A stretch of DNA of 40,980 bases, taken from UHGV virus genome UHGV-0233651, one strand, 5' to 3'. Under the pieces are notes generated by a model. The model was not told where the DNA came from. It did no database searches and saw only the letters and a program-made list of their open reading frames with translations. Each line of letters starts with the position of its first letter. The first letter of the stretch is position 1. This stretch comes from a virus. The translations under genes and the position numbers were made by a program. Below, in pieces: positions 1 through 40,980 of this stretch.

Positions 1-771
1 ACAAACCGTTACTGTGACTTTGAAGTTGCAGAGGAGATTAGTGATGCTATTGATCGTGTTTTATCTGATCAGCAGAACGAGATTGAACAATTCAAGTTAG
101 CTTATATGCTGATCACTGGTGCTGATCTTTCTGAGGATAAAGCAAAAGCGATGATGGAGCAGCTGGGTATAATCAATTTGAAAGACCCAAGCGCTAAGGC
201 AGGTTATGTTACGAAAGGCTTGCAAAAAGATTTTAATGAGTATCACTTTGGTCTTCTAAAAAAACAATTTTACACCGTATGTAAGGCAATTGATTTCAAC
301 GATGAAGTGTTTAAGTCGAATAGTTCTGGAGAAGCTCGAAAGTGGCAAATTATTAGTTTAGAAGCCAAGACAAATACCAAAGAACAGTACTTTCGAGAAG
401 GATTGAAAGAGTGTGCCGAAGTTATGGCTGCTTATTTGAATTTTGCCGAGAAAGTTACAATTGATCCGGAGAAGATCATTTTCACCTTCTCTCGTTCGCT
501 GCCAACAGATTTAAGTTATTTGGCTGAAGCCCTACCAAAATTAGCACCGTATGTTTCTAAACGTACCATTCAAAGTCAGATTCCGTTCGTCACAGATGTT
601 GATTATGAAAACGAAATGATTGACGTCGAAAGCGGACAATCATATCCAGATGGCGAATATGGAGGTGTCAATATTGAGCGTAATAGAAACGAAGTATTGG
701 ACCAAACGTCGAGAACTGGAAGATTTGGCAAGGCTCAAAATGGAAAATCAAACGCTAAGGAAACTAACTAG
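1..771 (+). CDS. portal protein, C-terminal part. The frame is open from base 1 and continues the ORF that runs off the window end at 40216..40980.
   Basis: Frame 1 is open from position 1 to the stop at 769-771. It lies immediately upstream of the Mu-F-like minor head gene, as in SPP1-type head modules. The combined length is about 511 aa. Confidence 0.7.
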   Translation, partial: TNRYCDFEVAEEISDAIDRVLSDQQNEIEQFKLAYMLITGADLSEDKAKAMMEQLGIINLKDPSAKAGYVTKGLQKDFNEYHFGLLKKQFYTVCKAIDFNDEVFKSNSSGEARKWQIISLEAKTNTKEQYFREGLKECAEVMAAYLNFAEKVTIDPEKIIFTFSRSLPTDLSYLAEALPKLAPYVSKRTIQSQIPFVTDVDYENEMIDVESGQSYPDGEYGGVNIERNRNEVLDQTSRTGRFGKAQNGKSNAKETN

Positions 772-1729
772 CGTTTTTCCCGATGCGTTGAAAGAAATTC
801 AAGCAGAGTTATTATCTCAAGCAGATTTACACGATATTACCTATGCCGAGATGATGGAATTTTATAGCAAGAGCGATCAGAAAAAATATCGTGAATACGT
901 GGAAAAGAACTATAAATCCCTCAAAATGTACGATGCTAAATATAAAGAATTCATTGAAGAATACTTTCCAGCATTTGATTATGCAAAGGTAAATCGCTTA
1001 TTGCAAATACGGTCCGATATTTTTCGAATTCTTGCAGAGCATGCAATAGATTCAGATGTGAATAAATACTTTTCGGATCGATTAGAAGATATTTTGCAAC
1101 GTTCGTACGCATCAAACGCAAACGTACTTGCGCAGATTTTGAACGTAGATTTGCCGAATTATTTATCTAAGGAAGAGCTTGAACATTATCTAAACTATCC
1201 TTGGTCAGGAAAGACGTTCTCACGTCGCCTATGGGGAAATATTTCCTCACTTGAGCAGAAGCTATCCAATGCCATTACAACTAGCGTAGCAAGCGGTGAA
1301 GGAGTTCTCGTGGCATTACGAACAATGCGAGAAGACCCAGAAATATGCGATATGTTCAAAAGGGAGGAATCGAAGTACAACAAGGCGATCGAAAATCTTG
1401 TGAGAACAGAATACGCTAAATTCGCTCAAGATGGTATTGAGAAATCTTATATTGAAACTGGCGTAGACGAATACAATGTCTTAACTGCAAAAGATGAAAA
1501 GGTATGTTCAATATGCGGTGGCAAAGCAAAGAACAACCCATACAAGTTGAGTGAAGCGATCATTGGTGAGAACCGTGCGCCTTTTCATGGTCGATGCAGA
1601 TGTACAGATGTTCCAAATATGCCGAAATTAGACAAAGATATTGACGCAGAGTATGATCGTTTATTTGGTGATTTATTAGATGAATTTGCACAAGATAATT
1701 TCGGTGTTAATTTGAAGCGGAGGAAATAA
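674..1729 (+). CDS. minor head / head morphogenesis protein (phage Mu F-like, SPP1 gp7-like)
   Basis: The C-terminal motif CSICGG...HGRCRC is typical of the Mu F / gp7 family. The ORF track gives 620..1729. TTG at 674 (or ATG at 659) follows the strong RBS GGAGGTG at 661-667. The gene overlaps the portal 3' end. Confidence 0.7.
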   Translation: MSVIETKYWTKRRELEDLARLKMENQTLRKLTSVFPDALKEIQAELLSQADLHDITYAEMMEFYSKSDQKKYREYVEKNYKSLKMYDAKYKEFIEEYFPAFDYAKVNRLLQIRSDIFRILAEHAIDSDVNKYFSDRLEDILQRSYASNANVLAQILNVDLPNYLSKEELEHYLNYPWSGKTFSRRLWGNISSLEQKLSNAITTSVASGEGVLVALRTMREDPEICDMFKREESKYNKAIENLVRTEYAKFAQDGIEKSYIETGVDEYNVLTAKDEKVCSICGGKAKNNPYKLSEAIIGENRAPFHGRCRCTDVPNMPKLDKDIDAEYDRLFGDLLDEFAQDNFGVNLKRRK

Positions 1730-2139
1730 TGATGAATGACTTTAACGAAGCGGTACTGACGATCAGTGTGAATGTAGATATTGCTGAGGTTTACAAAACA
1801 GCGATAGAGGCTGAAAACAGTCCAAACGGTCTAAGAGATCAGTGGAACGGAAATTATGCCTATGTTGTTATTGGTGATAAGTATGAAAAATCAGATAATA
1901 AAATCAATAGCGATTATTTCGAGCGAGTAATAAAAAATGGAAACATTTCAGATGAATCAACCGCATGGCGACCATTTGTATGGAACCCTTGCCGTGACCT
2001 AGATCTTCCTAATTATGTTAAAAAAAATACCGTCAACCTAACTATTCAACTCTTATCTCACACGCAGCCAAACTTAAAAGAAACAGTTAGCTGGTATGAA
2101 GCGATGGGGGCTACAGTGATTTATAAAAACTATATTTAG
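1729..2139 (+). CDS. hypothetical protein (head module)
   Basis: RBS GGAGG lies upstream. The ATG overlaps the stop of the previous gene (TAATGATG), which suggests translational coupling. Confidence 0.55.
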   Translation: MMNDFNEAVLTISVNVDIAEVYKTAIEAENSPNGLRDQWNGNYAYVVIGDKYEKSDNKINSDYFERVIKNGNISDESTAWRPFVWNPCRDLDLPNYVKKNTVNLTIQLLSHTQPNLKETVSWYEAMGATVIYKNYI

Positions 2140-2146
2140 AAAAGGA

Positions 2147-2500
2147 ATGATTAGTATGTGTATGCATTGGTCTACGAATGGTAAAACCTGTGCTTTTTGT
2201 GGTGAACCAATTCCAGATGTGATCGAGGCAAAGGCTATTGAAATTGCAGCTGGGAAAATTCAAGGTGAAGTTATCAGTTCAGAGCCATCGCCTGTGAATG
2301 AAATACTATTAGAAGCCGCGATTGAATTTTTGCACGACATTGATTCTGAAGAGATCGACACTATTCAAATTAATTCAACAAAGTACGACGATCGGTCAAG
2401 AGGTGTCACGATTGAAATCACTTATCCGCCTGAATTTACTGAGTTGGAGAAACAAGCGAAAGAAGTTTGGGAAAGACTCAAAGATAATACGGTAAATTAG
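2147..2500 (+). CDS. hypothetical protein with an N-terminal Cys pair (CAFCGEP)
   Basis: ORF with an AAAGGAATGA-type RBS that is co-oriented with the head module. Confidence 0.5.
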   Translation: MISMCMHWSTNGKTCAFCGEPIPDVIEAKAIEIAAGKIQGEVISSEPSPVNEILLEAAIEFLHDIDSEEIDTIQINSTKYDDRSRGVTIEITYPPEFTELEKQAKEVWERLKDNTVN

Positions 2501-2651
2501 GAAGTCTCGGCAAATGCTGAGCTTTTTTATTTTGTCCGAAATGACGTAAAACTAGCGCAATGCTGGGCTTAATTGAATGGTGGGGCGCAAACAATAAAAC
2601 TCAAAGCAATGCGGGGCGCTTGTGCGAATCGTGGGGCGAAAGGAGAAAATT
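2501..2651 (+). promoter_or_regulatory. GC-rich intergenic region upstream of the scaffold gene. It carries three imperfect direct repeats GCAATGCKGRGC (near 2511, 2557 and 2606) and three GGGGCG cores.
   Basis: The repeats are seen directly in the sequence. The 3' part (2604..2640) is similar to 37666..37700, which lies before the pre-terS ORF. Confidence 0.4.
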
Positions 2652-3272
2652 ATGAAACAATCTATGCCAATGAATCTACAGTATTTTGCAGAAGGTGACG
2701 GAGAACAAACTCCTCAGTTCACAATGGACGACTTTAAATCTTTTGCTGAATCAAATGAAGACGCTCAAAAGTTTCTACAATCTCAAAGTCAATCTGCTGC
2801 TGACAAGCAGTTAGAAGCTTGGAAGCAAAATAATTTAGATACGATTAAGCAGGAAGCAATCAAGCAGTATGAAGATTCAAAGAAAAATAAATCACCTGAA
2901 CAGGTTCAATTAGAAAAGCTACAAGCTGAGTTTGAAGCTGAAAAAGCTTTAAGACAAACAAGTGACAATAAAGCCTTTGTTGCTGAACAGATCGCAGGAT
3001 TGGAGCTTGATGGCGACTTGAAAAACTCAGTTTCTCAGTTCATGCTAAACAATTTAGTGAGTTCAGATACCGATTTCACTAAAAAGGCTGTAGAAGGCTT
3101 CACCGGAGTTTTAACTGCAATCAATGAGAAACACTCAGATGCACTAAAAGAACTTCAGATGAAGTCTGCATTTGGCGGGAATCAACAATCTGGTAGTCAG
3201 ACTCAACAAAACAATGAACCGCCAAAAGATCCAGATGCTTTGCTAGCCCAAATGATGAAAAATTTTAATTAA
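2652..3272 (+). CDS. scaffolding protein
   Basis: The N-terminal MNLQYFAEG motif is typical of phage scaffold and prohead proteins. The protein is helical and Q/E/K-rich. The gene sits between the minor head and major capsid genes. ATG 2652 follows RBS AAAGGAG, whereas the track start at 2622 is a GTG. Confidence 0.65.
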   Translation: MKQSMPMNLQYFAEGDGEQTPQFTMDDFKSFAESNEDAQKFLQSQSQSAADKQLEAWKQNNLDTIKQEAIKQYEDSKKNKSPEQVQLEKLQAEFEAEKALRQTSDNKAFVAEQIAGLELDGDLKNSVSQFMLNNLVSSDTDFTKKAVEGFTGVLTAINEKHSDALKELQMKSAFGGNQQSGSQTQQNNEPPKDPDALLAQMMKNFN

Positions 3273-3286
3273 TTGGAGGAATTACA

Positions 3287-4174
3287 ATGAAAAAAACATC
3301 AGTCAATAATTTAGAGTATTTAGATATTTCACCAGCTATTAATGCCATGCAAGTACCAAACACACCGTTTTTAAGCTACTTAATTGGTGCAGGAAAAACT
3401 TCACCAGCAAATTCTTCAGAGATCAAATGGCGTGAATATGATATCAACAGCGATGATTCTTCTGAACAACCGGAAGGTGGAGAATATCCAGATGCTGAAT
3501 CTGGCCGTACATGGTATAGCAACTATGAAGAAATTTTCCGTAAATCAACGTCTGTTTCTGGAACGTTAGATGCTATTAATGTTGATGGCATAGGCAATGA
3601 ATTGACTAATCAGGTCAAATTACGCGGTATGGAAATGAAGATTGATTTAAACCGCAAACTGATTACTGGTGTTAAAACCGATGAAACAGGTTCTGTTGGT
3701 CGGAAGATGAATGGAATCTTAAACTTAATCAATTCTGGAAACAAAGTAGAGACTGCTGCCGCTGGTGCTGTTACTCGCAAAGATATCGATAAGTTATTCT
3801 ACGCTATGTATACCAAAGGTTATATGGGTGAAAAGCTTTGCTTAGTATCCCCAGACATGCAAGATTTGATGACAGACGAAGTAGACGGTAAATCAACCAA
3901 GATCGCTCAGTTCGGTGATACTGTGGCATTTGGTTTGCAATTAGGGAAAATTGTTTCTAACTATGGTTCTGGTATTGCGTTAATTGAACCAGCGCTTCCA
4001 ACAGGAACTATCGCGGCCTTAGATACAAACTATGTTCAATTACGCCCATTACGCGAATGGAGAGCTGCGGAGTTAGCGAAAACGAGTGATTCTCGTCGCA
4101 TTGGTATCGTTGGTGAATATTCGCTTGAATACAACGCATCAAATTCAGGGGCGATTTTAAATTTAAAAGCATAG
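3287..4174 (+). CDS. major capsid protein
   Basis: A 295-aa protein lies directly after the scaffold gene. An RBS GGAGGAATTACAATG is present and a strong terminator follows. Confidence 0.65.
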   Translation: MKKTSVNNLEYLDISPAINAMQVPNTPFLSYLIGAGKTSPANSSEIKWREYDINSDDSSEQPEGGEYPDAESGRTWYSNYEEIFRKSTSVSGTLDAINVDGIGNELTNQVKLRGMEMKIDLNRKLITGVKTDETGSVGRKMNGILNLINSGNKVETAAAGAVTRKDIDKLFYAMYTKGYMGEKLCLVSPDMQDLMTDEVDGKSTKIAQFGDTVAFGLQLGKIVSNYGSGIALIEPALPTGTIAALDTNYVQLRPLREWRAAELAKTSDSRRIGIVGEYSLEYNASNSGAILNLKA

Positions 4175-4206
4175 AGACAGTTTAGTAGCTGTCTCTATTT
4201 ATTTTA
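4171..4206 (+). terminator. rho-independent terminator after the capsid gene
   Basis: ATAGAGACAG-tttagtag-CTGTCTCTAT forms a 10-bp perfect stem and is followed by TTTATTTT. Confidence 0.7.
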
Positions 4207-4219
4207 AGGAGGAAATAGT

Positions 4220-4426
4220 ATGGCTGAAAAAACAGAGTCTAAAAAAGTAAAAAAGGCAAACACAATTGAATTTCGTGTAGCAAAAGAAAAAAATTTTGTT
4301 GGCTTTATGCATCCTAAAACACGTCGGTTTATGACTGTCGATAAAGATGGGAAATTCTTTATTGAAGAAAGTGATGTGGAAGCATTGAAAATTTTGCGAG
4401 AAGCCGCTGATATTGTAGAAATCTAA
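4220..4426 (+). CDS. hypothetical small protein (68 aa)
   Basis: A strong RBS AAGGAGGAAATAGTATG is present. Confidence 0.5.
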   Translation: MAEKTESKKVKKANTIEFRVAKEKNFVGFMHPKTRRFMTVDKDGKFFIEESDVEALKILREAADIVEI

Positions 4427-4437
4427 GAGGTGATCAT

Positions 4438-4779
4438 ATGGATGATTCACTAAAGAAAAAAATTATTGAGTCATTGAAAAAGCAATTGCCAGAAGCTAAT
4501 GAGGAACGCTTAAAAATAGTTCTTGAGTTAATTCTCTTGGAAATTGAATCATACAATACATGTGGCAACGAAATCTCTTGGGAAAAGCTACAGGGAGCCA
4601 TTACAGAGGTTCTATATCAATCCATGAAGAATGAACTGGAGAATGTTATATCGTCTGTAAGACGAGGAGATACCACTATTAGCTATGCAAGTAAGTCTGG
4701 AGAAATTAAAGGATTACTTGCAGGCTACGATGATTTAATCAAACGAATTATCGGCTGTGGCGGATTGGAGTTTTTCTAA
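4438..4779 (+). CDS. head-tail adaptor / DNA-packaging connector protein (gp6/gp15-like)
   Basis: Size, position after the capsid gene and an N-terminal helical pattern support the call. RBS AGAGGTGATCATATG is present. Confidence 0.5.
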   Translation: MDDSLKKKIIESLKKQLPEANEERLKIVLELILLEIESYNTCGNEISWEKLQGAITEVLYQSMKNELENVISSVRRGDTTISYASKSGEIKGLLAGYDDLIKRIIGCGGLEFF

Positions 4780-5150
4780 TGAATGAAGTAGATATTCTGG
4801 CGACAACCTACAAAGATTCTTGTGTGATCGAGCGTATCAAAGATGTAGTTAATCCTGAAACAGGGATCTCAAAACAAGAGTATGGACCAGTTTATAGCGA
4901 CCCAGTTAAATGCGCTTTATCTCAATCGCGTTTAGATGGCTTGCCTGTAATAAAAGACGGAGAAATGTTGAATACATCAGTTGACGATTATCAATTATTT
5001 GTTCGTCCAACTATTAATATTAAAAAAGGCGATCGCATAACTGTTACTCAGCAGGTAAATGGATTGGTGATTAAGCTGTATGCTAATAAGCCTTTTTATT
5101 ATCCTAGTCATTGTGAAGTTAAATTGACAGGACGTGATCCGAATGGGTAA
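4779..5150 (+). CDS. head closure / head-tail joining protein
   Basis: The gene is at the expected synteny position. The ATGA start-stop overlap indicates coupling. Confidence 0.45.
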   Translation: MNEVDILATTYKDSCVIERIKDVVNPETGISKQEYGPVYSDPVKCALSQSRLDGLPVIKDGEMLNTSVDDYQLFVRPTINIKKGDRITVTQQVNGLVIKLYANKPFYYPSHCEVKLTGRDPNG

Positions 5151-5538
5151 GGATATTTCTATTGTCTCAAATGCAGATAAAGTCATTGAGAACTTTAAAA
5201 AAATGACTAAGCTTGCGGAGCAAGAAGGGATTGCTTTTGTCAATGATTCGATGAACAAAATAGTTTCGACGGCTAAACCACTAACTCCTGTGAAATCTGG
5301 GGATCTTCGCCGCGGGTATAGAGTCCAGGGCGCGAGGGTGCTTTCTGCAGGTAGAATTGTTGGAGCGGTCCGAAACAATGAAAAATATTTCAAATATGTT
5401 GAAGAGGGTCATAGAACAAGAGGTGGCGGTTTCGTCAAAGGACGGTTTATGTTGACTCGCGCAACAAATCTAGCTCATATGAGTTATATCCCTAGGAGAT
5501 TTAAACAAATGGCGATCAGGATTGTTAAGAAAGGATAG
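5143..5538 (+). CDS. HK97 gp10-family tail component
   Basis: The size and sequence pattern are gp10-like. ATG 5143 is preceded by AGGACGTGA, whereas the track start at 5134 is a GTG with a poor RBS. Confidence 0.5.
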   Translation: MGKDISIVSNADKVIENFKKMTKLAEQEGIAFVNDSMNKIVSTAKPLTPVKSGDLRRGYRVQGARVLSAGRIVGAVRNNEKYFKYVEEGHRTRGGGFVKGRFMLTRATNLAHMSYIPRRFKQMAIRIVKKG

Positions 5539-5922
5539 ATGCTAATGAAAGATAGAATAATTGCAGCGATCAGCAGTAAGTTAAAACAAATCTATTCAGA
5601 AGGCACTATCTATCTTGATTCGGTAATGCAATCGACAAAAGATTTCTATTTTGTGCTTTCTGTTATGGAAGCAGGAACTGAGAATGTGGGGATAGACGTT
5701 CAAAACATGGCTTTCTTAGTAGATATTGCTTTGGTTGACAACAAAAAAGATGATGAATTAATCAATAGATTAGTCTCGCGATGCGGGACTTTTTTTAATG
5801 TTCTCGAAATCGAAGGGAACACAATTTTTCCGGAGGAATATTTGCCGGACAAAGTGGATGGGGTGCAGCACATTCGATTTACTGTTGCCTTTCCACAATA
5901 CATTGAATGGAGTGAAGAATAG
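5539..5922 (+). CDS. tail completion / tail-tube terminator-like protein
   Basis: It lies immediately upstream of the major tail protein and is coupled to it through the TAGATG overlap. Confidence 0.45.
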   Translation: MLMKDRIIAAISSKLKQIYSEGTIYLDSVMQSTKDFYFVLSVMEAGTENVGIDVQNMAFLVDIALVDNKKDDELINRLVSRCGTFFNVLEIEGNTIFPEEYLPDKVDGVQHIRFTVAFPQYIEWSEE

Positions 5923-6528
5923 ATGCCAGAAAAGAAAAGTAAAACAGGAATTATCTCTGTTGAAAAGCCAACGTGGTTTCCGTTAAAAGATGACTCTGGA
6001 GATTTCCCTGTTTATGATGAGCCAATCGTAATGGGGACTGCGGTTAGTATCAAACCTTCTGCAAATTATGAGACGACTCAAGACTATGGAGACTCTGTTG
6101 TACAGGACCAGTTCACGGCATTTGGTGGTGCTGAGGTTGAGCTAGAAGCTAATGGCTACACACATAAAGTTTTAGGCACGATTACTGGCGGCAAGATCGT
6201 TAAAGGCGGAGCGCTACGTTCTGGTGAAGATATTGCTAAGGATGGTGCATTTGCTTATCGACGTAAGAAATCAAATGGTAAATATCGTTATACAGTCTTT
6301 TATAAAGGACAATTCGCTCTTGATTCTGACGAGACTTCTACTATAGAGGGCAGCAAAGTAACCTTTACCCACCCAACTTGGAAAGGTTCTTTCGTTGATG
6401 TACCAGGATTAGGATATATGTATTCGGTTGATGAAGACGACGAAGGCGTTGATGCAGAAATGATTAAGAATTGGTTCACTAAAGTGGCTAATCCGTTAGA
6501 AACGCCAGTTGAAGGAGGACAACAGTAA
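5923..6528 (+). CDS. major tail protein
   Basis: A 201-aa protein sits directly before the G/GT chaperone and tape measure genes. It resembles TP901-1/phi13-family major tail proteins. Confidence 0.65.
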   Translation: MPEKKSKTGIISVEKPTWFPLKDDSGDFPVYDEPIVMGTAVSIKPSANYETTQDYGDSVVQDQFTAFGGAEVELEANGYTHKVLGTITGGKIVKGGALRSGEDIAKDGAFAYRRKKSNGKYRYTVFYKGQFALDSDETSTIEGSKVTFTHPTWKGSFVDVPGLGYMYSVDEDDEGVDAEMIKNWFTKVANPLETPVEGGQQ

Positions 6529-6869
6529 TGTCAAAATATCAAACTACAATCAAATTAATGCAAAAGAATGATGAAGGGAAATATAAACCAGTACAGTTCA
6601 AATCAGCTGAATTCCTGCCTGGTCCAGTGGTTGAAGAAGCAGCTGGGATTTTAGAAACAGTAAGTGAAGCTGTCGGAGGTAAAGCTACGACTGAAGCTTT
6701 AAGTCAAGCTTACGCATTTATAGCCGATGTTCTTTTCGAAGGTCAGTTCACTGGTGAAGACTTTCGGCAAGGAATTGACGCTCGTGAAATCGCACTGCTT
6801 ACAGGGAAATTGTTGAAATCTGTAACTGCTGGATTTGACGAAACATACGCCGATACGAAAAAAAAGTAG
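6528..6869 (+). CDS. tail assembly chaperone (gpG-like)
   Basis: It holds the conserved position between the major tail and tape measure genes. It ends in an A-run slippery site. Confidence 0.65.
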   Translation: MSKYQTTIKLMQKNDEGKYKPVQFKSAEFLPGPVVEEAAGILETVSEAVGGKATTEALSQAYAFIADVLFEGQFTGEDFRQGIDAREIALLTGKLLKSVTAGFDETYADTKKK

Positions 6870-7072
6870 CGGAAGCTTTAAAAAATCCTCTGTTTAAAAA
6901 CACAGTCACGTATAGAGAATTAGAAATAAAGACGCAATTACTCGAAGCAGGGTGGACGCTACCAGAAATAGAGCGAACCGATCTTGACGAGTTAATGCGT
7001 CTTTTGGCTTTTCGTGATGCTGTTAGTGAGCATGAGGATCTCGAATACTACGACGAATATACCCAATTCTAA
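6528..7072 (+). CDS. tail assembly chaperone G-T fusion product made by a programmed -1 ribosomal frameshift
   Basis: The heptamer A_AAA_AAG lies at 6860-6866, just before the G stop at 6867-6869. The -1 frame is then open for about 68 codons (VAEALKNPLFKNTVTYRELEIK...EYYDEYTQF) up to TAA at 7070-7072. The 6870..7084 gap has no ATG-initiated ORF. Confidence 0.5.
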
Positions 7073-7084
7073 GGAGGTGACACT

Positions 7085-9634
7085 TTGAATGATGATTTAA
7101 TTCTAAAGATGATTCTTGATGAATCAGGTTTCTCCGCAGGAATGAATAGCGCTGTTAAAAAGCTAGGCTCATTCGACAACACTGTTTCCAACACAGGTAA
7201 AAAAGGCGGGAATGCATTAGGTAGCATCTGGAAAGTGTTCGCCGGCAGTTTCTTAGCTAGCGGGGCAACAAAACTAGTTGGTGCAGGTTTTGATCTAATT
7301 AAAGGATCAATCAGCGGCGCGATCGATCGAGTAGATACGATGAATAACGCAGTTCGAAATTTCAAGAACATGGGTTTCGAAGATTCTGAAATCAATAGGA
7401 CAATCGGTAAAGGCGGAACCTTGTCACAAGGTATTCAAGGGTTACCAACTGCACTGAATGACGCCATTAGTCAGGTTCAGTTGCTGGCTTCTTCTACTGG
7501 TGATTTGGGACGTTCTGACCAGATTTTTAGAGCGCTTAATGATGGAATCTTAGGTTTTGGCGGAACTACCGATCAAGTAAATGAAGCAGTGATTCAACTA
7601 TCCCAAAGTTTCTCGAATGGGAAAGTTGATGCTCAAACATGGAATTCAATGATCAATGCTCAGCTTGGACCCACCTTATCTGCTATTGCCAAGAAAATGA
7701 ACTTATCTATGGGGGAATTAAAAGAAGGACTTTCAAAAGGAACAATTTCTGTAAAAGACTTCCAAGATCAGTTAATTGAAATGGATACCAAAGGCGGAGG
7801 TGGTTTGAAGTCATTAAACCAAATCGCAAAAGATTCCACTAAAGGGATAAAAACTTCGATTCAAAATGCCAAAACTGCGGTTACTCGTGGTGTTGGTGAA
7901 GTAATTGAAGCTATGAATAAAGTTTTAGTTGACTCAAAACTCGGGGGTTTCAAAGGCATTATAGACGGTTTTGGGAATGCTATGGAAACTTTCTTAGGTG
8001 TGATTGCCAAAGGGTTGCCGAAAGCTGTGGAATTTTTAGGGGAATTAATCAAAGACTTAATTAAATTTGGTTCAGCCTTAAAATTTATTCTACCTTTTCT
8101 AGTACCTGCAGCTACGGCGTTCGGCGCATTCATGTTCCAACTTAAAGGGATCCCAGCGATTATTAAGAATTTCAATAATTTGAAAAATGCTATTACTGGA
8201 ATCGGCAAATCTTTAAAAATTATGGGGGCCATAGCTGCTGCAAATCCATTTGTTTTGATTGTCGGTGCTATTGTTGGTGCCATTGCTGTATTTGGCTATT
8301 TCATGGCTACTAATGAAGAGTTCAGGAACAAAGTTATTGCAGTATGGAATGACGTCAAAAAAGTTGTATTAGATACACTAGTCGCAATAAAAGACTGGGG
8401 TCTAAAAACTTGGGATTCTATCAAAGAAGTAGCGTCAAAAGCAGCCACTGGAATCAAGAATGTTTGGTCAGGAGTTAAAGAATGGTTTTCTAATTTGTGG
8501 AATTCCATCAAAGAAACAGCTTCAAATGCTTGGCAATCATTTAAGACCGTAGTAGTTCAGCCAATTGCAGAAGTTATTCAGGAAATAGTATCAGTTTTCT
8601 CAAGTATTGTAGAGTTTTTAGTCGGGATTTGGACGAACCTTATCGAAATTGGGGGAAGCTATTTCGAAATTCTAAAGAATGTAATTCTTGCTCCGATTTT
8701 GTTTGTCACTTCAATGATTACAGGTGGATGGTCAGAAACCAGAGACAATATGATTGCCGTATGGAACAACATTAAGGAAAACGCGTTAAACATCTGGAAC
8801 TCCATCAAAAATCTATTCACGATCGTTACTGGAGCGATGGTAAGTGTTGGGAAGATAATTTGGAATGGGTTTAAGACAGAGTTAATCAACCTATGGAACT
8901 TTATAAAAGCCAGTGCAAGCCTGATCTGGAATTCTATCAAGGCTTTCTTTGTTGCTACTTGGAACGCAATTAAAACTACTGCAACGAATACGTGGAATGC
9001 GATTAAGGACACAATGATAAATACATGGAATTCTATTAAACAGAATTTCTGGAACATTGTTTCTGGAATCGTTCAATCTGCTGAGAATGCTTGGACGAAT
9101 CTAAAAAATGGAGTTTCTAACGCAGTCGATCGTGTGTGGAATACATTCGACTCCTTACGAAAGATTAACTTATTTGAGATTGGTAGAAATATTATTCAAG
9201 GTTTGATTGACGGAATCACGGAAAAAGCGAATGCTGTTGTACAAAAAGTTCAAAGCATTGCTGGAAGCATAAAGAAAACTATTACTAATGCATTAGACAT
9301 TCATTCACCGTCTCGATGGATGCGAGACATGGTAGGAAAGAATATCGTTCAAGGGATTATCGTTGGATTAGATAAAGAACAGCCTGAGCTAGATAAGGCT
9401 ATGACTGATTTAGTACCTACGCCATCTGTTACTCCCACAGTAAGAAGTTTGACAAACAGACCTGTTGGAGTTACTCAAACTAAGACGGAAAGTCAATCTA
9501 CAGAAGTTCATTTGCATTTAAATGTTTACGGAGATCTTCCAGATTCAGTGGTTAAAAAGTTAGCAGCAAAATTAAAAACAGAGTTTACAAAACAAATGAA
9601 GCGTGATGCTGACGCTGTAGGAGGGATGGCATGA
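7085..9634 (+). CDS. tape measure protein
   Basis: The 849-aa protein has a TTG start after AAGGAGGTGA. It carries 13 or more 11-residue periodic repeats of the form x4-W-N-x-I-K-x3. Confidence 0.85.
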   Translation: MNDDLILKMILDESGFSAGMNSAVKKLGSFDNTVSNTGKKGGNALGSIWKVFAGSFLASGATKLVGAGFDLIKGSISGAIDRVDTMNNAVRNFKNMGFEDSEINRTIGKGGTLSQGIQGLPTALNDAISQVQLLASSTGDLGRSDQIFRALNDGILGFGGTTDQVNEAVIQLSQSFSNGKVDAQTWNSMINAQLGPTLSAIAKKMNLSMGELKEGLSKGTISVKDFQDQLIEMDTKGGGGLKSLNQIAKDSTKGIKTSIQNAKTAVTRGVGEVIEAMNKVLVDSKLGGFKGIIDGFGNAMETFLGVIAKGLPKAVEFLGELIKDLIKFGSALKFILPFLVPAATAFGAFMFQLKGIPAIIKNFNNLKNAITGIGKSLKIMGAIAAANPFVLIVGAIVGAIAVFGYFMATNEEFRNKVIAVWNDVKKVVLDTLVAIKDWGLKTWDSIKEVASKAATGIKNVWSGVKEWFSNLWNSIKETASNAWQSFKTVVVQPIAEVIQEIVSVFSSIVEFLVGIWTNLIEIGGSYFEILKNVILAPILFVTSMITGGWSETRDNMIAVWNNIKENALNIWNSIKNLFTIVTGAMVSVGKIIWNGFKTELINLWNFIKASASLIWNSIKAFFVATWNAIKTTATNTWNAIKDTMINTWNSIKQNFWNIVSGIVQSAENAWTNLKNGVSNAVDRVWNTFDSLRKINLFEIGRNIIQGLIDGITEKANAVVQKVQSIAGSIKKTITNALDIHSPSRWMRDMVGKNIVQGIIVGLDKEQPELDKAMTDLVPTPSVTPTVRSLTNRPVGVTQTKTESQSTEVHLHLNVYGDLPDSVVKKLAAKLKTEFTKQMKRDADAVGGMA

Positions 9635-10374
9635 TTACAAAGCGAGGACAGTTTTTTATAAATGGTAAACACTCATCTGAATTTAATGTATTTATGCGGA
9701 ATCGCCCTGTCTCTTCGTCAGCAGGACGGGTCATTGAGTTAAGGCAACGTGAAGGTAATGACTCAATCATTATTGATAAAGCATATTACAAAAACGTTGA
9801 ACGCAAAATAGATTGTTACTACAAGGCCCCATCTATTGATGATGTTCAGGAATGGGAAGACAGAATAACCGCTTGGTTAGATATGGGTACATATAGCGAT
9901 TTTATTGTTTATTATGATGAACAATACATCTATCAAGCTGTTGTGATTGATCCGCCCGAATTTAAAGGGACAAGAAAAACAGGGAATCTAGTACCTTTTG
10001 AATTTACTGTCAGCATTAGACCGTTCAAAGAAAACCGCCTAGGAAGACTGCCGATACAACTCAATTCAACGCCATTCAAAATTACAAATGAGCAGAAGTA
10101 TCCTTCAAAACCTTTGATTAAACTCACTGGTTCTGGAGATGCTTCTTTTTTTGTGAATGAAGAAGAATTTAAGCTTAAGGCTTTGGATAAGGAGTTAATC
10201 ATTGATTCTTTTCTAGAAGAGTCTTATCGGGTATTGGATGGGAAAATTGAACATCAAGATCATGTTACTACTTTCCTGGATTTTCCTGAGCTTAAACCAG
10301 GCGAAAATACACTCACATGGACCAACCGAATAAAGAGTTTTGAACTCACACCGAGATGGAGGCGTAAAGTATGA
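9631..10374 (+). CDS. distal tail protein (Dit, siphovirus tail component family)
   Basis: The N-terminal pattern FFINGKHSSEF is characteristic of Sipho_tail proteins. The gene lies immediately after the tape measure gene with an ATGA overlap. Confidence 0.7.
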   Translation: MITKRGQFFINGKHSSEFNVFMRNRPVSSSAGRVIELRQREGNDSIIIDKAYYKNVERKIDCYYKAPSIDDVQEWEDRITAWLDMGTYSDFIVYYDEQYIYQAVVIDPPEFKGTRKTGNLVPFEFTVSIRPFKENRLGRLPIQLNSTPFKITNEQKYPSKPLIKLTGSGDASFFVNEEEFKLKALDKELIIDSFLEESYRVLDGKIEHQDHVTTFLDFPELKPGENTLTWTNRIKSFELTPRWRRKV

Positions 10375-13178
10375 AACCAAGGATTTATAAGCCTTCCGAA
10401 ACAGATTTTTCAAACAATGGTCTTGGTATACTTTCGGATTGTTCTAGGTGTGAAGTCTATGAAGTAGCTAATGGGAAGTATGAACTCGAATTGGAATATC
10501 CATTAGGAACTCGGTTCGATGAATATTTCGAAAATGATTATCAGATTAAGGCAAAACCTAATGATCAAGAGGAGTACCATATCTTTTTTATTGATGATAA
10601 AGATATTGATACTTTTTTGGATACAGTGACAATCTACGCCCAAACTCGAACGAATCGACTAGGACGAAGAGTAGTGACTACAGCATTAGTTGACTCAAAG
10701 ACTGCTCAAGAAGCAATGAATATTATCGAGAGCAATATGGATAAGAAATCTGATATTCGCCTATACTCCGACAATACGACCGTTTCAAGCACTCTATTTG
10801 AGGCTAGAAACGTTCTGAATTGTATCGCAGGGGAACAAGGTTCATTGCTTCAATTTTGGGGTGGAGAGATCAAACGTGAGCCATTTAAACTATCATTGTT
10901 GAAACGAAGAGGGCGCAATAATGTAGGAACTATTAGATACGGAAAAGACTTATCCGGACTGAAAGTAAAATTGGATTGGACAGGTGTTAAGACAAGAATC
11001 ATTCCATATGTTGATGCTCAAAGTGCTGAAGGAACATCTAATCGTATTTACGGATCAACAGTAGATAGTGAGTTCATCAATAATTATCCAGATGTTTATT
11101 CCGAACATGTTCAGTTTACAGAAGAACAGGGAGCGAAGGACTTAAAAAGTTTAAATAATATAGCAAAGAATTATTTTAAGTCGATCAATCCAGGATGTGA
11201 TAAACCTAAAATATCAATCACAATCGAATTTGATAAGTTGACTGATAGTGAAGAAGCGAAGGAGTTCGCCAATATCAGAAATTATGGTCTTTTTGATACA
11301 TTTAAGGTTTATCACAAGAAATACAAACTTTATTTTGAGTCCACTGTTAGTGGTGTTCAATATGATTCTCTTTCTGAAAAGACCACAAAATTAGAAGCTG
11401 GAGACACACAAGTTGCTTTCTATCAGCAGCAAGCAATCACAATTCAAGACAAATTAAAAGATTATGCCACCAACAACTACATGAGCGGATTCAATGATTA
11501 TGTTTCATCAATGATCACTGGTCAGGGCAGTGCTGGTGGTTATGTCGTTTTATGGCCAAAAGAAAAACCATCTAATATTTTTATCATGGATAATCCGGAT
11601 TTGAACAAGGCTAAAGAAGTCCTCCGAATGAATAAGAATGGCATAGCTTTCTCCAAAAATGGTTGGAATGGACCTTTTAATTCAGCTTGGACGTTAGACA
11701 GCATTTTTAATGCTAATTTTATTCAAACAGGGATTATCAAAGCGGATGTGTTTGAAAACTCCTTTAATAAAACGGGGGATACGTTAAAACTTGTTAATGG
11801 GCTGTTGCAGATTTGGAATAACAAAAAGAAAATCATGGAACTGACAAAAAAGGGAATGCAGTTCTGGAGTGGTAGTAAAGAAATAGGGACCATCGGTACG
11901 ACTGATTCAACGGGGAATCCTTTCCCAAACGCCTCAACACCAACGCCGATTCCTGACAATGCATTAGTTATTCGTACCGAAGGCGACGGAAAATACATCC
12001 TCATTTCTCCTAATAAGAATAAAGGGTTTGTCATGCTCGCAAATGGAACGACCATTCACTTCGGAGATATGAATATTCAGGGTAAAGTACAGATTTACAA
12101 AGATGTCGATATCAAAGGCAAATTAACGATTAATGGTCAAGAAGTATTCCCTGGTCAAGGTGGCGGAGGAAACAATAACGGCGGTAGCTGGAATGGCATG
12201 TACCCGCCAGAAGTAACCTCTCAAGCCGATAAGTTCGCTTGGGAACTTTGGGTAATACTACTATCGAAAGGATACTCCAAAGCAGCAGCTGCAGGTATCT
12301 TGGGTAATGTACAAGGTGAAGCTGGCGTTTCCATGAATCCGGATATTGCTCAAATTGGAGGACCGGCGTATGGGATTGTTCAATGGGATGGCTCGGCTTA
12401 TCCGTTAGTCGGCGCGCCAACTTATAACGGCCGCGAATATGTGCAACGTTTAATGGGTGCAGCCGGTATCACAGAGGACTATCGGACAATGTCTGCTCAA
12501 GGTAAGTTGTTAGATTGGACCATGTATAACGGTCAGTGGTTAGGCATTGTCCAACCGGCGACGCAATCAGGTTTCAAAACAATGACCGATCCTGGAGTTG
12601 CTGCGTATACGTTTGAACGAAACTACGAGCGTCCAGCCAATGCGCATCCAGAACGTCAAGGATGGGCAGTGAACTGGTACAACAAGTTCAAAGACCTTCA
12701 AATACAATCTGGAGGAAATATCCTTAGTACAGCAAAGAGCTTGATTGGATATTTCCACTATTCCCAACCAATGCGTTGGAATTTTGGAAGTGTGGAAAAC
12801 CCAGATAGAAACGGGTATGCCGACTGCTCTTCCTTTGTATGGTTGGCGTTGACAAAAGCAGGTTATCGAACAGCTCCGAGAGGCACATTATGGTACACAG
12901 GATCAATGAGAGATGACGCGAGAGGAGCAAGACAATATCTGACCGAAGTATCGCCGAACGAAGCGAAGGCTGGCGATATAATCATCGTGAACTTAGGCGC
13001 TGGTGCAGGGAACGACGGCCATACTGCGGTGCTTGCTGAAGACTGGCACGGTTATACAACTGCAATTGTTGAGATGGGCGGTATGCAATCTGGCGGGGTT
13101 GGTGTTGGACGAGTCGATTTGTCATTTGGATATCTTTTAAACGGAGGCGATGTCTGTCTAGCTCGCGCCAAGAAATAG
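10371..13178 (+). CDS. tail-associated lysin (Tal). It combines an N-terminal prophage-tail endopeptidase region with a phage tail-tip lysozyme-like domain and a C-terminal CHAP/NlpC-P60-like Cys-His domain.
   Basis: The 935-aa protein contains GNVQGEAGVSMNPDIAQIGGPAYGIVQWDG (lysozyme-like) and DCSSFV...GHTAV (Cys/His). A Gly-rich linker GQGGGGNNNGG is also present. Confidence 0.75.
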   Translation: MKPRIYKPSETDFSNNGLGILSDCSRCEVYEVANGKYELELEYPLGTRFDEYFENDYQIKAKPNDQEEYHIFFIDDKDIDTFLDTVTIYAQTRTNRLGRRVVTTALVDSKTAQEAMNIIESNMDKKSDIRLYSDNTTVSSTLFEARNVLNCIAGEQGSLLQFWGGEIKREPFKLSLLKRRGRNNVGTIRYGKDLSGLKVKLDWTGVKTRIIPYVDAQSAEGTSNRIYGSTVDSEFINNYPDVYSEHVQFTEEQGAKDLKSLNNIAKNYFKSINPGCDKPKISITIEFDKLTDSEEAKEFANIRNYGLFDTFKVYHKKYKLYFESTVSGVQYDSLSEKTTKLEAGDTQVAFYQQQAITIQDKLKDYATNNYMSGFNDYVSSMITGQGSAGGYVVLWPKEKPSNIFIMDNPDLNKAKEVLRMNKNGIAFSKNGWNGPFNSAWTLDSIFNANFIQTGIIKADVFENSFNKTGDTLKLVNGLLQIWNNKKKIMELTKKGMQFWSGSKEIGTIGTTDSTGNPFPNASTPTPIPDNALVIRTEGDGKYILISPNKNKGFVMLANGTTIHFGDMNIQGKVQIYKDVDIKGKLTINGQEVFPGQGGGGNNNGGSWNGMYPPEVTSQADKFAWELWVILLSKGYSKAAAAGILGNVQGEAGVSMNPDIAQIGGPAYGIVQWDGSAYPLVGAPTYNGREYVQRLMGAAGITEDYRTMSAQGKLLDWTMYNGQWLGIVQPATQSGFKTMTDPGVAAYTFERNYERPANAHPERQGWAVNWYNKFKDLQIQSGGNILSTAKSLIGYFHYSQPMRWNFGSVENPDRNGYADCSSFVWLALTKAGYRTAPRGTLWYTGSMRDDARGARQYLTEVSPNEAKAGDIIIVNLGAGAGNDGHTAVLAEDWHGYTTAIVEMGGMQSGGVGVGRVDLSFGYLLNGGDVCLARAKK

Positions 13179-13188
13179 AGGTGATTTT

Positions 13189-13680
13189 TTGATAGAAGAA
13201 AAAGGACTAAACCATTTAAAACGTTTGATAAATCAACCAATCGGAAACCATCAATGCTATGCATTAAGCGCCGAATATGCGGGGGTAATGATCGGTCCTG
13301 ACATGGGCGCTGGTACAAGATATGAAGTGAAAGTACGTGAAGGGAATATCTTTTCCGCTGCTGAAATTGGGCGAGTGTATCGCTGGCCAATGTATCTATG
13401 GACCGTAATCAATCATCCTGAATACGACCAGTTGGAAGTAGGAGCGATCATAAATTGGGAGCGCAATGCTAAAGTGAGCGAAGCGTTTATCGCTCACGAA
13501 TATTACGGTCATACAGGCGTGATCCGTGGTCTTGAAAGTGGTCGTATTCAAACCTATGAACAAAACGCAGAATCAGGAGAAATCGTAGCAGAATATGACC
13601 GTCAGTTCTTTGGAGCAGGTCAAATTGCATCGATCTGCATTCCGCCTGATTTTGAGAAAGGAGTGTTGTTTGATGGCTAA
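13189..13680 (+). CDS. CHAP-domain protein (putative virion-associated peptidoglycan hydrolase)
   Basis: QCYALSAEYAG provides the Cys and HEYYGHTGVI provides the His. The TTG start follows GAGGTGA. Confidence 0.5.
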   Translation: MIEEKGLNHLKRLINQPIGNHQCYALSAEYAGVMIGPDMGAGTRYEVKVREGNIFSAAEIGRVYRWPMYLWTVINHPEYDQLEVGAIINWERNAKVSEAFIAHEYYGHTGVIRGLESGRIQTYEQNAESGEIVAEYDRQFFGAGQIASICIPPDFEKGVLFDG

Positions 13681-14548
13681 ATGGAATGTTGCACTAAGCA
13701 CAACAGAGCCATACAACTATGTAGGAATGATTCAAGTTCGACAGGGGAATAAGAATTCTGAAACGATGGAAGCAACTATTTCTCAAAACGGAATACCAGT
13801 GGATTTATCACGATGTAAAGCCTACTTAGAAGCGATACTTAGTAATGGTTTTGCGATCCAACGAGCTGTAAAAATTATTGATGCAAAAAACGGCAAAATT
13901 CAATATACATTTGATGAGTATTCAATGCAGGCACTACATCGTCAAACGGCAAATTTTGTCTTTTACCAAGGAGAAGATGTGATCGCTACGACACAGGACT
14001 TCTCCTATTTTGTTATCAAAGCAGTTTCTAAAACAGAAGGTGAAATGGGGTCCTACTGGCAAACAGTCGAAGACCTGATAGCAGATATGGTTGCGTTTAT
14101 CAATGAAAACAAAGGAGACTTTACCGCTTGGATGAACGCACGTAAAAAAGAATTTGAAGCATGGCGAGATACTCAAAAAGAGGATTATTTGACTTGGTTC
14201 AATTCTATCAAAGACATTTTGGCACAGATTGATCCTGGAGGCACGATGTTACTAGAACTAATGGAAGCTCGTGTTGATATTCAAGGGGTACGCCATGAAT
14301 CGATTTCCAAGCGTTTGCTAGCCGATATGGAGTATCTCTATCAAAAGTTGCGAGCAACACTGTTCACGATTGAATACGGTGAGATTGAAGTTACCGATAT
14401 TCTTCAAGATGATTTATTTTCAGAAAATCATGAAGTTGAAAAAATTGGTACAGTGAACTACCCCATTGAAGAGGGGGCATTGGTGATTGCGACTGTCGAT
14501 GATCCGAAGCAGAACGTATTCACTCTTGAGAAAGTCGGGGTGGTATAA
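13673..14548 (+). CDS. putative baseplate upper protein (BppU-like)
   Basis: ATG 13673 follows RBS GAAAGGAG, whereas the track start at 13595 lies inside the previous gene. The C-terminus ends in LEKVGVV. Confidence 0.45.
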   Translation: MAKWNVALSTTEPYNYVGMIQVRQGNKNSETMEATISQNGIPVDLSRCKAYLEAILSNGFAIQRAVKIIDAKNGKIQYTFDEYSMQALHRQTANFVFYQGEDVIATTQDFSYFVIKAVSKTEGEMGSYWQTVEDLIADMVAFINENKGDFTAWMNARKKEFEAWRDTQKEDYLTWFNSIKDILAQIDPGGTMLLELMEARVDIQGVRHESISKRLLADMEYLYQKLRATLFTIEYGEIEVTDILQDDLFSENHEVEKIGTVNYPIEEGALVIATVDDPKQNVFTLEKVGVV

Positions 14549-14550
14549 GA

Positions 14551-15345
14551 ATGGCTAAATCAAAACTCATGATGGAAACTGATGAGAAAACAGGAGTCCA
14601 ATATCAGTTTTTTCCAATTACTCATATCTCTGCGATTATCGGACTAGATAAAATTATCTCTGGTCAGTCTAAAGTGGTTTCTGTAAACGGAAAAATTGGC
14701 GCAGTCACGATTACTAAATCTGATCTCGGTCTGGAAAATGCTATCACAAAATTACCTTACGCGAATGAAACCGAAGACGGCATTATCACTGCAGAGATGT
14801 ATAAGAAGATACTGAATTCTGGAGAAGGCGACTATGTGCTTCCAATTGCTGGAGTAGATAAATTAGGCGGAATCAAATTAGGAGATCTATTAGCAATTGA
14901 CGAAGCTACAGGAAAGTTGTCTGCAATTAAACAGACAGACAACAATTTTTCAACAGATCTGAAAAATAAATTGGATTCACTAAAAAACTACACTGCAGGA
15001 GAGAATATCACGATCACGGAGGATGGCGAAATTAGCTCTACTGGTGGATCAGGCAACTATAATTTGCCAACAGCGACCGAATTTCAAAAGGGCGGTGTTC
15101 GAATCGGTGATGGATTGATAATGACTGAGGATGTTTTATCAGCCGAAAGGCAAATGAATTACACTGCAGGCGCAAATATTTCTATTTCCAACACTGGCGT
15201 GATTTCCGCAACAGGCGGTGGAGAAGGTGGTGGGGTTAGCCAAGAGTATGTTGATCAAAAGGCAAGCGAAGCCTATCAAAACGCCAAAGCTTATGCAGAC
15301 TCTAAGATTCCGAGTATGACGTTCGAAAAGGTAGGGGAGGTTTAA
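14551..15345 (+). CDS. tail fibre / receptor-binding protein with internal repeats
   Basis: Two internal NYTAG.NI.I...G.IS.TGG repeats are present. The C-terminus ends in TFEKVGEV. Confidence 0.5.
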   Translation: MAKSKLMMETDEKTGVQYQFFPITHISAIIGLDKIISGQSKVVSVNGKIGAVTITKSDLGLENAITKLPYANETEDGIITAEMYKKILNSGEGDYVLPIAGVDKLGGIKLGDLLAIDEATGKLSAIKQTDNNFSTDLKNKLDSLKNYTAGENITITEDGEISSTGGSGNYNLPTATEFQKGGVRIGDGLIMTEDVLSAERQMNYTAGANISISNTGVISATGGGEGGGVSQEYVDQKASEAYQNAKAYADSKIPSMTFEKVGEV

Positions 15346-15349
15346 ATAA

Positions 15350-15709
15350 ATGACAGATATTGTAAAAGTGAAACAGGATGGGGCGCAGGTCTATCCTCAA
15401 TCACATTGGGAGGCAATCGAAGGCAAACCCACATTACTCAAAGGAGATAAAGGTGATCCGGGAAATGCTGCCACAATCACAGTAGGAACCGTAACAAGTG
15501 GAACGACTGCTTCAGTTACCAATGCAGGTACGACTTCAGCTGCAAAATTTAACTTTGTTCTTCCAAAAGGTGATAAGGGCGATCCTGGAACAAATGCTAC
15601 TACGACTGCTGTTGCGACAACTTCAACAAATGGACTGATGTCGGCTGCGGATAAGACTAAGTTAGACGGATTAAACAATATTACATTTGAGAAAGTAGGC
15701 GAAGTTTAA
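15350..15709 (+). CDS. collagen-like repeat tail fibre protein
   Basis: GDKGDPG appears twice and the middle is T/A/S-rich. The C-terminus ends in TFEKVGEV. Confidence 0.55.
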   Translation: MTDIVKVKQDGAQVYPQSHWEAIEGKPTLLKGDKGDPGNAATITVGTVTSGTTASVTNAGTTSAAKFNFVLPKGDKGDPGTNATTTAVATTSTNGLMSAADKTKLDGLNNITFEKVGEV

Positions 15710-16203
15710 TGTCGGATATTGTACAACTAAAAGAAGATGGCGTTGCAAAATATCTAAAGACACATGCCGATGCGATTGACGGTGTGGATGGTAAATTGGT
15801 TAAAGCAACGGGAAATGAGACTATTTTAGGAGTAAAAAATTTCCAAGATGGTGTGCAGTCAAAAAGCAAAAATGTTTTGATCCAGAATGGTGAGAAGGTA
15901 TATGATCACACAAGTGCCACAGACTCTTCAATCCAGTCTGGGGTAGTACGATTCGTTCGGTACGGCGATATGGTTTTGGTTAACTTTAACTTTCGATGTC
16001 GTTCAGCAAATATTAACTCAGGTGGCAATCTGATTGGCAATTTAGAAACAGATATTATTCCTGCTTATTCGATTCAGGTTGATGTTACTGATGATAAAGC
16101 ATTGACTATTGATGCATCAGGTAAAATTACCGCTCTTTGGGGATTAGATGCTAATAAGTATTACGCAGGATCTGCAATGTATTTTGCGAAGAACAAACTT
16201 TAG
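15709..16203 (+). CDS. tail fibre / receptor-binding head-domain protein
   Basis: Its N-terminus, MSDIVQLKEDG...AIDG, is paralogous to the N-terminus of 15350 (MTDIVKVKQDG...AIEG). Confidence 0.5.
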   Translation: MSDIVQLKEDGVAKYLKTHADAIDGVDGKLVKATGNETILGVKNFQDGVQSKSKNVLIQNGEKVYDHTSATDSSIQSGVVRFVRYGDMVLVNFNFRCRSANINSGGNLIGNLETDIIPAYSIQVDVTDDKALTIDASGKITALWGLDANKYYAGSAMYFAKNKL

Positions 16204-16214
16204 GGGGATAGACA

Positions 16215-16589
16215 ATGAAAACAATTTATAAAGTGTTGTATCCATTAGGATATGAGCCGCACGAAGTGGAAGATGGCTTTCCAGTAGTTTTACCTTTTGT
16301 TGAAGTTAAACCGCTAGAAGGACTAAAAAATGTTCAATCTCAATTCTACAATTTTGCAGAGAAGAAATGGGAAGAAGCAGTCACACAAGATTATTCGAAG
16401 AAAATTGAATTATTGGAAAACATTTCTGCTGGGCTTCAAGTTGATAACACTGCTCTAAAAGAATCGAATGCGGCGCTGACTGCTAAGACAGATTCGATGG
16501 CACAATTGAATGCCAAATTAATGTTGAATGATGTGGCAATCAATAAAGAAATTAAAACGCTAAAAACGCAAATTGGGGGTGCTGAATAA
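16215..16589 (+). CDS. hypothetical protein (fibre-assembly or lysis-associated)
   Basis: RBS GGGGGATAGACAATG is present. Confidence 0.45.
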   Translation: MKTIYKVLYPLGYEPHEVEDGFPVVLPFVEVKPLEGLKNVQSQFYNFAEKKWEEAVTQDYSKKIELLENISAGLQVDNTALKESNAALTAKTDSMAQLNAKLMLNDVAINKEIKTLKTQIGGAE

Positions 16590-16717
16590 TGTTCACTTAC
16601 ACAGACGTTAAGATGATGTTTGATTGGGGCTGCTTCACTACGAAGCAAGTTCGTGAGTTTGTTCCTGACTGCATTACTGAAGCACAATTTGAGCGAATTA
16701 CTGGAGAAGCCTTTTAG
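16589..16717 (+). CDS. xkdX: XkdX-family small protein (43 aa)
   Basis: The peptide MFTYTDVKMMFDWGCFTTKQVREFVPDCITEAQFERITGEAF matches the W..eQ...V....IT.aQ...ITG pattern of XkdX. A TAATG overlap couples it to the previous gene. It is missing from the ORF track because it is shorter than 60 aa. Confidence 0.5.
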   Translation: MFTYTDVKMMFDWGCFTTKQVREFVPDCITEAQFERITGEAF

Positions 16718-16729
16718 GCTTATTTTTTT

Positions 16730-16755
16730 AGCCTCGTTTTCGGACGAGGCTTTTC
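16730..16755 (+). terminator. intrinsic terminator
   Basis: AGCCTCGT-tttcgg-ACGAGGCT is followed by TTTTC. Confidence 0.55.
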
Positions 16756-16779
16756 AATTCTAAGGAAGGGTGGTACAAA

Positions 16780-17163
16780 TTGGTGATTTTAGACAACGGA
16801 GTTTTACTACATGAATTTAAGAATTTGTTGAGTAATGGATATTTACAGGTTTTTGTATGGCTTGTTTTTGGGGATATCGTAACTGGATTGTGCAAAGGTT
16901 TTTTTGTCAAAGAAGGGAATAGTACGAAAGGATTACTAGGAATTGTTAAGCATCTATTAGTTATTTGTTTAGTAATTGTTGCTTATCCATATTTAAAAAT
17001 AATGGGATTTGAAGCAATTGCGACGAGCTTTGTATTCTTCTACATTGCAGTTTATGGTATTTCAATTGTTGAAAACTTAGGGCAACTAGGCGTGCCTTTT
17101 CCTGATTGGATAAAAGATAGATTTTCTAAATTAAAAGATACGTCTGAAAAGGAGGGAAAATAA
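16780..17163 (+). CDS. holin (LL-H / phage_holin_1-like)
   Basis: The protein has three predicted transmembrane segments and a charged C-terminus. It lies directly upstream of the endolysin. The TTG start follows AAGGAAGGGTGG. Confidence 0.6.
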   Translation: MVILDNGVLLHEFKNLLSNGYLQVFVWLVFGDIVTGLCKGFFVKEGNSTKGLLGIVKHLLVICLVIVAYPYLKIMGFEAIATSFVFFYIAVYGISIVENLGQLGVPFPDWIKDRFSKLKDTSEKEGK

Positions 17164-17165
17164 AA

Positions 17166-17282
17166 ATGGATATGAAAAAAGCGAAGGAACTTTACGAAAA
17201 ATCAGATGATAAAAATGTTGGGCTACAACCTCAACCAAAAGAAATCGAAAACGTCAAAGAAGAAAAAGAGGAGAAAAAATAA
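17166..17282 (+). CDS. small highly charged peptide (38 aa) in the lysis cassette
   Basis: RBS GGAGGG is present. Its stop overlaps the endolysin ATG (TAATG). Confidence 0.3.
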   Translation: MDMKKAKELYEKSDDKNVGLQPQPKEIENVKEEKEEKK

Positions 17283-18295
17283 TGGCTATTAATATCGAAA
17301 AAGGGTTAGCTGTAGTTCAAAAATTTGTAAATAATTGCTACTACAGCATGTATGGTTCTCGTTATTACACAGATGGTACATGCGACTGTTCAGGCTCTGT
17401 TTATCGTATTTTACGTGAATCTGGTGGTTTTAACTATGGATATATTCCTAGCACTGAAACACTACATGACTATCTTCTAAAGCTAGGGTATGAAAGGATT
17501 GCAGAAAATACAGACTTTCCAATGCAACGCGGCGATGTAATTATTTGGGGCAAAAAGGGTTACTCTGCAGGAGCAGGCGGTCATACAGGCGTAGCACTAG
17601 ATAATCAAAACTGGATTGAATGCACTGGTTGGAAAATGACTACGATCATTGCTAATCACGATCAACGATGGGTGATGGCCGGATGTCCTTATTTTTATGC
17701 GTACCGTTTAAAAACTGGAGCATCTAGTTCAACATCGTCCAATACAGCGACAACAATACCTACAACTGGAAATAAAAACGGCATCGCGATTGACAACGTG
17801 TTGAAAGATCAAGCGGTTAAAATGGTGCAACGTATTCAAACACGATATGCTTGGACTCTATTGCGCGATCAAGTAAAACGAGTGTTGCAGCCGAACAAGG
17901 TTTATACTTTAGTAATCTCGTGTGATTCTAAGTGGAAGTACGAAAACGCTGTAAATCGTTTGAAGCAGGAACTTAAGACATACTATCCTGGATACATGCA
18001 ACAGAACATTGCGATTGTTGATGGAGATAAACCCATCATTAAAATTGAGGCTAGGAATCTCAACGATGCACAAAGTAAAAAGATGGAAGATCATATGCGT
18101 AACTTCCTGAAAGATGTATTGTTGGATAAACAAACGTATGCAGAAGCTAATAGTTACGGTACTTGGGATGTGCGCGTAAGAGGTGAAGGCTTTAACGATC
18201 ACGACGCACCAATCGTCTTGAAAGAAATTCAGGAGATGGGTAAAGCGAAAGATGTCAATATTAATCCAGCACATATAAAAGGATTCAAATACTAA
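17282..18295 (+). CDS. endolysin with an N-terminal CHAP domain and a C-terminal putative cell-wall-binding region
   Basis: GTCDCSGSVYRIL provides the Cys and GGHTGVALDN provides the His. The gene follows the holin. Confidence 0.75.
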   Translation: MAINIEKGLAVVQKFVNNCYYSMYGSRYYTDGTCDCSGSVYRILRESGGFNYGYIPSTETLHDYLLKLGYERIAENTDFPMQRGDVIIWGKKGYSAGAGGHTGVALDNQNWIECTGWKMTTIIANHDQRWVMAGCPYFYAYRLKTGASSSTSSNTATTIPTTGNKNGIAIDNVLKDQAVKMVQRIQTRYAWTLLRDQVKRVLQPNKVYTLVISCDSKWKYENAVNRLKQELKTYYPGYMQQNIAIVDGDKPIIKIEARNLNDAQSKKMEDHMRNFLKDVLLDKQTYAEANSYGTWDVRVRGEGFNDHDAPIVLKEIQEMGKAKDVNINPAHIKGFKY

Positions 18296-18298
18296 AAG

Positions 18299-18346
18299 CA
18301 AACACCCTCTACAGCCTTAGGTGGTTGTGGAGGGTGTTTTTTGCTA
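18299..18346. terminator. imperfect hairpin terminator between the convergent endolysin and minus-strand genes
   Basis: AACACCCTCTACAGCC-ttag-GGTTGTGGAGGGTGTT is followed by TTTTTG. Confidence 0.5.
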
Positions 18347-18544
18347 TTTAAATAAATCCCAAAAGCTAAACGTAGTTTTTTTATACACTTTATTATATGC
18401 GGCTTTCTTCGGATCCTTAATCCATCCAGTGCCTTTTTTGCCGTAGCCAGGTATAACTGCTTTTTTCAATTGCCTTTTTGCTTTACCAGTAGTTCTGGCG
18501 CTAATTGATCTCTTAATACTTGGTTTGCGTACTCCAAACTTCAT
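18344..18544 (-). CDS. small highly basic protein (66 aa, K/R-rich)
   Basis: RBS AAGGAG lies 8 nt upstream on the minus strand. The ORF is on the strand opposite to the late genes. Confidence 0.45.
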   Translation of the reverse strand: MKFGVRKPSIKRSISARTTGKAKRQLKKAVIPGYGKKGTGWIKDPKKAAYNKVYKKTTFSFWDLFK

Positions 18545-18556
18545 AATAACAACTCC

Positions 18557-19210
18557 TTATTCCCCTACATAGTATGGTTCGTCTTTATAAGCATCATGGT
18601 TCTCAAAAATATAACTGCGTCCTTGGTCATCAACATGGGTAGGAGGGGTTTGTTGCTTTTGACTTGGATCAATTCCATTTTCTCTAGCTAACTGCTCATT
18701 TAATCTTGCGTAGTATTCTCTGTCTTGCCGCTCTTGTTCAGTCATTGGTGGAGCACCAGTAATAACTGTTGGGCTTGAGTCAGGAGTTTGTTGTTGTGCC
18801 TGCTCCGTAGCTTGTTGTTGCTGAACTTCTTGAGCGGATGCTTGCTGTTTTATAGATTCCAAATTTTGAGTTGTAGTTTCTAACCGTTTTAATAGTTCAG
18901 CATTCCCACCAGGTATTGCTTCAATAGCGGCTTTTGCAGCTGATATAGTTTCGTCAGTAGGATTTGCTTCGGCCGCTTTCATTACTGTATCTGCCTCTAA
19001 AACTTTTTTTGATATTTCTTCTTGTCTTTTCTTTTCTGCTTCTTCAGCTTTTTTCTTTTCAGAAGTTTCTTTTGAAGTTTTTTCTTTACTAGAACTATTT
19101 ACTACTTCTTGTTTAATTGCAGAATCTGATGAAACTTTCTTTTTATCACTAGAACAAGCTGAAAAAAGAAGTATGGAGCAGATAAGTAAAAGTAGGCTTC
19201 CTTTTTTCAT
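18557..19210 (-). CDS. lipoprotein (moron)
   Basis: Signal peptide plus lipobox LLFSAC-S is present. The protein has a low-complexity E/K/Q-rich surface region. Confidence 0.55.
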   Translation of the reverse strand: MKKGSLLLLICSILLFSACSSDKKKVSSDSAIKQEVVNSSSKEKTSKETSEKKKAEEAEKKRQEEISKKVLEADTVMKAAEANPTDETISAAKAAIEAIPGGNAELLKRLETTTQNLESIKQQASAQEVQQQQATEQAQQQTPDSSPTVITGAPPMTEQERQDREYYARLNEQLARENGIDPSQKQQTPPTHVDDQGRSYIFENHDAYKDEPYYVGE

Positions 19211-19220
19211 CGTTTATCCT

Positions 19221-19547
19221 CTATTCTTTTTCGTAGTTTATTACATAAGAACCAGTAATATTTTGAACTTTGGTAACTTTTACGATTATGTGGTCACCTT
19301 TTTTTACTTTTGGGTTTTCACTAGAAATAAAATTCAAATGTTCTCCAGCCCAGATAGTGTAACCTAATGTTCCGTCAGGAATGAATTTGTCAACCTTAAC
19401 ATCAACGGTCTTTCCTTCGATATCTTTTCCATCATTAATAGCCGTTTCAGCTTCTTCAGTAGTATAATCAGCTTTCGTTTGACCACTACACCCCGTAATA
19501 ATGAATACTAGGGCTGCTAAAGTTAATAACCCAACAATCTTTTTCAA
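19221..19547 (-). CDS. lipoprotein (moron)
   Basis: Lipobox IITGC-S is present. The likely start is TTG at 19547, preceded by AAGAAGGGG. The ORF track extends it to 19631. Confidence 0.5.
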   Translation of the reverse strand: MKKIVGLLTLAALVFIITGCSGQTKADYTTEEAETAINDGKDIEGKTVDVKVDKFIPDGTLGYTIWAGEHLNFISSENPKVKKGDHIIVKVTKVQNITGSYVINYEKE

Positions 19548-19671
19548 AATTTCCCCTTCTTTCGTAAGAGTAGTTATTGTTATAGATATTGTATCATTAT
19601 TTAGAAAAAAATTGGAATCAAACATAAACAATAAAAAGAACTACATAGAAGTCTTTTGGCTCATTTTTGGC

Positions 19672-19717
19672 ACAATATAAAGAAAAAACCGCTAGGAATC
19701 AATATTCCTAACGGTTT
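19672..19717 (-). terminator. intrinsic terminator downstream of int (minus strand)
   Basis: AAACCGCTAGGAAT-caat-ATTCCTAACGGTTT forms a 13/14-bp stem and is followed on the minus strand by TTTTTTCTTT. Confidence 0.6.
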
Positions 19718-19801
19718 AAAAACATCACAGGAGAAATTATTCACTGTAAAAATAGGTGGAATCAGATAGAAAAAGCGTGATTGAATCAGGTTTCATTAAA
19801 A

Positions 19802-21010
19802 TCATACAGTATCAGCTTTTAAAATTTTTGGCACAAAATTTGGCTCAATCTTATTTCCAGTATCACTATTTTTATATGATTCAAAATGGTAAATGTTATC
19901 AATCGCTCGTGCGATTTTTGGACGATTTTTTCTTTTTAGTTCATCTAAAATATGCGAGTATACTTCTTGAGTAACCGAAGTGTCTTTATGACCAAGTCTC
20001 TCTGCAATCGAAATTAAGTCAATTCCCTGACTTAATAAAATAGATGCGTGTGTATGACGTAAACCGTGAAAGGTAATCGGTTGTTTAATTTCCAACTGTT
20101 TTTGCAACTTTTTTAATTCTTTATTCACGGCATTCGACGTGATCATTCCGTCTTTATAGTTGAAAAAAGCCAAGTTAAATTCATTATTGATTTTTAGTTT
20201 TTCAAACAAACTAAATTGCTCAGATTTGTATTTTCTTAGTAGACCATTTGTGCGATCATCAATGTCAATGATCCTATTCGAAGATGGATTCTTAGTAGGA
20301 GCAAAGCCTTGATTATGAATCCATGTCTTATTGATATCAATCAATTGATTCTCCAAGTCGATATCTTTCCAGGTTAGACCTTCAAGTTCTGAAAACCTAG
20401 CACCAGTTGCAGCGCCCATAATGATAAGATAAGGCGAAGTATATTTTGGATCGAGTCTTGCTTCACACTTATTAACTAACCTCTTTAATTCATCTAATTG
20501 CAGAAATTTTTCGCTGGCTTTCTTTGTTTTTACCTTTCCCTTAATAACAGGTTTCCTTGTTACATCGTTAAGAACAACCTTATTATCTAAAGCATCAAGC
20601 ATCATTGCACGAAAGTGTGTATGGAACCTTTTTGTTGTAGCCTTAGCATGTGTTTCGGCAAAATTATTGAGCATCTCTTGATAATCTTTTTTTGTCAGAT
20701 CGCTTAGCGAAGTCGTTGGTAGGTACTTTTTTATATTATTCAAAGTATCTCTGTAGCAACCGTAAGTTCTTTCCGAGACCTCATCTTTTTTATAGTTTTT
20801 CATCCAGGTTGCGAAGTAGTCAGAAACTAACATATTTTTCATATCAGGGTTATAACCTTTTCGGAGTTCAAGCTCCATCTCAGCTGCTTCGGTTTGGGCG
20901 TCACTTTTTGTGCGGAAACCGCCTTTTCTCAACTTTGCATACTTGCCATCTTTTTTCTTATAGGAAATCTCGTATTGCCATGTTTTACCGCGCTTTACAA
21001 AATTCGCCAC
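19802..21010 (-). CDS. int: tyrosine integrase
   Basis: The C-terminal motif HGLRHTHASILLSQG...LGHKDTSVTQEVYSH matches the R-H-R-Y catalytic region. The N-terminus is an arm-type DNA-binding domain. Confidence 0.9.
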   Translation of the reverse strand: MANFVKRGKTWQYEISYKKKDGKYAKLRKGGFRTKSDAQTEAAEMELELRKGYNPDMKNMLVSDYFATWMKNYKKDEVSERTYGCYRDTLNNIKKYLPTTSLSDLTKKDYQEMLNNFAETHAKATTKRFHTHFRAMMLDALDNKVVLNDVTRKPVIKGKVKTKKASEKFLQLDELKRLVNKCEARLDPKYTSPYLIIMGAATGARFSELEGLTWKDIDLENQLIDINKTWIHNQGFAPTKNPSSNRIIDIDDRTNGLLRKYKSEQFSLFEKLKINNEFNLAFFNYKDGMITSNAVNKELKKLQKQLEIKQPITFHGLRHTHASILLSQGIDLISIAERLGHKDTSVTQEVYSHILDELKRKNRPKIARAIDNIYHFESYKNSDTGNKIEPNFVPKILKADTV

Positions 21011-21077
21011 ATTGAATCAATCCTTTCATTTTGATACAATAGGCTTGCGAAAGGACCTATTGTATAGGTTTTATCTC

Positions 21078-21121
21078 AATACGATTCTGACTCTTGGAGG
21101 GGTGGGAATCGTATTTTTTTG
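21078..21121 (+). terminator. strong hairpin plus T-run between cI and int, oriented for the plus strand
   Basis: AATACGATTC-(18 nt)-GAATCGTATT forms a 10-bp perfect stem and is followed by TTTTTTTG. Confidence 0.45.
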
Positions 21122-21125
21122 TCTA

Positions 21126-21965
21126 TTAAACTTGAACTACATAAACAATTACTTTCCCGTAAACAACTAAGTTCTCAGCTTCCGAGTAACTAACTACAAT
21201 ATCAGTGAACGAAATATCATTTGAATCAGGCCTGAAGATTATTCTTTCATTCGTTTTGTCATTAATAAAACGTTTAACAGAAAACTCGTTATCATTACTA
21301 AAGACTACAATGTCATTATTTTCTAAATCATAGACAGAATCTATTTTTTTTACGGCGAGCATTGATTTGTTAGGGATTACATTATTCATAGATTCTCCAT
21401 TGATGGTTGTAAAAAAAATATCAGTACAACCAGCGTATTTACCCATCAACATATCAGGAATGGCAATTTGTTCAACGTGATCTTCATCAAATGCTTCGAC
21501 TGTAGAAGGAGCACCAGCAGAAATATTTGCATCAAAGTAATTATAATCATGTGCATCGTGATACAAAGCAGTGATTGAATTTCCTCTATCCGTGGTCATT
21601 GAAGATAGACCTATCCCCATAGAATTAGCTTTATCCGCTAACCTCACGAAATCATCACCTGTAATACCTTTTTTAGCCTCGTTTAACTCTTCAACAATTT
21701 CTTTTTTCAGATCAATGAAATCATAGTTTCTGGAATGTCTAGGATCAATGTCAGCTTTGTCTACATTAAAGGCTTTTGCGATCTTAGTTAAGTTTTCTTC
21801 TTTGATTGTTGATCTTTTTGCAAAATATCCTGAGAGAGTAGAAGTAGGTATTCCTGTGAGTTCTGAAATCTGTGCTTGAGTCATGCCCCTCGTAATGGTC
21901 TTCAAATTATTTGATATCTCATTTCTAAGTTGTTTTTCAAAACTACTGATTGGTGGTCTGCCCAT
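21126..21965 (-). CDS. cI: cI-like repressor with an XRE-type HTH and an S24 LexA-like autopeptidase domain
   Basis: The HTH is QAQISELTGIPTSTLSGY. The C-terminal GESM...VKK motif provides the Ser/Lys dyad. The gene is divergent from cro. Confidence 0.8.
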   Translation of the reverse strand: MGRPPISSFEKQLRNEISNNLKTITRGMTQAQISELTGIPTSTLSGYFAKRSTIKEENLTKIAKAFNVDKADIDPRHSRNYDFIDLKKEIVEELNEAKKGITGDDFVRLADKANSMGIGLSSMTTDRGNSITALYHDAHDYNYFDANISAGAPSTVEAFDEDHVEQIAIPDMLMGKYAGCTDIFFTTINGESMNNVIPNKSMLAVKKIDSVYDLENNDIVVFSNDNEFSVKRFINDKTNERIIFRPDSNDISFTDIVVSYSEAENLVVYGKVIVYVVQV

Positions 21966-22001
21966 GTTATTTGAAGCTCCTTTCTTATAATCGATAATTG
22001 A

Positions 22002-22030
22002 ATTTTAACGACTTTTCTCGTTTTTTTCAA
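22002..22030 (-). promoter_or_regulatory. repressor promoter on the minus strand
   Basis: TTGAAA is separated by 17 nt from TAAAAT when read on the minus strand. The spacer contains the operator-like palindrome AACGA-N6-TCGTT (22007..22022). Confidence 0.5.
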
Positions 22031-22082
22031 GAGAGATATTCTAAAATAACCTCGTTTTTTTAAGAAAATAACGGAAAAAATG

Positions 22083-22111
22083 TTGACTAAACGAGTTTAC
22101 TCGTTTATAGT
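22083..22111 (+). promoter_or_regulatory. early rightward promoter with overlapping operator
   Basis: TTGACT is separated by 17 nt from TATAGT. The spacer is the palindrome AAACGAGT-TT-ACTCGTTT (22089..22106). Confidence 0.65.
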
Positions 22112-22138
22112 TATCTTATCGAAAGGAGGAGTAAGCAA

Positions 22139-22384
22139 ATGAGTAAAAAAATTTCACTAGAGGCTGCACGTGTTTTAGTCGGGTTATCCCAGAGGGAAGC
22201 AGCTGAAAAGTTTGGTGTTCATCCGCAAACTGTAGCTAGTTGGGAGAATGATTCAAGTAAAGTAAAGCAGAAATATGTCCAAATGATTCCAGAAATTTAC
22301 TTAGTAAATCCAACAGATATTTTTTTTGGAACCAAAAACGAGTTTACTCGTTATTACGAAGAAAAACATGAAGAAACTATTTAA
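22139..22384 (+). CDS. cro: Cro-like HTH regulator
   Basis: The XRE-type HTH is LSQREAAEKFGVHPQTVASWE. RBS GGAGGAG is present. Confidence 0.7.
   Translation: MSKKISLEAARVLVGLSQREAAEKFGVHPQTVASWENDSSKVKQKYVQMIPEIYLVNPTDIFFGTKNEFTRYYEEKHEETI
22336..22352 (+). promoter_or_regulatory. second copy of the operator palindrome, inside the 3' end of cro
   Basis: AAACGAGTTTACTCGTT matches the operator at 22089..22106 at 17 of 18 positions. Confidence 0.4.
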
Positions 22385-22415
22385 ATAACTTCGTTTTGGT
22401 AAGGAGGGCCGAGAA

Positions 22416-22730
22416 ATGATGCAGTATTTGGAAGCTAAGATACCAATTCCAGAAGATTGTGTAATAATCGCAAGAATTGAATATGAGGAACTGAAAAAAG
22501 CAAATGATTTAGGAGACACAATGACGCTTGAAGAAGTCGCGGATCGCTTGAACAGATCTAAAAAATGGGTAGTAGATGAGGTCTTAAAAAATCCAAAATT
22601 TAAAAGACACCTAGACATTAGGCATGGAGGATTTGTCCATTACGAACAGGGCGGAGGAGACAAGTATATCTTTTTAAAATCAAAAACCTTAGATTTCATC
22701 GAAAATAATTTTTCGAAGTTACTAGGCTAA
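22416..22730 (+). CDS. hypothetical early protein (possible excisionase-like or DUF771-like DNA-binding protein)
   Basis: RBS AAGGAGGG is present. An HTH-like stretch MTLEEVADRLNRSKKWV is visible. Confidence 0.4.
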   Translation: MMQYLEAKIPIPEDCVIIARIEYEELKKANDLGDTMTLEEVADRLNRSKKWVVDEVLKNPKFKRHLDIRHGGFVHYEQGGGDKYIFLKSKTLDFIENNFSKLLG

Positions 22731-22743
22731 AGGAGGAAACAAA

Positions 22744-23475
22744 ATGAATCAACCGCAAATTATTGAATTGTACAATCAACGTTTATTAACGACAGAACAG
22801 TTAGCGGATTTTTACGAAGCAACACCGAAAAATATTCGCGACAATTTCCAAAACAATCGAGAGAAATTTATCGAAGGGAAACATTTTCATCGTTTAGAAG
22901 GTGCGGAGCTAAAGGCATTTAAGAACGACACCGAAAATATCGGTATCGTCGGAAATCGAGTGAACCAGCTCATCCTATACACCAAACAAGGCGCAAGCCG
23001 TCATTCGAAAATGTTAGGAACAGATCGAGCATGGGATATGTACGACGAACTGGAAGAAAACTATTTCAATCCTAAACAACAAGTTAAAATTCCAACTTCA
23101 CCAAGAGAACTGGCGTTACTAGCTTTATCCGCTGGCGAAGAAACAAATCAGCGAGTTGATGATATTGATGATCGATTAACAGATATCGAAGAAAACAAGT
23201 TAATCACGACTGAAGACAAAGGAACAGTAGATAGACATGTTCGGAAAAAAGTTTATCAAATCTGCAAAGAACAGCGATTTGGCCAAGATGCAAAAAGCAT
23301 GCTGTTCCAAGATTTAGGCTCAAGTATCAAGCGGCTGTTTCAAGTGCCTAACCGTGGCCGGATCAAAGACAAAGACTTTAGCCGCGTATTGGAATTTATT
23401 GATAATTGGCAACCATCATCTGTTACTAAAGAGCAGATCAAGCAGCTTGAATTTGATTTTGATGATGACCTGTAA
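22744..23475 (+). CDS. antirepressor (ORF6N N-terminal domain plus ORF6C-like C-terminal domain)
   Basis: The N-terminus QIIELYNQRLLTTEQLADFYEATPKNIRDNFQNNREKFIEGKHFHRLEG fits the ORF6N pattern. Confidence 0.65.
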   Translation: MNQPQIIELYNQRLLTTEQLADFYEATPKNIRDNFQNNREKFIEGKHFHRLEGAELKAFKNDTENIGIVGNRVNQLILYTKQGASRHSKMLGTDRAWDMYDELEENYFNPKQQVKIPTSPRELALLALSAGEETNQRVDDIDDRLTDIEENKLITTEDKGTVDRHVRKKVYQICKEQRFGQDAKSMLFQDLGSSIKRLFQVPNRGRIKDKDFSRVLEFIDNWQPSSVTKEQIKQLEFDFDDDL

Positions 23476-23501
23476 AACAAATTTTTAGGAGGCTGTAAAT
23501 T

Positions 23502-23747
23502 ATGCTCAAACTGGTGTGGGTACCGAAAGAATATAAAAACTTTTCTTTTAGAGAAATGGCGGAAGATGCCAAACGCATTTTAGAAGAGTGTAAGGATGCG
23601 GAAAGAAGAAACGCTCTTTTATACGCCGATCTAATGATTCTACAAAACAAAATAGCAAATTTAACGGAAGAAGAAGCACGGCATAACCTAGAAATTTTGA
23701 TTCCGTGGTTAGAAATGCAATTTCCGTCTTTGAAGGAAGGAGATTAA
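23502..23747 (+). CDS. hypothetical protein
   Basis: RBS TAGGAGG is present. Confidence 0.45.
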   Translation: MLKLVWVPKEYKNFSFREMAEDAKRILEECKDAERRNALLYADLMILQNKIANLTEEEARHNLEILIPWLEMQFPSLKEGD

Positions 23748-23749
23748 CG

Positions 23750-23932
23750 ATGAGACAAGATTTTGTGTATCACTTACCGGTAAGTATTGCGCAAAGAGTA
23801 TCTAATAAAAAGAGGAAACGCTCAATTTTAACAGGAGCGATTGTTGCTACTTTTGCACTTCGTTATTGGATTGTAGGTCTAGCTATTTTACTGTTATTAA
23901 CAATCGTTAATCTAGTACAACGCAGGAGGTGA
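23750..23932 (+). CDS. small membrane protein (60 aa, one TM)
   Basis: ATG 23750 follows GAAGGAGATTAACG, whereas the track start at 23705 overlaps the previous gene. Confidence 0.4.
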   Translation: MRQDFVYHLPVSIAQRVSNKKRKRSILTGAIVATFALRYWIVGLAILLLLTIVNLVQRRR

Positions 23933-23936
23933 TTTT

Positions 23937-24734
23937 ATGAAAATGTGGACTACGAAAGAACTTCAATATCTTAAAAAGAACGCGTTACTCGCTGAAACGA
24001 ATGAAGTTTTAAATGCTCCGGAGATGGCAAAAAAACTTAAACGATCACCAGCTGCTGTAAATAAAAAGATTTCCGATTTGCGAAAAAACGGAGATTTACC
24101 ACAGGTTGATCGTTCTAAGGCTTTTGATTCAAAAGGTCGTCCTTGGAATAGAGAAGAAGATAAAAAGCTCATGGCGATGAAGAAGCGTGGAGCAAGCCAT
24201 AAGGAAATCTCTGAGGCACTAGAAAGACCTGTTGATTCTATTAATAATCGTGCAAGCCGATTGTGCCGAAAGGGAAAAATCAAACCTAGACAAACTAATT
24301 GGACAAATGAGGAAAAACAAAAGCTGATTGATAATTTGTCGTTTGATGAAAATGGTTTTGTCAACAATTACTCTGAATTATCGCGTATTACGAGAAAGCG
24401 ATATGAACAAGTGCAAAATAAAGTTGCGGGGTTGAGAAGGAAAGGCCTCATTTTATCGCCCAAGCAAGGAACTACCAGTGTAAAAGCTAAAGAATCAATG
24501 ACTAGATTTAACGATGCTCGTTTTGCTCATGTTCCAAAGAAAAAGGAGGAGGTTCTAATGAATGGACCAGCTGTAAATCAACCAGATGTCTCTATTGAAT
24601 CGAAACAAGTTAGTTTGATTTTAACCACAGTTATTGTTAGCGGTCAGCGAACAGACCAATATTTCACTCAAGAAGGGGAATTGATTGCAACAAAAAAAGA
24701 ACCTACCTCGGCTGCAACCGAGATAAGCAAATAG
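23937..24734 (+). CDS. putative DNA-binding protein with three Myb/SANT-like repeats
   Basis: Three repeats are visible: W-T-T-K-E-L-Q-Y-L, R-P-W-N-R-E-E-D-K-K-L and T-N-W-T-N-E-E-K-Q-K-L. Confidence 0.45.
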   Translation: MKMWTTKELQYLKKNALLAETNEVLNAPEMAKKLKRSPAAVNKKISDLRKNGDLPQVDRSKAFDSKGRPWNREEDKKLMAMKKRGASHKEISEALERPVDSINNRASRLCRKGKIKPRQTNWTNEEKQKLIDNLSFDENGFVNNYSELSRITRKRYEQVQNKVAGLRRKGLILSPKQGTTSVKAKESMTRFNDARFAHVPKKKEEVLMNGPAVNQPDVSIESKQVSLILTTVIVSGQRTDQYFTQEGELIATKKEPTSAATEISK

Positions 24735-24765
24735 AAATGGAATACATCTAAGGAGAATATACCAC

Positions 24766-25140
24766 ATGAAGACAAATAATGAAAAGATCGAACAATATAT
24801 TGAAGAACTTCAACAGTTAGTTAATGGAACAAAAGCCGGATTGGTCGTGGCGTATACAAGTCCAGAGAGCGAAGGAGCAACGGAGGTTTTATCCGTTGGC
24901 GGTTCAATGAGTTTGGCTGCTAATTACCTAGCTATTCAAGATGCTCTCAGTAGGGATGCGGAGAGTTCAGAAGGATGTGATTGTGCGGGGTGTTCTGCTA
25001 TAAGAGCAATTTCAAAAGGCGAAATTAACTATAACGATTATGAAAAAAGCCAAGAAGAAAAACCGATGCACACTTTCGTGATTGAAACTCCAGAAGACTT
25101 CCAAAATGCTTTGGATAGAATTTTTAAGGGGGAAATCTGA
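24766..25140 (+). CDS. hypothetical protein
   Basis: RBS AAGGAGAA is present. Confidence 0.5.
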   Translation: MKTNNEKIEQYIEELQQLVNGTKAGLVVAYTSPESEGATEVLSVGGSMSLAANYLAIQDALSRDAESSEGCDCAGCSAIRAISKGEINYNDYEKSQEEKPMHTFVIETPEDFQNALDRIFKGEI

Positions 25141-27086
25141 TGACTGAGATTTTAATCAACAAGATTTTGTACAAGAATTTCAAAGGTCTTAAAAACTTCG
25201 AACTTGTATTGAATGGAACGTCTGCAGTTGTCAGCGGTCGAAACGGTTTGGGAAAGACGACTCTTGCGGATGGCTTGCAGTGGCTTTTCTTCGGTAAAGA
25301 CTCTACAGGAGCAAAGTTAAACCCAAAGCCGAGAGACAAACAGAATCAAGAGCTTTTAGGCTTAGAGCCCACGATTGAAGCTGAAATGATCGTTGACGGA
25401 AAAGTGACGGTTCTCAAACGAATCCAAGAGGAAAAATGGACCTCGAAAAAAGGCGAGCTTGAAAAGACTCGCAGTAGTGACAGCACAAGATACTTTATTG
25501 ATTCTGTTCCGATCAAAGAGAAGGACTGGAAATCATATCTTGAAAAATTAGGCGGCGAACCAACTCTGCAGATGCTTTCAAACTCGTCTTTTTTTATGTC
25601 GCTGAACTGGAAAGACCGGCGTGAGCGGTTGATCAGCCTTACAGATTTAACAGATGAACAGATTATCAAAGAAGATGATGAACTCAAAGAAATCAATGAG
25701 TTCATTGGTGATCACAGTATTGATGAAATGAAGAAAATCCTTAAGGGTCAGAAGTCAGATATTAAGGCTGATATTGATGGAATGCCAGCGCGTATTCAAG
25801 AAGTTACGGATATGAAAGCTCAACTTGGTTTGGTGGAGGATAAGGCAGCGCTGGAGAAAAGCATTGCTGATATGAATGCAATGATCACTGATAAGGAATC
25901 TTGGTTAGTAGATACCAAAACTGGAACAGTTAACCATGAGCTGAACGAACTGAAACAAAAACAAGCCGATCTTCGAGCAAAACTTGTAGACGAAAAGACG
26001 AAATTTCAAACGAATCTTTTTGCGGCAACGTCTAGCTTACAAGAGGACTTCAATAATCAACATGCCTTAGTCAATTCACTTCGTACGGAAGTATCTGCAC
26101 TGGAAGCCAAAGAGTACCGAATGCAGGAAGCGCTGAAAGAAAAGCGAGAGTTTCTGCAGGAGCATCTAGCTAAGTATAAAGAAATCAAAGCTGTAGATTT
26201 TGATGAACATCAAAAGACGTGTCCGACTTGTGGTCAAGAATTACCAGCGAATGAGATTGAAAAGATGGTTTCTGAATTTAACAAGAGCAAAGCAGATCGC
26301 TTAGAAAAAAATGTTGAAATTGGAAAAGCAACAAGACAAGATGCTAAAAAACTTGAAACTGAAATCACTGCTCTTCAAAAAGAGCTAAATGAAAAAAGGA
26401 CTGAGTTAAAAGCTTCTGAATCACGTTTGGATGAAATCAACAACGATCTAATTTTCCAGAAAAATAAACAAGGTGTTTTTGAAGAGTCTCAAGTTTATCG
26501 CGACATCATTGCAGAAAACACTCAACTAGAAACAGCGATGGAACGCGCAGCTAGTAAAGATAAAAATGCTGAAGTTGGCAAACTGTCTGCAGAAATTCAA
26601 GCAGATAAACAAATATTAGCCGGGTTAAATCAAGAACTGCAGAAATTCGACATGGTCAAAACATATGATGACCGTTTAGCTACGTTAAAGCAACAGGATA
26701 AAGATTTGAAGAATCAAAATCAAGTTGTAGAAAAACAACTATGGCTGATAGAAGAGTTCACTCGCCGTAAGGTTAAGCGTATCGAGGAATCAATCAACGA
26801 ACTGTTCTCAATCGTTAAATGGAAATTGTTTGATGTCCAAAAAAACGAAGGCATCAAAGAAATGTGCGAAGCCACTTATCAAGGAATCGAATATAGCAAC
26901 GGCTTAAATAACGGTGCACGGATCAATTGTGATCTTGATATCATCCGAACGCTGTCACGAGAGCTTGGAATTACGATGCCAGTCTTTGTTGACAATGCAG
27001 AGTCAGTTAACACACTGCAACCGATCGAAGGACAAATGATCGAACTGCAGGTAACAGAAGACGAAAGGTTGAAAGTAGAGGTTTAA
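25140..27086 (+). CDS. SbcC/Rad50-like AAA ATPase with a coiled coil and a zinc hook
   Basis: Walker A is GRNGLGKTT. A long coiled coil has a central CPTCG zinc-hook-like CxxC. A C-terminal D-loop/Walker-B-like VFVDNAES is present. Confidence 0.75.
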   Translation: MTEILINKILYKNFKGLKNFELVLNGTSAVVSGRNGLGKTTLADGLQWLFFGKDSTGAKLNPKPRDKQNQELLGLEPTIEAEMIVDGKVTVLKRIQEEKWTSKKGELEKTRSSDSTRYFIDSVPIKEKDWKSYLEKLGGEPTLQMLSNSSFFMSLNWKDRRERLISLTDLTDEQIIKEDDELKEINEFIGDHSIDEMKKILKGQKSDIKADIDGMPARIQEVTDMKAQLGLVEDKAALEKSIADMNAMITDKESWLVDTKTGTVNHELNELKQKQADLRAKLVDEKTKFQTNLFAATSSLQEDFNNQHALVNSLRTEVSALEAKEYRMQEALKEKREFLQEHLAKYKEIKAVDFDEHQKTCPTCGQELPANEIEKMVSEFNKSKADRLEKNVEIGKATRQDAKKLETEITALQKELNEKRTELKASESRLDEINNDLIFQKNKQGVFEESQVYRDIIAENTQLETAMERAASKDKNAEVGKLSAEIQADKQILAGLNQELQKFDMVKTYDDRLATLKQQDKDLKNQNQVVEKQLWLIEEFTRRKVKRIEESINELFSIVKWKLFDVQKNEGIKEMCEATYQGIEYSNGLNNGARINCDLDIIRTLSRELGITMPVFVDNAESVNTLQPIEGQMIELQVTEDERLKVEV

Positions 27087-27088
27087 AA

Positions 27089-27202
27089 ATGGAAATTATA
27101 GCTTACATGAAAGCTTGCCCTCAGTGTCAATATGACGCTTTAGAAACGGATTATAAATTTTGTCCGATATGTGGACTGAAAGTAGAGGAAACCGATGAGT
27201 GA
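27089..27202 (+). CDS. zinc-ribbon peptide (37 aa, CxxC...CxxC)
   Basis: CPQC...CPIC is present. RBS AGAGG is present. It is missing from the ORF track because it is shorter than 60 aa. Confidence 0.35.
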   Translation: MEIIAYMKACPQCQYDALETDYKFCPICGLKVEETDE

Positions 27203-27377
27203 AATATTTGTTTACGTGAAAGCCGAAGCAGGCAAGAAAATTTTTGTTGGATCGTTTGATGATATTTCGACAATAGAACGTGATGTTCTGTTCGCCTTAT
27301 CGAATAAGAACTTAACTCAGTATAAAAGCAAAGTTTTTATGCTGATTGGTACAGAAACTTATCAAGTAAAACTATAG
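27195..27377 (+). CDS. hypothetical protein (60 aa)
   Basis: RBS AGAGGAAA is present. Confidence 0.4.
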   Translation: MSEIFVYVKAEAGKKIFVGSFDDISTIERDVLFALSNKNLTQYKSKVFMLIGTETYQVKL

Positions 27378-27390
27378 GAGGATTTAGAGG

Positions 27391-28449
27391 ATGACTAATC
27401 AAAATACACCGCAAGTATTCAAATCACAGTTAGCAAAAATTAATGATACCTATATGCCGCAGATTGAAACCCAACTCCGTGGCAATGGAATTCATATGAC
27501 GGAGTATCAACGCACTGTTGTAATCAATGCAATTTCTTCGATCAATGAAATGCTGGTCAAAGAAGCATTAAGTATCGGTGATATTGATCAGAGTAATATT
27601 ACTCAGACATTAATGAATGTCGCTGCTTTACAGTTGAACGCTGCAGCAACACCAAGGGAAGTCTATTTCATTAAACGAAATCAAAAAAACAAGGATGGAA
27701 ATAAGATACAAGTCATTGAAATGGGAATTGAAGGTGACGGGAACGATGCAATACTTTCTCGCTTTGGCCGGAATGTCAAAACAGTTCATCGTCATTGGGA
27801 AGTTCGGAAAGGTGACGATTTTACTTATCCAGGCTATGCCGGCTTAGAAGTTACGCCACCTACGTGGTTCCCAAAAGGTGAAGGCGAAGTCATCCGAGTT
27901 GTTTATCCAATAGAGTATAACGACGGCCAAGTAGAGTATTTCATTAGCGAACGAGAAGATGTGAAATCTAATCTATTAGCTCATATGTACAACAATCTGA
28001 TGTGGGATAACGACAAGGTTAATAAGAAAGCCAAAATAAAAGAATTTGCTGATACTCATTCACTTGATGAAATTCTAAACAGCGAAGAAATGCAACGGCT
28101 TGGAAATATTAGTCCGGCTTGGAAAGAACCACAGAGTCGGGAAGCAATGATCGTGCGAAAAATGCGAAATCGAATTGTTAAGAAAATCCCTAAAGATTTT
28201 TCAAATGCCTATATCCAATCAGTTGTGGAATCAGTTGAAGATGATTTTGCAGCTCGTCAGTATTCCCGAAAAGAAGCGGAAATCATCGAAGAAATCAACG
28301 AAAATGCTAATAAAGAAGTTCTTGATCCTGAACCAATCAAAGAGGAAAGGCCTTCGAACGTTAACGAGAACGGAGAAATTCAAGAAACAGTGTTTGATGA
28401 ACCAGATATATCACCTGCCGATGTTGAGGATGTTGATCCATATGCTTAA
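27391..28449 (+). CDS. recT: RecT-family single-strand annealing protein
   Basis: The central region PREVYFIKRNQKNKDGNKIQVIEMGIEGDGNDAILSRFG parallels the RecT core (AYLLPFGNK...IIGYRG). The C-terminus is an acidic tail. Confidence 0.6.
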   Translation: MTNQNTPQVFKSQLAKINDTYMPQIETQLRGNGIHMTEYQRTVVINAISSINEMLVKEALSIGDIDQSNITQTLMNVAALQLNAAATPREVYFIKRNQKNKDGNKIQVIEMGIEGDGNDAILSRFGRNVKTVHRHWEVRKGDDFTYPGYAGLEVTPPTWFPKGEGEVIRVVYPIEYNDGQVEYFISEREDVKSNLLAHMYNNLMWDNDKVNKKAKIKEFADTHSLDEILNSEEMQRLGNISPAWKEPQSREAMIVRKMRNRIVKKIPKDFSNAYIQSVVESVEDDFAARQYSRKEAEIIEEINENANKEVLDPEPIKEERPSNVNENGEIQETVFDEPDISPADVEDVDPYA

Positions 28450-29170
28450 GATAAAAAGCTTTGGTTCGGGGAGTTCGGGAAACTGTTACTTGATTGATGA
28501 CGGTATTACTCAATTGATTATCGAAGCAGGAGTTCAGTACAAAAAAGTGCAAGAAGCAATGCGATTCGATTTCTCTCGAGTCGCTGGCTGCTTGATCAGC
28601 CACGAGCACCGGGATCACTGCAAATATGTTCGGCCGCTGATTGATCAAGCGAGTATCGAAGTATTTGCGACGCACGGGACCATCAACGCAATGTTTGACG
28701 ATGAATTCTTGAAGTTGAAGCGTCACCACGGTTATCAATTTACAGACCTTGGCTATAAAGCGACTAGAAAAATAGGAACATGGTTCGTCACTCCCTTTGA
28801 AACAGAGCATGATGCGGCAGAGCCTTGCGGATTCTTGATTGACAACATTTCTGGTGATCGACTGGTGTTCATTACAGATTCATATTACGTGAAATATAAG
28901 TTTCCAAATGTGACTCACATGATGGTGGAGGCCAACTATTCAAAAGATGTGATCGACGAAAAAATGATCAGTGGCTTCGATGTGAAAAGAAAAACTCGCT
29001 TACTAGAAAGCCATTTTGATTTTGATCAAACGAAAGAATTTATCAAAGCAAATAAATCCGATCGACTGCAGGAAGTCTGGCTTCTCCATCTATCCGATTC
29101 AAATAGCATCGAAAAACAATTTAAAGAAGAAACCCAACAGCTTGTTGGTGTTCCTGTCTATATAGCTTAG
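28442..29170 (+). CDS. MBL-fold metallo-hydrolase (putative nuclease partner of RecT)
   Basis: The HEHRDH (HxHxDH) motif is present. ATG 28442 follows GAGGATG, whereas the track start at 28175 lies inside recT. Confidence 0.7.
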   Translation: MLKIKSFGSGSSGNCYLIDDGITQLIIEAGVQYKKVQEAMRFDFSRVAGCLISHEHRDHCKYVRPLIDQASIEVFATHGTINAMFDDEFLKLKRHHGYQFTDLGYKATRKIGTWFVTPFETEHDAAEPCGFLIDNISGDRLVFITDSYYVKYKFPNVTHMMVEANYSKDVIDEKMISGFDVKRKTRLLESHFDFDQTKEFIKANKSDRLQEVWLLHLSDSNSIEKQFKEETQQLVGVPVYIA

Positions 29171-29181
29171 GTGGTGAGCAA

Positions 29182-29982
29182 ATGGCGAAAGGAGCTTTCC
29201 AGACAAGCAGAGAGATTTTTGAAAATCCTATATGGTCCGATGTCGTTAAGTTTCGAATATTTTTCTATATCTATGGAAATGCGGTCTTCGCCAATGAAGG
29301 AACGGACGTTGCAGGGATTCACATAAAGAGAGGTCAGTTTCTTAGATCGTACAGAAATCTGCAACAAGACCTTTCGTACATGGAAAAACGGGCTATAAAA
29401 ATGTACTCGTTACACACCATAAAAAACAAAATTGACCAACTTGTAAAGGAAAATCGAATTGAAATTGAACTCACCGATTACGGAACACTCTTTACAGTGG
29501 TTAATTACGAGGAATACCAAGGGTTTGAGCGATATTCAAAACCTTTATCGGAACAGCAACGAAACGGCAACGGAACAGCAAGTGAACAGCAACGGAACAA
29601 TAATAAGAATGTAAAGAATGATAAGAATGATAAGAATATAAAAGATAATGTCGCAACACGCAAAAAACGCGTGTATGCAGACGACGATCCTAATAAAAAA
29701 TTAGCCCATCTTTTATTAAAGCTCATTCGAAAAAATCAAAACATTAAAGATCCTGATCTGGATAAGTGGGCAAATGTCATTCGACTTACGATTGAAGCCG
29801 ATAAACATTCCGGAAAGGAAGTCCAAGAAATGATCGTATGGGCAACGCAACATAATTTTTGGTCAGGAGTGATTTTATCTCCTTCGAGTCTTAGGAAAAA
29901 TTGGGATAAGATGTCTGGTCAAAAAAATAAAAGATCAAATTCGCAACCACGCGAATGGAAAGAATCGGGTGATGATTTTTGA
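29182..29982 (+). CDS. replication initiation / replisome-organizer-like protein with an internal low-complexity linker
   Basis: It sits upstream of the DnaC-like loader. An iteron-like DNA repeat array lies inside the gene. RBS AGGTGGTGA is present. Confidence 0.55.
   Translation: MAKGAFQTSREIFENPIWSDVVKFRIFFYIYGNAVFANEGTDVAGIHIKRGQFLRSYRNLQQDLSYMEKRAIKMYSLHTIKNKIDQLVKENRIEIELTDYGTLFTVVNYEEYQGFERYSKPLSEQQRNGNGTASEQQRNNNKNVKNDKNDKNIKDNVATRKKRVYADDDPNKKLAHLLLKLIRKNQNIKDPDLDKWANVIRLTIEADKHSGKEVQEMIVWATQHNFWSGVILSPSSLRKNWDKMSGQKNKRSNSQPREWKESGDDF
29549..29640 (+). repeat. iteron-like direct repeat array (putative phage ori) inside the replication gene
   Basis: GAACAGCAA occurs three times and CAACGGAAC twice, interleaved. 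An AAGAATG(A/T) array follows four times. Downstream lies the palindrome ACACGC-A6-GCGTGT at 29656..29673. Confidence 0.5.
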
Positions 29983-30827
29983 TCGAAGGTATTACAAAGA
30001 GATTTGGAGCATTAGTTGAAGCAGGCCCTTGTCCGAAATGTGGTGAGCCAATGATGAAGTGGGGAAACAAAAATCCTGATGGGACGGAAAGATGTCCACC
30101 TGTATGCATTGCTGTGGGATGCGGCCACCGCGAAATGATAAATCGCAACAACAAGAAAAATCAGGTGATTGCTGATGAATCAGTAAGGAAAGCTGCTGAA
30201 TTGAAAATGATAAACAATTCGATCGTAACTGATACTAAAGTTTGGCGAAGTAGTTTCGAAAACTATAAAGTTGTCGATCAAGAAACACAACAGGCAAAAT
30301 TCAAAGCTCAAAACTGGATGAAGAAAATCCTTAATCACGAAAATCTTCACGTGATTTTCACCGGGAATCCAGGTGCAGGAAAAACGCATCTAGCAGCAGC
30401 AATTATCTTTGAAGTCTTGGAAAAATCCAACTATAAGCGGACTGTAGGGATCATTAATTTCCGAGAACTACTTGAGCAATTAAGGGTTGCTATAAATAAT
30501 GACGAAGTAAGAAGATCCATTCGGGATGCATTAATGACCGAAATCAAGAAGATGGATGTTTGTGTGATTGATGATTTGGGAGCCGAATTAGGAACTGCAG
30601 AGGAGCCTACAAAGCCGACGCCGTTCGTCATAGAAACGCTACAATCGTTAGCTGAAGCTCGTTTGGAAAAAGCAACGATCTTTACCAGTAATTTAAATTC
30701 AAAACAGATTTTGACTTTGTACGGCGAAAGAATTTATTCGCGAATGATGAATGGAGCAAAAGCTGATGACAAACTAAGTGCTTTTCGATTTAAAGAAACA
30801 TCTGATAAAAGGAGGAATCCACTTTGA
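29979..30827 (+). CDS. DnaC/DnaI-like helicase loader (IstB-like AAA+) with an N-terminal zinc-binding motif
   Basis: Walker A is FTGNPGAGKTHLAAAI and Walker B is CVIDDLGAE. CPKCG...CPPVC is present. The TTG start at 29979 is uncertain, and ATG 30051 is an alternative. Confidence 0.75.
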   Translation: MIEGITKRFGALVEAGPCPKCGEPMMKWGNKNPDGTERCPPVCIAVGCGHREMINRNNKKNQVIADESVRKAAELKMINNSIVTDTKVWRSSFENYKVVDQETQQAKFKAQNWMKKILNHENLHVIFTGNPGAGKTHLAAAIIFEVLEKSNYKRTVGIINFRELLEQLRVAINNDEVRRSIRDALMTEIKKMDVCVIDDLGAELGTAEEPTKPTPFVIETLQSLAEARLEKATIFTSNLNSKQILTLYGERIYSRMMNGAKADDKLSAFRFKETSDKRRNPL

Positions 30828-31063
30828 GTTATGTAGTAAAAGCAATGTGTTATCTGGATGATCGCGGGCTTGGTCATCCCTCATTGGAACATGCCAAAAA
30901 GCACGAAGATTATGAGTTCGCGGATGCTGTAGCTCAAATATCTAACGGCCGGATCGTCGAGATCATTGATCAAAAAGATAGAAAAATTGTTCGTACTAAA
31001 ATCGAGGCAAAAAATAGAAAGGCACCCAAGAAGGCGAATCAGGCTTGGATGCGAAAGGAATGA
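30824..31063 (+). CDS. hypothetical protein
   Basis: The TTG start follows AGGAGGAA. Confidence 0.45.
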   Translation: MSYVVKAMCYLDDRGLGHPSLEHAKKHEDYEFADAVAQISNGRIVEIIDQKDRKIVRTKIEAKNRKAPKKANQAWMRKE

Positions 31064-31067
31064 TTGA

Positions 31068-31541
31068 ATGTCCAATAGTCCAACAGCTTTAAATAAGCGC
31101 GGTAATAAAGTGATCATTGACGGATACACCTTCGACTCAGAGAAAGAGGCTCAATTTTATATCAGGTTTGTCCGTGATTGCGGATTACCGTTTGAAGTAC
31201 ATCCACGATTCAAATTGACGGAGTTGACCGAGTTGCCAACTGGCGGCGGGAAAATATCTGCAATTGCCTATTCGCCGGATTTCATTATTAAGGACCATGC
31301 CGGAAAATGGCTGCATGTGATCGACGTGAAAAACAGCTTCGGTATTTATGGAATTGATCAGGCAAATAAGCTTCGGTTCCGACTATTCGCAATCACTCAC
31401 GGCCATCCGGTCGAAGCGGTCGTGATCAGGAAGAATGATTTCAAAGTGATCACTCAAGGCGTTACGAAGCCTTTGAATGATAAAAAACCGTTTGTTACTA
31501 CCAATTTTGATTATCACTGGAAAGATGCAACGAATTATTAG
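31068..31541 (+). CDS. DUF1064-like protein with a putative PD-(D/E)XK nuclease fold
   Basis: The motif is ...SPDFII...HVIDVKN... The gene sits in the replication/recombination module. Confidence 0.45.
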   Translation: MSNSPTALNKRGNKVIIDGYTFDSEKEAQFYIRFVRDCGLPFEVHPRFKLTELTELPTGGGKISAIAYSPDFIIKDHAGKWLHVIDVKNSFGIYGIDQANKLRFRLFAITHGHPVEAVVIRKNDFKVITQGVTKPLNDKKPFVTTNFDYHWKDATNY

Positions 31542-31550
31542 GAGGACAAT

Positions 31551-31676
31551 ATGATAAAAGACTTATTCAAAGCAACGGGCGGTTGCCTCACTTTAGCAAT
31601 TGGACTAGTGATCTTTGTCGCTATTCTAATGGCTGTAGTTAAGATAGTTGTTCTGATGTGGCACGTCGTGTTTTAG
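31551..31676 (+). CDS. small hydrophobic peptide (41 aa)
   Basis: A strong RBS TAGGAGGACAAT is present. A single TM is predicted. Confidence 0.3.
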   Translation: MIKDLFKATGGCLTLAIGLVIFVAILMAVVKIVVLMWHVVF

Positions 31677-31687
31677 GAGGTTAATTA

Positions 31688-31876
31688 ATGAAAATCAGTG
31701 ATTTAGGAACCATCTTGAATGGTATTTCGAAAATTCACGGTGATGAATCTAGAAAAGTCACTATTGATGCAATCCAATACGAAAAAGGTAAAACGCTGCA
31801 TGTGTCTACGTCAACGGATTCTGTAGACGTAATAGCGAGCGTCATGATAGACATCAAAAACGAGGAGGACAAATAA
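31688..31876 (+). CDS. hypothetical protein (62 aa)
   Basis: RBS AGGAGG is present. Confidence 0.45.
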   Translation: MKISDLGTILNGISKIHGDESRKVTIDAIQYEKGKTLHVSTSTDSVDVIASVMIDIKNEEDK

Positions 31877-32683
31877 ATGTCAATTGAATTTAAACCAACA
31901 ATCAAATCGATCAATATAGCAAGTGAGGATTTGACCAAGATTACTTTAGAGGTGAAGAACGGCTCTTTGGATGGTCAATACGAGGATTTAAGAAAATTAT
32001 CAGGAAAAACGGTAGTTGTGGCCATGTTGCCTGATCATTATTCTTATATTCAAAAGTTTGATCGTAGTACCAATAAACCCGTTCAGGAATGGATCGTCAA
32101 TCCTGACGGCACAGCAGAAATGAAGGAAACAGAACAAACCCAATTAGATGTTGATGGAAAAGGCAACATTGATATTCGAGAAATCGAGAAGAAAGTTGAT
32201 AAAGATTTGATTGATGAATACATCATGAAATCTAATTCGATTGAATTCCCAGGAATCATTAATCCTCGTGATGTTATTTCTCGGTTAGACCAAGGAGATG
32301 ATCTAGGAGAAGTAGCTGATGCATATGAAATGTCTGACGCCGCTCTATTGGCAGAGATCGAAAAAGCTCGGAAACATTTTGCTCCGTTTGCGGATGCATG
32401 GAATAAGGTTCGAGATGAAGTAGTATTCCAAGATTCTGACGCTGAGGAAGTCGATGCAGAAGATGAAAATGAAACGGAATCGGCTGATTTGGAAACAAAA
32501 ACACCAGATTCTGACCAAAGTTCATCTTCAAATGATGAAGAGGCTCCTAGAGTTGATGCAGAAACTGATGGTGATTCACTTGGTGAATCAGATCCTTACG
32601 GAAATGAACCGGCGGAAATTGAAAATTCTGAGTCTGATGATCAAACGGATGACGAAAATCCGGAAGATGATCCATATAAATAA
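31877..32683 (+). CDS. hypothetical protein with an extremely acidic C-terminal tail of about 90 aa
   Basis: RBS GAGGAGGA is present. The C-terminal third is D/E/S-rich. Confidence 0.55.
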   Translation: MSIEFKPTIKSINIASEDLTKITLEVKNGSLDGQYEDLRKLSGKTVVVAMLPDHYSYIQKFDRSTNKPVQEWIVNPDGTAEMKETEQTQLDVDGKGNIDIREIEKKVDKDLIDEYIMKSNSIEFPGIINPRDVISRLDQGDDLGEVADAYEMSDAALLAEIEKARKHFAPFADAWNKVRDEVVFQDSDAEEVDAEDENETESADLETKTPDSDQSSSSNDEEAPRVDAETDGDSLGESDPYGNEPAEIENSESDDQTDDENPEDDPYK

Positions 32684-32696
32684 AAAGGATCGGATT

Positions 32697-32873
32697 TTGA
32701 TATTGGAAGAAGCGAAATGGATTTGGTCCAACGAGGAAATAGAGCGTGCTATATCGCTCTTTTCCTTAGGATTGACTCCTAGTAGAGTTGCAGAGGTCAT
32801 GGATCAAAAATACATTGATACAGGTTTGCTGTATCTCTATTTATTGGATAGCGGAAAAATAAAAATGGAGTGA
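32697..32873 (+). CDS. small Myb/SANT-like HTH protein
   Basis: WSNEEIERAISLFSLGLTPSRVAEVM resembles the repeats of the 23937 protein. The TTG start at 32697 follows AAGGA, with ATG 32667 as an alternative. The upstream part of track ORF 32454..32873 is rejected. Confidence 0.35.
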   Translation: MILEEAKWIWSNEEIERAISLFSLGLTPSRVAEVMDQKYIDTGLLYLYLLDSGKIKME

Positions 32874-32877
32874 TTGC

Positions 32878-33075
32878 ATGTTTCGAATATATCACGACGA
32901 AATTGCAGCAATAGTGGTCGATGAAGTTAATCGATGCTTTTGCTACACAACTATTTCAAAGGCTAAACAAATTACTAAAGGAATCCAGACAACAATTAGC
33001 CACCGGTCTGCATTATATCAACGAGAAGAATATCTTTTAGAACTCGGATATAAGAAGGAACAGTTTATTACATGA
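32878..33075 (+). CDS. hypothetical protein
   Basis: RBS GGAGTGA is present. Confidence 0.45.
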   Translation: MFRIYHDEIAAIVVDEVNRCFCYTTISKAKQITKGIQTTISHRSALYQREEYLLELGYKKEQFIT

Positions 33076-33371
33076 AAAGGATGATTGAAATGAAATTTAG
33101 AAAGAAACCAGTAGTAATCGAAGCGTTTCAGTATGACGGAGATTTGATTTATTCCGATGGCACACCGTATGCACCAGATTGGGCAATGGAAGCAAACGAG
33201 AACGGCGTGTTCTTTTGGGAAGGGCAAGGAGACTTATATATCAAAACTCTCGAAGGAAACATGCTAGTGACACCCGGAGATTATGTGATCAAAGGAGTAC
33301 AAGGTGAACTGTACCCATGTAAGCCTGATATTTTTGAAGCAACCTATGAAGCAGTGGAGGACGGCGAATGA
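33072..33371 (+). CDS. hypothetical protein
   Basis: The ATGA overlap couples it to the preceding gene. Confidence 0.5.
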   Translation: MKRMIEMKFRKKPVVIEAFQYDGDLIYSDGTPYAPDWAMEANENGVFFWEGQGDLYIKTLEGNMLVTPGDYVIKGVQGELYPCKPDIFEATYEAVEDGE

Positions 33372-33535
33372 AAGATTTAATAACTTTCTTACTAGCGATT
33401 ATGATTTTCGGACCAAGCATAAACGTGACTGATAAGAATGGCAAATTAAGATTCACCTATACAGGAGTCATAGGTGAAATCTTTCGATATATCTACTGGA
33501 TTATCGAAAAGTTCGCAAAAAAGATCAGTGGTTAG
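33368..33535 (+). CDS. small membrane peptide (55 aa)
   Basis: An ATGA overlap with the preceding gene is present. The N-terminus is hydrophobic. Confidence 0.35.
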   Translation: MKDLITFLLAIMIFGPSINVTDKNGKLRFTYTGVIGEIFRYIYWIIEKFAKKISG

Positions 33536-33580
33536 TTCCGGTAACCACGCCTATAACGGAGAACAAAGGAGATTAACAAA

Positions 33581-34129
33581 ATGAAAAATTACAAATTAAT
33601 TTTGATCGTAATAGGAACAATTTTAGCTATTGTTTTCGCAACTTTCTTATATAGCAAGTCTGTTGAAAATAAAGCGATAGTTTTGGAAGAATCAATTTCC
33701 GAGTCAAAATCAGCTATTAGTAAAGAAGAGCAACGAAGAGTGGATTTGTTCTCTAATCTAGTTGATGCGATCCAGAATTACAACAGTTATGAAAGTAATA
33801 CTTTGGAAAAAATCGTAGATGCAAGAAAAACCGCTGAGAGTGGAGATGTCGAAAAGGCATCAGAAAAGTTGTCAGTGGTAGTTGAAAAGTATCCTGATTT
33901 AAAAAGTCAGAAAAATTACCAAACAACAATGAAGGAGTTTTCTATCACAGAAAATCGTTTAGCTGATTATCGTGATAGCTATAATGATTTCGTTAAGCAA
34001 TATAAACGATATATCCGTAAGTTTCCGGTGAAACAATTTTTATCAATGTCAGGATACGATATCCAAAGTTACAAATATTTAGAGTTTACTGTTGATAATA
34101 AGGCTGCTACTAATATTTTTGGTAAATAG
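33581..34129 (+). CDS. lemA: LemA-family protein
   Basis: An N-terminal TM is followed by QRRVDLFSNLVDAIQNY...VVVEKYPDLK...YRDSYNDFVKQYKRYIRKFP. These match conserved LemA blocks. Confidence 0.75.
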   Translation: MKNYKLILIVIGTILAIVFATFLYSKSVENKAIVLEESISESKSAISKEEQRRVDLFSNLVDAIQNYNSYESNTLEKIVDARKTAESGDVEKASEKLSVVVEKYPDLKSQKNYQTTMKEFSITENRLADYRDSYNDFVKQYKRYIRKFPVKQFLSMSGYDIQSYKYLEFTVDNKAATNIFGK

Positions 34130-34132
34130 CTT

Positions 34133-34879
34133 ATGGGACAAATCGAAGTTACGAAAAGAGAAATAATCTTGTGTATCGCAATAACAGCAGTGTTAATAGG
34201 TGTTGGATTTCTTTTATCAGGCAAGGTATTAGAATCTTCAACCGATAAAGAGAGAATTTACAACACGGCTACAAAAGCTAAAACAAAAGAAGACTTTGAC
34301 TATTCGCTAGAAACCGAACAAGGACACTTAATTTCAGAAGGCAAGTTTATCACGGTTGATCCAGTAACTTTTCCTGAATTGGACCAAGAATTTTCGTATG
34401 TAAGTAAAACTAGAGAAGTTTATACCATGCACACACGGCAGGTACCTATTTATGGTGCTAAAGGTAAAATAACTGGCTATAAAACTGAGACATATTGGAC
34501 ATGGGATTATGCAGGATCAGAAAAAAAGATTGCGAAGTATTTACGATTTTACGATCACAAATTTAAGACTGATAAATTTAGTTTAATCAGTTCAAAAAGA
34601 TACGGTGGTTATCGCTATGAAACTTCACACATCAGATATTATTACGATGTTGTTCCTAGTAGCTTTAGGGCTAGCTTTATCGCTAAGGCTAATAGAAAAG
34701 GGCTGGTTCCTTCTTTTGGAAAAAGAATTGAATTATCTAACCAAACATTGAGTGATCAAATCGAATATGGGAAAAATATTAGCAGAAAGTCATCGATTAT
34801 TTTTTGGGCTTTCTGGATTGTATTAACAATTGCCGCCAATGCTGCGTTTGTTGCACTGGATAATAAGTATTTGAATTAA
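34133..34879 (+). CDS. membrane protein with N- and C-terminal TM segments, partnered with LemA
   Basis: The ORF starts 3 nt after the lemA stop. Two hydrophobic segments flank a basic/aromatic central domain. Confidence 0.5.
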   Translation: MGQIEVTKREIILCIAITAVLIGVGFLLSGKVLESSTDKERIYNTATKAKTKEDFDYSLETEQGHLISEGKFITVDPVTFPELDQEFSYVSKTREVYTMHTRQVPIYGAKGKITGYKTETYWTWDYAGSEKKIAKYLRFYDHKFKTDKFSLISSKRYGGYRYETSHIRYYYDVVPSSFRASFIAKANRKGLVPSFGKRIELSNQTLSDQIEYGKNISRKSSIIFWAFWIVLTIAANAAFVALDNKYLN

Positions 34880-34894
34880 TTCAGGAGGAAACAA

Positions 34895-35056
34895 ATGTTT
34901 AATTATGATGATTTTGCTGTATATATAGTAAAAATGCAGAAGGCATTAATGAAACAGGGGCAGGATAGACAAGAAGCATTCAACAACGCTTTAGCAGTTT
35001 GGTCATTCGCAAGTTTAATAAAAAATCAGAAAGGACAAAGTGATGGGGAAAACTAA
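34895..35056 (+). CDS. small protein (53 aa)
   Basis: A strong RBS AGGAGGAA is present. Confidence 0.4.
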   Translation: MFNYDDFAVYIVKMQKALMKQGQDRQEAFNNALAVWSFASLIKNQKGQSDGEN

Positions 35057-35141
35057 ATCAAAGATTAAGAAGAAAAAGCGTCGGCTGCAGCAAAAAGCAG
35101 AAGCAAATGGGACGGCCAAAAAGAAACGAGGTCAAAGGTAA
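35043..35141 (+). CDS. tiny lysine/arginine-rich peptide (32 aa)
   Basis: The ATG overlaps the previous stop region. RBS AAAGGA is present. The protein has very low complexity. Confidence 0.2.
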   Translation: MGKTKSKIKKKKRRLQQKAEANGTAKKKRGQR

Positions 35142-35144
35142 TTC

Positions 35145-35315
35145 ATGGATACAATAGATGAAATAAACTCGTTGATTGCTAAGTATAATTTTCCATTAGA
35201 GGTATTACAAGATATAAATCATCGTTTGGAGTGCTGTAAAGATGATTTCTATGTAAAACAACAACTGAGATATTTAAATAATTTAGTTAATGCAGGTCTT
35301 GTAAGTGAAAAATAA
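35145..35315 (+). CDS. small protein (56 aa)
   Basis: A TAATTCATG overlap is present. A hairpin follows. Confidence 0.35.
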   Translation: MDTIDEINSLIAKYNFPLEVLQDINHRLECCKDDFYVKQQLRYLNNLVNAGLVSEK

Positions 35316-35385
35316 AAAAGCCGGATTCCTCCGGCTGATACTAATTATTCGCATTTTTAGTATATCACAAGGGGGAATCGCGGTC

Positions 35386-35856
35386 ATGGCACTTTTTGAT
35401 GTTTCTAAATACGAAATGCCGGCTAAAGAAAATGTTGATATGGAGAGAACAAAATATAACGTGGGTGTCTTTTTAGGTGAATATTTGGCATCGAGAAGTA
35501 GAGTGGGACAACCGAGAGAACCCAAAATTACATCCAGTTTCTCCCTTGTGCCTCCTACTCATTCATCAGTGAATCATCCGGAAGCAGAGCAGTTACTTAT
35601 CCAAAATGAGACAGCTCAAGAAGAGTTTACCTACTTCCATAAATTATTTGTGCAAGGTTTTTCAGCAGTTCAACATCCATTTAAGCCGGATATAACTAAA
35701 CGCAGAAAACAAATTTTTTATGATAGATACATTCATGGTTACTCTGTTAATTTCACCGCAGAGCGTTGCCATGTTAGCGAAGAACTAGTTAAACAAGAAT
35801 CAAGCGTGATATTGATTCAGTTCGCCTCTGCATTGGAATTAGTAAGGTTCAAATAA
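35386..35856 (+). CDS. arpU: ArpU/RinA-family late transcriptional regulator
   Basis: The N-terminus MALFDVSKYEMPAKENVDMERTKYNVGVFLGEY...PREPKITSSFSLVPP matches ArpU-family hallmarks. The gene is upstream of the packaging genes. Confidence 0.7.
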   Translation: MALFDVSKYEMPAKENVDMERTKYNVGVFLGEYLASRSRVGQPREPKITSSFSLVPPTHSSVNHPEAEQLLIQNETAQEEFTYFHKLFVQGFSAVQHPFKPDITKRRKQIFYDRYIHGYSVNFTAERCHVSEELVKQESSVILIQFASALELVRFK

Positions 35857-35867
35857 TACACGTAAAC

Positions 35868-35911
35868 TACCCTTTTTATACCTCCTTTTTACCTGCTATC
35901 TACCTATTTTC
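35868..35911 (+). repeat. four direct TACC repeats phased at 11 bp, at 35868, 35879, 35890 and 35901
   Basis: The units are TACCctttttaTACCtcctttttTACCtgctatcTACCtattttc. Each TACC is followed by a T-rich track with a helical-turn period. The array lies directly downstream of arpU. Confidence 0.5.
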
Positions 35912-36013
35912 AGAGTTATTATGGTAGTGTCGAAAGATAAGGAAAGCGATCGACCAGCTAAATTAGATTACTCACAATAAAAATTAACTGGTCGATTAAA
36001 TCACGTGAAACTG

Positions 36014-36041
36014 GCAGCTCATTTATTGGGCTGCTTTTTTG
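36014..36041 (+). terminator. weak hairpin plus T6
   Basis: GCAGC-(11 nt)-GCTGC is followed by TTTTTTG. Confidence 0.35.
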
Positions 36042-36067
36042 ATTTTAATTAGAGAGGTTGATTTTAT

Positions 36068-36313
36068 GTGGAAAAGTACGGTGATAACTTTTGGTACATC
36101 ATTCTAAATGATAAACGACCAAAAAACAGAAATGTTATTTCGATTCAAATTAAAAAGAACTATTCAATAATTGAACTATCAACAGAAGCCGATCCCGATA
36201 TTATTGATCAATGCAAATTGATTTATCTAGGACAAGGCTTCTTTTTTGATCCTAAAATTCAAATAGAAATAGCAAAGCATGTGAGGAGAATAAATATAAA
36301 TGCGAATCGTTAA
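36068..36313 (+). CDS. hypothetical protein (81 aa)
   Basis: The GTG start follows GAGAGG. It lies immediately upstream of the ParB-MTase and overlaps it. Confidence 0.4.
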   Translation: MEKYGDNFWYIILNDKRPKNRNVISIQIKKNYSIIELSTEADPDIIDQCKLIYLGQGFFFDPKIQIEIAKHVRRININANR

Positions 36314-37565
36314 GATGAAATTATCTGATTTAAAACCAGCAGATTATAATCCGCGAATCGAACTCAAACCAGGGATGCCGGAATTTGAAAAACTATCGCG
36401 ATCTATTGAAGAGTTTGGATTTATTGATCCGCCAATTTTCAATGAGAGGACAGGCAATCTGATCGGAGGTCATCAGCGTGTCGCTGTGGCCTCATATCTT
36501 GGCAGCTACGACGAGATCGAAGTGTCTGTTGTAGATTTACCTCTAAAGAAAGAAAAAACTCTCAACGTTGCTCTCAATAAAATTTCTGGACGTTGGGATG
36601 AAGAGAAACTTGCAATACTATTAAAAGATATTGATTCTGACGTGACTTTGACAGGATTCGATGATGATGAAGTAGATAATTTGATTGCTGCTTATGATTA
36701 CAAAGAGGATATTGAAAAACCAATCGTAGAAGATGATTTCGATGTAAATCAGTTTGTTGAAGATCATCCTGAACCAAAAACGAAACTTGGCCAGCTTTGG
36801 AAACTGGGTGATCACTACCTATTATGTGGTGATGCGACAAAATCAGAAGACATCGACAAGTTACTGCAGGGGAAGAAAGCCGATCTTATTGTGACCGATC
36901 CGCCTTATAACGTAGCTGTTTCATCTGACAGCCAAGAACTGCAGGAATCTGGTCGCGCCAAGATAATGAATGACAATATGTCAGACAGTGATTTTGATGA
37001 TTTTCTTACTGCAGTATTTAATAACTATTCAGCATCGATGAATCCTAATGCTGCTATTTATGTTTTTCATGGTTCTTCTTATCAAAGAGAATTCGAAAAC
37101 GCAATGAACGCTGCTGATATCATGGTTCGGTCCCAATGTATTTGGGTGAAGAATAATGCAACCTTTGGGTGGAGCCAGTACCGTTGGCAGCATGAACCGG
37201 TCTTTTATGCATACAAGAAAAATGAAGCTCCAGCATGGTATGGAGACCGAAAACAAACAACGGTTTGGCAAGATGATCTGTTGGAAGATTTACCAGCGAC
37301 GGTATGGCGTATCAATCGGGATGATACGACAAAATACTATCATCCAACACAGAAGCCACTATCGTTAATTGCTATACCTGTTAGAAACAGTTCCAAAAGA
37401 AACGATGTTGTTTTGGATCTTTTTGGTGGTTCAGGAAGTACCTTAATGACTTGCGATCAATTGGAGCGTGTTTGTTTTACCCTTGAACTGGACCCAATCT
37501 TTTGTGACGTGATCATTGAACGTTGGGAACAAGCAACAGGGAAGAAAGCCGAATTAATTTCATAA
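36300..37565 (+). CDS. ParB-like nuclease domain fused to an N6-adenine/N4-cytosine DNA methyltransferase (beta-class, orphan)
   Basis: The N-terminus KLSDLKPADYNPRI...GGHQRV is ParB/Srx-like. Motif IV is IVTDPPYNV. The C-terminal motif I is LFGGSGST. Confidence 0.8.
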   Translation: MRIVKMKLSDLKPADYNPRIELKPGMPEFEKLSRSIEEFGFIDPPIFNERTGNLIGGHQRVAVASYLGSYDEIEVSVVDLPLKKEKTLNVALNKISGRWDEEKLAILLKDIDSDVTLTGFDDDEVDNLIAAYDYKEDIEKPIVEDDFDVNQFVEDHPEPKTKLGQLWKLGDHYLLCGDATKSEDIDKLLQGKKADLIVTDPPYNVAVSSDSQELQESGRAKIMNDNMSDSDFDDFLTAVFNNYSASMNPNAAIYVFHGSSYQREFENAMNAADIMVRSQCIWVKNNATFGWSQYRWQHEPVFYAYKKNEAPAWYGDRKQTTVWQDDLLEDLPATVWRINRDDTTKYYHPTQKPLSLIAIPVRNSSKRNDVVLDLFGGSGSTLMTCDQLERVCFTLELDPIFCDVIIERWEQATGKKAELIS

Positions 37566-37617
37566 AAAAGAGGCCGGTGCGCTAACACCAGCCCTTTCCA
37601 GGGACACAAGCCCCAAA

Positions 37618-37665
37618 GACACAGAAACCACACGCGCGTGCTTTTACCACAGTTCTGTGTCTTTT
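37618..37665 (+). terminator. GC-rich hairpin in a GC island after the MTase gene
   Basis: GACACAGAA-(26 nt containing CACGCGCGTG)-TTCTGTGTC is followed by TTTT. It is preceded by a second hairpin GGCCGGTG/CACCAGCC at 37572..37593. Confidence 0.45.
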
Positions 37666-37697
37666 AGCATTCTATCAAACGCGGGGTGCTTGTACAA

Positions 37698-37913
37698 ATG
37701 AAATTTGAAGGTATAAACGATGAGAACTTGGAATATGAAATAGAAAAAGCCATAGAGCAGGCAGAATCAATCGAGGAGTATAAAAAGATCATTCGTATCG
37801 CTCTTGGTAAATGGTTAAAGAACCTGCAATCAGGTGAAATTAAGCTAAACACTGTCAGCGATTTGAAGCTGCTGATTGAAGCGGACCTGATGCTTAAAGA
37901 TATTGAGAAATAG
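37698..37913 (+). CDS. hypothetical small protein upstream of terS
   Basis: ATG 37698 follows GGGGTG, whereas the track start at 37686 is a GTG. Confidence 0.4.
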   Translation: MKFEGINDENLEYEIEKAIEQAESIEEYKKIIRIALGKWLKNLQSGEIKLNTVSDLKLLIEADLMLKDIEK

Positions 37914-37959
37914 AAAAACGAAACTCAATTCTATTTGATTGTGAGGTGGTGGTGAATGG

Positions 37960-38796
37960 ATGGCTAGAAAAAGAGACTCAAGACGTGATCAAGCAAAGTT
38001 AATCTGGATTGATTCCAACGGCGAAAAGCTTTTAAAAGATATTGCAGCCGATCTTGGCGTTTCCGATTCTCAGATCAGAAAATGGAAATCAATAGATAAA
38101 TGGAGTGATGATTTGAAAAGTAACGTTACCAATGACAAAAGTAACGTTACCAATTCAATAGGTGCTCCAGTTGGGAATGAGAACGCTAAAGGGAACCGGG
38201 GAAATAGTCGTGCTTCGCCGCCAAAGGGAAATAAAAATGCATTAAAGACTGGCGAGTTTGAAACGATTTATTATGATCTGTTGAGTGATGATGAGAAGGC
38301 CATCTACTCAGCAGATTTTTCTCTCGCTGATCGTTTGAATCAAGATATTCAAGAATTGACCATGCGTAAGTATCGTATGATGAAACGTATTAAGAACGCC
38401 GAGAACGGTCTTGATCTCGTAGAATCTGAAAAGCTCTACGAACTTCGAGGTAGAAAACAATACGTTGATTCTGTCAAAGGTGGCAAAAAGATTTCTATTG
38501 AAGTGCCACAAGTCACTATGACTGAGATGAAAGAAAAGTCTATTCGAAAAATTGAAGACATACTTCGTATTGAGGATGCTTTGACTAGGATTAGTAATCA
38601 ATTGACCAGGACAATTAAGCAGCTAGAAGAAATCACTTTAAATGAAAAGCGCATGCAGGTCTTTGATGCTCAAATCAAAAAGCTAAAAGCTGAAACAAAT
38701 GAAATCGGTGGTGCTTCAAGCGGCGATGAGGTTAAAGATTGGAAACAAGCAGTAATCACTGCAGCAAACAAACGGGCGGTGAAAGAGGATGGGTAA
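37960..38796 (+). CDS. terS: terminase small subunit
   Basis: The N-terminal HTH is LLKDIAADLGVSDSQIRKWK. It lies directly upstream of, and overlaps, the large terminase gene. Confidence 0.65.
   Translation: MARKRDSRRDQAKLIWIDSNGEKLLKDIAADLGVSDSQIRKWKSIDKWSDDLKSNVTNDKSNVTNSIGAPVGNENAKGNRGNSRASPPKGNKNALKTGEFETIYYDLLSDDEKAIYSADFSLADRLNQDIQELTMRKYRMMKRIKNAENGLDLVESEKLYELRGRKQYVDSVKGGKKISIEVPQVTMTEMKEKSIRKIEDILRIEDALTRISNQLTRTIKQLEEITLNEKRMQVFDAQIKKLKAETNEIGGASSGDEVKDWKQAVITAANKRAVKEDG
38116..38154 (+). repeat. 21-bp tandem direct repeat AAAAGTAACGTTACCAAT (two copies), each containing the 10-bp palindrome GTAACGTTAC
   Basis: The two 18-nt copies are identical. The repeat lies inside terS, where it encodes SNVTNDKSNVTNS. 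Confidence 0.6.
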
Positions 38797-40204
38797 TGCA
38801 TTCGTTCCTTTTGCAGATATAGGGGCTGCAATAGATTATTACTACGATAAGCCTGTTGCATTTTGTGAGGATATCTTACATTTTGATCCTGATGAATGGC
38901 AGGAGGATGTCCTAGAAGATTTGGCTGAGTTCCCAAAAGTTTCAGTTAGATCCGGCCAAGGAGTGGGAAAAACAGCATTAGAAGCTGGGGCGATTTTATG
39001 GTTTCTAACCTGTAGACCTTATGCGAAAGTCATTGCTACCGCTCCGACAATGAAACAACTTTATGACGTTCTTTGGGCAGAGGTCGCAAAGTGGCTTAAT
39101 AATAGTTTAATCAAAGATTTATTGAAGTGGACTAAGACAAAAGTCTATATGGTCGGCGATTCTGAGCGATGGTTTGCTACTGCGCGTACAGCGACTAAGC
39201 CGGAGAATATGCAAGGATTTCACGAAGATCATATGTTTATTGTTGTAGATGAGGCCTCGGGGGTTTCCGATCAGATCATGGAAGCCATTCTGGGTACTTT
39301 ATCAGGCATGGACAATAAACTATTAATGTGTGGGAACCCAAACAACATAGAAGGTGTCTTCTATGATTCCCATAATTCTGATAGAGACAAATATCGAGTT
39401 CATAAAGTTTCTAGTTACGATAGTAAGCGTACAAACAAAGAAAATATAGAGATGATTATCACCAAGTATGGAAAAGATAGCGATGTAGCAAGAGTTCGTA
39501 TATTCGGGGAATTTCCTAAAGGTGCCCTAGATTCATTTATCAGCCTTGAAACGGTTGAGCTTGCAGTTGAAAGCAAAACCAATAATTCATCAGTCAATAA
39601 ATCGACTGTAGCTCACATAGGAGTCGATGTTGCTAGATACGGAGACGATTCAACGATTCTGTTTCCCAGAATTGCGACCAGAGCTTTAAAATATGAGAAA
39701 TATTCTAAGCGTAGCACGATGGAAACCACGGGTTATGTGATTAGTCTGGCAAAAAAATTGATTAGACAGTATCCCAATATCGATAAAGTTGTTATAAAAG
39801 TTGATGATACAGGCGTTGGTGGAGGTGTTACTGACAGATTAGAAGAATTGATTGAGGATAACAAGTACCCTTTTGAAGTTCATGGAGTTAATAATGGATC
39901 AGCATCAGAAGACGACTTTTACGATAATTTAGGTACTCAATTGTGGGGAAATATCAAAGAGATTTTAGAAGAAAATATGACGGCAAATCTCAATGGAGAA
40001 GAACCAGTTATTGAGTTGCCGAATGATAGTGCACTAATCAAAGAACTAAGTACTCGTAAATTCAAAATGACAAGTAGAAGTCGTATCCGCTTAGAAAGTA
40101 AAGACGATATGAAAAAAAGAAATATCGGAAGTCCGGATATAGCCGATGCGTTATCACTTGCATTCTACGAACCAGATACTAAATACAAGTTTATTGCTTA
40201 TTAG
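38789..40204 (+). CDS. terL: terminase large subunit (PBSX/SPP1-like)
   Basis: Walker A is SGQGVGKT. Walker B is FIVVDEASG. The C-terminus is a nuclease region. Confidence 0.85.
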   Translation: MGNAFVPFADIGAAIDYYYDKPVAFCEDILHFDPDEWQEDVLEDLAEFPKVSVRSGQGVGKTALEAGAILWFLTCRPYAKVIATAPTMKQLYDVLWAEVAKWLNNSLIKDLLKWTKTKVYMVGDSERWFATARTATKPENMQGFHEDHMFIVVDEASGVSDQIMEAILGTLSGMDNKLLMCGNPNNIEGVFYDSHNSDRDKYRVHKVSSYDSKRTNKENIEMIITKYGKDSDVARVRIFGEFPKGALDSFISLETVELAVESKTNNSSVNKSTVAHIGVDVARYGDDSTILFPRIATRALKYEKYSKRSTMETTGYVISLAKKLIRQYPNIDKVVIKVDDTGVGGGVTDRLEELIEDNKYPFEVHGVNNGSASEDDFYDNLGTQLWGNIKEILEENMTANLNGEEPVIELPNDSALIKELSTRKFKMTSRSRIRLESKDDMKKRNIGSPDIADALSLAFYEPDTKYKFIAY

Positions 40205-40215
40205 GAGGTGAGTCT

Positions 40216-40980
40216 TTGTTTTATTCAGAAATCACATTGAAAAAATATAAACGTTTAAGAACTAAATATTCAACTCAGATTGAAGAGGAGCTTTTTGATC
40301 CTAATGCTTTTATGGAAGATATGAAGCCCTTTTTCGATGATCGAGAAAGAAAGTATCTTGCTTATACTAGCGAGAAAAACGAGATCGACAGTCGTGAGAA
40401 ACCAAAAACAAAAATCATTAAGGTTAACAATAAGATTCATGCTGGAATGTATTCAGTTGTCGTTGATCAAGCAGTTAACCATTTCACTGGAATACCAATC
40501 AAATGGGATTATGATGTTTCGGAACAGAAAAGGACATTCATTCAACGAATGAGAGACAAATTACTGAGTAATGTTATCAGCGCCCCTTCTACCCCAGAAG
40601 AATTTGAAACACTCACGAGACAATTAAGTACTATGCGGTTTGGAATGTTAGACCCCGATACTGCAACATTTCAAGGAGCGACAGGGCTTGCTTTCAGATT
40701 ACTGGAGCCTGTTGAGACAAATGATGGTTGGGAACTAAGAGCAAGCAACATTGAGCCGTGGAAAGCTGAAAAGTACGAAAACGGCGCGGTGTACATTAAA
40801 GAGAAATACGATCCATATCAAAAGAAGTTTTATGAAGAGATGAAGGTTGTCACGCCGGAATCAATATTTACTTATGCTCGATATACTGATTACCCTGGCA
40901 CGGTACAAGGAGCATTTAAACCGCTGGGTAATGTTCCTAATCCCTTAGGCGTTATCAATCTAACGGAGTTTAAAAACAAT
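40216..40980 (+). CDS. portal protein, N-terminal part. It runs off the window end and continues in frame at base 1.
   Basis: The TTG start at 40216 follows AGGAGGTGA. The frame is open for exactly 255 codons to the last base. It is absent from the ORF track because it has no in-window stop and a non-ATG start. Confidence 0.65.
   Translation, partial: MFYSEITLKKYKRLRTKYSTQIEEELFDPNAFMEDMKPFFDDRERKYLAYTSEKNEIDSREKPKTKIIKVNNKIHAGMYSVVVDQAVNHFTGIPIKWDYDVSEQKRTFIQRMRDKLLSNVISAPSTPEEFETLTRQLSTMRFGMLDPDTATFQGATGLAFRLLEPVETNDGWELRASNIEPWKAEKYENGAVYIKEKYDPYQKKFYEEMKVVTPESIFTYARYTDYPGTVQGAFKPLGNVPNPLGVINLTEFKNN

What the first reader, a model, noticed from the sequence alone, without database searches (positions are those of the whole stretch)
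35857..36067. Phased 11-bp TACC repeat array plus long inverted repeat directly after arpU: putative late-promoter / ArpU binding region
Four TACC cores sit at exactly 11-bp spacing, each followed by a T-tract. A near-perfect 12-bp inverted repeat follows (TCGACCAGCTAA … TTAACTGGTCGA, 35942..35993), then a short hairpin with a T-run. In TP901-1, the ArpU-family activator Alt binds four direct repeats upstream of the late promoter. Here the array lies between the activator gene and the block that leads to terS. The hairpin plus T6 within the probable leader could act as an attenuator.
Basis: partly seen in the sequence, partly recalled or inferred. Interest (0 to 1): 0.6.

Follow-up and report, generated by a model that had tools for sequence, protein, structure and literature searches.

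The report
ArpU-dependent phage late promoter region
The repeats just after the arpU gene are almost certainly the docking sites of the phage's late-gene activator, followed by a conserved core promoter and a structured leader ending in a terminator; this kind of element is already known from related phages, so the finding is correct but largely ordinary.

Summary
TACC occurs at 35868, 35879, 35890 and 35901, exactly 11 bp apart. A fifth unit (TACAC, 35857) starts right after the arpU stop codon. Shuffles of the window give 0.015 such period-11 arrays.

The upstream gene (35386-35856) is an ArpU-family late regulator with a sigma-region-4-like C-terminal domain. In 20+ Enterococcus, Vagococcus and Tetragenococcus relatives (55-68% identical ArpU), the stretch from stop codon to promoter keeps the 11-nt register with 4-8 units. 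Unit sequences differ between lineages, and copy number changes in exact 11-bp steps. Sixteen nt after the last unit starts an almost invariant box, TATTATG(A/G)TAGTGTC (35917-35931).

A near-identical box follows the experimentally validated binding repeats of phiFL2A-type ArpU (TTGGCGG x3) and of S. aureus 80alpha RinA (TGGCAG x2). Both of those arrays are also 11-bp phased.

This is therefore a new member of the known Ltr/ArpU late-promoter class (Quiles-Puchalt 2013).

The inverted repeat is an RNA hairpin in the predicted leader. It displays a conserved loop motif (GATTACTCACA). An intrinsic terminator follows, 25 nt before the first late gene. Late transcripts must presumably read through that terminator. 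How they do so is the only open and interesting point.

The parts
35386..35856 (+). arpU: late transcriptional regulator (156 aa), ArpU family, sigma-region-4-like C-terminal HTH
   Evidence: TIGR01637 scores 43.1 bits, exactly at its cutoff. phrog_248 'transcriptional activator' E 4.5e-23. Sigma70_r4 weak hit at residues 104-137. 95 homologue clusters, many named ArpU family by NCBI. AF2 model pLDDT 82; best PDB fold matches are the -35-binding domains of ECF sigmas SigL/SigD (prob 0.97-1.0, E 0.26-0.6).
35857..35911 (+). Five 11-bp phased direct-repeat units (TACACGTAAAC, TACCCTTTTTA, TACCTCCTTTT, TACCTGCTATC, TACCTATTTTC): predicted ArpU binding sites
   Evidence: Exact 11-bp spacing; 0.015 expected by chance. 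Self-identity at lag 11 is 0.59 here and 0.52 on average in 15 relatives, against about 0.27 at other lags. The register is conserved in all relatives. Copy-number variants differ by exact multiples of 11.
35913..35936 (+). Conserved core-promoter box GAGTTATTATGGTAGTGTCGAAAG. Candidate -10 is TATTAT at 35917-35922. Predicted transcription start is about G35929 (plausible range 35927-35937).
   Evidence: Single occurrence in the window; 0.03 expected. Positions TATTATGATAGTGTC are 80-99% conserved over 50 distinct cores from three activator groups. An identical 29-mer follows TTGGCGG repeats in phiFL2A-type loci. 80alpha has TATTATGATAGTGT. In Phi13, TTATTATAAT..GTGTAG is the experimentally mapped TATA box/TSS23. 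No -35-like hexamer is present, and the sigma-70 scan does not call this site.
35948..35997 (+).
   Evidence: -13.9 kcal/mol, and present in both MFE and centroid structures. Kept in L003/L023 and L005, with one compensatory A-U to G-C change and some mismatches.
35966..35976 (+). Conserved leader motif GATTACTCACA in the apical loop of hairpin 1
   Evidence: [CT]TACTCACA occurs once per locus, only 39-126 nt downstream of the box. It is found in the window and in 7 of 21 distinct relatives, and nowhere else in the 41-kb window. It sits in a hairpin loop with unrelated stems in L006, L011, L012 and L219. Function unknown.
36013..36040 (+). Intrinsic terminator: stem-loop 36013-36035 plus T6 at 36035-36040
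   Evidence: Terminator scan: 9 pairs, 5 G-C, loop of 5. -13.8 kcal/mol. Identical in L005, where the downstream genes differ. A related terminator follows the box in L192.
36068..36313 (+). First gene after the leader (orf81, phrog_1202); RBS GAGAGG at 36052-36057
   Evidence: phrog_1202 E 9e-20. Only 25 nt separate the terminator T-run from the start codon.
36300..37565 (+). ParB-like nuclease domain / N6-N4 DNA methyltransferase fusion gene
   Evidence: PF01555 E 4e-28; phrog_498 E 2e-164.
37960..40204 (+). terS (37960-38796) and terL (38789-40204): start of the packaging/morphogenesis operon served by the promoter
   Evidence: NF040601 TerS 221.7 bits. PF10668. ORF map.

Best explanation
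The interval 35857-36067 is the ArpU-dependent late promoter of an Enterococcus prophage (the ArpU protein is 100% identical to one encoded in E. avium ATCC 14025), together with its leader.

ArpU is made at the end of the early operon. Through its sigma-region-4-like helix-turn-helix, it is predicted to bind as several protomers to five direct-repeat units spaced one helical turn (11 bp) apart. All units therefore lie on one face of the DNA, and phased T-tracts probably curve it.

The array is positioned at a fixed distance from a generic core element. The last unit starts 16 nt before TATTAT. The core (TTATTATGGTAGTGTC) has a good -10 hexamer but no -35. ArpU therefore supplies the upstream contact that RNA polymerase lacks, and transcription starts at about 35929.

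The transcript begins with a structured leader. Hairpin 1 displays a conserved loop motif. An intrinsic terminator follows, which insulates the late genes from early-operon read-through.

ArpU-dependent transcripts must pass this terminator to express orf81, the ParB-methyltransferase, terS, terL and the genes beyond.

What is shown here: the anatomy, its conservation, its modular inheritance with the activator gene, and the fold class of ArpU. What is inferred: binding, the start site, and how the terminator is passed.
For: **Gene identity**
- ArpU family and sigma-4-like fold.

**Array is non-random and under selection**
- 0.015 arrays expected by chance.
- All 15 distinct relatives tested peak at lag 11.
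- Every relative lays out the stop-codon-to-box interval in the same 11-nt register with 4-8 units.
- Stop-to-box lengths of 57, 68, 79 and 90 nt within one lineage differ by exact unit lengths.

**Repeats travel with the activator; the core is generic**
- Four unit types track ArpU lineages: TAC[AC]C; TCGGG plus TACTGA; TGTCT plus TACCT; TACAC plus TAACC.
- A K-to-S change in the predicted recognition helix tracks one of these types.
- L004 and L005 keep array and box but have different downstream DNA.
- phiFL2A-type ArpU has no BLASTP similarity to the window protein. Its TTGGCGG x3 repeats, also 11-bp spaced, are joined in some phages to the window's exact box.
- 80alpha RinA has TGGCAG x2 at 11 bp in the same register, plus TATTATGATAGTGT.
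- Brochothrix NF5/BL3 have CGGAG x3 at 11 bp plus TAAAATGGTAGT.

**Experimental precedent**
- phiFL2A ArpU binds its three repeats. Mutating them abolishes binding and activation. The repeat block transfers specificity when fused to unrelated downstream DNA (PMC3753634).
- In Phi13, the Ltr-dependent TSS23 and its essential TATA box lie directly after the repeats (PMC13123087). The sequence there is TTATTATAAT..GTGTAG.

**Leader**
- The two hairpins give z = -4.4.
- phiFL2A, L007 and L012 have long stems that begin exactly at the 3' edge of the box, as expected for a 5'-terminal stabilising hairpin.
- Hairpin+T-run elements occur within 300 nt of the box in 22 of 26 distinct loci by a loose scan. 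Density is 4.5 per kb, against 1.3 per kb in upstream same-strand sequence.
- Reporter data show that a terminator in this interval blocks read-through in phiFL2A and 80alpha.
Against: - There are no experimental data for this phage or for this ArpU subfamily.
- The TIGR01637 score is exactly at threshold.
- The start site is inferred. Three overlapping -10-like hexamers (TATTAT, TATGGT, TGnTAGTGT) leave it uncertain by about 8 nt.
- With the start at 35929, the last unit sits at -28 to -18, inside the spacer. That is unusual for a classical activator.
- The only 5'-end mapping for the RinA family (phi11/80alpha) placed the late start 23-24 nt before terS. That is downstream of the terminator and more than 155 bp from the RinA-binding sequences, which conflicts with a promoter at the box.
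- Leader terminators are frequent but not universal. L014 goes from box to RBS directly, and by strict criteria only about half of loci have a compact one.
- Fold-search E-values are weak (0.26 or higher).
Confidence: 0.8

Rival explanations
1. ArpU binds the repeats, but the functional late promoter lies downstream of the terminator, as the published RinA model has it. On this view the conserved box is only part of the activator-binding block, and ArpU acts at a distance.
For: RACE in phi11 and 80alpha put the rinA-dependent 5' end 23-24 nt upstream of terS. The 80alpha RNA was treated to remove 5'-monophosphate ends. In 80alpha this point (L027:1384) lies just after the terminator.
Against: - In the window, only 25 nt separate the terminator T-run from the orf81 start. 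No promoter-like site is called on the + strand between 35857 and 36143.
- The 80alpha 5' end has no convincing -10.
- The box is kept at a fixed phase from the repeats across activator families whose downstream DNA is unrelated.
- In Phi13, the Ltr-dependent TSS and its essential TATA box are adjacent to the repeats.
- Repeat blocks remain functional when fused to foreign intergenic DNA.
Confidence: 0.1
2. ArpU works as a sigma-like specificity factor rather than a classical activator. Its sigma-4-like domain would read the promoter-proximal unit (TACCTA, 35901-35906) as a -35 element. RNA polymerase would use the extended -10 TGnTAGTGT (35922-35930, 18-bp spacer) and start near 35937. The upstream units would serve only as a loading platform.
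For: - Fold matches are to the -35-binding domain of ECF sigma factors, and weak sigma70-ECF profile hits occur in relatives.
- The geometry of TACCTA-18 bp-TAGTGT with an upstream TG fits a sigma-70-type promoter.
- TANNNT is kept in TAGTGT/TATTGT.
Against: - No sigma-2-like domain was detected; the N-terminal half is a long helical hairpin.
- In RinA and phiFL2A-type promoters there is no repeat unit at that position. Their proximal unit is 11 bp further upstream.
- In Phi13 the mapped TATA box corresponds to the TATTAT/TATAAT position.
Confidence: 0.08
3. The phased repeats are not transcriptional. Instead they would be a packaging (pac/TerS) recognition site or replication iterons.
For: TerS and initiator proteins also bind phased direct repeats. 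The array lies upstream of the packaging genes.
Against: - The array is 2.1 kb from terS and abuts the arpU stop codon in every relative.
- The repeat type follows the activator lineage, while the downstream modules vary.
- An orphan array persists together with the last 40 nt of a replaced arpU gene in L029/L068.
- Homologous repeats in phiFL2A are bound by ArpU.
Confidence: 0.02

Closest known systems
ArpU / terS promoter of Enterococcus faecalis phage phiFL2A (Ltr family I; Quiles-Puchalt et al. 2013, PMC3753634)
   Same: - An ArpU-family gene at the end of the early region.
- Direct repeats immediately distal to its stop codon, with 11-bp spacing (TTGGCGG at L010:14031, 14042 and 14053).
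- A -10-like core ending in TCGAAAG. Some phiFL2A-type phages carry the window's exact box.
- A structured leader containing a terminator.
- ArpU binding and repeat-dependent activation were shown experimentally in that phage.
   Different: - The proteins share no BLASTP-detectable similarity. phiFL2A ArpU scores 131 bits on TIGR01637; the window protein scores 43.
- Repeat sequence differs (TAC[AC]C versus TTGGCGG).
- Five units rather than three, with an extra unit one turn closer to the -10.
- The phiFL2A leader is about 730 nt and carries a tRNA gene; the window's is about 140 nt.
RinA late promoter of S. aureus phages 80alpha/phi11 (Ferrer et al. 2011, PMC3152322)
   Same: - Two TGGCAG repeats 11 bp apart, right after rinA and in the same register.
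- The identical 14-mer TATTATGATAGTGT.
- A hairpin+T6 terminator before terS.
- The activator has the conserved Ltr C-terminal domain.
   Different: - Different activator family and host genus.
- The published 5' end maps downstream of the terminator, 24 nt before terS.
- terS follows the leader directly; in the window, three genes intervene.
Phi13 Ltr (LtrC family) and promoter P23 (PMC13123087, 2026)
   Same: - Repeats at the 3' end of, or just after, the ltr gene.
- Essential TATA box TTATTATAAT and a TSS in GTGTAG directly after the repeats.
- A hairpin+T-run in the leader.
   Different: - Repeats are 18 bp long and lie partly inside the coding sequence.
- Different protein family.
Alt / P_late of Lactococcus phage TP901-1 (Brondsted 2001; Pedersen 2006, as cited)
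   Same: - An activator gene upstream of terS.
- Four imperfect direct repeats at -76 to -32.
- In the sequence, CACGAAA recurs at 11 bp, and a TATTATG -10-like element follows.
- With a start at 35929, the window array spans -72 to -18.
   Different: - Alt is not an ArpU-family protein by profile or BLASTP.
- The TP901-1 leader carries tRNA genes.
Lambda Q / PR' / tR' late control
   Same: - A regulator binding at the promoter.
- A short leader ending in an intrinsic terminator that precedes all late genes.
- This is a functional analogy only.
   Different: - PR' is constitutive and Q is an antiterminator unrelated in sequence or fold.
- No sigma-dependent pause element has been identified here.
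- Ltr-family promoter regions were silent without the activator in published reporters.

Membership tests
Ltr/ArpU-type late promoter (activator-binding direct repeats distal to the ltr gene) | The gene immediately upstream encodes an ArpU-family (Ltr superfamily) protein of about 130-160 aa | tested here: met
   TIGR01637 43.1 bits, at its cutoff. phrog_248 E 4.5e-23. Homologues are named ArpU family by NCBI. Sigma-4-like C-terminal domain.
Ltr/ArpU-type late promoter (activator-binding direct repeats distal to the ltr gene) | Two or more direct repeats beginning immediately after (or at) the ltr stop codon | tested here: met
   Five units at 35857-35911; the first starts 1 nt after the stop codon.
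Ltr/ArpU-type late promoter (activator-binding direct repeats distal to the ltr gene) | Repeat sequence is specific to the activator allele, while the downstream region is interchangeable | tested here: met
   Four repeat types track ArpU lineages. The same repeats occur with different leaders. The same box occurs with different repeats.
Ltr/ArpU-type late promoter (activator-binding direct repeats distal to the ltr gene) | Located upstream of, and co-oriented with, terS/terL and the morphogenesis genes | tested here: met
   terS at 37960 and terL at 38789 on the same strand. Three small or accessory genes intervene.
Ltr/ArpU-type late promoter (activator-binding direct repeats distal to the ltr gene) | A transcription terminator lies in the ltr-terS intergenic region | tested here: met
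   Predicted intrinsic terminator at 36013-36040. Its function was not assayed.
Ltr/ArpU-type late promoter (activator-binding direct repeats distal to the ltr gene) | The activator binds the repeats, and late transcription depends on both activator and repeats | not testable with these tools
   Shown only for phiFL2A, phi55, phi29/80alpha and Phi13 in the literature.
TP901-1 Alt system | The activator is an Alt homologue | tested here: not met
   BLASTP of window ArpU against Alt gives E = 0.83. Alt has no TIGR01637 hit.
TP901-1 Alt system | Several direct repeats spanning about -76 to -32 of the late start | tested here: inconclusive
   The array would span -72 to -18 if the start is at 35929, but the start is inferred and not mapped.
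Q-type promoter-proximal antitermination | A terminator lies between the regulated promoter and all late genes | tested here: met
   Terminator at 36013-36040 lies between the box and orf81. Such hairpins are frequent in relatives.
Q-type promoter-proximal antitermination | The promoter is active without the regulator, and the regulator makes RNA polymerase terminator-resistant | not testable with these tools
   Published downstream reporters cannot separate activation from antitermination. No sequence or fold similarity to Q was seen.
Known structured RNA families (Rfam) for the leader | Match to a curated covariance model | tested here: not met
   No hit at gathering score in the window or in 18 related loci other than tRNAs. 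Only chance-level hits appear at E<=10.

The most novel reading that the evidence does not exclude
Late promoters governed by ArpU, RinA and LtrC would share one design:
- phased, activator-specific sites;
- a generic core, TTATTAT(R)(R)TAGTGT;
- a leader with an intrinsic terminator that fully stops ordinary transcripts.

On this reading, polymerase that initiates at this core with the sigma-4-like activator becomes terminator-resistant, a Q-like, promoter-loaded antitermination in Gram-positive phages. The conserved loop motif GAYTACTCACA might serve as a cis element.

This would also explain the 2011 puzzle that RinA needs sequences more than 155 bp upstream of the mapped 5' end. It would also fit the natural tandem arrangement in L029/L068, where transcripts from the cognate promoter have two leader terminator-like hairpins ahead of them (what lies beyond the second was not examined).
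Probability: 0.2. Interest if true: 0.75.

Novelty: new member of a known kind. Interest (0 to 1): 0.42.

Why it matters
For annotation, this pins down the single late promoter of the prophage and the switch that commits it to packaging and lysis. ArpU/RinA-type regulators control phage-mediated transfer of virulence and resistance genes in Enterococcus and Staphylococcus.

The comparative picture adds three simple rules that were not found stated in the passages read from the three Ltr papers (a few sections and keyword hits; supplementary figures not examined):
- an 11-bp register;
- a fixed offset from the array to the core;
- a generic core box shared by ArpU and RinA promoters in different genera, with a related form in LtrC.

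These rules allow late promoters and activator specificities to be predicted from sequence alone.

The comparison also sharpens an unresolved mechanistic question: how Ltr-dependent transcripts get past the terminator that sits between promoter and late genes. That question now has a concrete, cheap experiment.

Tried and rejected
- **Rfam.** Gathering-score search on the window and on 18 related loci, and an E<=10 search on 35800-36320, found no RNA family for the leader, only tRNAs in relatives.
- **Profile search against PDB sequences.** Nothing meaningful was found.
- **Cis-acting antiterminator.** I looked for alternative pairing between hairpin 1 and the terminator. Folding from the predicted start or from inside arpU gives the same two hairpins. 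By eye, only a 4-bp alternative (CCAG/CUGG) exists. Rejected.
- **Minus-strand promoter.** A minus-strand promoter-like hit (TCGACA-16-GAAAAT, 35933 to 35906) overlaps the box. The box's GTGTCAA reads as TTGACA on the other strand in some relatives. However, the corresponding -10 falls in the non-conserved tail of the last unit, and the number of such hits equals the chance expectation. Rejected.
- **Strict terminator count.** A first count using gapless stems and 'first ORF of 60 aa or more' was spoiled by spurious ORFs. It was replaced by an RNAfold-based scan with a same-strand background, which is loose and includes some poor hairpins.
- **ECF-type geometry.** TACC as -35 and GTC as -10 would need a 23-nt spacer, which is too long. 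Rejected.
- **Literature not reachable.** The TP901-1 primary paper (PMC93353) is not held. The Listeria LlgA paper has no promoter-level data. A search for later TSS or terminator work on rinA/terS found nothing relevant.
- **Diversity of fetched loci.** Single-protein locus searches for phiFL2A ArpU and 80alpha RinA returned mostly near-identical loci, so diversity within those two groups is limited.
Full report
**1. What is in the sequence**

The ORF at 35386-35856 (+) ends with TAA at 35854-35856. Directly after it lie five 11-nt units:

| Unit | Start | Sequence |
|---|---|---|
| 1 | 35857 | TACACGTAAAC |
| 2 | 35868 | TACCCTTTTTA |
| 3 | 35879 | TACCTCCTTTT |
| 4 | 35890 | TACCTGCTATC |
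| 5 | 35901 | TACCTATTTTC |

Any non-homopolymeric 4-mer recurring four times at one period of 9-13 bp is expected 0.05 times per dinucleotide-shuffled window, and 0.015 times for period 11.

The features downstream of the array are:
- GAGTTATTATGGTAGTGTCGAAAG at 35913-35936;
- an inverted repeat with arms at 35949-35969 and 35976-35996, whose 12-nt cores lie at 35950-35961 and 35984-35995 (11/12 complementary);
- a hairpin at 36013-36035 followed by T6 at 36035-40;
- 25 nt further on, the start of orf81 (36068-36313, phrog_1202, E 9e-20).

Further downstream on the same strand are a ParB-domain/DNA-methyltransferase gene (36300-37565), orf75 (37686-37913), terS (37960-38796) and terL (38789-40204).

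**2. The gene upstream**

- The 156-aa product reaches TIGR01637 (ArpU family phage packaging/lysis transcriptional regulator) at 43.1 bits, exactly the curated cutoff.
- It matches phrog_248 'transcriptional activator' at E 4.5e-23.
- It has a weak Sigma70_r4 hit at residues 104-137.
- It has 95 homologue clusters at 46-100% identity, many named 'ArpU family' by NCBI, from Enterococcus and Vagococcus.
- An identical protein is encoded in Enterococcus avium ATCC 14025 (L023).
- An AlphaFold2 model (pLDDT 82) shows a long N-terminal helical hairpin and a C-terminal three-helix bundle.
- The best PDB matches for that bundle are the -35-binding region-4 domains of ECF sigma factors SigL and SigD. 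Probabilities are 0.97-1.0 and TM-scores relative to the target are 0.6-0.7, but E-values are only 0.26-0.6.

**3. Comparative evidence for the array**

I collected relatives from IMG/VR, GTDB genomes and GenBank phages. They come from Enterococcus, Vagococcus and Tetragenococcus, and most have ArpU only 55-68% identical to the window protein.

I anchored each locus on TATTATG and cut the upstream sequence into 11-mers. In every locus, the interval from just after the stop codon to the box is laid out in the same register with 4-8 units. The promoter-proximal unit starts 16 nt before TATTATG.

Self-identity at lag 11 averages 0.52 (0.45 at lag 22), against about 0.27 at other lags. It is the maximum in all 15 loci tested.

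Within one lineage the stop-to-box distance is 57, 68, 79 or 90 nt. These values differ by exact multiples of 11.

Unit sequences fall into four types:
- A: TAC[AC]C (the window, EH-TP1 and many E. faecalis-type UViGs);
- B: two or more TCGG(G) units followed by TACTGA/TGCTGA units;
- C: TGTCT/TAGCT followed by TACCT;
- D: TACAC followed by TAACC.

In an alignment of the ArpU proteins, only three columns separate type B from the rest. One of them lies in the predicted recognition helix (SEELVKQES versus SEDLVSQES). This fits a change of specificity, although shared ancestry is a confound.

**4. The box is a generic core shared across activator families**

The 20-mer TTATTATGRTAKTGTCRAAA occurs once in the window, with 0.03 expected.

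Over 50 distinct cores from three groups of loci, positions TATTATGATAGTGTC are 80-99% conserved, while the flanks are not. The cross-family comparisons are:

- **phiFL2A.** This phage carries the experimentally characterised Enterococcus ArpU, which has no BLASTP similarity to the window protein. Its three 7-nt repeats, TTGGCGG, start at L010:14031, 14042 and 14053, so they too are 11 bp apart.
- **phiFL2A-type loci.** These occur with two different cores. One is TAATATAGTAATATCGAAAG. The other is the window's own GTTATTATGGTAGTGTCGAAAGATAAGGA.
- **S. aureus 80alpha.** The sequence after rinA reads AATTGGCAGTAAAGTGGCAGTTTTTGATACCTAAAATGAGA-TATTATGATAGTGT-AGG. It has two TGGCAG repeats 11 bp apart in the same register, and the same 14-mer as the Enterococcus loci.
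- **Brochothrix phages NF5 and BL3.** Their ArpU-like protein is 24% identical. They have CGGAG x3 at 11 bp followed by GATAAAATGGTAGTAAG.
- **TP901-1.** It shows CACGAAA at 11 bp and then GTATTATGAAGT.
- **Phi13 (LtrC family).** Its 18-bp repeats are followed by TTTATTATAATTGCTGTGTAGC.

The repeats therefore form the specificity module and are inherited with the activator gene. The box is a common core element.

Mosaic junctions support this. L004 diverges from the window right after the box, and L005 diverges right after the terminator. In L029 and L068, a phiFL2A-type arpU with its own promoter has replaced a window-type arpU. The last ~40 nt of the replaced gene remain, together with its orphan TACAC array, box and leader.

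**5. Published experiments that bear on function**

Quiles-Puchalt et al. 2013 (PMC3753634) showed the following:
- phiFL2A arpU is required for late mRNA, particles and lysis;
- ArpU is the only phage protein needed to activate a terS reporter;
- the three repeats are required;
- purified ArpU shifts the fragment, and the shift is lost when two or more repeats are mutated;
- repeat blocks from 80alpha or phi55 confer cognate activation when fused to unrelated phiFL2A intergenic DNA;
- without the Ltr protein, no read-through from an upstream Pcad promoter reaches the reporter, so a terminator lies in the interval.

Their 59-nt '80alpha RinA binding block' ends at ...TATTATGATAGTGTAGGA. It therefore contains the box (my count).

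For Phi13, TSS23 lies just after the repeats. A TATA box at -15 to -5 is essential, and the repeats span -107 to -42 (PMC13123087). On the sequence, this puts the -10 at TATAAT/TATTAT and the start at the G of GTGTAG.

By the same geometry, the window's -10 is TATTAT (35917-35922) and the start is about G35929. The units would then start at -72, -61, -50, -39 and -28.

No -35-like hexamer is present. The best candidate matches 3/6, and the sigma-70 scan does not call the site. This is as expected for an activator-dependent promoter.

An alternative reading uses the extended -10 TGnTAGTGT, with unit 5 serving as the -35 and a start near 35937. I cannot exclude this.

The one conflicting datum is the RACE mapping in phi11 and 80alpha, 23-24 nt before terS. 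That position is downstream of the terminator and more than 155 bp from the RinA-dependent sequences. The authors themselves called this puzzling.

**6. The leader**

RNA from 35929 to 36045 folds into two hairpins, with z = -4.4 and 0 of 200 shuffles folding as well:
- hairpin 1, 35948-35997 (-13.9 kcal/mol);
- the terminator, 36013-36035 (-13.8 kcal/mol) plus U6.

The same two hairpins form when folding starts inside arpU, so I see no 5'-end-dependent alternative structure. No Rfam family matches.

Hairpin 1 is kept in L003/L023 and L005, with one compensatory A-U to G-C change but also mismatches. Three sequences are too few for a covariation test.

The apical loop of hairpin 1 carries GATTACTCACA (35966-35976). 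The 9-mer [CT]TACTCACA occurs exactly once per locus, always 39-126 nt after the box. It is present in the window and in 7 of 21 distinct relatives, and it occurs nowhere else in the 41-kb window. In L006, L011 (variant ACACTCACA), L012 and L219 it again sits in a hairpin loop, closed by unrelated stems. In L237 it is inverted within a long perfect palindrome. It is a real conserved leader element of unknown function.

In phiFL2A, L007 and L012, long stems start exactly at the 3' edge of the box. This fits a 5'-terminal stabilising stem at the start of the transcript.

Hairpin+T-run elements lie within 300 nt of the box in 22 of 26 distinct loci by a loose RNAfold-based scan. The density is 4.5 per kb, against 1.3 per kb in upstream same-strand sequence. 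About half of them are compact, canonical terminators, including those of 80alpha and Phi13. L014 has none before its first gene.

**7. How it most likely works**

- Shown: the anatomy, its conservation and its modularity.
- Inferred from homologous experiments: ArpU protomers occupy the phased units on one DNA face and recruit or complete RNA polymerase at a core that has a -10 but no -35.
- Inferred from position: transcripts start at about 35929 and carry the leader.

The terminator most simply serves to end the early operon. There is no room for a terminator between arpU and its own target sites, so it lies downstream of the late promoter. Late transcripts must therefore pass it.

There are three ways this could happen, and none is decided by any data I could find:
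- terminator-resistant polymerase (Q-like);
- a leaky terminator overcome by a strong promoter;
- a second start beyond the terminator.

The tandem arrangement in L029/L068 places two leader terminator-like hairpins in the path of transcripts from the cognate promoter. That mildly favours an active mechanism.

**8. Verdict**

The element is a new member, with a new repeat specificity and five units, of the known Ltr/ArpU late-promoter class.

What goes modestly beyond the passages of the literature I read:
- the universal 11-bp register;
- the fixed offset from array to core;
- the cross-family core box;
- the recurrent leader terminator;
- the loop motif.

Noticed in passing
window 29556-29640 (inside ORF 29182-29982, +): Two adjacent tandem arrays lie here: 4 x 11 bp (GCAACGAAACG, GCAACGGAACA, GCAAGTGAACA, GCAACGGAACA) and 4 x 9 bp (AAGAATGTA, AAGAATGAT x2, AAGAATATA). 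Apart from the ArpU array, these are the only phased 4-copy arrays in the window. They sit inside a 266-aa ORF with no Pfam family, and may be origin iterons.
   Followed up: partly
window 35319-35336: A G+C-rich hairpin (AGCCGGAGGAATCCGGCT) lies between the DUF6877 gene and arpU. Its T-run is on the minus strand, with an A-run on the plus strand. It is called as a minus-strand terminator although all neighbouring genes are on the plus strand. It might modulate entry of early transcription into arpU.
   Followed up: no
window 36029-36048 and 36236-36255: The 3' half of the leader terminator plus its tail (GGCTGCTTTTTTGATTTTAA) recurs at 85% identity inside orf81. This may be a trace of a recombination junction (family D1).
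   Followed up: no
window 35966-35976; L002, L005, L006, L012, L013, L219, L237: The leader motif GA(C/T)TACTCACA occurs once per locus, only 39-126 nt after the promoter box, and usually in a hairpin loop with unrelated stems. In L237 it is inverted inside a perfect 27-bp-arm palindrome. No known RNA family matches it.
   Followed up: partly
L027 (80alpha) 1222-1410: The 80alpha rinA-terS region has the same 14-mer box (TATTATGATAGTGT) 27 nt after the start of its promoter-proximal TGGCAG repeat. The published late 5' end (24 nt before terS) falls just after the terminator hairpin and has no clear -10. This bears on the unexplained '>155 bp' distance reported in 2011.
   Followed up: partly
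L029 1640-2560 and L068: These loci carry tandem late promoters. A phiFL2A-type arpU comes first, with its TTGGCGG promoter, leader, terminator and a small ORF. It is followed by the last ~40 nt of a window-type arpU with an orphan TACAC array, box, leader and a second terminator. This is a footprint of activator-module replacement.
   Followed up: yes
L002 4678-4752; L007 3268-3339; L010 14629-14703; L025 2135-2376: tRNA genes sit in the late leader, between the activator-dependent promoter and terS, in EH-TP1 (Lys), an E. faecalis-type UViG (Trp), phiFL2A (Arg) and TP901-1 (Lys, Ala). The window has none.
   Followed up: no
L270 1372-1450; L271 1336-1415; L269: Brochothrix phages NF5 and BL3 show CGGAG x3 at 11-bp spacing right after their ArpU-like gene, followed by a TAAAATGGTAGT core. 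In Listeria phage B054, the homologous activator is followed directly by an anti-repressor gene with no array.
   Followed up: partly
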